A DNA stretch of 64,000 nt from Octopus vulgaris (lineage: Eukaryota): positions 10,106,001-10,170,000 of the forward strand of contig OX597834.1 of assembly GCA_951406725.2 (NCBI GenBank), read 5' to 3'. Positions 1 through 64,000 of the stretch are shown one piece after another. The notes beneath the pieces were generated by a model. The model was given only the letters and a program-made list of their open reading frames with translations, did no database searches and was not told the origin of the DNA. The position numbers were made by a program, and so were the translations under genes. The first letter of the stretch is position 1; each line of letters opens with the position of its first letter.

Positions 1-1196
1 CATTTATATGTATATATAAAGTATATATATATATAATATGTGCATGTATGTGTATATATATGAACATATATATATATATACATATATATTTATAGGTATA
101 TATACAGTATATTTATATATAATATGTGCATGTATATATTAAGTATATATATATAATATGTGCATGTATATGTATATATATGAACATATATATATATATA
201 TATATATATACATTTTTATAAGAGATAGATTGATAGAGTAAGCTATTAGACACGTGTGAGTCTGTGTGTCTTTGTATGTATATATTCACAGAGAGAGGGG
301 GTGGGAGAGAGTGAATATTATTACCTGTCATTATATAGAGTGCTTCATTGGATTTTATTTATTAGAGTGTATGAAGATCATGATAACATCTCTCATAATT
401 ATCTTTATCAAATATATATTTTCGAAGTATAATAAAGGATAAAAATTATATTCGATCAAAATAACCCTGGGGAAAGTAGGGAATGAATGGCAACTAGAAT
501 AAGGAAAAGAGAAAGAATAAGAGACAGAATAAGTCAAAAACTAATGAAGTATGTAAATGAATTTGTGAGAATAATGAAGGTGTTTGAGAGTGTAGTAATG
601 TAATTGTAAGGAAGGGAATAGATGACTTTTGAAATATACGATAGATGATTACCAGTATTAGACGTACAATTCTGTCAAAGAAAGAAAATATAAAATACAG
701 CTCTGCTTCAAACACCAGAAATAAAACGCATATTAACACACCAAGAAATTATACAATAAACTACAAAAACAAAAGAAAAGGAGCAATTCTCGAAGTAAGA
801 AAAGAAGGAGAATAAATGGAAAAAAAATACATTAAAGACATCGTGAAACGCAAGAAAAATATCTTGCAAAAACTTGAAATAGAGAGATAAATGTTTACAG
901 AAAGGAAACTGAAATAAACCTGTCAATTTTGACGGGTATTATGCTAGTTGATTAATATTTCACAGAGATATGAAAATGAATACGATGGTACGATAGAATA
1001 ATGAAAAAAATACATTAAAATTCATACGGTGACAGCAGATTAGATATACAATTAGCTTAGATACATTTAGCATTCTTTTACGAAGAAGTACTATTTTCTG
1101 TTTGTTTGTTGTTTTTGTTTAAACCAATAACAAGTCTAGGTATCTGACTCAAGCTAAAACAGGAACCTTTAATTAGTCTCAAAATTAACTCACAAA

Positions 1197-1238
<42 letters not shown>

Positions 1239-1239
1239 G

Positions 1240-1447
1240 AAGCTAAACATAGACAGGGCAAACAAGGACAGACAAACGGATTAAGTCGATTACATCGACC
1301 CCAGTACGTAACTGGTACTTATTTAATCGACCCCGAAAGGATGAAAGGCAAAGTCAACCTCGGCGGAATTTGAACTTAGTACGTAACGGCAGACGAAATA
1401 CCATTAAGAATTTCGCCCGGCGTGCTAACGGTTCTGCCAGCTCGCCA
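1240..1447 (-). mobile_element. SINE family B (tRNA-like head; central gcctttcatcctttcggggtcgataaattaagtaccag domain)
   Basis: Matches the many copies below; central domain recalls the Meta/MESC-type SINE domain (from memory). Confidence 0.85.
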
Positions 1448-1969
1448 GAGATTGCCACACAAGGCAGAGATGTTGCTTATCCACAAATGTGTGTTCGTAA
1501 TTCTAAATAGTATCGCATATCAAAAACTGTCAGCTAGAGCCGGTCGAGATCGGTATATCCATCGGAGAGGATCTTCAGGCACAAGCAGGATTTCCAACCG
1601 CAACAGCTAAACTACCACCGACACCGCGAACAGCAATAAAAGCAACAAAAGCTATAATGAAAACAGTTGACTTTATATAAAAAGGTTCAGGGCAAAGTGT
1701 ATTTACGTAGCTGCAATAAATAACAAAGACTAAGGCACTTAGATATCGATCTGAACAGAGGGTCGTAAATCACCAAACACTATTTTGCTTGTTTGAAGGC
1801 GGTCTCTTCGTAGTTTAGTCAGATGCAATAAAACAAAAAAAAGCAAACAAACTCACTAACCAACCCTGGGTGGGCACGTGTACTATTTGACAAGTGACAT
1901 GAGAACTATGATTTTTATTATAGTCAGACGGACTTTGCATCTTTCCTTGTGTTTAGAAGTTGCTCAAGG

Positions 1970-2159
1970 ATGAAGAAAATCGATTTCACGTTTGAAGAGG
2001 CAGTTTGGAAACAGGTCATGTCAGAATCAGTTACGTTATGGTTATACAGCTTCCAGAAAAGTTTATTTCAGTTTGCTCCAAGATTTATATTTCATGTCCA
2101 CGTCGCTTTGATGGCGGTTATTTATTTTGCCCATACAGATTTAATGTGTAGTTATGTGT
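1970..2159 (+). CDS. Candidate first coding exon (possible signal peptide) of the same receptor gene; exon 1957-2159
   Basis: Pyrimidine tract ctttgcatctttccttgtgtttag| at 1956; ATG at 1970; open frame ending in hydrophobic FIFHVHVALMAVIYFAHT..; phase-1 donor T|gtaagt at 2160; lies in non-repetitive sequence. No homology recognised. Confidence 0.3.
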
Positions 2160-2542
2160 GTAAGTCTTGGAAGTCATCACCGTGTTGATCATAGAATAGA
2201 TACTAGCTCAGATTTCCGTTTGTAACTTCCGCATTTTCATTTCCCTGCATGAAATACTTTGTTTCGTTTGGCTCGCCTCTAGAAACTTCTATGTAAATCG
2301 ATAAGTGCATCTTGTTAAAATGTCTGTGTACCGAACACATTTACTAAAAGGAGGGGGTACGGGTACGTGCGTGTGGTGTGTGGCTGTGTGTTTCAGCAGT
2401 ATTTAAGTCCTTGTTTATAAGTCTACTAATGTGCGTATATAAGTGTATTTATATGTGTGTGTGTAGAGATGTATATGTGAATGTAACATGCTCATATACA
2501 TAGTTAGAAATATGCGTGTTTCTATATATATATATATATGTC

Positions 2543-2574
<32 letters not shown>

Positions 2575-3306
2575 CATGTGTGTGTGTGTATATATATATA
2601 TATACATATGTATGTGTAAATGTATTTATGTATATATATGTCGTATATCTGCGTAAGACTACATATACCTGTATGTGTACGTGTATATATTTCTATACAT
2701 GCTTATATATAAGGAGCACAAATGTATACATGTATAAGCATATATATACATATATATATATACATATATACATGTGTATATATATATATATACACATATA
2801 TACATGTATATATATATATACATATATACATGTATATATATATACATATATACATGTATATATATATACATATATACATGTATATATACACATATATACA
2901 TGTATATATATATGTGTGTGTGTGTGTGTATATATGCGCATACACACATTTATCAACAGCTTGTGCGTGCGTCGTGTGTGTGTGTGCATGGTGTATTTGT
3001 GACTGTGTGCTATGCGTGCATATGTTAGAACGAACACACAGAAAACTACAGGAATGATAATATATACTTGGCCCGGATATTGTAACATTATTCAAGTAGA
3101 ATTAGAATTAAATGTAGATTTTCGAGTTTATATGGAAGTGCTTGGTTTGAACTTTACAATTTGGACTAACTATTGATAAACGACTGGAGTGCACCATGCA
3201 AATAAAGGATTTCCGATACACGCGTTGGAACATACACAAAGACCTTCTCACACACTAACTTACATACACGGACATTCACACGCGTATAGACAAATGTACA
3301 TACAAA

Positions 3307-3338
<32 letters not shown>

Positions 3339-3806
3339 TTTGTTCGGAAGGATTGATGTAGATATGTACGTATATGTGTAGGCATGTATTATGTATGTAT
3401 ATGGGCACCTTTATAAAACTAAATAAATCAGAAAGGAACGAGTGATTATTAGATGAATATTATTGTATTACGGGTGCTTCTGCAATATTGTGTAGCGTAC
3501 GCAATGTTGAGCTCAAGCGTGTGTGTGTGTGTGTGTATGTGTGTGTTACTGTATGTCGATGATGGCGATACTGAAGTATCGCATTAGTGTCTCATTTCAA
3601 ATTTAATCTGTGCAAATATTATTCTACAGTATATTACGAACCACTAAGCTGTGAATTATAAAACTGCATATCGATTTAAGACCAGTGTCAATGAAAAAGA
3701 AAACAAACGCACGCACACAAACACACACACACCACACACATATACACACACACACAACCACACGCACATTCGAAAACACATGTACACGCACACTCATATA
3801 CATCTT

Positions 3807-4178
3807 CTCTTTTGCTTGTTTCAGTCATTTGGCTGCGGCCATGCTGGAGCACCGCCTTTAATCGAGCAAATCGACCCCGAGACTTATTCTTTGTAAGCCC
3901 AGTACTTATTCTATAGGTCTCTTTTGCCGAGCCGCTAAGTAACGGAGACATAAACACACCAGCATCTGTTGTCAAGCAATGCTAGGAGGACAAACACAGA
4001 CACACACACATACATATACATATATACGACAGGATTCTTTCAGTTTCCGTCTACCAAATCCACTCACAAGGCATTGGTCGGCCCGGGGCTATAGCAGAAG
4101 ACACTTGCCCAAGATGCCACACAGTGGGACTGAACCCGGAACCATGTGGTTGGTTAGCAAGCTACTTACCACACAGCC
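3807..4178 (-). mobile_element. SINE family A (tRNA head, CORE-like domain, internal microsatellite)
   Basis: Head tggctgtgtggtaag...ggttcagtccc; CORE-like cttgggcaagtgtctt; tail gactgaaacaagyaaaagag; more than 15 copies in the window. Confidence 0.9.
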
Positions 4179-4500
4179 AATGATTTCATGGAGATACGCT
4201 ATATGCGGTATAGCTTATAGGGATTGATTCACTCAGTGTTTACCTTGCGATATGTCAGTCACGCACCTGCAATATTCAGGTGAGCAGAAACCACTGTAAC
4301 ATACAGACGCGAGATAATCATTTACTTAGAATAAACTGCCAAGTCACACCCGTGAAGACAAGCAGGCTCACTTGGTCCCGTAATAAATATCTGTCTGTCT
4401 GTTTGGGTGGACGCATGCGTTCTCTGTATACATGTGTGTGTGTAATAAAGGGTAAAATTAATTAATTAATTAATAATTTTAGCAAGTAGTGCATTATCAG

Positions 4501-4796
4501 AAATTCTATAATTATAAAGTATAATTATAATTAGGGTTTAGCAAAATTTTGCTTCACTACTTACCGAAATTTAGAAATAGCAGTTAAAAACTACTATTTC
4601 ACTACCAAAAGAAAATCTCCCAGGCAGCAATACTCAACAACTCTTTACATGCGTAAGTTGTTGAGTATTGCTGTTTGAAGGATTTTCTTATGGTAGTGAA
4701 ATAGTAGTTTTTAACTGCTATTTCTAAATTTCGGTATATGGTGAAGCAAATTTTGGCTGAACCCTAATTATAATTATATTCATAATTATAGAATTT
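4501..4796. repeat. Fold-back palindrome (about 140-bp arms, 13-nt loop)
   Basis: 4501-4642 is the imperfect reverse complement of 4656-4796. Confidence 0.9.
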
Positions 4797-5203
4797 TTTT
4801 TATATGTATGTGTGTGTGTATACATATATATACGACGGACATCTTTCTAATTCTGTCTACCAAATCCACTCACAAGGCTTTGGTTAACCCGAGGTTATAC
4901 TAGAAAACACGTATCCAATGTGCCATGCAGTGGACTGAATCCGTTACCATGTGGTTGTGAAGCAAGCTTCTCACCACATAGCCACGTCTACATCGATATA
5001 TATGTGTGTATATATATATATTGTTATAATTATATATATATTGTTATAATTATATATATGAAATAATTAACAACGAAGTCGAGGTATACCTTGACACCCT
5101 TATTACTTATTTGATTTTTATTCACCTTCGAGCTGTGCGGATAATGCAGGTCTAAATTGGTACCTCACCTGAAGTACGTAATTCAAATGAATCTCAATTA
5201 TTT

Positions 5204-5248
<45 letters not shown>

Positions 5249-5881
5249 GTATATGCGTGAAATATTATGTACGAATTGGAACGTTTTATGTGCATACGTA
5301 TGCATGTGCATTTGGGCAAGTCTGTGTGTTATTGCGAGTGTGAATGAGTGATTTTACTCCTAATCCTTCATGCAATTTAATATATGATAAACGAATCAAA
5401 CTATAAAACACAAATGATCAGAAAAGCATGCGGTATTATAAGAGCAATGGATCTACATGTGCAGATTAGTAATTTTGGCGTAGAATGAGATTTTATAAAA
5501 TAGCATAAAAACAGAACCAGTTTGCACTGAATTACCGCGAACGCAATTTATTCACATGGAAAGAGAATATGGCCGTTTGTTGCAATTAGGCTCTTGAACA
5601 ATTCAGTCTTTAACGGTTTTCGTTTCCAGTTGTGCATATTAACGCATAGATGGATGTATGTTCCAGAGAACGTAAACAAACCTACTAAAAAAGAATTTCA
5701 AATAAAATATACCGATATTTAAAATTACTGTAGAATAGATATCATTTAGGAAGTATTATAGTTAGTTAAATACCAATTTTGCTCTGCTGCTCTAGAATTT
5801 GCTATGGACGGTTTAGTATATATGCAGACGGGTTGCACATTCCGATGTTGCAACGAATTTTGTTTTTTTTTTAATTTTATA

Positions 5882-6083
5882 CTCTTTTACTTGTTTCAGT
5901 CATTTGACTGCTGCCATGCTGGAGCACCGCCTTTAATCGAGCAACTCGACCCCGGGACTTATTCTTTTGTAAGCCCAGTACTTATTCTATCGGTCTCTTT
6001 TGCCGAACCGCTAAGTTACGGGGACATAAACACACCAGCATCGGTTGTCAAGCGATGTTGGGGGGACAAACGAAAACACACAA

Positions 6084-6129
<46 letters not shown>

Positions 6130-6291
6130 GACGGGCTTCTTTCAGTTTCCATCTGCCAAATCCACTCACAAGACATTGGTCGGCCCGGGGCTATAGCAGA
6201 AGACACTTGCCCAAGGTGCCACGCAGTGCGACTGAACCCGGAACCATGTGGTTGGTTAGCAAGCTACTTACCACACAGCCACTCCTGCGCC
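5882..6291 (-). mobile_element. SINE family A, full length
   Basis: Complete head-to-tail match to the other copies. Confidence 0.9.
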
Positions 6292-6584
6292 TATGTACCT
6301 TTATTTTAAAAGCATTAAGAATTTATAGGTTGGGGGACAAGGCCGTGAATTTGATGTGATATTGCGATTTGATGATTAAATATATATGTCATGGGTTAAA
6401 TAATATTTTATTTGAATGATTCTGGAAAAATGAAAGATCTTAACGATTCTGCCATTCCAGTAACATTAAATTAATGATGATGATGATGATGAAGGCAATT
6501 TTTGGCAAATTTCAGTAAATTTTTATGATGAGGATGATGATAATAGTAGTGGTGGTGGTGGTGGTGATGATGATGAGGGTTTCA

Positions 6585-7245
6585 AAATTTGGCACTTGGC
6601 CAGCAGTTTTTGAGAGCAGGGGAAGTCAATTACATCAAGACGAGATTTTTACTGGTTCTTATTACATCGACCCCGGATGGTAAAAGGTGAAGTCGACCTC
6701 GGCGGAATTTGATCTCAGAACTCGAAGACGGACGAATGCTGCTAAACATCTTACCCGGCGTGCTAAAGATTCTGCCAGTTTACCGCTTAACATTAACGAT
6801 CTGGCAGAATCGTTAGCACACCGGGCAAAATGCTTAGCGATATTTCATCTGCGGCTACGTTGTGAGTTCAAATTCCGCCAAGGTCGACTTTGCCTTTAAT
6901 CCTTTCGGGGTCGATAAATTAATTACCAGTTGCGTACTTGGCTCGACCTAATCGACTAGCCCCCTCCCCCAAAATTTTGGGCCTCGTGCCTAGAGTAGAA
7001 AATAGTAATAATAATAATAATAGTAATAATAATCCTTTCTACTATAGATACAAGGCCTGTAATTTTGGTGGGGTGCGGGAAAGTCGATTCCATCGACTAC
7101 ACTGCGTAACTGGTACTCACTTCATCGACCCCGAAAGGATAAATGCAATTTCGACCTCGGCGGAATTTGAACTCAGAACATAAAGTCGGGGAAAATGCCG
7201 CTAAGCATTTTCCGGCGCGGTAACGATTCTGCCAGCACGCTACCA
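6585..7245. mobile_element. Cluster of three diverged SINE family B copies (-, +, -)
   Basis: Family motifs in alternating orientation with (TAA)n/(TGA)n linkers. Confidence 0.8.
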
Positions 7246-7859
7246 TAATAATAATAATAATAAACAGTTGTTATAGTGGATACTTCTGCACTCTCGTTAA
7301 AATAATTCATATTAAATAGTTCAACGTTCGATGCAAGTCAGGGAAATATCGAATTGTTATCGCTATAATGGAAACTTAATCTACGATATCTTGGCAAAGA
7401 AATTGATTTTCAAAATCTCCAATTAAAATAGCCGTCATTTTTGACATTACAACCTTTACATGAAATGCATTAGTTTCGCAGCTCCCGCTTCATCTCTCTT
7501 AAAATGCCTTAAGCTTAATAATCAACTGCTGAGGGCATACATAGAAATATCCGAGATAATCCTCCAGAGAGATGGCAACAAAACATGGGAAGCACTGTAT
7601 GGGATTTCTCCCCTTAAGCACAGTACATGGGAAATTTTAATTTTGTGTGAAACTAATTCGTATTTTTTGGAAATCTTCGGTCCTTTGCTTTGAGTATAGT
7701 TAACTGCTTAGAATTTTCATTCTGTCTTTACATCGTATAAAAGGTATATATATCTGATTCTTTTGCGCGTGTCTTTGTACAATTGTGTGTGAGAGTGTTT
7801 ATTTTTTGTGTATATGAATATATATATATATATGTGTGCATACATACATACATGTATAT

Positions 7860-8068
7860 AACGGGAAAATGTACCAGAATAAACAAAAGACGAAGGCAGG
7901 TGGAGTACAAACAAACAAATGTATTCGTATAGTGCTCAGGAATAGAAATAGAAAAAGTCTTTTACGTTTCGAGCCTACGCTCTTCGACAGAAAGATACAG
8001 AGAAAAAAAAACAAGGAGAGAAACAAGGAGAGAAAAAAATGCGTGTAAGAGCTAACGATCTATCATGG
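7860..8068 (-). mobile_element. Penelope-like terminal-repeat fragment with variant hammerhead-like fold
   Basis: Second copy in the opposite orientation at 13297-13491; abuts (TA)n; carries tcttt-CTGTCGA-A-GAGC-gtag-GCTC-GAAA-CGTA-aaaga on the minus strand. Confidence 0.45.
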
Positions 8069-8459
8069 CGTCATGACTTCGGACAGTTTTCAGACTCGAG
8101 AGGGACAGTAGGGGAGATAACAAGGTCAAGTGACTTCCAATACGAAGGTGCCCCCAGTGTGTATGTATGTATAGTAGGAAAGTAAGAAGAAAAATCAGGT
8201 GGGGAACCTATACGTGAAGGAAACCGGCCTTTATGAGCCAGGCGTTGCTCGAGAAGGAACAAACATATGTAAACAGAGGCACGAGCAAATATAACGGAAA
8301 TGGAGTTAACAATTAAGTTGTTATATCGCAATATTACACAGTGGCTGTGTGAGCTAGGAAGTCCTCGTCGCCACTGTTATGTCGCACGTTCGGATGTCCT
8401 CTACTCAACTTTACTCCTCCTTCACGTCTAGACTTCTCCCTCTATATCTACGTATTGGG

Positions 8460-9096
8460 GACGGCGAACTGGCAGAATCGTTAGCACGCCGGGCGAAATG
8501 CGTAGCCATATTTCGTCTGCTGTTACGTTCTGGGTTCAAATTCCGCTGAGGTCGACTTTGCCTTTCATCCTTTCGGGATCGATAAATTAAGTACCAGTTA
8601 CGCACTGGGGTCGATGTAATCGACTCAATCCGTTTGTCTGTCCTTGTTTATTTTCTCTGTGTGTAGCCGCTTGTGGGCAGAAAAGAAATAGGCATTTCAT
8701 CTGCCGTTACGTTCTGATTTCAAATTCCGCCGAGGTCGACTTTGCCTTTCATCCTTTCGGGGTCGATAAATTAAGTGCCAGCTACGCACTGGGGTCGATG
8801 TAATCGACTTAATCCTTTTGTCTGTCCTTGTTTGTCCCCTCTATGTTTAGACCCTTGTGGGCAATAAAGAAATAAGAATCGTTAGCACGCCGGGCGAAAT
8901 GTGTAGCTGTATTTCGTCTGCCGTTACGTTCCGGGTTCAAATCCGCCGAGGTCGACTTTGCCTTTCATCCTTTCGGGATCGATAAATTAAGCACCAGTTA
9001 CACACTGGGGTCGATGTAATCGACTTAATCCTTTTGTCTGTCCTTGTTTGTCCCCCTCTGTGTTTAGCCCCTTGTGGGTAATAAAGAAAGATATAA
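8460..9096 (+). mobile_element. SINE family B tandem trimer
   Basis: Three units enclosed by one 12-bp TSD ctacgtattggg (8448-59, 9097-108). Confidence 0.9.
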
Positions 9097-11450
9097 CTAC
9101 GTATTGGGCCAGCCTACTTCATCGTCTGGGGGCGTCCACACAACATAAGTGATATACAATAACGTCGTAAAACTCTGTCAAATCTATTGTAACTGTTTTC
9201 CTAATTCTTCAATGTCACGACATTTAGTCTTTACCATTTTGAGATTCCTTCCAATCTCATCGTATACTCCTCGTTGATCGAATCCGCTTCAGTTTTGAAC
9301 AGGATTACTAATCTGAAGAGCTTATTGTAAATTGTGCATACGTGTACAGATTGCTTTATTTTTGTAGATGAAAATAATAGAAAACAAATTTAGAATTAAG
9401 ATATGAAAGCATTAACACAACAACTGAATGAATGAATACCGTTTGCGATACAGAAACTTTTAGACTTGGAAATGCTATTGTCTGATAAAAAGATTCTTCT
9501 ATTCTCAAGTAGGCGGAAATAAAGATATTTTTCATGTAGTTTATTCCTGTTTCAAATAACTTGTTTTATTTCCTTCTTTTATTGTATACAAAATCTGAGT
9601 TGCATTCTCTGATTCCCAAAATGCTCCTATTCCAAAAATATATCTTTTTATATTTTTCTTCTATTTTTCTTCATTTTTTTTTTTTTTCTTACACATTGAA
9701 TAGAATGATTTAAAGTGACAATTATCTATGAAGGATCCGCTCCCATATGTGTTCGTGTGTTTGTCTGCTTATATGCAGGTGTGTGTTTCTGGATATTTAT
9801 ATACATATATATATACATATATATATATATATACACATATATATATATATACACATATATATATACATATATATACATATATATTTGTATGCATTGTCAG
9901 GTTGGAATCATTTTTGTTTCTTCCCAATTCCATCTGTCTTTTCATTCATCCAATTTATTGCTATTCAATTTTAACAGGCTGTTAATCTTTCTATTTTCTT
10001 TATTTGTGAATATACAAAATCTTTGGAGAATTTCAGAAGAAAAAAATATATTTTTAGAGAAATATTTATAATTCCATTTTTTTTTTCTCCCTGTAGTTCT
10101 CAGGAAATTTTCTTTTATACCTGTTGCAATATTATTTTTCACTTTTTACTCCTTTGCGATTTGTATATTTTGTTATTTTGACGATATCATAAACAATTGT
10201 CTATTTTCGGGAAATAGCCTTCGCGTATCTCTCTCTCTCTCAATCTCTATCTATTTATCTATCTATCTATCTATCTCGCGCCATCACTCTCTTTCTCTCT
10301 CCGTCTCTGTCTTTCTATCTGTCTCTGTCTCTCTCCCTCTCGTTCTATCCCCCACTTTGTTATATATTGAGGCATTTGAAGTTTGTGTTGTTTATTAATA
10401 AGTTATGAAAAAAAATGCAGTACAACGAACAATAGCACCTACAAATAGGAAAACGGCATAAAGAAAACATTCTATACCGTCAATTTTCTTTAGAAAAATA
10501 AATCCCACTAAAAATAAAAAATAACTAAACAAAAATAATGCAACAATCCTTCGAAAAATTATATTTGTTTTTCAGTCATTGCACAATAGAATTGCAATTG
10601 CCAGGTTTATATATTTATTTATTTTATTTTATTTTATTTACTTTATTTTTTTTATTTTTAGTCTTTCCTAACGAGGATTTTTCAAGCAAATGTTTTGTTT
10701 TGTTTCAATTACATATCCAGAGGAAATCCTTCGAGGTTTATATATTGGATACTACATGTTATATTTGCGTATCTATATAGTTTTGTGCCATTCCTTTAAT
10801 ATTTGAGTGTAGAATCATCGACTCTGGTTCATTTAGTTTGTAAATGGCGGATTATGAAAAAGCTGGTGTTCATAATTCATAATTTTAAATAATCCATATT
10901 GAACATTTCCAATAATTTTTGCATGAAATTGATACAAAAGGGAGAAAGACAACCTAATATTATTTAAATTTTGTACACTTAACTTACTGAGTTCAATGTA
11001 CGCCGGCATTGATGCAATAAATTGCAGTTAATATACGGATTTCAAAAGTCAATATCGTGTGGATAATCCAATTCTTAACAAAATTACCTCTGTTTAGTTA
11101 AAAAAAAGAATAAATAATAATTTTAAATTTCTAAATAACAAAGTTACAAAAATGGCAAATGGAGAGGTAAATTATTTAGGAAAATGCTGTTTTGTGTTTT
11201 GATTCCTTAATTTCAAATCTTGACGAAGAAAATTTGGTTTATACTTTCTCCAAAACCGATAAAATTACACCTACTTTACTATCGAATGTTTCGATACATA
11301 TATATATATGTGTGTGTGTGTGTGTATGTGTGTAGGTCAAATTTATAGAAAAACAAGAGACGAAGAACAACAAGCAGGTATATGCATGAACAACAAGCAG
11401 GTATATTTATCTATCTATCTATATATATATTATATAATAGATATATAATA

Positions 11451-11904
11451 GATGAGCATAGACGATGGTGGTGCTGCTGCTGCTATTGGTGGTGCTGAAG
11501 ATTGCGAAAAAAATGAATCTTAGTTGACCAAGAAAAGATTCGGAGAGAGAACGGAAAAATACATTGTCGAATAGGGAAGTTCGTCAACGCTCTTCCGATT
11601 ACAGACCACACTTTCGTTGTGTATGTGACAATATACCTCTACTAGCATCAAAATGTTTTTCATTTAATTTTTGCATTGAGTACATCGGTAGGCACACAAA
11701 CACACACACACACACTCTCCCCCCCCTCACTCTCTCTGTAATCGGAAGAGCGTCGATGAACTTCCCTATTCGACAATGTCTTTTTCCGTTCTCTCTTCCA
11801 GTCTAGTCTTGTTGAAATAAGTTTCATTTTTTCGCAGTCTTCATCAGTAACAATTGCAATCACACCACCACCACCACCACCACCAAGAATCGCCTACGCT
11901 CATC
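11451..11904. repeat. Long inverted repeat (MITE-like), about 155-170-bp arms and 130-bp spacer
   Basis: 11451-11605 versus 11735-11904. Confidence 0.85.
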
Positions 11905-12186
11905 TTGAACACCACGAATCATGATCACTAACTATCTTCTACTGAATGTATACATTCGCTATATTTTACTTCAAAATTGTTGAGTGTACCTATTCGAGTA
12001 ATTCTTGGTCTTCCATTGCAATTCTCCCATCCATATCACCTTCTGCTAACAGCCTGGGAAAGTCATTGTCATTAAATGCCCACTATATTCTACTTTTCTC
12101 TCGTAGAAGCCGTCAAATAAAATCTACGTAGTTTTTGCAACACTTAGTACTTCATTGTTGGTTTTGAATTTTGGCCATGATATTGT

Positions 12187-12565
12187 TATCAAAGAAGCTT
12201 GAGAGGTGGTTGGATGGAACCTACGCTCGCCTCCTTATGAGAGCTCAAAATCTCTCGTGGAAGCTTCGTCCAACCAAAATGCAAATATATGGGAAACTAC
12301 CACCTGTGTCATCTCTTGTGAAAGGTTGGAGAATCTAGTTTGCTGGACATTGTTGTAGAGCTGAAAACGAGGCAATTTCTACTCTTCTCCTCTGGAAGCC
12401 ATCTACTCGCAATACCAGAGGGCGCACACTCTCCTACCCTGATGTAATCTCCAGGGATACAGGCATCCAGCAACAGAACCTCCGTAATGCTATGATGGAC
12501 CGTGAAGTCTGGCGTAGCATGGTAAATTCCATTGTCTCGACCACGGTCGAAAAATGATGATGATG
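12187..12565 (+). mobile_element. 5'-truncated RTE-clade LINE 3' end
   Basis: Translates LDGTYARLLMRAQNLSW...IYGKLP...FAGHCCR...AMMDREVWR with an internal stop; (TGA)n tail; TSD atgatattgt. Confidence 0.8.
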
Positions 12566-13296
12566 ATGATATTGTCAATAGTCACTATCTCTGTTTTCAG
12601 AAGGATTTCGGTATCAATTTGGCGTTGTCTATCTTTCAACGTTATACAATACACTGTACGAACCATGTCAACTTCCTTCGGATTTCGTCATCACTCTTTT
12701 ATTTCACATTCTATCATATTCCTGGTTCTTGATTGCTTATATCCCAGATATATTATCTAAGGTATCTGTTCAATTGGATTTCCTTCAGTTGCAATGTTTA
12801 TTTTGGGGAACTTGTTCCTTGCTCATTACCGCTGAATTTGTTTACATTAGATTTGTTTCTGTTCCGTAAGACAATCCTTCGTCGATCGCTATTGTCATAA
12901 GATATCCATTCCTCACAGCCTGCTGTAGAAACGCTCATCCTTTACATTGTTGAAGTGGAAATTTACACTTCTAACATGAAAAATACTGATCACCAAAAAG
13001 CATTCGCTCGACGACAGAAAATGTCACATCAAAGATATGATTAACGATATAAAACAGGATCGAGAGATAAAAACTCAAACAAGTGAAATTTCTCAAAAGT
13101 TTTAAACAATATAGAGACAGCAAATTGGAATGGCTAACTTAATGTGACGTGAAGAAAGTAAGCAAAATTTTAAGGATTTTTAGAATTCCTTGGTGAAGCG
13201 ATTTCATTCCGTTGCCTCATTCTGTTCAATGCACAAGCACACACGCATACACACACCCAGACACGCATATACAAATATATATATATATATGATTCC

Positions 13297-13491
13297 CCAT
13301 GATAGATCGTTAGCCACTACACACATTTTTTTCTCTCCTTGCTTCTCTCCTTGTTTTTTCTCTGTCCCTTTCTGTAGAAGAGCGTAGGCTTGAAACGTAA
13401 AAGACTTTTTCTATTCCTCAGCGTTATACTAATACATATGTTTGTTTTGTACACCACCTGTCTTCGTCTTATGTTTTTCGTAAACTCTCCC
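13297..13491 (+). mobile_element. Penelope-like terminal-repeat fragment, copy 2
   Basis: Reverse-complement match to 7860-8068; embedded between (TA)n runs. Confidence 0.45.
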
Positions 13492-13649
13492 TATATATAT
13501 ATATATATAAAGTCAAGATCGTTGTTTAAGATACCGATCTTATCAGGTGGCCAGCACGGGAATAAAAAACCTCAAGAGGTAATAATTATTATTAAAATTA
13601 TAATTAAGGGTATCTAAGATATATCACCATGCTAGAAATAGCATGGTAA

Positions 13650-14025
13650 GCTGTGTGGTAAGTAGCTTGTTTACCAGCCACATGGTTCCGGGTTCAGTCC
13701 CACTGCGTGGCACCTTGGGCAAGTGTCTTCTACTATAGCCTCGGGCCGACCAAAGCCTTGTGAGTGGATTTGGTAGACGGAAACTGAAAGAAGCCCGTCG
13801 TATATATGTATATGTGTGTGTGTGTGTCTGTGTTTGTCCCCTCAACATCGCTTGACAACCGATGCTGGTGTGTTTACGTCACCGTAACTTAGCGGTTCGG
13901 CACAAGAGACCGATAGATTAAGTACTAGGCTCACAAAGAATAAGTCCTGGGGTCGATTTGTTCGACTAATGGCGGTGCTCCAGCATGGCCACAGTCAAAT
14001 AAATGAACCAAGTAAAAGAGTAAAA
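13650..14025 (+). mobile_element. SINE family A
   Basis: Match to the family consensus seen across copies. Confidence 0.9.
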
Positions 14026-14029
14026 GTGT

Positions 14030-14060
<31 letters not shown>

Positions 14061-14099
14061 CATATATTATGTAGAGAGAGAGAAACACTCAGTTATGTA

Positions 14100-14130
<31 letters not shown>

Positions 14131-14166
14131 TATGTAGAGAGGGAGAAACACTCAGTGATGTAGGTT

Positions 14167-14204
<38 letters not shown>

Positions 14205-14250
14205 ATGTAGAGAGAGAGAGAAACAGACAGTGATGTAGGTGTTATATATA

Positions 14251-14285
<35 letters not shown>

Positions 14286-15171
14286 TAATGCGTAATGCGA
14301 TTTATATTTTGTCTTATACTTATTTGTAATTGCCTAAGTAGCTGGGTCAATTAATGTTCAAATTCTTATCATGACTAGGATTCATGCTCCGAAATATAGA
14401 CTGGACCTCTTGGAACGAAATATATAACGATCACGCAACGGCCAGCGTACATCATAAAATAAGCTTCGGCGCACAAATCGTCATCGAATTACCGAACGTT
14501 CGGAGAATCGTCTGCTCATCGAACCAGACATGAGTAACTTTGAAATAACATTTTATTTACTATAAAATGAAAGCTAAAGTATTCCACGTACCGTCCCTTC
14601 TAACATATTATTATACGTTTAGAATTTCATATTCATGTAATGTAAAGTTGAAGCTAAATTGGGTGAGCATGTCAAACACGATTCGACAAATTCAAAGGCT
14701 GTTTGTTGTTTTTCTTCATTTTAAGGTATGTAAATTTACATTGCATTTAGCAGGGGCAAACATTTTCAACATTTGTAAAGTTTGTGATTCTTCATAAATG
14801 ATGGAACTGACAGCTTTCACAAAATTAGACTGCTACGTACGTATTTGTACACGTACATACGTAGACGAGTTGACTAATAAATGAATACATGCCCAAGTAT
14901 ATATGCATGTGTGTGTGTGTGTATGTGTGTGTTTGTGCATCTATATATATATGTATATACTGGTGTGTATGTATGTGAATATATATATATATATATATAT
15001 CGAATACATGTGTTGTAAAACTATTCTGCACATACAACAGCCATACCAACAATCTAACACCTCTCTCTCTATATATATATCTCTCTGTGTGTGTATGTAT
15101 GTATGTATGTATGTATATGTGTGTAAGTATATATGCATATATATATATATGTATATATGTATATAAATTTA

Positions 15172-15210
<39 letters not shown>

Positions 15211-15266
15211 TTATCTATATATTTTATATATGTATATATATATATATATGTGTGTGTGTCTGTGTG

Positions 15267-15351
<85 letters not shown>

Positions 15352-15372
15352 CTATATATATATATATGTGTG

Positions 15373-15487
<115 letters not shown>

Positions 15488-15488
15488 C

Positions 15489-15536
<48 letters not shown>

Positions 15537-15537
15537 A

Positions 15538-15592
<55 letters not shown>

Positions 15593-15789
15593 GTGTGTGT
15601 ATGACGGGTGCATTGTGAATGTGAAAACGTTGAACAGTAATGGACAATTAAATCATTTGCGAGATTTTTATAATGTTACTTCCAATGCCCGTTCGTAATA
15701 GTCGGTGTCTGTTTTTTTTTTGTGACACACAATTAGAAGCACTCACACATAAACGCAAATACAGCTGCAACCGTATATATATTTAATGG

Positions 15790-15842
<53 letters not shown>

Positions 15843-16489
15843 TGTGTGTGTGTAATATTTATTTATAGAGGTTTCGTCCTTTTATCTTTTGGTGGTTGTT
15901 TTTTTTTTATGTTCATAGTTGTGACATTAAAACGTATCCCAAATAAGCAGACACCGCAGCAAATTCGTTCTCATTGATAGTCTCGATTTAAGTACATAGT
16001 GAGCGTGATGTTGGTGATAGAGTCTTTAGCTTTGAGAGACATCTATCAGCTATGAAATAAGAGGTGGACGTAGAGTGTAGCAACAAGAGATGGAGGTGAA
16101 ACAGGCTAGAAGGTGACGGCAAAGAAGACAGAAACAACATTACGTGAATACTGAATTGAAGCTTTCTTAGGCTAAAATCCACTGTGTCACTACTAATACC
16201 AGGCGATATAGCGATATAGGTCTACTTATTGATATACTGAGCCGCTCAAATAAAATATTTACTTACGAACGGTTTATCGTTATAAAAGTAAAACTGCTGC
16301 AGACAATGGTTTTACAGATGATGGTGTCGAGAGTGCCGCAGTTGATGATGGTAATGATGATAATGATGAGCAGGAAAATGAGGGGGAAACTGAGATAATA
16401 ACATACATAACATTCTTCATGACAACTGTGATATGTACGATAGTAAAGCTGTATTCATGTTTGTATTAGTTAGTATATTCTTTTAATCT

Positions 16490-16691
16490 TTTACTCTTTT
16501 ACTTGATTCAGTCATTTCACGGTGGTCATTTTGGAGCACCGCCTTTAGTCGAGAAAATCGACGCCAGGACTTATTCTTGGAAAGCCTAGTACTTATTCTA
16601 TCGGCCTCTTTTGCCGAACCGCTAAGTTACGGGGAGGTAAACATACTACCATCGTTTGTCAAACAATGTAGGGGAACAAATACACACACAA

Positions 16692-16743
<52 letters not shown>

Positions 16744-17318
16744 TACAGGCTTCTTTCAGTTTCCATCTACCAAATCCACTCATAAGGCTTTGGTCGGCCC
16801 GAGGCTATACTAGAAGACACTTGCCCAAGGTGCCACGGAGTGGGAATGAACCCGGAACCATGTGGCTGGTAAGCAAGCTACTTACCACACAGCCACTCCT
16901 GCGTATATATATATAGTTTTTTTTAATTCTTTTATTTGTTTCAGTCATTTAACTGCAGCCATGACGCAGCACCGTCTTGAAGGGTTTTAGTCGAACGAAA
17001 CGACCCCAGAATTTACTTTTAAATCTCGTACTTATTCTATTGATCCCTTTTGCGGAACCACGAAGTTACGGGAATATCAATACACCAACACCGGTTGTCA
17101 AGCTGTAATGGTGGGGGAGAAGACAAACAGACACAAAGATACACACTTTGAAACATGTATATATATGACGGGCTTCTTTCAGTCTACGTCTACCAAATCC
17201 ACTCACATGGCTTTGGTCGGCCTGAGGCTATAGTAGAAGACATGTGCCATGCAGTAGGACTAAGCCCGGGATTATGTGGGTGGGAATCACGCTTCTTACT
17301 AGAGAGCCACGCCTGCGC
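16490..17318 (-). mobile_element. Two adjacent SINE family A copies (younger 16490-16902, diverged 16927-17318)
   Basis: Two head-to-tail matches. Confidence 0.85.
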
Positions 17319-17344
17319 ATAGATACACACACACATATACACGA

Positions 17345-17586
17345 GGAGGCACGTGGCCTAGTGGTTAGCGCAGCGGACTCGCGGTCAAGGGGTCGCGGGT
17401 TCGAATCTCAGACCGGGTGATGTGTGTATTTATGAGCGAAGCACCTAAGCTCCACTCGGCTCCGGCAGAAGGTAACGGCGAACTTCCGCTGACTCTTTCG
17501 CAACAACATTCTCTCACTCTTTCCTCCTGCATCTTGCAGCTCACCTGCGACGGACCGGCGTGCACTCCAGGTGGGGAACCTATACG
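17345..17586 (+). mobile_element. SINE family C relative
   Basis: tRNA-like head ggaggcacgtggcctagtggttag...gggttcgaatctc; body related to the 42913 copy. Confidence 0.8.
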
Positions 17587-17641
17587 TTTCGGCAGAAATT
17601 ACCGACAGAATAGGTATCGGGCTTACAAAGAATAAGTCCAA

Positions 17642-17785
17642 GGGTATATTTCTATTAATATTTAGCAGAAGTAACAGAGTGACTCAAGATCCGAGAGTTT
17701 CGTGCGTTGTGACGTATCACCACACGTAACTGTAGGATCTTGAGTTACTCTGTTATTTCTGCTGAATATTAATAGAAATATACTC
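17642..17785. repeat. Hairpin palindrome
   Basis: About 50-bp near-perfect outer arms with continued imperfect pairing to a gtga-cgta-tcac tip. Confidence 0.9.
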
Positions 17786-19578
17786 ATAGTTTGAGTTCTA
17801 TTTTTCCTGTTTGCATCAACATACTTCTGTGCGTGTGTGTGGGGGGGATATTTACATTCATTTAGATAACGGACACATGCTAATATGAAAGCAAGGGTAA
17901 AAAGAATGACTGACAGAAAGGATATTCGAGAGAATGTCAGAGAACAGGCTGGCTCAGGATGTTGCTACGTTGTGCGTCGTAAACATTAATCTATCGTTGG
18001 AACACTCAACGGTCTTTGTCGACATGCGATGCATCTACAGCAAACAAAACCGATCGATTGTATCCCTTTCAAGACTGCTGACTGCCAGCGGAAACTCCGT
18101 AGCATTTCTTAGATATACATAACAAATCTGGCTAAGTATATCTCGGGAATAAACTGAAAGCGTTGCGTGATTAAACGAAAGGAAATTGCTCTGATCTCAC
18201 GAAATGGAAACACGGACCGTTGTCAGTTCATTTAACTGATTGCTCTTTATGAGAATTTTTCCTATTAGGGATCACAGTTTATAAGTAACTTACGTGCAGT
18301 AATTTATTGGTAGAATTTTGCATTTAGAAATTTTTTAACTAAATACTTTGGGAATAACAATCTTAACGTGGAAATTAATATAAGAACACACGTAAAACAG
18401 TAATTGTGTTGAAGAGTATGCTGATTAATAATAAGAATTACAATAAAAAAAGAGAAGTAACGCTAAAATTTCCAATATTCTGCATAGTTAGTAAACTTCG
18501 TATTGTATAGAATCCTTTTACGTAAGGACATCGAAAGGTTGCTTAAACATTTAGAGACGGCACGTTCGGAGAAAGTAGAAGTAGTTAAGAATTGTATGTA
18601 TTCTTAGAGAATTATTTCAAACCAATTAACCTTCGATATTTGAAAGGATATTTTCTAGAGATATAATATTCCTTGTAAATTAAGAAAAGAATAGTGTTCT
18701 TTAACCATTCAATAACCATTCGATAACAATGGACAAGAATAACAAGAAAACTTTCTTATTTTTCTCTGTTTTTGGAAGAAAAGTTATAATGTGAATTACA
18801 TCGATCCATCTTCATGTCTTCCATACATATTTACTGGGCCTGAACCGATTGGAATGGATATTCCAATGGTGTTAGAAATAACAATGAAGATGAGGCAATT
18901 TTCTTACTTTCACAAGTTATAATTTACTGTATCAGCTTCATCAGTTTCAATGAAAAAGCTGATATATCTAAACATACGTGTTCTGCTGTTACGCTGCCCC
19001 GATTTCGATAATGATACTATAATATTAACAATACTCTCAGTGGCTTTCATGGCTTCTGATCTTAACTGATTGGAAGTTTTATCTTGTACATGTTTTGCTT
19101 TGGCGTAAAAAGATGGGCTACAGCAAATATTCTGCTCAGTACCACATATTTGCTTGTCTGTTTCTTGATCTTCACCAGTTGATCATTCCCTGAGTGGCTG
19201 ACGATGTGTACATCTCTGATCACGAGCAGGAGTAGTGAGAAGCATTATAGCCATGTGTTGAGAGGACTTTTTTGAGGTTTGAATAATTCATCCTTGGAAA
19301 CATGAATATTAATTTCATCTTGCTTAAACCAACCTCTTATTCAAAGACCTTTTGAGTGAGATTAGCTACTCGACATGAAGAAAATTCTAAAATTTTCTTG
19401 CAAGGTCATGCGCTGTTTATCTTGATATGAAATCACCATTTCTTGTACATATGGGCTGTGATGCATGTACCTGGTGTGCCCTTATTTGATGGGCTGTCAC
19501 GATGTGTATATTGGGTTTCTTATATTTGTACCCCCGCGTCAATTTGATGGCATGCGCTGAATAATAGTAATAATAATA

Positions 19579-19872
19579 AAGGTACTGAAACCTATTTGAA
19601 AATGATTCCAGGCTCACCATCCCTACAGGAAGTGCAAAAAATCGTATTAACTGGAACGGCTCATGTACTGAGAAGAGCACTATCGCTGTGAAAATAACAT
19701 CCATCCATGAATTCATTTATTTATTAATTTTTAAATACGTATTTTATTTGTGAATTTGTGCGTGTAAACTAGGAATGTATACAATGCCCTGCTTTGCCCG
19801 AGGTGTATGGAAAACACTCGGCGAGAAACGGAAAAACATTTGAAGAAAGAAGGAAAAAAAAAAAATAATAAT
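19579..19872 (+). mobile_element. Dong/R4-like (restriction-like endonuclease) LINE 3' end in a (TAA)n tract
   Basis: Translates GTETYLKMIPGSPSLQEVQKIVLTGTAHVLRRALSL*, matching the QK.VL.GTAH.LR C-terminal motif; TAA repeats on both sides. Confidence 0.7.
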
Positions 19873-20367
19873 GGTGATGATGATGTGAGTGTATATAAAT
19901 CTTATAACACCACTCGGCAACTTGTATTGGTTCTTTCCATCCTCTGTAACATAGCGTTTCGGGAAAATCGTCATTGGATGTGGCCTTTTGGTAAAGTGTT
20001 GGTACAACATCTGCTGCTGCAAAGGCTTCTCAGAAATGATAATAATTTGAAAGTAGCATATTTTCTTTCCACATTTTGGTTTCGTGGATAGCTGAAGATA
20101 GACAAACAGACAGTTTCTCAGCCATTGAGTAGATTAGAGTATTTAGTCAGTTGATATTCCGGTACTATATTCATGTGATCAAACATATTTGCAGGGAATG
20201 GTCGTATTTACTTATTCTCTCTTGTAGCGCTTTCTCCTTGTGTAGCTAGGACAGTTGTTTACATTAACCAAGTTCGCTGATTTTATTATATTCACATTTT
20301 CTAGTCAATAGATTGTTTCTGTTAAACTATTTTCTGAGATAAAACTTGTATTTCAATATTTATACGT

Positions 20368-21030
20368 GTTATTAAAGCGGTGGCGAGCTGGCAGAAACGT
20401 TAGCACGCCGGGCGAAATGCTTAGCGGTATTTCGTCTGCCGTTACGTTGTGAGTTCAAATTCCGCCGAGGTCGACTTTGCCTTTCATCCTTTCGGGGTCG
20501 ATAAATTAAGTACCAGTTACGCACTGGGGTCGATGTAATCGACTTAATACTTATGTCTGTCCTTGTTTGTCCCCTCTATGTTTAGCCCTTTGTGGGCAGT
20601 AAAGAAATAGTTATTAAAGCGGTGAGCTGGCATAATCCTTATTATGTCGGGTAAAATCCTTTACGGAGTTGAAATTCCGCCGAGGCCGATTTTGCATTTC
20701 ATCCTTTCGAAGTGGGTAAATTAAGTACCAGTTGAAAACTGGGATCGGTGTAATCGACCTCATTGAATCCTACTGGCCTTGTGCTAACATTTGAAACTAA
20801 TATCTAGATGTGTTACTAAAGCGGCGAACTAGCAGAAACTTTAGCACGCCGGAGAAAAATGTTTCGCAGTTTTTCGTCCCTCTTTACGGTCTGAGTTCAA
20901 ATTTCGCCGAGATCGACTTTGATTTATATCTTTCTAAGGTCGATAAAATAAGTACCATTTGAACACCTGGGTCGATATAATCGACTTACCTTTCCCCTAA
21001 CATTGGTGGCATTGTGCCAAAATTTAAACC
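20368..21030 (+). mobile_element. Young SINE B inserted at the head of an older SINE B, followed by a third old copy
   Basis: Direct repeat gttattaaagcggtg at 20368-82 and 20610-24. Confidence 0.85.
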
Positions 21031-21039
21031 AATCTCTTC

Positions 21040-21214
21040 TACTCTTATTTGTTTCAATCATTTGACTGCGGCCATGCTGGAGCACCGCCTTTAGTCGAGC
21101 AAATTGACACCAGGATTTATTCTTTGTAAGCCTAATACTTTTGCCGAACCGCTAAGTTGCGGGAATGTAAACACACCAGCATCGGTTGTCATGCGATGTT
21201 AGGGGAACAAACAA

Positions 21215-21269
<55 letters not shown>

Positions 21270-21428
21270 ACGGACTTCTTTCAGTTTCCGTCTACCAAAT
21301 CCACTCACGAGGTTCGTCGGCCTGAGGCAATAGTAGAAGACACTTGCCCATGGTGCCGCACAGTACGACTGAACCCGGAGCCATGTGGTTGGTAAGCAAG
21401 CTACTTACCACACAGCTACTCCTGCCCC
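21040..21428 (-). mobile_element. SINE family A
   Basis: Family match with small deletions. Confidence 0.85.
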
Positions 21429-21646
21429 TATAATATGTTTTTTTTTTCTTACTACGTTCGTTACGTGTAAAGTAAACCATATGGTTTTGTATAGCTTCTT
21501 TATTTAGTCTAACGTTTCCGTAGGGCGCCTATTAACTTACTCAAAATTTTGGAGGCTAATCGTTTCACATATGTATATAGTCATATATTACATGAATTAC
21601 AAAATTTGGTTTGCCGGAAATTACGATAGACATATGGTTAAATTGC

Positions 21647-22058
21647 AGATCTTTTTGATTTGAACGGCAGTTTTTAACATAATTTCTAGGTAACTAAAAA
21701 AATTAAAACTACGTATACTGGTAGAATGTGTTTATAAAACATCTTTTTCTCTTGGCATTATTGAGAAAATTCTATAGTTTGTAAGTTATTTGTTTTTTCT
21801 GCAATTTAAACCAATCAATGACAGCTATTGAGGTGAAAACATTCTGTGCCGTATGAATATGTCCCTCGTTTAAGAAATAGATTGGGTTTATTTACATTTG
21901 TGAAGAAAAAAAGATACCCTTCCCCCCACACCTAACCCTAACTAACCCTAACCTTAAAATAGATTAAAATGCAAGAGATCGATACTAGGGTCATAATTAT
22001 GGGTGACAATTTCATATGACACCGCTAGAAAAAACTGGCGTTCAAACCGAAAAGATCC
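21647..22058. mobile_element. MITE with ~29-bp TIRs and 8-bp TSD (Merlin-like)
   Basis: TIRs (A/G)GATCTTTTyGrTTTGAACGsCAGTTTTT; TSD taaattgc at 21639-46 and 22059-66; GG terminus plus 8-bp TSD fits Merlin; internal CCTAAC-type repeats. Confidence 0.8.
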
Positions 22059-23132
22059 TAAATTGCTCTTAAATGGTATTGAACACGAATATACACTTTG
22101 TTACGAAGCGTTTTCTTTAAATATTCAACCATTGAATAATTATCAACAACGCAAACAATGGTTATAAAAACTAACTCCGAAATAAAAACCTGTTTTTTTT
22201 TTTATATGGCAATAGAAATATGAGATCCACACGTCAGTAAAATTATAGCTACCAATGATAAATTTTTCTTAATATAAATATTCATGTAAGGATTATTGTA
22301 CCCGTACATTTTGTCAAATATTGGTAATAACGTTTTGTACGCGTTTTTTTTTTTATTATTATTATCATTATTATTCTAGAAGCATCTCAGGTGTTCTTGG
22401 AAAACAAAATCACTACTTCTTACACTTATTGAGAAGAATTAAAGATAAATAATACGCTGCATGTATATTTTTTTGTTTTTTAAAATGGTGGCTGATTTGC
22501 TATATTTTCTTAGTGATTTTTTAAAAAATTTTTCTTTCGGTATTTATTAACAGTCTTCATTTCAGGAAACATCAGATAAACATTTCTTAATATTTGTTTG
22601 GTTTCTCTCCCCCCTCCCCCCCCTCCGCGCTTCTCCATCTCCCCCTCTCTCTTTCTCTCTCGTTTCTTTCATTCTTTCTCTATTCTCCTTTCATTTTGCC
22701 TTCTCCCATGATATACATGCGTGTGTGTGTATACATATGCATGTATATATATACATATATATTTACGTGTGTATATGCATATGTATATATACGTATGTGT
22801 ATGCATACATATATATATACGTATGTGTATGCATACAGATATATGTGTGTATATATATATGTGTGTGTGTGAGTATATATATATATATGTGTGTATATAT
22901 ATATGTGTGAGTATATATATATATGTGTATATATATGTGTGTGAGTATATATATATATATATATGTGTGTATATATATATATATGCGTGAGTATATATAT
23001 ATATGTGTATATATATATGTGTGAGTATATATATATATATGTGTATATATATGTGTGAGTATATATATATGTATATATGTGTGAATATATATTTATATAT
23101 ATGTGTGAATATATATTTATATATATGTGTGA

Positions 23133-23171
<39 letters not shown>

Positions 23172-23690
23172 AGAGAGATACGTGTGTGCAATTTCTCCGT
23201 TAAGTGTCTTTTCATTACTTCAATATGTTCATATGTAGGTTTTCCTTCTGAACAAGTCAAAGAATGTAAAGAAGGAAGTGCCAGGTTGAGTAGAAAATGG
23301 AAAAAAATTCTACCTGACGTTAATATAAATCCACAAGATTCTTTTATGTTCCGTCTTTTATTATAACCACTATTATTTCTTATTCGTGAATTTATTTCTC
23401 GTTTCAGAATAAATGCATTTTTCTTATATTTTAATCTCGTATATGTATATGGCCAGTTTATTTCATAATAAATGTTGAATCGAGGTGATAAAGTTAATGC
23501 TTCTAGCAGAACTCATTTATAATCGATTCTTGCCAAATGTTTTATTTATGTAACGGCAATCTGTTCTCTTGAAATTTGAAATATTTGGATTTAAGTAATG
23601 TTAAGTAACGCTTATAAAGTCGGTGAGTTTAAATCCAGATTGCACTGGATAAGAATTACAATTGGTTCTTTGTTGTGCACAGCTAAATAT

Positions 23691-24110
23691 ATCTACGGAG
23701 AGCTTGCTAGGGGTACTAGGTCTGTGGGTAGACCGTTCTTACGTTACAAGGATGTTTGCAAAAGGGACATGAAGGCCTGCAACATCAATATTAGCGGTTG
23801 GGAGGCAGATGCCGGCAACCGTAGAGACTGGCGACGTACCGTAAAAGAGGGAATACAAAGGAGTGACAGAGAGAGAGAGAGAGAAATGGAAAGACAAGAA
23901 AAGATGTCAACAAGAAACTATGGCATTACAACCAGCCAGGAACAGTCTTCGCTACATTTGCGGTACCTGCCAGAGGGAGTGTTTGTCCAGGATAGGACTA
24001 CACAGCCACAGCAGGAAATGTATCAGGACATGAAATGTAAAAGCTGGACTAGACTACTTTATGCGCACCTCCATTGTCTCCCGAGACAAAAAGGATGCCA
24101 ACCAACCAAT
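23691..24110 (+). mobile_element. 5'-truncated RTE LINE 3' end (C-terminal Cys/His finger)
   Basis: YGELARGTRSVGRPFLRYKDVCKRDMK; after a frameshift CGTCQRECLSRIGLHSHSRKC; (CCAA)n tail. Confidence 0.85.
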
Positions 24111-24499
24111 CGTTAACTGGTATAGTTTAGGTTATAATGTGGATCCTCGTCCACTTGTATGTTATTGTCGGCACTAATATTCTTGTCACCACTATTATGC
24201 TGTGGTGGTATTCCGCGTCTTATCATCTTTGTCTTTCGAAATGAGGTACAAGTGAGAAAGAAGTGTTAAATTGTTGGACGCATAGTCTACAAGAACGCTT
24301 ACGACAACGTTCCACATTACTGATTCTTGAAGTACTGGCGGTTTCTCGAGGCCAATAAGAGGATAAACAGCATTTTGGAAGAAGAAGAAGAAGAAATGAG
24401 ATGTAGGAAATAGAACTAACATGACCAAGTGTATCGCTTGGAGGCGTGATATATGCACGCGAATAATTTCGTGAGACTTCCTTTCTCTTTCCCTCTCTC

Positions 24500-24537
<38 letters not shown>

Positions 24538-24538
<1 letters not shown>

Positions 24539-24949
24539 GGCGCAGGAGTGGCTGTGTGGTAAGTAGCTTGCTAACCAACCACATGGTTCCCGGTTCAGTC
24601 CACTGCGTGGCATCTTGGGCAAGTGTCTTCTGCTATAGCCCCGGGCCGACCAATGCCTTGTGAGTGGATTTGGTAGACGGAAACTGAAAGAAGCCTGTCG
24701 TATATATGTATATATATATATGTGTGTGTGTGTGTGTATATATATATGTATGTGTGTCTGTGTTTGTCCCCCTAGCATTGCTTGACAAACGATGCTGGTG
24801 TGTTTACGTCCCCGTCACTTAGCGGTTCGGCAAAAGAGACCGATATAATAAGTACTGGGCTTACAAAGAATAAGTCCCGGGGTCGATTTGCTCGGCTAAA
24901 GGCGGTGCTCCAGCATGGCCACCGTCAAATGACTGAAACATGTAAAAGA

Positions 24950-24950
<1 letters not shown>
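24538..24950 (+). mobile_element. SINE family A, full length
   Basis: ggcgcaggagtggctgtgtgg...gactgaaacatgtaaaagag. Confidence 0.9.
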
Positions 24951-24992
<42 letters not shown>

Positions 24993-25003
24993 CATATACG
25001 TAT

Positions 25004-25130
25004 AGCCGAAATTACTACGATGATCCGGTTCTTGACTGAAGACTGAGGGTTTCGAATGTCCTGTCCGTGTTTATTGTATCGTCTTCTAAGAGTTATACGT
25101 TCTTGTTCATGTTGTATTTTTCTACATACC

Positions 25131-25175
<45 letters not shown>

Positions 25176-25288
25176 GTATGTATGCATATACGTATGTATG
25201 TATGTATATATATATATATACGTATGTATGCATATACGTATGTATGTATGTATATATATATATATACGTATGTATGCATATACGTATG

Positions 25289-25320
<32 letters not shown>

Positions 25321-25510
25321 CGTATGTATGCATATACGTATGTATGTATATATATATACGTATGTATGTATGTATATACGTATGTATGTATAAAAATACA
25401 AACTGGGACAAGAACGCAAAACATTTAAGAGACGATACAAAAAACACCGACGGGACATTCAAAGCCTTCAATCTACAGTCAAAAACCGGATCATCCTCGC
25501 AATTTCGGCT
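25004..25510. repeat. Diverged inverted repeats flanking a TA/TACG/TATG microsatellite
   Basis: 25004-25120 versus 25393-25510. Confidence 0.85.
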
Positions 25511-25966
25511 GATTAATCTTGAGATTGCTCCAATCTGGCCAGCTCCAAGGAAAAACTAAGCTAAGCTATTAGATTCCTTGGAAACTCTACGTCTTTGCTT
25601 CTATTCTTCTGGCAAGTTTACTGAGAAAATCCAAAGTTATCCATGAATTTACAAAGCAAAGACGAAGGTAAACCATCAGCTTTATATGTTTAAAAATACC
25701 TAGCGCTGTTAATAATATTCAATGATAACGAAAATGTCCAAGTTTAATGAATAAAGTTGAATTTATCGAAAATGTTCAAGCTTACAGATAAACTCTCTGA
25801 GAATGATCACAAATCCTTGAATAGCCATTTCGTAGAACGGCCTATCGTGGAGAATGTTGCCTTTGAGTAACATTATCTGTAATATTAGCCACGGGTCGAC
25901 CACAAATGTATGTCCCAATCTTAGAGATACCAGTTTTAGATGTCATGGAAATCTATACATTTGCGT

Positions 25967-26190
25967 CAGCTGGCAGAAACGTTAGCACGCCGGGCGAAAT
26001 GCGTAGCCGTATTTCGTCTGCTGCTACGCTCTAAGTTCAAATTCCCTCGAGGTCGACTTTGCCTTTCATCCTTTCGGGGTCGATAAATTAAGTACCAGTT
26101 GCTCACTGGGGTCGTTGTAATCGACTTCATCTCTTTGTCTGTCTTGTTTGTCTCCTCTATGTTTAGCTCCTTGTGGGCAGTAAAGAAATA
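25967..26190 (+). mobile_element. SINE family B
   Basis: TSD tatacatttgcgt (25954-66, 26191-203). Confidence 0.9.
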
Positions 26191-26502
26191 TATACATTTG
26201 CGTGAACAGCAAATTTAAACTGCTACATGAAAATGCGCCCGGGTGCTCCAATAAACTTTCAACTAACTTTTAAGATAACAACAGGTAATATGTAATCCGT
26301 AGACATATTAAGTCAATGCTATGTCAGACAGGATTTGCGTCACAGCAGTTGTGTCCATAACATACGCATGTTCATTATGTCACAATGATTTTAGTTCAAC
26401 AGCTTTCTCGGTGTAATTCCTTAGCTTTTCAAATCGCGTCTGCACAACATTATTTATACCTTATAATAATACATTTCACTGCGTTTTGTTACATTTGAAT
26501 TG

Positions 26503-27343
26503 CTCTTTTACTCTTTTTACTCTCTTTTGCTTGTTTCAGTCATTTGACTGTGGCCATGCTGGAGCACCGCCTTTAGTCGAGCAAATCGACCCCCAGGACT
26601 TATTCTTTGTAAGCGTAGTACTTATTCTATCAGTCTCTTTTGCCGAACCGCTAAGTTACGGGGACGTAAACACACCAGCATCGGTCGTCAAACGATGTTG
26701 GGGGACAAGCACAGACACACAAACATATAGACACACACACATACATACACATCCTGCACAAGTATACAGTGTGTCGCACGTTAGCAATCATCGCTGAGCA
26801 ACATGAGATGAAGCGTTTTGTTCAAGAACACCACACATCGCCCGGTGAAGAAATCGAAACCACGACTGCGCAATTAAGAGTCCATCGTCCTAACCACTAC
26901 TGAACAAAACACCCTATCTCACGTTGCTCTCCCTCTCTCTCTCTTTTACTCTTTTACTTGTTTCAGTCATTGGACAATGATCATGCTGGAGCACTGCCTT
27001 TACTCAAGCAAATCTACCCCAGGACTTATTCTTTGTAAGCCTAGTACTTATTCTATCGGACTCTTTTGTTGAACCGCTAGTTGACTGGGGCGTAAACACA
27101 CCAGCATTGGTTGTCAAGCGATATTGGGGGGACAAACTCAGATACACAAACATATACACTCACACCCACACATATATATATACATATATACGACCGGCTT
27201 CTTTCAGTTTCCCTCTACCAAATCCACTCACAAGGCTTTGGTCGGCCCGTGGCTATAGTAGAAGACACTTGCCCAAAATACTACGCAGAGGGACTGAACC
27301 CGGAACCATGTGGTTAGTAAACAAGCTACTTACCACACAGCCA
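26503..27343 (-). mobile_element. SINE cluster: family A 3' half (26503-26750), an unrelated tRNA-head fragment (about 26790-26900) and family A (26941-27343)
   Basis: Family matches. Confidence 0.8.
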
Positions 27344-28037
27344 CTAGAAAATAATGTTAGGAATACTATTTCTTGTCAGGTCGTTTTCCTGTACTTTAAG
27401 TCCGTACAACATTCCCAGTGTTTTTATTATATCAATGGTGGGTTCGTATGCGAGCGATTTTGCTTGTTTAGTTTAAATTTGCCGATTACGAGCATTTAGA
27501 GTAGGTTTGGTATGTTAATGTACATCCACGTTTATTTTATCGTAAGTATTACAGGATATCTTGTTGCCATGTGGTGTATTGTCTCTGGAAAAGCTCCCCG
27601 TGGCTTGTATCTTTGCGCGATTTATGGATATACCTTTCTATGTGTCTAGTAACGAGAGTCTTTTCCTGTTTCGCAACAGTTTATGCATTTTCTACTGCTC
27701 CCAGAGCGGATTTGTGCTTCCAGGTCTTAGATAAAGAGTAATTTACTGACATTCAATTCATTTGATTATTGCACATGTACAGAGAAACCATTAATATTGT
27801 TTGTTGCTGTTGTGTTTTGAGTACTATCGCCTTTCCTGATGCATTAAGGTTAGACTTCCTTGTTCCGATGCTAAATGGAGTCTTGTGAGAGATCATTGCG
27901 GACGTATCTGATTAAAGTTTCTGTATTACATTCATCGAGACCACACAGGGTGTCTGCTTGTAAGTTGTAAAGATATTGGGTAACATTAATGAATACCTTC
28001 TTACATTACTCTCTCTTTCTATATATATATATATATG

Positions 28038-28137
<100 letters not shown>

Positions 28138-28144
28138 TAGATAT

Positions 28145-28183
<39 letters not shown>

Positions 28184-28294
28184 TATAGATAGAGAGAGAG
28201 AGAGATATATAGATAAAGAGAGAGAGAGAGAGAGAGATATAGATAGATAGAGAGAGAGAGATAGAGATAAAGAGAGAGATATAGAGATATATAG

Positions 28295-28332
<38 letters not shown>

Positions 28333-28378
28333 AAAGAGAGAGAGAGAGATATATAGATAAAGAGAGAGAGAGAGAGAG

Positions 28379-28418
<40 letters not shown>

Positions 28419-28891
28419 TCGACCACTACTGCACAGTTACTGGCTGTCAGAAATATATGTTGTATTGTTAATAGATTTCTCGTAATTCCGCCTATGAAAT
28501 TTACTTCTTCCACATCCTAGTAAAAAACTGAAGCCATACATTATTTTATACCATTTGCCATAAAGGCAGTACACAGACAGAAGCTTCCGGGCTGGACACG
28601 GACATTAATGGGATGAATGATAATGATACAAGGATGATAAGGATGGGAGAAGAGAGAAAGTGCCCGCCAACCCTCTGCTTCCGTATAACGTTCTTTAAAA
28701 AAAACGTTCTTTTAAACGTTCTTTTATAACGTTCTTTAAAAAAAAACAAACACTGAATGAGGTATTAACCCTCTTACAATTTTATAAAAAGTTCATTACA
28801 AATGCTGACCGATACTGCAAATTTATTGATGGTGCCGACAGTCCACTAGCTATTGAGATGAGGTTTTAATATTCTTGAGGCAGACATTAAT

Positions 28892-29105
28892 GCGGCGAGG
28901 TGGCAGAATTGTTAGTAAGCCGAGCAACATGCTTAGCGGTATTTTGTCCGTCTTTATGTTCTAAGTTCAAATTCGGCTGAGGTCGACATTGTCTTTCATC
29001 CTTTTAGTGTCGATAAAATAACTACCATTTGAGTAGCGATAATCGAGGTAAACGATTGACTCTTCTCCTGGACTTGCTGGACTCATGCCAAAATTTGAAA
29101 GCAAT
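28892..29105 (+). mobile_element. Diverged SINE family B
   Basis: Degenerate family match. Confidence 0.75.
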
Positions 29106-29710
29106 GTTTTGGGGCAGACAAATTTCTATTTAAGCTTATTTAAACTACGTACTCAATTACACATACACTCACCCTGGACCACTTATTTGTACAAGACTGG
29201 TGTACGTATCTTCTGCATTATCTGCCCATCCCTGCATCCCAAATCATTTGCCTCACCGGTTAATCTGCCTCGTTTTATTCTCGTTTTGTTTTTCTTTAAA
29301 CTTCTTCAGAGCAAAGAGCCATTTAAAATTGATAAAAAAAATTTGCTTGATTATAGTAAAAAAAACTCTCAAGATGGTGCTTCTTTGCAGCTAGTAGGCA
29401 TTATTTATTTGCATTTAATATTATGTTTAGCAGGTTTTATTTTTAAAATGCTGGTTGGTTCCAACCTACATTCTTAGGCAAAACGTATTTAATTTTACCA
29501 TCATATTTTTTAAATGGCCCGAGATAAAAACCAAAACCCAATTAACAAAATTATTCTAAAAAAGATATCAAGGAAATAGACGTTAAAATAAACCAAAATA
29601 CATACTGCCAACTAAAGAACAAATAAAAGTTACAAGATTAAAAAGAAATAAATTTACTGTGTCATATAACTTCTGAACTTTAAGCAAGCATCGTGAAGTC
29701 TACTCGTAGG

Positions 29711-30099
29711 TGTGGAGGCGCAATGGTCCTGTGGTTAGGGCAGCGGACTCGCGGTCGGAGGATCGCGGTTTCGATTCCCAGACCGGGCGTTGTGAGTGTT
29801 TATTGAGCGAAAACACCTAAAAGTTCCACGAGGCTTCGGCAGGGGATGGTGGTGATCCCTGCTGTACTCTTTCACCACAACTTTCTCTCACTCTTACTTC
29901 CTGTTTCTGTTGTACCTGTATTTCAAAGGGCCGGCCTTGTCACTCTCTGTGTCACGCTGAATATCCCCGAGAACTACGTTAAAGGTACACGTGTCTGTGG
30001 AGTGCTCAGCCACTTACACGTTAATTTCACGAGCAGGCTGTTCCGTTGATCGGATCAACCGGAACCCTCGTCGTCGTAACCAACGGACTGCTTCCACCC
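29711..30099 (+). mobile_element. SINE family C (tRNA-Arg-like head), full length
   Basis: A box tggtcctgtggtta and B box ggtttcgattccc; TSD actcgtagg (29702-10, 30100-08). Confidence 0.9.
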
Positions 30100-30248
30100 A
30101 CTCGTAGGAATTAATGCGTTGTCAAAAGTTCGCATTGCATCACTGTGGTTTCTGCTGCATGAAACCTTGGGCAAGTATATTCTTCTATATCGCCGGTTGA
30201 TCAATGCCTTCGTAGTCAATTTTGTTAAGGAAACTGTGAGGAGACGTC

Positions 30249-30289
<41 letters not shown>

Positions 30290-30293
<4 letters not shown>

Positions 30294-30475
30294 GGGGTGC
30301 TGAAAAGCTCCTAACTATCGCGAAGAGGCTCAACCTTCCGAGTTCTTTCATAGAACTTAGAAAACTGCAATAAGTACGTGAACCAGATAGAAGAATACGT
30401 TGAATAAAATAATAATTAACTGATCCTCCTGTATTTTCATTCACCCAAAGCCAAGAACTTTTTAGCACTCCCTTG
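30290..30475 (+). mobile_element. Mariner-type internally deleted element nested in a SINE microsatellite
   Basis: TIR tgagggggtgctgaaaagctcc / ccaagaactttttagcactcccttg flanked by TA; internal remnant translating CNKYVNQIEEYVE* resembles the mariner transposase C-terminus. Confidence 0.7.
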
Positions 30476-30517
30476 TACATGTGTGTGTGTCTTTGTGTCT
30501 GTGTTTGTGAGCTCCAT

Positions 30518-30700
30518 CTGTTTCTTTACTACCCACAAGGGGCTAAACATAGAGGGGACAAACAAGAACAAACAAACGGATTAAGTCGATTACATCGACC
30601 CCAGTGTGTAACTGGTACTTAATTTATCGACCCCGAAAGGATGATAGGCAAAGTCGACCTCGGCGGAATTTGAACTCAGAACGTAAGGGCAGACGAACAC
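30518..30700 (-). mobile_element. SINE family B, 5'-truncated
   Basis: Family match. Confidence 0.85.
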
Positions 30701-31366
30701 CATATGCCAACTAGCGTTGTTTTGCTTACCCCCGTAATTTAGACTTTCGTCAGATACCGATTAAAAAAGTTGCAGAACTTAAAAACAAAAACATAAATTC
30801 TAAGGTAGATTTCTTTTGACTTAAATCTTTCAAGATGGTGCCCCAACATGGATGGAACACGATGAGCGAAATGATTAAAAGATGCAAGACAAACGTTAAA
30901 TGATTTCTGCTCGTCAATTTCCAATGCCCACGAATAACTGGATAATTGATATTTTGCTTAGCTATTCTAATTTTGTAAACGATCTGGGTAACGATAAAAC
31001 TAGTATATACTATCACACAAAATGCAATTGTACGCAAACAAATCCTTCACTAATTGAAACAATGCATAGAATTTCTCCTCGCTTTGAACATCTCTCATCT
31101 AGATAAAAATAATGAACCATCTGTACAAGTGCTTCATTAGTTGCAATTCTCAAAACGTGTGTCAATTCCTCTCACTAATCAAATAATTTAACTGTTCGTT
31201 ATTATTATTATAAAGGAAGCCGTAGGGTGAAACAAATGGTACATATGTAACTATCTATCATCATTTTTGAAACACATACACACGCGCGTATATACACATA
31301 TACATACACATATATAAATGCACGTATCCGCACATATATATACATGCACGTATGCATACAAGTATG

Positions 31367-31398
<32 letters not shown>

Positions 31399-31919
31399 TA
31401 TATACTTATAGATGCACATATACAAATGCACATATCCGCACGCATATATACATGCATATATATAGATACAGCCTACATGCATATGCATATACGTTCATGT
31501 GGTGTGCATATACGGAGATGAATAGTTAGATAAGATGCAGTGATATGTAAACAAATGCTCTGTTAACGAGCAAAAGACACTTGGTTTCGATCCCACTGTT
31601 TGGCAACTTGTGTTTTAAGATAGTCTTCGAAAATCCGAAATACTAATACTGCAGTCAAGTGAGATGAAATATGAAAACAGGAAAATATAGATTAAAAATT
31701 CCTCAAGAGTGCAGGGGAAATAAGATTGTAAATCTGATTGCAATAGCGAAATATGGTCGAAGTAGAATTGATTGCGAAATAGCAGCAACAGATAAAGTTC
31801 AAGAAATTGAACGAACAACAGGAACGAAAATGGTTGAACGCTGTGTGAACGCAATCTCAAACCCATTATAGACATACGTTTTGGCACATACGCGTATAAG
31901 TGCGTGTATAAAAGTATGC

Positions 31920-31958
<39 letters not shown>

Positions 31959-32181
31959 GTATAAACATATACACACACTTACAGACACATGCACAAGCAT
32001 ACATACAAACTCCACGAGCAGCTTTGAAATTCTATCCACAAGGATTTTTTCAACACAATATTTACATGCTATTATAAATAGCTTTATGCGTGTGCTTCGA
32101 GATGTTCAATAAAAAGTGGTTTAGATCACGCTCTCTCGAACGTTTTTAAAATTCTTATGACGTCAACAAAACATACATACA

Positions 32182-32216
<35 letters not shown>

Positions 32217-33240
32217 GCGTACAAATACATCAAATACATATATATATATATTGATATGTATGCTGTTGCCTGAGTACCTACATATATATATATGTATACA
32301 TATGTTGCGTGCCTCATATTTTTTTGCAATGCTTTAATATTAAAAATTAATGCCTCACTGAACGCAGATCATATTCTGCTGTTACATTTTTCATATTCCG
32401 CTTGATAAAACTTGATAAAACTTATCAGATATTTTCTTTGTTCTCTTAAGTCTCTTCTTCGAATTCCTATTTTCATTTTATCTTTATTTTATTTATATTG
32501 CTGGGTGGGCAAGGAATCAGATATCCAACATAGAAAGTCTACATTTCTTTCTTAGATACTACAAAACAAACTGCGTAATCTCTCGCTTGTAGACACACGC
32601 ACATAGACTAAAAAATGCCAGATGTATAGAAGAGAGACAGATAGCTTTTTGCACTGTTTCTTCTTAGTCCAAGCCTTAGATAAATATCAAATGTACATCA
32701 ATGATATGTTCTTGGCATCAACTTATTGTTATCTCATGTTCTTCTGTATTAATACTTCTTTCCGTCAGAAAATGGAAATGTGATGAAGAGAGATGCATAG
32801 AGCTGTATTATTACATATATCTCTCTCTCTCTCTCTCGTTGGGTTTCTTACTTTAACATTCAACGTCTCACTCTCCTACTTGTCCTTGCTCTCTCATACA
32901 CGCTCTCCCTCAACATACATAGAGACATGAATACTTATACATACATTCATATATATAATGTGTATGTATATATATGGATGTATATATATGAATATATGTA
33001 TATGTATTATATATACACACATATATATATATGATTGATTGATTATAATCTCTTTAGCATATGTATCTCGAGACACAAATGCACATATACACACAAGACA
33101 TATACATTTTTATGTGTGGGTGTATTTGTGTGTGTATATAAACATGTACATATTTGTACATAATATATATATATATATGTGTGTATACATGTATATATAT
33201 ATGTGTGTGTATACATGTGTATATATGTGTGTGTGTGTGT

Positions 33241-33284
<44 letters not shown>

Positions 33285-33714
33285 ATGTATATATGTATAT
33301 GTGTGTGTGTCTATGTGTTCACAACAAAGATAGCACGCATACAGAAACACACATGCGCACATATATACACACAGACGCACACACACACATCAGCCCATGC
33401 CAGTGAGTAAATATGTGGGTGTGTAGGTATGTGCGTGCCTGTGAGTTTAGAAAATGGTTTAAGATCAATGAGATCTGTGTTCTCACTGATATTTAAACAA
33501 AAAATATAACTTACATTTATTTGCAAGCTGTATAACTTGTAATGATCAACAATATCGATACGGTCATATATTTATCAATAAAAGAATATTTATATGCATT
33601 TATACATAAATATATACATAAATATATATATATATATATATACATAAATATATATATATATTATATATAAACGGCGGTGCATCAGCATGGCCGAAGCTCT
33701 GAGCTGAAACTAAA

Positions 33715-33734
<20 letters not shown>

Positions 33735-33751
<17 letters not shown>

Positions 33752-34262
33752 TACATATATACATACATATATACACATATACATATATACATCTATATAT
33801 ATACGTATATACATATACACATATATTTACACACACATATATATATATATATATATACACATATATATATACATATACACATATATTTACACACACATAT
33901 ATATATATATATACACATATATATATACATATACACATATATATATATATACATATACACATACATATATATATATATATACACATACATATATATATAT
34001 ATATATACACATACATATATATATATATACACATACATATATATATATATACACATACATATATATATACAGATACATATATATATATATACACATATAT
34101 ATAAATATATATATACACATATATACACATATATATACATATATACACATATATATACATATATATATATACACATACATATATATATACACATATATAT
34201 ATATATATATATACACATACATATATATATACACATACATATATATATACATATACATATAC

Positions 34263-34294
<32 letters not shown>

Positions 34295-34573
34295 ATATAT
34301 ACATATATACACACATATATATATATATATACATACATATATATATACACATATATATATACACATATATACACATATATATACATATATATATATATAC
34401 ATATATATATATACACATATATACACACATATATACATATATATATATACACACTCATATATATATATATTACACATACGTATATATATATATTTATATG
34501 CATATATACACACACGTACACACATATATAAACGCATATATGTGTGCGTGTGCCTCTGTGTGTGTGTGTGAGT

Positions 34574-34622
<49 letters not shown>
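33735..34622. repeat. Compound (TA)n/(CA)n microsatellite
   Basis: Directly visible; comparable tracts at 1-215, 2520-2950, 15080-15600, 22715-23165, 28020-28415, 52150-52500, 58545-58810. Confidence 0.95.
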
Positions 34623-34623
<1 letters not shown>

Positions 34624-34931
34624 ATATGAAGGTTTCTACTTCAGCATGTGTGCCTAGAGATTTGAACACTCGTGATTATGCGAGCAAAATCTTCTTACCG
34701 AAATACTGAATATACAAATCTACTAAGTTCTGAATCTGTAAAGCAAAAAATTATTCCCAGTTTCATCAAAACATACGTGTGTGTGTGTGTTTGGGGGGTT
34801 GTAACTGTATTGTATGTAAACCTGCTCTATATACTCAGGTTTAATGTGTGTGTGTGTATTTAGAGACAGAGAGGTGGATGAGAAAGGTCCGTAATTAAAA
34901 GTGGAGAAACAGATGCATAGATAGATAGATA

Positions 34932-35195
34932 GATTTCTTTATTGGCCACGCAGGGCTGCACACAGAAGGGACAAAATACAAAGTAGAGCTTTTCTTTTTG
35001 AGAAGAAGTGAAGGGAAAAAAAACGGTCGGATTCCGATCAAATGGGATAGTGAAACAAAAAAGTGCGGACGATCGATAGGCATCGTGTATCACAGAAATG
35101 TCAATGTAAAAGGGAAAATAGATTAGGTTTGTCCGTGGATAGAAAAGCCTACGGAAAAGACCACGGAAACCTTGGGCAACAGTGTCATGCAAAAA
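34932..35195 (-). mobile_element. Putative LINE 3' UTR inserted in (GATA)n
   Basis: Ends ...gccctgcgtggccAATAAAgaaa-(TCTA)n on the minus strand; second copy at 35468-35590. Confidence 0.55.
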
Positions 35196-35430
35196 GAGAA
35201 CACCTTACAATAAGTGGCTCTCTTTTTTTCCTAGAGAGATAGGTAGATAGATAGATAGGTAGGTAGGTAGGTAGGTTTATTATTCTTACACAAGAATGTT
35301 GTTGACAGAGTATAAAAATAATAAACTTGTACTCTACAAATATATAGAGTAACCCATCAGATAAACGTGAAATGATTTTTTACTATATCTGAACATAAAA
35401 CAATCATTAATATAGATAGACAGAGAGCTT

Positions 35431-35467
<37 letters not shown>

Positions 35468-35590
35468 GTTTCTTTATTGGCCACACAGGGCTGCACACAG
35501 ATGGGACAAGTTACAAGGTAGAGCTTTTCTTTTGGGGGATGAAAAAAACAAATGGTGGCGTAGGTTTTCGATCAAAAGGGATCGTAAAAG
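35468..35590 (-). mobile_element. Putative LINE 3' UTR, copy 2
   Basis: Similar to 34932-35050 and again abutting (GATA)n. Confidence 0.55.
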
Positions 35591-35984
35591 GGAAAAAAAA
35601 AACAAAAAAGAAAAAAACAGAAAAAAAAGAAAAGAAGGAAAAGGAACAAAAGAAAAGAGAAATGAAAAAAAGAAGAAAAAATGGGAAGATAGGTAGATAG
35701 ATAGATAGATAGATAGATAGACAGAGTTAGACAGACAGATCGATAGACTGACTTACTAACTCATAGTTGATGTTGATGTTTCTCCCTGGCGGGAAATCGG
35801 GTTTCCGAGTTTTAGCATGTTCTTGAAATCCGAGTTGAATACTGGATGATAGGTGAATGAGAAGGTAAGGAATACAGCCTGACCGTCAAAAAAAAGAAAA
35901 GGCAAAAAACTATAAATAAAACCTACTACACATTCACTCTTTTTCTTAGTGGCATTCAAAGACAGAGACAGACAGGTAAGTAGA

Positions 35985-36299
35985 TTGGTAGATAGACAGA
36001 CACACAGATAGATAGAGAGGAGGAGAGATAGATAGATAGATAGAGAGAGAAGTGGAGAGATAGATAGACAGACAGAGAGAGAGGAGGACAGATAGATAGA
36101 TAGGTAAATAGATAGAGAGGAGGAGAGATAAATAGATAGACAGATAGATAGATAGATAGATAGATAGAGAGGAGGAGAGATAGATGGATAGACAGATAGG
36201 AGGAGAGATAGATAGACAGAGAGGAGGAGAGATAGATAGACAGACAGAGAGGAGGACAGATAGATAGATAGGTAGATAGATAGAGAGGAGGAGAGATAA

Positions 36300-36332
<33 letters not shown>

Positions 36333-36745
36333 GAGGAGGAGAGATAGATGGATAGACAGATAGGAGGAGAGATAGATAGACATAGAGGAGGAGAGATAGA
36401 TAGACAGACAGAGAGGAGGAGAGATAGATAGATAGGTAAATAGATAGAGAGGAGGAGAGATAAATAGATAGACAGATAGATAGATAGATAGATAGAGAGG
36501 AGGAGAGATAGATGGATAGACAGATAGAGAGGAGGACAGATAGATAGATAGACAGACAGATAAATAGGTGGAGAGGAGGAGAGATAGATAGACAGATAGA
36601 GGAAGAGAGATAGATACAGACAGATATATAGAGAGAGGAGGAGAGATAGAGAAATAGACAGATTGATAGAGAGAGAGAGAGAGAGAGATGGATAGACAGA
36701 TAGATAGAGAGGAGGAGAGATAGACAGACAGACAAACAGACAGAT
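35985..36745. repeat. Higher-order purine-rich satellite: GAGAGGAGGAGA units separated by (GATA/GACA)n
   Basis: Directly visible; roughly 20 units. Confidence 0.95.
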
Positions 36746-37520
36746 TGACGTTACACAGCTGTTCCACATTCGAGCAATGTGATATAGAAACTTATGCGCA
36801 AACACTGGACATAATAGAGGACTTTAAACAAACATAATACGTTAACTATTCTACAACTTCCATAAGATTTCGGTCCTCTGTACTATCTGTAAATTTCTTA
36901 GACAGTTTTGAGTGCAAAATATCGCAAAATACGATCTTTGTCGTTTTCGATTTTTGGATCAATATCTTGTTGTGTTTGGTCTCTTACAATTAAATACATA
37001 AAATGAATACAACAGAAAGATTCAGTGAATCATTGAAATTTTCTTCGTCTTCTTTTTCCTATATTTTTATAGTTTCATTATTCCTATATAATATCGCACA
37101 CAATATCTTATACATATATATTCTTTTCATCTGAATTTTGACATTTTTCTCTTTACCACATGCTTTTGAATTGCTCCGTTCCATAATCATTCGATATTTC
37201 CTTTTATCTGTTGGAATATGCGACAATGTGTGTCGATGTTCATGGGTGTGTGTGTATATAGGTTTACATATATGTGCGTGTCTGTGCGCGTGTGTGTATG
37301 GACATATATATATATGTATGCATGTATATATATGTGTATGTATGTATATATATATATATATATGCGTGTTGTGCCAGGAGATTGATGAAGCAGTTTCACC
37401 GGCACATAATTTGAAATCTTCTCAACAATTGTGCTCTGACAATTGGCCATATTATATGAATTCTTCTCCGCTTGTATAAAAGTTTGAATGTATGCTTTTA
37501 TGCATGTACGTACGTGTATC

Positions 37521-37566
<46 letters not shown>

Positions 37567-37884
37567 GTATGTATGTATATCATATATATGCCCTAGAGCA
37601 TTATCTGGTTAGCCTGACATTTAACATTTATTGTTCGAAAGTAATATACAAGCTTTAGAATAAAGGCTGTGACAATGTACCGTACAAACATTCCTGGTTC
37701 CTGACTTCACAATCCTTACATTATTGGTTGTACATTCAGATAGGGACATCAAATTGGCCGTGGAACAGTCATTGCCAAAGTAGTGACCAGAGTTATTAAA
37801 ATATCCGATCGTCTAAAATCTATTGGTAACCAAAGAAGTGAATTTTCATAGGGGTTAATTGAAATAATCTACCTTTACGTGTAT

Positions 37885-38430
37885 GAAATAAGACGACAGA
37901 TAGTACTAGGCAGAGAGGCAATGGTCAACATGAGCACGGTCTGGAAGTGTAGAGACATCAGACTCGCTACCAAATGCAGATTGGTGAATGCAATTGTCTT
38001 CCCAATAGCAACATCTGGATGCGAGACCTGGACACTAAAGAAAGCTGACCAGAAGAGAATTAATGCATTCGAGCTTTGGTGTTGGAGAAGACTTTTACGG
38101 ATTCTATGGACAGCGAGGCTCACCAATAGAGAAGTTCTTAAGCAGATCAGGCCCAAAATGTCGCTAGAAGCTAGGATCACCAAGCATAGATTGGCATATT
38201 TCGGTCATATTATGCGGAGAAAATCCCTGGAGAAGGACATCATGCTCGGAATGGTCAGTGGCAAGAGAGGGAGAAGCCGACCAAGAACCCGCTAGCTGAC
38301 ACCATCAAGAGTGATACCGGAATGGACATAGCGAATCTGAAAGAAGCGGCCCAGGATAGAACTGGCTGGTGGACACTGATCCAACGAGTAATCGAGAGTC
38401 GACTTCGACTGAGCGGGTAGATAGATTGAT
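37885..38430 (+). mobile_element. 5'-truncated RTE (BovB-like) LINE 3' end
   Basis: GCETWTLKKAD..INAFELWCWRRLLRI.W...YFGHIMRR..LEKDIMLG...GKR.R.RPR; (TAGA)n tail. Confidence 0.9.
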
Positions 38431-40504
38431 GTCTATGAATCACGAATCTTACCAAATATATGTCCATGCCTTTTGACGCTGTAATATTTATTTGGTCGAC
38501 TGTTGCTTGAAGTTACTGTCTTAAACACCTAAAATTGTCCACAAGTCATCCCTACAATTGATAACCATATTTTTTTTTTCTGAAATATGGTCAGAAATCT
38601 AAACGTAAACAGTGGTGATAAAACTACTAATGAACATAAGATACCGTAAATGAGATTGGATTCCTAATGCGGCCACCACTCTTGACGCAAGAGCCAGTTA
38701 TCGGAATAGGCTGATCATCAGACAATACGCCGGCTGTTCTGCCCCACTGGATATAAATCCAGTTGTGGTCAAATATACTTGTCATCCTAGACAAGTACTT
38801 GAGTGGCTGTCAAGTACTGTGGTCAGTTTATTGGATTCCACTAGTCACATGCTTAAATTAGGATAAATTACTTTTTTTATATTTTATAAGCTGTTGTTTT
38901 TGTTGTTGTTTGGTTGTTAGCTGGAAACGTCTATTTTTCTTTTTATTCATCTTTGCATATTAATTGCTTATGTTTACAACGAAATAAACTTTCGTGTTTA
39001 AAGAATTTTTACTATAGAAACTATATCCCTGAAGAACAAGTAATAAGAACTATACAAGAGGTGAAATGGATGAGAGGATAAACTATTCTATAGCTTGCTG
39101 CAAAGTCCAAATCTGTTATTTTTCGTTATATCTCTGGACAGAACATATTATCTTTTAGTTCGCCTCATTTCATTTGCCAGTCGGAAAAATTAGCCTCGGT
39201 ACTTCTGGGAATATTTCTGTAGATAGACTGGCGTCCTATCAAAATGGCGATATATTACTTATCTGGAAACAGCTAGAGCTGAGTGTCGTCTTTTAAAAGT
39301 CCTCCAGTGAATCAGAATGAAAATAAATTTCACAGTCGAACTTCACCCCCATCCTTATCCATTTGTTATTTATATCTTTGTCTGGAGGTCTATTTATGAG
39401 TACTTAAATATATTTGCTATGTATGTATGCATGTATGTATGTATGTATTATAACTGTATGTATATGTGCATGTTTGTGTGTACATGTATATTTCCCAGTA
39501 TCAACAATTCACCAAATTCTTAAACATATATGATGGTTATATCAGAAATATTGCGAATAGTTATCACACTGCCGAACTATATAATAACCGAAGCCTGTAG
39601 CATCTATTTGATTTAAGAAGTATAAAATATCAGTTTATCTCTGTTCGAATTTCATTGCGTGGTGCCATTGCATATGAAAACTCTAGGATCGATAAAATAA
39701 GTTCCTGTAATTAATATATTGATTGATATTGACTTAAGCAACTTTAATACTGATTGGTTTTTCAGTGAAGTGGATTTAATGGTTGTCAGTGCAAATATCT
39801 TTATTGCTAAAGAGGAAACAATTTTAAATTTATATATTTGTTTCTCTGAAATATAAAAGGGAGCTATTGTTTAATAATGGATATGCGAGTGTTAAGTTGC
39901 TGATTCGGTTTGTATTTGTATTATATCCGCTTTCAATGACATTATGAGCTAGCATTATGCTGGTCGAGATTCTATCCGTTGTACAACGATTGCTGACAGA
40001 ATTGCTTTTCTGCTTAGTGAGAAGCAATAAGTGTTCACTTCCGTTTCCTCTTTATACACTGTTTGAACACAACTTTCTGTAATTGTCTGGAAATATATTT
40101 CTAACTGAATGCCTTTGTTATATTCAACGGTTATATTTCAATGTAACAATTACACGATATCAACTGGGCTCTCATTTTCATGTCTGTGATTTGCCGACTT
40201 ATATCCCTTCGCCCTCTTTGATATTATCACCGGCAAGGATATAATTTGCATAAAATCTTCAGACTGCCCCGAGCGGTGTTGTGGTTATCAGGTGGTACTA
40301 CAAATCACTAAAAGCGAGGAAGCCTTCATTCGGTTGCTCACCGTGCAAAGGGGGAAAGATAGCAACGGGATCACCTGAAACACCCGACTCTACCCCACGA
40401 TCCCTGCAGGAAATGCGTCATTGTATAAAGTAGGGGCTCTCATAGTAAAATAGTCTTTAGTCGTGGAGGGTTTGTTTGATCGGAACATATTTCGGTCTAG
40501 AAGC

Positions 40505-41050
40505 AACTACCTCTGCAACTACTACTACTACTATTATTGCTGGTACTGTTGCTGCTACTACTGTTACTACTACTACTACTACTACTACTACTGTTACTAC
40601 TACTACTACTACTACCACTACCACTGTTACTACTAATACTACTGTTACTACTGCTGCTACTACTAATACTAATACTGCTACTACTAATACTACTACTACC
40701 ACTACTACAGTTGCTGCTGTATACTGCTACTAATGCTGTAGCTGCTGCTGGTTTTTGCCACTTCTACGATAACCACTATTACTATTACTACTGCTATTAA
40801 TACCACTACTACTACTGCCACTACAGCTACTACTGCTGCGCCTGTTGCTGCTGTTTGTTTTTGCCATTACTACAAAAACTACTACTACAACTATTATTGC
40901 TGCTACTGTTGCTATTACTACTTCTGCTGTTACGGCTGCTACTAATTACTACTACTGTTTTACCACTCCTACTATAAACACTACTACTACTTTTACTATT
41001 ATTTTTCCTACTACTGGTACTACTACTACTACTACAACAACAACATACTG
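40505..41050. repeat. Degenerate (ACT/GCT)n trinucleotide tract
   Basis: Directly visible. Confidence 0.95.
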
Positions 41051-41486
41051 GTTGTAGATTTAGTAGGAGACCAATCGTTTTAATCGATGACTGTTGTTCA
41101 ACGAGAAACACGTTGGTTCAAATAGATTCCAGTCTGACTTACAAGAAAGCAACACAAAGTTAATGTATATTTTCACGAATCATTACCTGAAGACAAAATT
41201 TTAAATAGTTCTTCTATGTTCGTCTAGATAATGGACTATTACTTACTGACAATCAATAACCGTATGAAGTGATGAAGTTAACAGAGTTGATGCGACGTTA
41301 CATTGCCCGCTGAAATATAGTTTTAATTTTTATATAGATACGAACGGCAATAAGTTGTGACCTTGTACAAGACAAGAAGCACTCTAAAAACTGAGTGTCT
41401 CTTTGACTGGTGGAGAACAATTATTGTTTTTAGTGTTGTATAGCTCTGGGTTAGTTTCCATCAAATGTAATAAGTACGGCATAGAA

Positions 41487-41985
41487 GTAGGAGTGGCTGT
41501 GTGGTAAATAGCTTGCTTATCAACCACATGGTTCTGGGTTCAGTCCCTCTGCGTGGCAACTTGGGTGTCTTCTACTATAGCCTCGGTCCGGTGATAAATA
41601 GCTTGCTTACCAACCACATGGTTCTGGGTTCACTCCCACTGCGTGGCACCTTGGGCAAGTGTTTTCTACTATAGCCTCTGGCCGACCAAAGCCTTGTGAG
41701 TGGATTTGGTAGACGGAAACTGAAAGAAGCCCGTCGTATATATGTATGTATATATATATGTGTGTGTGTGTTTGTGTTTGTCCCCCTAGCATTGCTTGAC
41801 AATCGATGTTGGTGTGTTTACGTCCCCGTCACTAAGCGGTTCGGCAAAAAGAGACCGATAGAATAAGTACTGGGCTTACAAAGAATAAGTCCCAGGGTCG
41901 ATTTGCTCGATTAAAGGCCAAGTGTCTTCTACTATAGCTGAACCCGGAAGCATGTGGTTGGAAAGCACATAGCCACGCCTGCGTC
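41487..41985 (+). mobile_element. Rearranged SINE family A (duplicated head, terminal inverted head fragment)
   Basis: Head at 41487-41590, restarts at about 41592; after 41917 the sequence switches to agtgtcttctactatagc and a reverse-oriented head. Confidence 0.75.
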
Positions 41986-41990
41986 CGCGC

Positions 41991-42029
<39 letters not shown>

Positions 42030-42912
42030 CATATATACACATACATACAATATATAGATCGTGCTATATCATTCAGCATTCCACCTCTCGACGAGATTTG
42101 AACTGAGTTCAAATCTCGTCGAATTCAATTTTACTTTTTCTCATTATGAGGTGTCGATAAATTGCGGATCAGTTCAATATTGTAGGTTGACCTTCTCTCT
42201 CCTATTTCTCGCTCTTTCGCTCTCTGTCTGTCTATCTATCTATCTATCTATTTTCTCTCTCTCTCTCTCTTTTCTCGCGTTGTTGTGTTTTTTTTGTGCT
42301 TTCTTGTTTGGATTAACTTTATATATATATATATATCGATGTATCTGTTTGTCCATCTATCTATTTACGTATCTATAGATCTGTCTGTCTGTCATTCAAT
42401 TGGTCATCTGTCATTCTCGTGTCTTTGTAATACTCGACCATTCATAAATCCATTCCATGTCTCAGAAATCGGTTCGTCAAACACTACGTTCTTGATCGAA
42501 ACTGACAAAGCAATTATTCCATTTAAAGGGTAGTTTTGAAGAATTTAGTTGTGTTGGTCAGTAGCGCTCTGCTTCAGATTATTATTGCTGATTATATATT
42601 GATTGGTCTCATTAATTCATTTGTCATAGAAACACTACATGAATATAGTATTTAACCCTTGGCCTGCCTTGTGATACACACGACATATTTCCCTGGCTTT
42701 TAATCAGCAAATTTCATAGGCCTTCTCAGTTTATTACAAGATTCAGAGAAATTTGGAAGTTATGAAAGGAAAAGTTTTGCATTACTCGGAGTATATAAAA
42801 TAAGGGTGAAGTAAAAGTCTGAAAACGAGGATCGGCATTGAGAGAAACTTATGAAAATGCTTTGGATAGGCAAAGGGTTAAATTGTGTATCTAAGAGTTT
42901 TGTAAATAAGGG

Positions 42913-43229
42913 TTTTTTTTTTATGCGCCCCTTTTCAAGCCTAGCAAGGCTCGTGGGCCCGGTTTCCCGGTTTCTATGGCGTATGTGTTCCCCCCAGCTG
43001 AAGGGAACGCCAGTCCATCGCAGCGTTACTTTAAAAACAGGAAGAGAGAGTGAGAGAAAGTTGGGGCGAAAGAGTACAACAGGGATCGTCACCACCCCCT
43101 GTTGGAGCCTCATGGAGTTTTAGGTGTTTTCGCTCAATAAACACGCACAACGCCCGGTCTGGAAATCGAAACCGCGATCCCCCGACCACGAGTTCGTTGC
43201 CCTAGCTACTGGGCCATTGCGCCTCCACA
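42913..43229 (-). mobile_element. SINE family C with an alternative 3' tail and poly(A)
   Basis: Same head and body as 29711; tail gctgcgatggactggcgttccc...gggcgcat(A)n. Confidence 0.85.
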
Positions 43230-44663
43230 AATAGTGTAATTGCACCTGCGAAAAGCATCTGTCAGTTCTTGATAATCTCTAAACAAGAATGTTTATGATT
43301 TAATCAAGAAGGAGAGCTTTGTTTTGGCTCTCAGTTGTAACTGGCTTGAGAAGTTTGTTGGCGTTTAAAATCGGTTTTTTCTCCACATTTTCAGACTTTA
43401 TACCTGTTATTACCATCTGCTACACTATCGTTGTCTATACAGAATGTAATAAAGTCTAATCATCTTGAATCAAGAGGCTACCCTTAGCTTTGTCTACCTT
43501 CCGTTTCGTCTACTTACCACATATGAACAGAGAGGAAAATAAAAAGATATTTTGCTCGCTTCGGCAATTAGACCAGGCGACATTATTCATACTTCCGATC
43601 GAACGTAATGTATGCATAACCTTTAGAGAAATCAGAAGTCTTTCTAATATTGTCAGCTGTAGCCAAATGTTGTGCTAATATATTCAGCCTGTCCAAAAAA
43701 TATCTCTGTAGCTTTCTGTGTAACAGAAAATAACAAAAAATAACAATATAATATTTTTTTAAAAATTGAAAAAAAAAAAAAAAAAAACTTATTCCAATTT
43801 ATAACATTATATTTCAATGTTTTGTCTGACATTTTCTAAAATTAAATTTGGTGGATATTTCTAGATACGATTAATTGAAAGTAGACAGTTTTAATTACAT
43901 CAACTAGAGGTTTTATCATATATTTTGCATGTACTTTGTTTGCAAGGTGTAATTATATTTTATATTTTGTTGTCTATTTTTATGAGTTCTTTAAAGACAC
44001 ATATATATAGATTTCATTTTGTGGTGACTCGTATTTTGTAAGATTTCTTCAATAATTATGTGCTAATATTTAAAAAATGGACATATAAATTCACAAAAAA
44101 ATATATATGCATTTAGACAGATATATCTAGATATCTTTTATAGTTCACACGATGCCAAACTTGTCATCATCAGACGTCAGATATTTTTATTATAATGTTA
44201 ACTATGAATTCCACATTCCATTAAAAGATCGACGCATAGACGTTCTCATTATGGTGAAGCAAAACGATCTACAAATCAAGAGAATCTTTAAAGATTTCAC
44301 CTCATTGTACTGTGAACCCAAACATATGTAACTAATTACAGAAGTATCAATGAAATGATAGTGTGGTTTCATTCCAATCGAAGACAACTTAGATTCTTAT
44401 TCATTTGCAGAAAATAAGGTAGGACAATTACTGTGTTGATCACAGCCTAATGAAGCAGGAAGACATCTCATATTTTGACAATTACACTTTTTTAGTCTTT
44501 AATCCTTTCACTGAAAAATGAGATTTCATGGTTTTTCCAGTAACAATGTTAAATATCTATCAAGTATACAAGTGAATTTTCCGCATATCACATTTCTTCA
44601 TTAAACGTGACATATCTCAACGGAAAATCATTTCAAATGTGATGTTCCTCGGTGAAAGACACA

Positions 44664-45035
44664 TCTTTATATATAAAAGTCAAGTCGTGTGTCTGTCACC
44701 TACGATTTAGATTCCTAACTACTCCCACATTTTGCGGTGCAGTTTAACCAAAACCGGGTATCTTATAGTCGTGATTCATATCGAGCCCTTCTGGGTATTA
44801 GCGCGCGTCTACTATTTAAAAACAAAATTACCATCATATTTTCCATTTTAATGCATTTTTTCGCTATTATATAAGGGAAGTAACTCTCTAAATATGTCTA
44901 CGATGAGTCAACGATTTAAAAAAAAAATTACCATTTTTTTTCCATTTTTAATGCATTTTTTTGCTATTACTCTCTAAAAATGCTTATATAGTTATTTCCC
45001 TTACAAACCCGAGCAACGCCGGGCGATACTGCTAG
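44664..45035 (+). mobile_element. Non-autonomous Helitron
   Basis: 5' TCTTTATATATAAAA preceded by A; 3' GC-rich hairpin cccgagc-aac-gccggg (45008-23) followed by CTAG then T; no TSD; internal imperfect tandem duplication. Confidence 0.85.
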
Positions 45036-45387
45036 TTGGTATATAAAGCTACTTGCCGTAGTTAAAGGTAAAGAAATTTTGAGTGGATTCCGCAGTAAAA
45101 GTGTTAGCAACATGTCATTTGTGAAGAATTCTTGATTCTTCAAATTTTCCCCCATCTTCTCATTTCGACTTCTTCCCAATTCCAAGCGAATACGTGTTCC
45201 ATTATTTCTGAAATCGGAGATATATTCAACAAATCAAGTACTTCCCTTTATGGAATGTCATGTCCCCTTAATCGTGTCTGCTGTTTGAATATATGTGACA
45301 GGCCATTGTGAGTTGTAGTTCATAACTCATTTAGTTTTCACACACATTCACTCGCATACATACACACACAAACTAATATATATATAT

Positions 45388-45783
45388 AGGAGTGGCTGTG
45401 TGGTAAGTAGCTTGCTAACCAACCACATGGTTCCGGGTTCAGTCCCACTGCGTGGCATCTTGGGCAAGTGTCTTCTGCTGTAGCCCCGGGCCGACCAATG
45501 CCTTGTGAGTGGATTTGGTAGACGGAAACTGAAAGAAGCCCGTCGTATATATGTATATATATATATTTATGTGTGTGTCTTTGTGTGTGTGTCTGTTCCC
45601 CTAGCATTGCTTGACAACCGATGCTGGTGTGTTTACGTCCCTGTCACTTAGCGGTTCGGCAAAAAGAAACCGATAGAATTAGTACTGGGCTTACAAAAGG
45701 AATAAGTCTCGGGGTCGAGTTGCTCGACTAAAGGCGGTGCTCCAGCATGGCCGCAGTCAAATGACTGAAACAAGTAAAAGAGT
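45388..45783 (+). mobile_element. SINE family A, full length
   Basis: Family match. Confidence 0.9.
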
Positions 45784-46029
45784 ATATATATATATATATA
45801 TATATAAACACATATATATACACATATATAAACACATATATATATATACATATATATAAACACATATATATATATATAAACATATATATATAAACATATA
45901 TATATATATAGATAGATAGATAGATAGATAAAACATAATAAAATAGGGTAATAACAAATTATTATTACCAGTGGCTTAGCACATAAAACGAATTAGTCAT
46001 TAGACTATATATTATTCATACAGAAATAC

Positions 46030-46180
46030 AATAAGAGGCTTCCAAATAGGAAAGCGTTGTGCTAGAACACAAAAAAAAGGGATAAATTAACGAAAGGATC
46101 GTGAATTTATCCCTTTTTGTGGTCTTGAGATTTCTACTGCTCTTTCTAGCACAACGCTTTCCTATTTGGAAGCTCTTATT
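46030..46180. repeat. Nested hairpin palindrome
   Basis: Outer arms 46030-67 and 46144-80; inner hairpin 46068-46121. Confidence 0.9.
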
Positions 46181-46214
46181 TTAAATAGATAGATAGACAG
46201 TCAGATAGACATAT

Positions 46215-46252
<38 letters not shown>

Positions 46253-47518
46253 GTATACACATAAATATATATGCATACACATAAATATACACACATACAT
46301 ATATATATATATGTATGTATGTATGTATATGCATATATGGGTACAGGACGTCACCAACTGTGTAAACTATATGAAATGCGAAAATAAACGAGTTAAATAC
46401 GCAAACAACGAGAGAAAAACATGGAAAACAGTACAAGTAAACACAGAGATCGACCCTTCGTCAGTTGTCGGCTGTCTATTTACTCCTCATTTCGAACCTT
46501 GTGTCTTGAAAGACATTCTCCCATTCATATACATACACATATACTCTCACTCTCTCTTTCCCTGTTTCTCTCTCCTTCTCTGTCTCTCACTCTCATCCTG
46601 TTTCTCCATCCACTGTCTTTCTTACCCTCTCTCTTTTATTATACTCTCTCTCCCCTCCCCTCCATCATAGATGTGTTCTGATTAAGTGCAACAGTACTAG
46701 TCATATTGGCGATCTTCCCAGTTATATACGTCAGCATATCCTGTTAGTTGTATATTAAATGCTTTATTTTATTTGTTCCGGTATTAAGGGAATTACCTAC
46801 TATTTCTATATAAGTCACTGAGTCGGCAGTTCAGTTTGATCAGCATCTCAAACGAAAATCAGAACTTACAGAAGTGGAACCAATATTTATTATATTTGTT
46901 AGACAGTCAGATAGACTGAGAAAGAGATTTAATGAGATATACTGAGGCTGCATAATTAATACTACACAATGTGTTTATCTCAATAAATGTGTATATCTGT
47001 AGGTATGTGTGTGTAGTAGTAGAGTGTACAGTATGTAGAAATACAGAGAGTGGTCATTTCATTTGGCATAGTGCAACCTATGGTAATACCTACGAAAAAT
47101 GTATGCATGTTCATTTGTGTTAATCTTTGTAAATCTATTTAGGTTCTGTAAAAAAAATTCAAGGGCCCTAATTGTTATCATATTTATTTATATACATCAT
47201 ATTTATATCTTTATTTGAATTATTTGAACATTGTGGTATAAGAAATAAATCATTGTGGTATAAGAAATAAATCGTTCTCAAAAATGGAACTCGAAGTAAA
47301 TAAAGCTATAAACATACCGTATAGAAAATTGGATTTAAAATACCTTGAGTAAAAAAGAAGGTCGAAAGCTGATCATGTAACTCGAACCATAGACTTTTGC
47401 TTCCATCCACGATTTCTTTTTTCACTACAATATTCTACACGCCATAAATTATATCCTCACCAATTTCGAATTTCATCCTTCGAGTTCCTTATGAGTTATA
47501 TCTTATACCTACATTTCA

Positions 47519-47560
<42 letters not shown>

Positions 47561-47633
47561 GTGTGTATTTATGTATGCATCTATATATATTGACAAGGCA
47601 CGTGTATTATACATTCTTCAATTTCTTTTTCAG

Positions 47634-47789
47634 GGGCATTGTTCGAACCTGAGAACGAAGGCCCGAAACTGGCGTTTATGAGTGCAATCGAAAAGGTGAA
47701 TCTTAAGAATGAGATTCTACCTCAGACGTTACTTATATACGACGTTTTGAAGGTTCAACCTCAGGATAGTTTTCAGGCATCAAATTTAG
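47634..47789 (+). CDS. Internal coding exon of an ionotropic glutamate receptor, kainate-type (GRIK-like), start of the amino-terminal (LIVBP-like) domain
   Basis: Acceptor ttcttcaatttctttttcag| and donor G|gtaagt; 156 nt, phase 1-1. Translation (G)ALFEPENEGPKLAFMSAIEKVNLKNEILPQTLLIYDVLKVQPQDSFQASNL parallels the kainate receptor pattern GGIF...ELAFRFAV..IN....LLPNT.L.YD...I...DSFEAS recalled for GRIK proteins. Confidence 0.88.
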
Positions 47790-47932
47790 GTAAGTCGTTT
47801 CCACATATGTCTTCTCATTATCAAGTTCCTTCCGTGATTTCAATTTATTTTCAGGTTTATACTTTTGAAATGTTTCAATATACATCATTACAATTTTGTT
47901 TTGTCTTCTAAAATTGCAAAGCTGAATCTAAA

Positions 47933-48249
47933 TTGGTTGGCATCCTTTTTGTCTCGGGAGACAATGGAGTTGCGCATAAAGTAGTCTAGTCCGGCTTTTA
48001 CATTTCATGTCCTGATACATTTCCTGCTGTGGATGTGTAGTCCTATCCTGGACAAACACTCCCTCTGGCAGGTACCGCAAATGTAGCGAAGACTGTTCCT
48101 GGCTGGTTGTAATGCCATAGTTTCTTGTTGACATCTTTTCTTGTCTTTCCATTTCTCCCCTCTCTCTCTCTGTCACTCCTTTGTATTCCCTCTTTTACGG
48201 TACGTCGCCAGTCTCCACGGTTGCCGGCAACTGCCTCCCAACCACTAAT
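47933..48249 (-). mobile_element. Second copy of the 23691-24110 RTE 3' end
   Basis: Near-identical in reverse complement; TSD atctaaa (47926-32, 48250-56). Confidence 0.85.
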
Positions 48250-48598
48250 ATCTAAAGATATGTAAGAATTAAAAATGGGTCCTCGTAAAATAAATTACGG
48301 TCAGAAAATATTTAATATGGACTATAAATAAAGATAATTTTTTATCATGGAAAAAGCGAACGAAATTGTCCGCATTTCGAGCGAAATATTTCTTCCGTGA
48401 AATATAAAATGGTTTTGATAATGTGGTTCTCCATTCTCTCTCCAATAAAATGCTATGGTTGAAGTGATGGAACTCTTTTACCCATGGGGAAAATCTTAAG
48501 TTTTTGCTTTATATTAGCAGACATCAGACGTATGACAACTTATTCCGACGCACACAAGCACCCCTCATACACACACACACATGCACGCACATGTATAT

Positions 48599-48805
48599 GA
48601 TGGATGGAAGTACTCCGTCGGTTACGACGACGAGGGTTCCGGTTGATCCGATCAACGGAACAGCCTGCTCGTGAAATTAACGTGTAAGTGGCTGAGCACT
48701 CCACAGACACGTGTACCCTTAACGTAGTTCTCGGGGATATTCAGCGTGACACAGAGAGTGACCGCGAGTCCGCTGCCCTAACCACTGGGCCATTGCGCCT
48801 CCACT
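48599..48805 (-). mobile_element. Internally deleted SINE family C
   Basis: Head joined directly to tail; TSD acatgtatat (48589-98, 48806-15). Confidence 0.85.
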
Positions 48806-49070
48806 ACATGTATATACAGCATGCTTGGAAAGGAAATATGCTGAATGACTTCTGGGTATCAGAATGATATCAATAGTCAAACAACTGTCCGAAAACAGTC
48901 ATACTGACCACGTATACTCGTTGTCGGATTCTAGGACAGAATATTTCAGCTAAAATTTTCCATCACATTTCTCACTTTCAGTGCAAATGACTTAACCACT
49001 TTTCATAGGCTGATGATATCCGTGTGGGCAGTCATCTAAAATTTTTTGTTCGTCATGATGCTGACATAAG

Positions 49071-49169
49071 TTCCTTGTCTTTCCTGATGAGAAGACGGCA
49101 TAATGCACCCTTTATTCCTTCGGAATTAAGAATATGCAGTCTTCGAAACATGTATCGAGAATAAAGGAA
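49071..49169 (+). ncRNA. Type I hammerhead ribozyme-like motif with long helix II
   Basis: CTGATGA (49084-90); helix II GAAGACGGCATA/TATGCAGTCTTC (11 of 12 paired); GAAA (49145-48); palindromic ACATGT helix III; imperfect helix I. Confidence 0.55.
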
Positions 49170-49527
49170 TTTTGTTAAATCGTCGTTCGACTCCATTCTT
49201 TCATTTATCTATAGAAAAAAACACACAAATTTCCACACGAAAGCACGTGATTTCTGCCCTTGGCATGTAGCTTCAACCGTGCTTTCTGACATAAATTTGC
49301 TACCCGGGTATCGGTTAACCGAATTATCCATACTAGGATAATTCATTCAACTACTTATATATATATGTATATATATATATATATATATACACGCACACGA
49401 CGGGCTACTTTCAGTTTCCGTTTACCAAGACCACTCACAAGGCTTTGGTCGGTCCGATGCTACAGTTGAAGACGTTTGCCAAAGGTGCCAGTCAGTAGGA
49501 CTGAACTTGCAACCATGAATGACTGCA

Positions 49528-50069
49528 TATGCATATATTTGTCTATCTTTACGTCTATTACACACATACACACACATACATTTATATATATAATAAGTGA
49601 GTTTGTATAGGTTTGTGTGCGCGCACGTATGTTTGTGTGCACTAATGATGCTCGTGTTAATATACAGATAGACACACGCAGCTGTCTCACTCGTCTTAGC
49701 TATCCATTGTCCCCCTAGCATTGCTTGACAACCGATGCTGGTGTGTTTATGTCCTCGTCACTTAGCGGTTCGGCAAAAAGAGACCGATAGAATAAGTACT
49801 GGGCTTAGAAAAGAATAAGTCCTGGGGTCGATTTGCTCGACTAAAGGCGGTGCTCCAGCATAGCCGCAGTCAAATGACTGAAACGAGTAAAAGAGTATAT
49901 GCGATATATATGTCTATCTGTATACTGACACGAACATCATTCATACACACAAACATACTTGCGCGCACACATACATACCTACACAAACTCACTCATTATA
50001 TATATAAATGTATGTGTGTGTGCGTATGTGTGTGTGAGTAATAGGCGTAAAGATAGACAAATATATGCA
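49528..50069. repeat. Local inverted duplication bracketing a SINE tail
   Basis: 49528-49675 versus 49911-50069. Confidence 0.8.
49706..49896 (+). mobile_element. SINE family A 3' half (a diverged 5' part lies in minus orientation at about 49395-49520)
   Basis: Family match. Confidence 0.8.
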
Positions 50070-51099
50070 GACACTGACTCTCTCTCTTCACTCGCATTTA
50101 TATTCTCACTATCTCTAACACACACACGCATACACAGAAAACACACATAAGCACATAGTCTCACAATACAGTGCAATATGCGGATATCATTTAAACGCAT
50201 CTAAGTACAGCAGAGTTACGTCCCTTCATGCCAAACCAATATTACACAATAACGCTACCGATATACATTCCTAAAAACAAACGCTAAATGAACAGCAACG
50301 AGACACAGAACGTTTTACACCTTTACTCGGTTATAGGAAACCATAGAATGGCTTGAGGCGTCAACAATTAACAGAAGTAGATTCTGTACTACATTTGCTC
50401 TGTTGGATATTTTTAGCGACGCAATAATAAATATATCACGCACACAAGCATGCGAGCCCAGGCAAACATACACTCTCTCTCGCAGAAATAGATGTTTAAA
50501 TAGATATCGTTTTATATGATTGCTTCTGCATCTATTTCTTGCACTTTATCTCGCTCTCTGTTTTACTCCTTCTGTCAGGTTTTTTTCCATCCCTGCGCCT
50601 TCCCTTCTACGTGGGTGTGTGTATTTGTGTATACGTTTGTGGAAAATTGTAATATGCAAATGTATAGGCGTGTGTGAGTCTGTGTCTCTCTGTGTATGTG
50701 TGTGTGTGTGTGCTTATATGTATAGACACACACAAAATATAAACAGCCATACACACAAACAAACATGTACGCATGAACCTGCAGAGAGAAAAAGCGATGA
50801 ATAAGAACTGATATATATATTATAACCATTTATATATCATATATGTACACACAAACACACACAGACACTCATACACATACATACATACGTTCCTTCGTGC
50901 TTACATATTTGTTTACATACATACGTCTGTGCATGGGTTAGTGCATACGTATTTATGAATAGGTGTGGGCAATTTTTAATGCGTCTATTTCTCTAAAATT
51001 CTTTTCGAGTACACACGCACACGCGTACACATATGAGAAAGGGAAGAGTGATGGCTAGGGTGAATGAGTGAGTGACAGAGAGAGAGAGAGAAATAGACT

Positions 51100-51223
51100 G
51101 ACTGATAGGTCGATAGATAGATAGATAAATAGATAGATCGACAGATAGATAGATAGATAGATAGATAAATGGATGGTTAGATGGATAGATAGATAGATGG
51201 ATAGATAGATAGATGGGTAGATG

Positions 51224-51254
<31 letters not shown>

Positions 51255-51360
51255 GGGTAGATGAATAGATAGATAGATGGGTAGATAGATGGGTAGATAG
51301 ATGGGTAGATGGGTAGTTAGATAGATGGATTGATAGATCCATAGATAGATAGATGAATCG
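51100..51360. repeat. (GATA)n/(GATG)n tetranucleotide tract
   Basis: Directly visible. Confidence 0.95.
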
Positions 51361-51468
51361 ATCAATATATAAAGATACATACATACTTATATACATGCAT
51401 ACATACAGTATGTATGTGTATATACATACATACTTACAGCATGAGTGTGTGTTTGTATATCTATATAT

Positions 51469-51553
51469 TAGTGGTTCTCAACTCGTTTGAGGTCAGTGCG
51501 CACTTGAACCCCTACAAATAATTGCGGGCGCACCATATACAAATTTCTAAGCT
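51469..51553 (-). mobile_element. Solo terminus of the same hAT element
   Basis: tagtggttctcaactcgtttgaggtcag...catatacaaatttctaagct matches 53536-53600 plus 53758-53778 without the SINE insert. Confidence 0.75.
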
Positions 51554-52408
51554 CATACATACATAGTTCAAAGACGAATGTATTGGGCATAATATCCAGT
51601 AATATGAGCCAAAGCAGTGAATTACGTGAGCCCCAATGACATCACCATGGAAATATCTATAATTTCAGTCACATTTTAATCGCCTTCAATGGGCCTATCC
51701 CTTTAGATTTCAGGGTTTTTTTGGTATAATTTCCATTTCATCTTCTGTTTTTATACAAATACTTCTGTTTTACCGATATCAATTCTATTGAGTTCACATT
51801 CTGTGCTGACATTCCTGTCTTCAGCCGTTCTTATCACGGGTAAGAAAGGGGGAAAAAATGTGTTGTTTTGGATATTTCTTCCTTTCTAACTTTCTAAATT
51901 ATCCTAACGTTATATTTTCCTTTATTTCTTTATCGTCGTTTCCAAAACGGACATTTTCTCTTTTGGTAATTAATACGTTGAATCTGCTATAGATGACATG
52001 CCCAAGCACGTCCATACACACACACGCGCGCACACGAGAGCGAGCGCGTGAGCACTGATTCACCTCATTCACACGCACATCATGATCCACGCCCTCACTA
52101 CCCACATATTTATATACATGTATGTATATACTTATATGTTCATATGTGTGTGGGTGCATGCGTAAATATACAAATATATATATATGCATACACTCACACA
52201 CACATATATATATATATGCATACATATCTATCTATACACACACACGCACATATATATGCGTATATATATATATATATGTGTGTGTGTGTAAAGATAGATA
52301 TGTATGCATGTATATATATAAACATATACATACATGCATATATCTCTATATATATAAACATATATATATATATGCATATATCTCTATATATATAAACATA
52401 TATATATA

Positions 52409-52454
<46 letters not shown>

Positions 52455-52932
52455 CGTGTGTGTGTTTGTGTGTACGTGTGTATGTTTGAATCTATGTATG
52501 TGTGTGTATGTGTACCTGCGTGTATGCATATCCTTACACACGCGCACATGCACGGACGTAGTCATCCATCTAAAGAGTCTTCCTCAATAAGTGCTATACT
52601 GGTCCAACCCTATATCTAAATAAAACAATGGCGAACGACTACGGAAGCATCTAATCTGTCTCTGAGAGTTGATGAAAAAATGTAATGTATAAAGTTTTTT
52701 CGAGTTAACGGATTAATGAAGTGCTGAAAAACTGTTGAATGGGAAAGGAAAACATTTTGGATTACTTTATTTTATCTTGGAAGGATCATTCTCTTTTAGT
52801 GCCTTGCTAGTGCCTTCTAGTAACTTATTCATATAACACACGCACTGGTCTGATTTCCATTCGTTTATTTACCTGTTCTTACTAAAATTTCCGTTGCGTC
52901 TAGCAACCTTTTTAATAGTCGTTGACTCTGTC

Positions 52933-53435
52933 AGTATGAGCAGGGCCTGGAAGAGTAGAGACATCAGACTCGCTACCAAATGCAGATTGGTGAATGCAAT
53001 TGTCTTCCCAATAGCAACATATGGATGCGAGACCTGGACACTAAAGAAAGCTGACCAGAAGAAAATTAATGCAGTCGAGCTTTGGTGTTGGGGAAGACTT
53101 TTACGGATTCCATGGACAGCGAGGCTCACCAATGGAGAATTTCTTAAGCAGATAAGGCCAAAAATGTCGCTAGAAGCTAGGATCACCAAGCATAGATTGG
53201 CATATTTTGGTTATATTATGCGGAGAAAATCCCTGGAGAAGGACATTATGCGGAGAAAATCCCTGGAGAAGGACATCATGCTCAGAATGGTCAGTGGCAA
53301 GAGAGGAAGAGGTGGACCAAGAACCCAAGATACCGGAATGGACATAGCCAATCTGAAAGAAGCGGCCTAGGATAGAACTGACTGGAGGACACTGATCCAA
53401 CGAGTGACCGAGAGTCGACTTCGACTGAGCGTATA
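52933..53435 (+). mobile_element. BovB-like RTE fragment, copy 2
   Basis: Same sequence as 37885-38430 with a 27-nt tandem duplication (IMRRKSLEKD twice) and a small deletion. Confidence 0.9.
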
Positions 53436-53535
53436 GAGAGAGAGACTGTCTGTTATCGGAACTGTGTTTTTGTGCGCATGCGTGTGCGTACGCATACGCA
53501 TATATATGCATGTATGCGAGTGTGTGTATACATAT

Positions 53536-54900
53536 CTGCGGTTCTCAACTCGTTTGAGGTCAGGGTGCACTTAAACCCCCTACAAATAATCGTGGGCGCA
53601 GCATCCTCTTCTATCCTCTTTTACTTGTTTCAGTCATTTGACTGTGGCCATGCTGGAGCATCGCCTTTTTGTCGAGCAAATCTACCCCAGGACTTATTCT
53701 TTGTAAGCCTAGTACTTATTCTATCAGTCTCTTTTGCCGAACCGCTAAGTTACAAAGCATATACAAATTTCTAAGCTAAGTAACAGATAATAACACATGC
53801 CTTAAGGTTCTTCATTCTTGAACTCTTGGGAAACATTAGCTCGATGTGTCTTGGCAATTTCTTCAATGTTTGGGCGAATGTTTGAAAGCCAAACTCGCAT
53901 TTCTTCATCAATGCGTGTAAGTGTTCCTCGCTTTTTGTACTTGATGGTAGAAAGAGTGGAAAATCCCAATTTACGAAGATATGAAGTTGAAAATTGCAGC
54001 AGAACTATAACAGCTTTTTTTAGAAATCGAATCATATTCATCTTTTACAGAAATCCAGAAAGCTTCAAGTGACAATTTCTTGTATTTCATTATTAATCCA
54101 CGGTCAGTAGTTGTAGCAGCGAGTTTCTTTTCTTCTATCAATGTTAATTCGAAATCATTGGAAGTTTCCACGAATGGGTTTCTGATCCTGTCATATTGTT
54201 CAGTTTTCAGTGATAGGAAATACGAACTCAATTTTAATTCTAAACGGGAGTGTTTCATTTATGCCTGTTTCGCTTTGACTTAAAGGAAACATTTCCAAAT
54301 TCCCTTCGAAAGCTTTACGTTTCCAAATCTTTCATTTTGTCAGTGGACATTAGAATGTTTTCTTCTTTCCCTTCCATGCTAGTATTTAAAATATCGAGCT
54401 GCTGAAATATATTGGCCAAAAACTGTAAACTGGCCATCCAAAATTCGGAACGAAGAATGTCACAGAAATTAGATTGTTTCATTTCTTCAAAGAACACAAG
54501 AAGTTCGTGTACATGCGCAAGTACATTTCTTCTTGACAGCCACCTTACTTCGCTATGTAAAAGCAGCCGTTTGTATTGAGAATCCAAATCGTTACAAAAC
54601 TGTTCGAATATACGAGATTTGACAGGTCTTGTTTCAATAAAGTTTACCATCTGAACAACTTAACCTAAAACTTATTTTAGTTCTTCCCCTAATGTTTTTG
54701 CCATCATGGCCTCTCTATGAAGAAAGCAGGGAGTAACGATAGCATCCTTATTTTGTTTTCTTTTGTTTGTTTTTTTTGTTTGTTTGTTTTTTATAAAAGC
54801 TGTGAGACCCTTAACACAGTCTACCGTGGAAGGGGCTCCATCTATACAAATACCCACACATGATTTCCATGATAACTGCCATTTATCAAAGCATGTATTC
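53536..54900 (-). pseudogene. Decayed hAT (Charlie/Buster-type) transposase with one terminal inverted repeat
   Basis: Fragments GICIDGAP, CFLHREA, LLLHSEVRWLSR, FSTSYLRKLGFS, EMRVWLSNIRP in several frames with stops and frameshifts; terminus ctgcggttctcaa at 53536; interrupted by a SINE fragment (53605-53755). Confidence 0.9.
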
Positions 54901-55081
54901 AGAAAAAAAGAAACTGATTAATTGAGTGAAAGAGCTGAGAGCCATTTCTACTAACCACGCTCTCGTATGGTTAATGGAAGTGAGAGTGGAAGAGGACAAG
55001 AAAGAGGAATGTTAACGACGTTGAAGAGGAGCGTTACATGGTTAAAAAGTTTGTTGAAGTAAAAGGTAGAGTGACAAAAAT

Positions 55082-55114
<33 letters not shown>

Positions 55115-55916
55115 CAGTTTTGGTCAAACCGGGGCTATGGCAGAAGACACTTGCCAACAGTGACACGCTGTGAGACTGAACCCGGAACCATGTCGTTGGC
55201 AAGCAACTTTTTAGTATACAGAGTCAAGATCCACGACTTACGAAACCAATGTTCCATGAGGAATTACGGCATGGCGAACGCAATGCTTCAGACCTAAGTT
55301 ATCAAAACGCCTGGAAACTGGAGCTTAGAAAGAGCCATATTTCTTTGGCTGATAGTAAACACCTCAGAGAAATTAGTGATTTTAAACATGGGTGGATTTG
55401 CTTGTTCTGTTTAACTGTTAATTTTACAAATACAAGACAATGTTTTCAAAGTTAAGAACTAGATAATAAGCGATATACAGCCGCCGGTTATAGCAGCTTA
55501 GTTTTAAGATAATTTTAGTTGTTAATTTTAGTTGATAATTTTAGTTGTCCATGATTAACAATTTCCATTTAGACAGATAAGTCTGCAAGCATTAATTTTT
55601 CTCCATGTATTCACAGCTAAATATATAATTATAAACATGTCTTGGTAATGGTGATACAACAGCTTATGTTTTATTAAAAATACCGAAGTTAGATTACAGA
55701 TTCGCAGCAAAAGTGATTTGGAATTATCCACAGTAGAATAAAAATCAGCTTATATTTGCTTAAACTGGTTAAGATTACGGGCTTAATAAAATACTAAGTA
55801 AGCCAACATTTTCTGTTGAATGTGTTATATAATCACCTCTTAATAAAAAGGGGGATAATCAACACACTTAATACTTTGCTAATGGTTGTGTATATGTGTG
55901 TATGTCTGTAGATGCG

Positions 55917-55956
<40 letters not shown>

Positions 55957-56029
55957 AAGCACGCTTACACACATGTGCACACAGATTTTGATAAACCAAA
56001 ACAGATGGAAAAAAAAAAAATTAGATAAG

Positions 56030-57144
56030 TGCAGGGATGGCTGTGTGGTATCAAGTTTGCTTTCAACCGCATGGTTCCGGTTTCAGTTCCACGGCGTGGC
56101 ATCTTAGGCAGGTGTTTTCTGCTACAGCACTGGGCCGACTAAAGACTTGTGAGTACATTTAATAGATGGAAACTGAAAGAATCCCGTGGGGTGCGTTTTG
56201 GACAACCGGTGTTGGTGGGTATACGTTCCTGTATTTTAGCAGTTTGGCCAAAGAAAACCGATAGGATAAGTACCACGATAACAAGATTAAGTGCTGGGGT
56301 CAATTCTTACGACAAAAATTTCTTTAAGGCAGCGCCCCTGCAAAACTGGAGTCTAATGACTTTTAAAATTTCAAAGAAATAACAATATAGAACGATGTTT
56401 ATATGTTATTTAACTTTATTTACTACGCAACTATTACTTGAAGAAAAGTGTGTGAGTATATGTCTCTCATTTACCTCTCGCTCTGTCTATTTATATGTGC
56501 GTGTGTTTACATGTATATGTATGTAAGTGTGTGTTTAAGTGTTAACGTTAGCATGTATAAATAAGCTAATTTTCACGTACGCTAGTTTGGTTTTTGACAG
56601 ATCTCAACAATTTCGGTTTGGAAATTATACCATGTTATCTAGAATGTTATCTAGAATTTCCCCGATGCAATTTCAGTCGAAGAGCAGAAATCTAATGTTG
56701 ACCATTTAAAAACGCGTTCTTTTCGTTTTCTTTGCCCGAAGCTATATTTGAATTGAAGTGTTACCTTACTGAGCTGTACTTATTCATATTCAAATAGTTA
56801 GTGTAGTTATTATTGCTTTATTTGCTGCAAATAAACGCTCATCATAAACAGTGAATGTGTCAAAGCGTTTAGACTTGATACAATATTTAATCATTTTAAA
56901 GTGAATTTGTACGATACCAAAATGGATCTCCGTCGATCTCGATGATGATTAGTTGTACGATCAACTGAAATCCCTGCTTATAGAATTAACGTATTAGTCA
57001 GGGGATGAGGTCATTGCGAACCACATGTTAACCCTTAAGGTAATTATCCGGCAGAATCAGAATGATAGTGAGTTGGAATTGCAGTTATAGCCTGCCTGTG
57101 AGTGGATTTCGCAGACGGACACTGAAGGAAGCACGTTGTGTGTG

Positions 57145-57185
<41 letters not shown>

Positions 57186-57392
57186 AAGTATGCATGTATG
57201 TATTTATGTATGTATTTGTGTGTCTCCTACCTTCACTTGATGTGTGTTTACGTCCACGCAACTTAGCGGTTTGGCAAGACAGACCGATAGTATAAGTACT
57301 AAGGATTAGTCCTGGGGTCGATGTATTCGACTAAAGGAGGTGTTCCAGCATGTTCGCAGTCAAATGACTGAAACAAATGAAAGAATAAAAGA
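56030..57392 (+). mobile_element. Two diverged SINE family A copies (56030-56365, 57095-57392)
   Basis: Degenerate family matches separated by unique sequence. Confidence 0.7.
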
Positions 57393-57428
<36 letters not shown>

Positions 57429-58769
57429 ATCTATAAATATATATATGTGTGTGTGTGTGTATCTATAAATATATATATGTGTGTGTGTGTGTATCTATAA
57501 ATATATGTGTGTGTGTGTATATATCTATAAACATATATATTCTTTTATTCGTTATATATGTATATATATATAAAAAGCAATAAAGATTCAAGTTAATTTA
57601 AATGAATTTACTTGAATATGGTACCTAACTTAGATGCACCAAAAAAAACTATACTGATTTAACAATACAGTAATGTGGGGTGATTATAAGCGAGAATGAA
57701 GCAACAAGAATGGATAGGTTTTTAGTACAATCGTTTCATACAAGGACAGATAAACTTACTTCGAAATAGATGCGTGGCGTTCAGAGAGAGGGAGAGATGA
57801 AGGGGAGAAAGAGAGTGTTGGATAGATTGATGGGTAGATATGTGAGTAGGCAGATAGATATTGACGGTGTGGCATTGCCCTCACCACCTTGAACCAGTAA
57901 ACTAGAAATAGAGAAATTGTGTTTATTATATGCTGCAGAATAAACCAGGTCTGGTGAGACATATTGCCGCCACGTTAGGTCAGTAACTTATAAAAAAAAA
58001 AGATAAAAAGTTTTTCATTGCCAAATTCTGTTATACTTACGTCCTTGTGCACTTGCATTCGTATGTGCGATCGAGAAAGAGAGACAGACAGACAGACAGA
58101 CAAATGGACCAACAGACAAACAGGAAGAATAAGGTTGAGGGAGGAAATGCGGTTGGTTTTACGATTGTGTATGTTTGCGTACAAGCTTGATGTTCAAATA
58201 TAAAATGCATGTATGTAGTAGTTATGTATGTCTCTGTCGAACAGTCTTATTCGTTGTATTCAAATATTTTTTGATTAGAATTTTATTTTTCTGAACGTTA
58301 TCTTAAATATCTTGACTTCTGCGAAGGATAAAGTATATTTACTCGCTTTCAGGTTAAAATGTCTAATAAAAGAAGTGGTGGGGAAAAAAGCGAGAGTTTT
58401 GTGGAAAATTACTGACAGAAAAGAACTCCATGCTTCATTCTTTACATATATTAAGTTATATTTATAGTTTTAAAGATAACCTTTAATGTGTGTGTGTTAG
58501 GGGGGGTGCATTATACAATACGCCTGCGTGAGGGAGAGTGATGTGTGTATATATAATATATATATGTGTGTGTGTGTGTGTGTACATACAAATATCTATC
58601 TATCTATATATATACATATGTGTACATACAAATCTCTCTCTCTCTCTGTCTATATATATATATATTATACATATGTATATATATATATATATGTGTACAT
58701 ACAAATATCTATCTACCCATCTATATATATATATATATATATATGCACATACAAATATCTATTTACCCG

Positions 58770-58812
<43 letters not shown>

Positions 58813-59325
58813 CCTTTTGGGAGGTGGGTAAAAACCACCTACATATTAACGTTCATTATATCTGTTTCCATCACGATAATTTTAAGATTCGATGAAAAAG
58901 AAGATGAACCATTTTAAGGGTGAGTCTCGAAGTTGATATATCTCTAAATGATAATGTATAACACGTTGGTTTTTTCTCTTTTTAAATCCCTTGGGTGGAA
59001 ATAAGTGTAATGTCATTGCGGGTTCCTGTCCCTTGAGGAAACTTCGACATTTATCTGTGTAAAAGTTTCTTTAACCCGAGATACTTCATGCTGCTTTTAT
59101 AGAACTACCATTTTTGAAATTCGCTCTTAAAATCCTTTATATCTTATACATACATATATAAATGATGGCTTCGACTAATTTTCAAGCAATAGTATCTAAA
59201 TATGAGCAGCTTAGATATGTCCAATCTTTCCTGGTGGTGTTCCACACTGCTTTGCATCGCTATTGTAACGATTGGTTCCTTATACATTGCTGTTCAGAGA
59301 CCTACAAAAATGATGGTACTCCAGT

Positions 59326-59604
59326 ACATCCGATCAACGGAACAGCCTGCTCGTGAAATTAACGTGCAAATGGCTGAGTACTCCACAGACATACCTACTC
59401 TTAATGTAGTTCTTTGAGAGATTCGGTGTGGCACAGAATATGACAAGGCTGGTCATTTGAAATCCAGCTACTACTCATTTGTGCCTTCTGAATAGGCTAG
59501 AGCAACGTGAGATAATGTGTCTTGCTCAAGAACAGTACGCACCGTTGGGTATCGAACTCACGATCTTGAACCGAACATCCCAACCAGTAAACCACACGCC
59601 TTCA
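59326..59604 (-). mobile_element. Older SINE with family C tail but CORE-like body
   Basis: Tail ccgatcaacggaacagcctgctcgtgaaattaacgtg shared with 29711 and 48599; body tcttgagcaagacaca on the minus strand. Confidence 0.7.
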
Positions 59605-59718
59605 CTAAGAGAACTACGACCCGTGTTCAATCAAGCCTTTATTCCATCTTGGAATTTTTCATGGAGTTAATTGTTTTTTTACTGCTGCAGAAGCCATTTT
59701 AAGCAGAACATATTACAT

Positions 59719-59960
59719 AGATTGGTATATTTTGGTCATATCATGAGGAGAAAATCCCTAGAGAAGGACATCATGCTCGGAATGGTCAGTGGCAAGAGAG
59801 GAAGAGGCCGACCAAGAAACCGCTGACTTGACACCATCAGGAGTGATACCGGAATGGACATAACCAATCTGAAAGAAGCGGCCCAGGATAGAACTGACTG
59901 GAGAATACTGACCCATCGAGTAACCGAGAGTCGACTTCGACTGAGTGGATAGATAGATAG
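59719..59960 (+). mobile_element. BovB-like RTE fragment, copy 3
   Basis: Same 3' end; (GATA)n tail; flanking direct repeat attacat. Confidence 0.85.
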
Positions 59961-60523
59961 ATTACATTCGTTAAAATTCAAACGCTGCCTGTGCCTGGGG
60001 TGTTTCAAATTCTGGCTATGCTTTGCGTAGTGTCAATCCCTCTTCCTAAACTACATATGCGTTTGTTCTAAAATCACTAGTCACCCACATTGGAAACAAA
60101 CCATGCAGCAAGTGTTACGTCAGAGTTTTCCTTCTCCTTGGGGGACGCCAAAAGAAGGATTAGAGTCTCTATCTCCTGCTTGGCAGTTGACTCTTCTGAG
60201 ATCATACGTTGTTTCAAAATGTTTGTCATTCGTCCAATGTGTCCAAAAAAAAAAAAGGCCTCTCCTTACCGAGCAGGGTCTGTTAAGGTTGCAGATGTGA
60301 ATCATGACAGTCCGTCGATGCAGCAGGTTCTATTAGTTACATGTAGCACACACATACACACTTTTACATGAAATTGTCATTGCAGTTAGATTATATATGA
60401 AAAATTAATTAGATTCTTGTAACTTTCTAATTTTCTCTCTAGACAACAATCTAGTGGGAAAGGATTCGTATATCAATTCCAGTTCGTTTTATTGAATCGG
60501 GGTAGATAGAAACTAAAGTGTAA

Positions 60524-60947
60524 GAAGGCGGCGAGCTGGCAGACACGTTAGCACGCCGGGCGAAATGCTTAGCGGTATTTCGTCTGCCGTTACGTTCTGA
60601 GTTCAAATTCCGCCGAGTTCGACTTTGCTTTCATCCTATCGGGGTCGATTAAATAAGTACCAGTTACGCACTAGGGTCGATATAATCGACTTAATCCGTT
60701 TGTCTGTCCTTGTTTGTCCTCTCTGTGTTTAGTCCCTTTGTGGGTAGTAAAGAAATAGGTATTTCGTCTGCCGCTACGTTCTGAGTTCAAATTCCGCCGA
60801 AGTTAACTTTGCCTTTTATCCTTTCTGGGTTCATACATTAAGTACCAGTTACGCACTGAGGTCGATATAATCGACTTAATCCCTTTGCCTGTCCTTGTTT
60901 GTCCCCTCTATATCTAGCCCCTTGTGAGCAATAAAGAAATAAGAAAT
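60524..60947 (+). mobile_element. SINE family B dimer
   Basis: Two units within TSD taaagtgtaa (60514-23, 60948-57). Confidence 0.9.
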
Positions 60948-61014
60948 TAAAGTGTAATTTAGTGATTTTTTTTTTTTTTTTACTCAGGTTAAATATGGAT
61001 GTAACTAAAATACC

Positions 61015-61248
61015 TATTTCTTTATTACCCACAAGGGGCTAAACGTAGAGGAGACAAACAAGGACAGACATAGGTATTAAGTCGATTACATCGACCCCAG
61101 TGCGTAACTGGTACTTAATTTATCGACCCCGAAAGGATGAAAGGTAAAGTCGACCTCGGCGGAATTTGAACTCAGAATGTAACGGCAGACGAAATACCGC
61201 TAAGCATTTCGCCCGACGTGCTAACGTTTCTGCCTGCTCGCCGCCTTT
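61015..61248 (-). mobile_element. SINE family B monomer
   Basis: TSD tgtaactaaaatacc (61000-14, 61249-63). Confidence 0.9.
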
Positions 61249-61747
61249 TGTAACTAAAATACCGTTAATGTAAATATCCTTGCATGAAATTATGTTTCTT
61301 CTTTCTCCGACACTCATTTACTTATTTATTTATTTATTGTATAACACATTTATTAAGAATTAATTGGGTAGCTAGATCAGTCTTGATGGGACATTTCTAA
61401 TTCTTTTATAAATATTTACAGGAATTAAATGTAATGTTGACACAAAACCATTAATTTCCTTGTTTACTTAGAATGCCGTGTGATATATTTGGATGTATTA
61501 GCGCGTCTGCCTCAGACAAGAATAAAAAAATTCTCTGAGCTAAGGAATCATTCATCAACTTGACAATACTAACACTGCTTTGATTAGTGCTAATGAAATT
61601 TGTCCCAGTGGATGGGTCGAAATTAAAACCAATAAAACTAGACTTGCCGTCCGAGTTGCTTTTATTTTTTTCCTGCGAGACATCAGTGGCAGACGCCATT
61701 AGAAAAACTTATATCTGTTTGCAAAGCAGCCTTCACTTCCATCGCTA

Positions 61748-61813
61748 CCTGGTGGTTGCTGCCCGTTGACGAGGGACAAACATCCCGAAACTAGTTCGAG
61801 CGTATCACTCAGG
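61748..61813 (+). ncRNA. Type I hammerhead ribozyme-like motif (slightly degenerate)
   Basis: TTGACGA core (61766-72); helix II GGGA-caaaca-TCCC; GAAA (61787-90); palindromic helix III AACTAGTT; extended helix I cctg/gtggt/tgcccg pairing with cgagcg/atcac/cagg. Confidence 0.65.
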
Positions 61814-62054
61814 CTTGCGAGGAAGGGATGGCCTACCTTTGCAAATACTCCAAAGACACAGATATTGTGTTTCAAGCCAGCTAGAGACGAAGATCTCTTG
61901 GGGCTATAAAGCTACAGTAACAACCCCCTCCCCAATGTGGTTAGCCATGATAAGATGGCTTCTACACTTTACATACGCTACACAATTTTCCTGAAAGTAC
62001 TTGCCTTGAAAGAAACTGATTGAGACAATGGAAATTTAGTTCTAGCAATAATTG

Positions 62055-62960
62055 GGGTGGTAAGCTGGTAGAATCGTTAGCATGCCGGGCAAAATGCTTA
62101 GCGGTATCCCGTCTGCCGTTATGTTCTGTGGTATATTCTACCGAGGTCGACTTCGCGTTTCATCCTTTCGGGGTCGATTAAATAAATACCAGTTACGCAC
62201 TGGGGTCGATATAATCGACTTAATCCGCTTGTTCTTCTTTGTCCTCTCTGTGTTTAGCTCTGTGGGTAGTAAATAAATAGGTATTTCGTCTGCCGTTACG
62301 TTCTGAGTTCAAATTCCGCCAAGGTCGACTTTGCCTTTCACTCTTTCGGGGTCGATTAAATAAGTACCACTTATGCACTGGGGTCGATATAATCGACTTA
62401 ATCCGTTTGTTCTTCTTTGTCCTCTCTGTGTTTAGGCCCTTGTGGGTAGTAAATAAATAGTTATTTCGTCTGCCGTTACGTTCTGAGTTCAAATTCCGCC
62501 GAGGTTGACTTTGCCTTTCATTCTTTCGGAGTCGATTAAATAAGTACCAGTTACGCCCTGGGGTAGATGTAATCGACTTAATACCGTTGTCTGTCCTTGT
62601 TTGTCCCCTCTATGTTTAGCCCCCTGTGGGCAATAAAGAAATACGAATCATTAGCATGCCGGGTGAAATGCTTCGATAAATTATGTACCAGTTACGCACT
62701 GGGGTCGATATAATCGACTTAATACCGCTGTCCGTCTTTGTTTGTCCCCTCTGTGTTTAGCCCCTTGTGGGCAATAAAGAAATAAGAATCGTTAGCATGC
62801 CGGGCGAAATGCTTAGTTGCATTTCGTCCGTCTTCATGTTCTGAGTTCAAATTGTTCCTTTCATCATTTCGGGGTCGATAAAATAACTACTAGTCAAACC
62901 CTCGAGTCGATGTAATCGATTAACACACAATAAAACTCAAGACCTGTTACCTATAGTCGA
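62055..62960 (+). mobile_element. SINE family B multimer (about five units)
   Basis: Repeated tail-to-internal junctions at about 62280, 62460, 62645 and 62785. Confidence 0.85.
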
Positions 62961-63217
62961 AAGGAATAACAGAGCTGAGAAGCCACGTCGTGGTGCTTAG
63001 AGTATTGCACTCCCCATCGAGGTTTCGAAACCTGAATGGGGATGATCCACTGTGTCGAGTAACATAATTCATTTTGCGTTGCCCTCATCCTCCCTACAAA
63101 GGATTAGTATCCAGATCAGAAGGCATGTTGTGATTTTGGTGTTTCAAACACCAATATAGACAGGGCAGCCATACCTTTGACAATAATTACTACTCCATAT
63201 AACAGAGCTGATTACCT

Positions 63218-63447
63218 ATTTCTTTACTACCCACAAGGGGCTAAACACAGAGGAGACAAACAAGGGCAGACAAACGGATTAAGTCGATTACATCGACCCC
63301 AGTGCGTAAACTGGTACTTAATTTATCGACCTCGAAAGGATGAAAGGCAAAGTCGACCTTGGCGGATTTTGAACTCAGAACGTAACGGCAGACGAAATAC
63401 GGCTACGCATTTCGCCCGGGGTGCTAACGCTTCTGCCAGCTCGCCGC
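63218..63447 (-). mobile_element. SINE family B monomer
   Basis: TSD ctgattacct (63208-17, 63448-57). Confidence 0.9.
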
Positions 63448-64000
63448 CTGATTACCTGACCACCTGTATACACCTGTCCATCTGTATACACCTGTCCACC
63501 CACACTTTGAACCAATGCTTAACACCACTATAGATACAAAGGTTCCATACTACGATTTGTTTTTTGTTTTTTTCAGTAGTATTCTATTTTCAGATCTACT
63601 ACCCTATTGATTCATTTTATTTATTTATTACCAAAAAAAAAAAAAAAAAAAAAAGATTGGTCCGGTTGAATGCGTGAGTTGTTTCTCTGAAATAAAGGAT
63701 ATAGCTTCGCTTTGGAATTGTACAATACAGGCTTGTCACAAAGATTTTCTGTTTTTTCTTTCTTTTTATTTTTGTTATCTATATTTTTATCTATATATTT
63801 TTGGTAAATATGTTCATTGTCATTGAAGAGTTCGATGCTAATGGATTTGTTAAATTTAGATATGGCTACGTCGACCTCGATGCTTCACCCTGTTGACTTT
63901 GGTATCGGCAGCTGATGGTGTAAAAATAAACATTGGAAAAAATAAGAAAAAACTTTAAAAGAGATAGAGAGAGAGTAGGAGGGAGTTGGAGAAAGATAGA

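Follow-up and report, generated by a model that had tools for sequence, protein, structure and literature searches.

A lone, truncated copy of a young retrozyme-type repeat with a U3.G8 variant of the hammerhead core in a glutamate-receptor intron of Octopus vulgaris

The metazoan non-LTR retrozymes described by Cervera and de la Pena (2020, PMC7229834) have units of 150-450 bp with a GC content under 45%, and among the hammerheads treated there that of the axolotl, with a single-pair helix III, shows 6% cutting in 1 h as a monomer; the words "octopus" and "cephalopod" are absent from the main text of that paper. Insertions of Penelope-like elements (PLEs) are marked by 5' truncation, inversion and a 3' tail, and the Naiad PLEs proliferate without hammerheads (bioRxiv 10.1101/2021.04.23.441226). 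Concerning the catalytic core, the cleavage triplet follows the NUH rule (PMC3884650), U3-A8 covariants are reported to be active in vitro (Perreault 2011, PMC3088659) and occur naturally in PLEs, with about 1,300 in those of Schistosoma (Cervera and de la Pena 2014, PMC4209133), and among halophile sequences a natural U3/G8 core that bears an insertion is noted (PMC7151607). Intronic hammerheads of amniotes, in RECK and other genes, are described as few and deeply conserved (PMC6155905).

Here a type I hammerhead motif was analysed in a window of 64,000 nucleotides, the whole stretch from position 10,106,001 to 10,170,000 of the Octopus vulgaris contig OX597834.1 (forward strand); its parts and the surrounding features are given in Table 1. 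Direct reading of the motif agreed part by part with an earlier description drawn from the letters alone (the sequence-only reading), except that this had recorded a helix I with one mismatch, the C x A confirmed here, and had overlooked an additional U.G wobble at 61760. The invariant core (U4 G5 A6, A9, G12 A13 A14 and A15.1-U16.1) is present and is likewise invariant in 24/24 relatives, the GUU triplet satisfies the NUH rule, and the helix I bulge, UAU and an A-rich loop 2, between which a tertiary contact may form, are all found, the loop being one that we take to resemble that of the Schistosoma hammerhead. A U3.G8 wobble stands where a canonical type I hammerhead has a Watson-Crick 3-8 pair, and the motif is classed as a core variant, not as a canonical hammerhead. 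Helix III amounts in the monomer to one A-U pair with a CUAG tetraloop, and in a dimer to 6 bp. A degenerate hammerhead pattern matched once in the window against 0.01 expected, and our own covariance model, trained on 12 relatives of which none came from the window copy's own lineage (lineage A), returned the motif as its sole match in the window at 49.7 bits (E ~1e-14, a rough value). The unconstrained fold had a z of -1.33. The Rfam search that the sequence-only reading had proposed gave no match of any hammerhead family to the motif at the gathering threshold; at the same threshold it found 0 hammerheads in 11 control loci, even though canonical C3-G8 cores are present in 10 of these (HH9 came closest, E 0.43), and the miss is therefore uninformative, since canonical relatives are missed too.

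Table 1. Coordinates of the hammerhead motif, its parts, the repeat copy around it and the upstream exon of the host gene (positions in the window).
Feature	Position	Strand	Basis or remark
Upstream exon of kainate-type ionotropic glutamate receptor gene	47634-47789	+	Protein matches to kainate-type receptors
5'-truncated family A repeat copy, unit positions 63-358	61679-61974	+	95-97% identity, sharp ends, 29 other loci
Type I hammerhead motif, whole	61748-61813	+	Sequence, own covariance model, covariation
Helix I 5' strand: distal stem, 3-nt bulge, proximal stem	61748-61765	+	C x A mismatch family-wide; U.G at 61760 nearly private
CCTG, distal helix I	61748-61751	+	Sequence
Proximal helix I 5' strand	61760-61765	+	Sequence
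Core TTGACGA = U3 U4 G5 A6 C7 G8 A9	61766-61772	+	3-8 pair a U.G wobble, derived from U3-A8
Helix II GGGA/TCCC, 4 bp, with loop 2 CAAACA	61773-61776/61783-61786 (whole 61773-61786)	+	
GAAA = G12 A13 A14 A15.1	61787-61790	+	Sequence
Palindromic helix III ACTAGT	61790-61795	+	AACTAGTT with A14 and U17 included
Cleavage triplet GTT (GUU)	61794-61796	+	Predicted cut after 61796
Helix I 3' strand with UAU	61797-61813	+	CGAGCG 61797-61802, TAT 61803-61805, CAGG 61810-61813

Covariation supported both the type I architecture and the palindromic, dimer-type helix III. Across 24 hand-picked relatives 96.4% of cells were paired, with 71 double changes, a level reached by 0/500 shuffles; relatedness inflates such pair counts, but slid controls, which keep the relatedness, gave only 24-55% paired. 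By helix, pairing reached 92% in I, 99% in II and 100% in III. The 3-8 pair was UA in 14, UG in 7 and CG in 3 relatives, and the centre of the palindrome UA in 11, CG in 10 and GC in 3, so that the canonical relatives with compensatory changes sought by the sequence-only reading do exist. The hammerhead motif in the window is real, and is not repeated elsewhere in it.

The motif lies within a 296-bp copy of a repeat, here family A, that lacks the first 62 nt of the 358-bp unit, ends at the commonest 3' end of the family and shares 95-97% identity with 29 other loci, with sharp boundaries (from a first-look search with 710 candidates, 40 of them scored). The unit length was taken from tandem copies, which are spaced by 357-358 bp and follow one another head to tail, without an ORF in between; most insertions contain 1-2 units. 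Both orientations are present in 45/102 loci; in direct runs the 3' end falls at unit positions 350-358 in 75/150 and a tail of 40-60 nt follows in 55/150, the 5' ends being scattered and unenriched at the cut site (1/150). No LTR layout was seen in the 102 family A loci, and the window element is overlapped only by stop-to-stop frames of 70-85 aa. The unit has a GC content of 43.7%, and its circular monomer folds at a z of -5.4 (vs 40 shuffles). The window element is thus a lone, 5'-truncated copy of a young, non-coding 358-bp repeat with an insertion anatomy of Penelope type, and the proposals that it is a retrozyme-type monomer and that copies and tandem arrays would be found in the genome have held up, as a truncated monomer, 29 further loci and 358-bp dimers in the family. 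The joint between unit end and unit start was recovered in all four contig sets from sequencing runs, the RNA origin of two of them being only guessed, and tandem DNA copies would explain the joint equally well. Contigs of the runs X16, X17 and X5, which are labelled as other organisms, contain family A together with C17 variants, and one loose end there shows a U3-A8 core joined to a GAGG/CCTC helix II as in the sister families.

Family A resembles the metazoan non-LTR retrozymes of PMC7229834 in its short non-coding unit with a type I hammerhead, in its GC content, in its tandem and dispersed copies, in the presence of PLEs in the genome and in its strongly folding circular monomer; it departs from them, as they are described there, in that the U3.G8 wobble and GUU are fixed in an amplified subfamily and that runs rarely exceed 2 units. 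A one-bp helix III, a palindromic tetraloop and the need for a dimer are shared with axolotl HHR_Amex1 and the newt satellite hammerhead of the same paper, unlike the octopus core variant and the C x A mismatch in proximal helix I. The insertions match the PLE anatomy of bioRxiv 10.1101/2021.04.23.441226 in truncation, inversion and tail. Family A shares with the hammerheads of PLE pseudo-LTRs (pLTRs) the 5' truncation, the 5' inversion, the 3' tail and the palindromic helix III, but has no ORF and, with its 4-bp helix II and bulged helix I, is not of their minimal form. As with the U3-A8 covariants of PMC3088659 and PMC4209133, its direct ancestors and most of its octopus relatives are U3-A8; unlike the covariants reported there, those of the octopus sit in full-architecture retrozyme hammerheads, are the majority by pattern count, and are accompanied by both single-step states, U3.G8 and C3xA8, each amplified. 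We found neither octopus retrozymes nor an amplified U3.G8 family described in the literature searched, the supplements of which may list cephalopods, and within that literature the family is a previously undescribed variant of the animal non-LTR retrozymes.

The sequence-only reading had explained the unusual core as decay of an active C3-G8/GUC ancestor through three transitions, the third being the mismatch in helix I. This is contradicted by the family. The exact U3.G8/GUU core with family A helices occurs in 240 copies and the C3/GUC core with the same helices in 0, and no canonical family A revertants with C3 and C17 were found; position 3 was other than T in 1 copy (A), and position 17 in 5 copies when the pattern ending was made independent of G8. 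A core-free search gave 287 matches, and among the first 100 listed, counted by eye, U3 was present in 100/100, G8 in 79 (78 with U17, 1 with G17) and A8 in 21 (18 with GUC, 3 with GUU), the U3-A8/GUU copies being marked as true intermediates by diagnostic columns. A tree of 39 rows, a subsample that included 10 of 78 long G8/U17 rows and in which positions 3, 8 and 17 were masked, gave the order U3-A8/GUC, U3-A8/GUU, U3.G8/GUU, with an unstarred support of 98/76 for the branch joining the G8 rows, and with the window copy in the youngest subgroup. A clade uniting U3.G8 with C3-G8 rows was rejected (AU p 1.1e-7), as was one that held the A8 rows by themselves (p 1.5e-5). The core change was therefore A8>G, from nearest ancestors that were U3-A8, with U3 and U17 family-wide. 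The C x A mismatch is likewise no decay of this copy, being found throughout the lineage, and the outgroup shows C x U at this place. Source elements were where the variant core originated, and several hundred copies of it followed.

Several families are homologous to the window unit from end to end (scores of 127 and 212 vs a shuffle maximum of 33), and such families form arrays of 5 units. Searches of the genome with generic core patterns gave 4615 matches for U3-A8 (control 20), 280 for C3-G8, the triplet there being restricted to GUC or GUA (control 4), to which come 435 exact copies of a family whose loop 3 is longer, 295 + 55 for U3.G8 (controls 8, 14) and 132 for C3xA8 (control 10), the patterns not being identical to one another and all counts being floors. 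By pattern count U3-A8 is thus the commonest hammerhead core in this genome, and descriptors fixed on C3-G8 would miss most of its hammerheads. Among the first 100 U3-A8 matches listed, 50 lay in the terminal repeat of one Penelope-like element and 34 in a 360-bp retrozyme family. This element (L236:2061-5139; G000:C1:26208500-26215500) shows that autonomous PLEs with hammerheads are present in the genome: it carries an ORF of 784 aa with reverse transcriptase (RT) and GIY-YIG regions and a U3-A8/GUA hammerhead in the terminal repeat. An acceptor-like stretch ending in AG directly precedes its U3, which recalls the end of the Drosophila virilis Penelope intron at helix I (PMC4209133). U3.G8 with GUC was found in more distant families (L244, L245, L247, L183, L155, L246), and the wobble state therefore arose more than once. 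In a sister lineage, one well-supported clade that arose from U3-A8 unites the C3-G8 families with a young C3xA8 subfamily, and C3xA8 may there precede or follow C3-G8. This mispaired retrozyme subfamily (L278-L289, e.g. G000:C4:80857199-80857949) includes a tandem trimer and supplied about 20 of the first 100 C3xA8 matches listed; elsewhere, eight C3xA8 hammerhead-like cores lie head to tail within 340 bp (G000:C5:125262556-125262895). A very young 353-bp retrozyme family (L069-L088; 435 exact copies, 99-100% identity) combines a canonical core with a helix III of two pairs and is the best candidate for present activity; one of its copies adjoins a family A copy (L004).

On balance we lean towards a reading in which the window holds a lone, truncated copy of retrozyme type, pasted in by PLE machinery, from a family that cuts slowly as a dimer, the window copy itself being silent. 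We infer that in tandem transcripts of the source copies the palindromic helix III strands of two units would pair with each other, forming a double hammerhead to be cut after GUU; cutting would probably be slow, because the 3-8 pair is a U.G wobble. Either the freed 358-nt unit or read-through RNA that had escaped cutting would then be the template for reverse transcription, the inserted copies being 5'-truncated or inverted, and insertion into the receptor intron was likely the work of Penelope-like enzymes acting in trans, which we infer from the anatomy seen in the copies. Folding of the natural family dimer placed the cross-paired form 4.5 kcal/mol above the energy minimum. Between the U3-A8/GUC ancestor and the window subfamily, 0/34 unconditioned stem and core positions changed vs 27/266 outside (one-sided p 0.033), which suggests that the fold was kept under selection over this interval; for the time after A8>G alone the constraint was not significant (0/34 vs 10/288, p 0.32), in a test without power. 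Amplification is no proof of activity, since the mispaired C3xA8 subfamily was also amplified recently. The 5' ends, which do not accumulate at the cut site (1/150), also speak against this reading, as does the rejection of the candidates for an autonomous partner described below.

The main alternative, which we consider unlikely while giving it serious weight, is that C17>U and A8>G inactivated the ribozyme of the source elements and that the family has since spread from uncut read-through transcripts, the fold persisting through the short time elapsed or through some service to the reverse transcriptase. A broken 3-8 pair lowers hammerhead cleavage by orders of magnitude, and a large loss of rate would be expected here. 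Two of the four hammerhead changes fixed since the ancestor fall at positions 8 and 17, and both the non-significant constraint after A8>G and the spread of the C3xA8 subfamily agree with a dead ribozyme, as does the proliferation of the hammerhead-free Naiad PLEs (bioRxiv 10.1101/2021.04.23.441226). Yet both changes stay within tolerated chemistry, U17 being allowed by the NUH rule (PMC3884650) and U.G being able to pair, and no invariant or stem position is altered in the subfamily majority. Array length also seemed to favour loss of activity, family A runs having at least two cores in 5/85 cases and three in none, compared with 19/73, 10/34 and 6/23 in Watson-Crick families (Fisher p 0.0006-0.011). 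The case that this makes for a loss of activity through G8 is weakened by the U3-A8/GUC copies, which are short as well: short runs predate G8, with two cores in direct tandem at 1/17 U3-A8/GUC loci, and run counts based on exact patterns under-detect runs in older families.

A more far-reaching proposal can be made tentatively, and we give it somewhat less credence than the slow dimer reading: that the 3-8 pair has passed, in subfamilies amplified separately, through each of the four states U-A, U.G, C x A and C-G, and that the U3.G8/GUU subfamily of the window is a working, slowed, dimer-only ribozyme. Were both parts true, the families would offer a direct test in nature, showing how a catalytic RNA passes through a fitness valley by compensatory changes and what amount of cleavage a retrozyme requires in order to spread. 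If U3.G8 works, a core state usually omitted from search descriptors is functional in nature; if neither intermediate, U3.G8 or C3xA8, is active, the spread of a family does not depend on cleavage. Related, recently active families that differ at exactly this tertiary core pair bear on the part that hammerheads play in mobility of Penelope type, since natural dimers can be compared with one another and related to copy number and array length. The value of the locus lies in this natural series of core variants, not in its link with a receptor.

It is improbable that the unit is a solo terminal repeat of an autonomous Penelope-like element yet to be located and not a self-standing retrozyme. Truncation, inversion and tail are of PLE type, most insertions comprise 1-2 units, and retrozymes are reported to derive from pLTRs (bioRxiv 10.64898/2026.07.22.740005); however, the tandem copies stand head to tail without an intervening ORF, homologous families form arrays of 5, and the only widely spaced same-strand pair examined, at L031, is split by an unrelated LINE fragment. 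Three candidate partners or sources were rejected. The PLE beside L246 was dismissed, family A sequence being absent from 19 other loci of that element and from 6 longer stretches; the end of family D gave likeness scores of 20-29 vs a shuffle maximum of 37; and the 3.3-kb insert at L031 is LINE-like and unrelated, not an autonomous element. This insert (L031:3143-6430, with a zf-RVT match) lies inside a family A unit, of which about 21 bp are duplicated (unit positions 121-141).

The window copy lies in a gene for a kainate-type ionotropic glutamate receptor, as judged from the protein matches of the upstream exon, 2/3 of which are named Octopus proteins. The host intron starts at 47790, extends past the window and measures 41,914 nt, the next exon beginning at window-equivalent position 89704; because the exons on both sides lie on the plus strand, the hammerhead is in sense orientation within the 41.9-kb intron, in agreement with the sequence-only reading. 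It thereby resembles the sense type I motifs in amniote introns but, unlike the few and deeply conserved ones of PMC6155905, belongs to a young repeat of many copies. No second full hammerhead was found in the 264 kb scanned, which cover part of the receptor gene; at distances of 89 and 179 kb there are two minimal motifs, whose palindromes differ. Two consecutive hammerhead units, by which an active retrozyme copy has been recognised (Li et al. 2026), are seen in 8/89 family A runs, the window copy having one. From the subfamily majority it differs at 8 of 296 columns, one difference weakening helix I, namely the U.G wobble at 61760, where 23/24 subfamily rows have C. The predicted probability of the correct helix I register is about 0.14, compared with 0.5-0.99 for three of its closer relatives; since low values are also obtained for family B (0.01), which is canonical, and for the outgroup L215 (0.07-0.17), the calculation is a weak predictor. 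The window copy is probably silent, since it needs a dimer partner, of which the scanned 264 kb hold none, and since its helix I is weakened; the insertion would then be neutral, and any cutting of the pre-mRNA by it is probably negligible.

Its sense orientation and the precedent of RECK and other introns (PMC6155905) would fit a co-opted copy that cuts or tunes the glutamate-receptor pre-mRNA, as conserved amniote intronic hammerheads may do, but this is very improbable for a young insertion, already weakened in helix I, that is one among hundreds of dispersed copies and a partnerless monomer with a one-pair helix III; moreover, 42-44% of Xenopus retrozyme copies are intronic anyway. No link between the motif and receptor regulation was found, the position of the element in this intron is likely accidental, and the location contributes little to the significance of the hammerhead. 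A chance resemblance to a hammerhead, to which the Rfam result and the modest z of the unconstrained fold might have pointed, has next to no probability and is refuted by the covariation across homologous families and by our own covariance model, Rfam missing canonical relatives as well.

Tandem repeats flank the window element at 60574-60941 and 62103-62814, with periods of 180-185 bp and 141 bp and related copies at other loci, and the broken frames at 52837-53370, 59736-60032 and 53971-54917 may represent fragments of RTE-type LINEs and hAT-type transposases, which they resemble.
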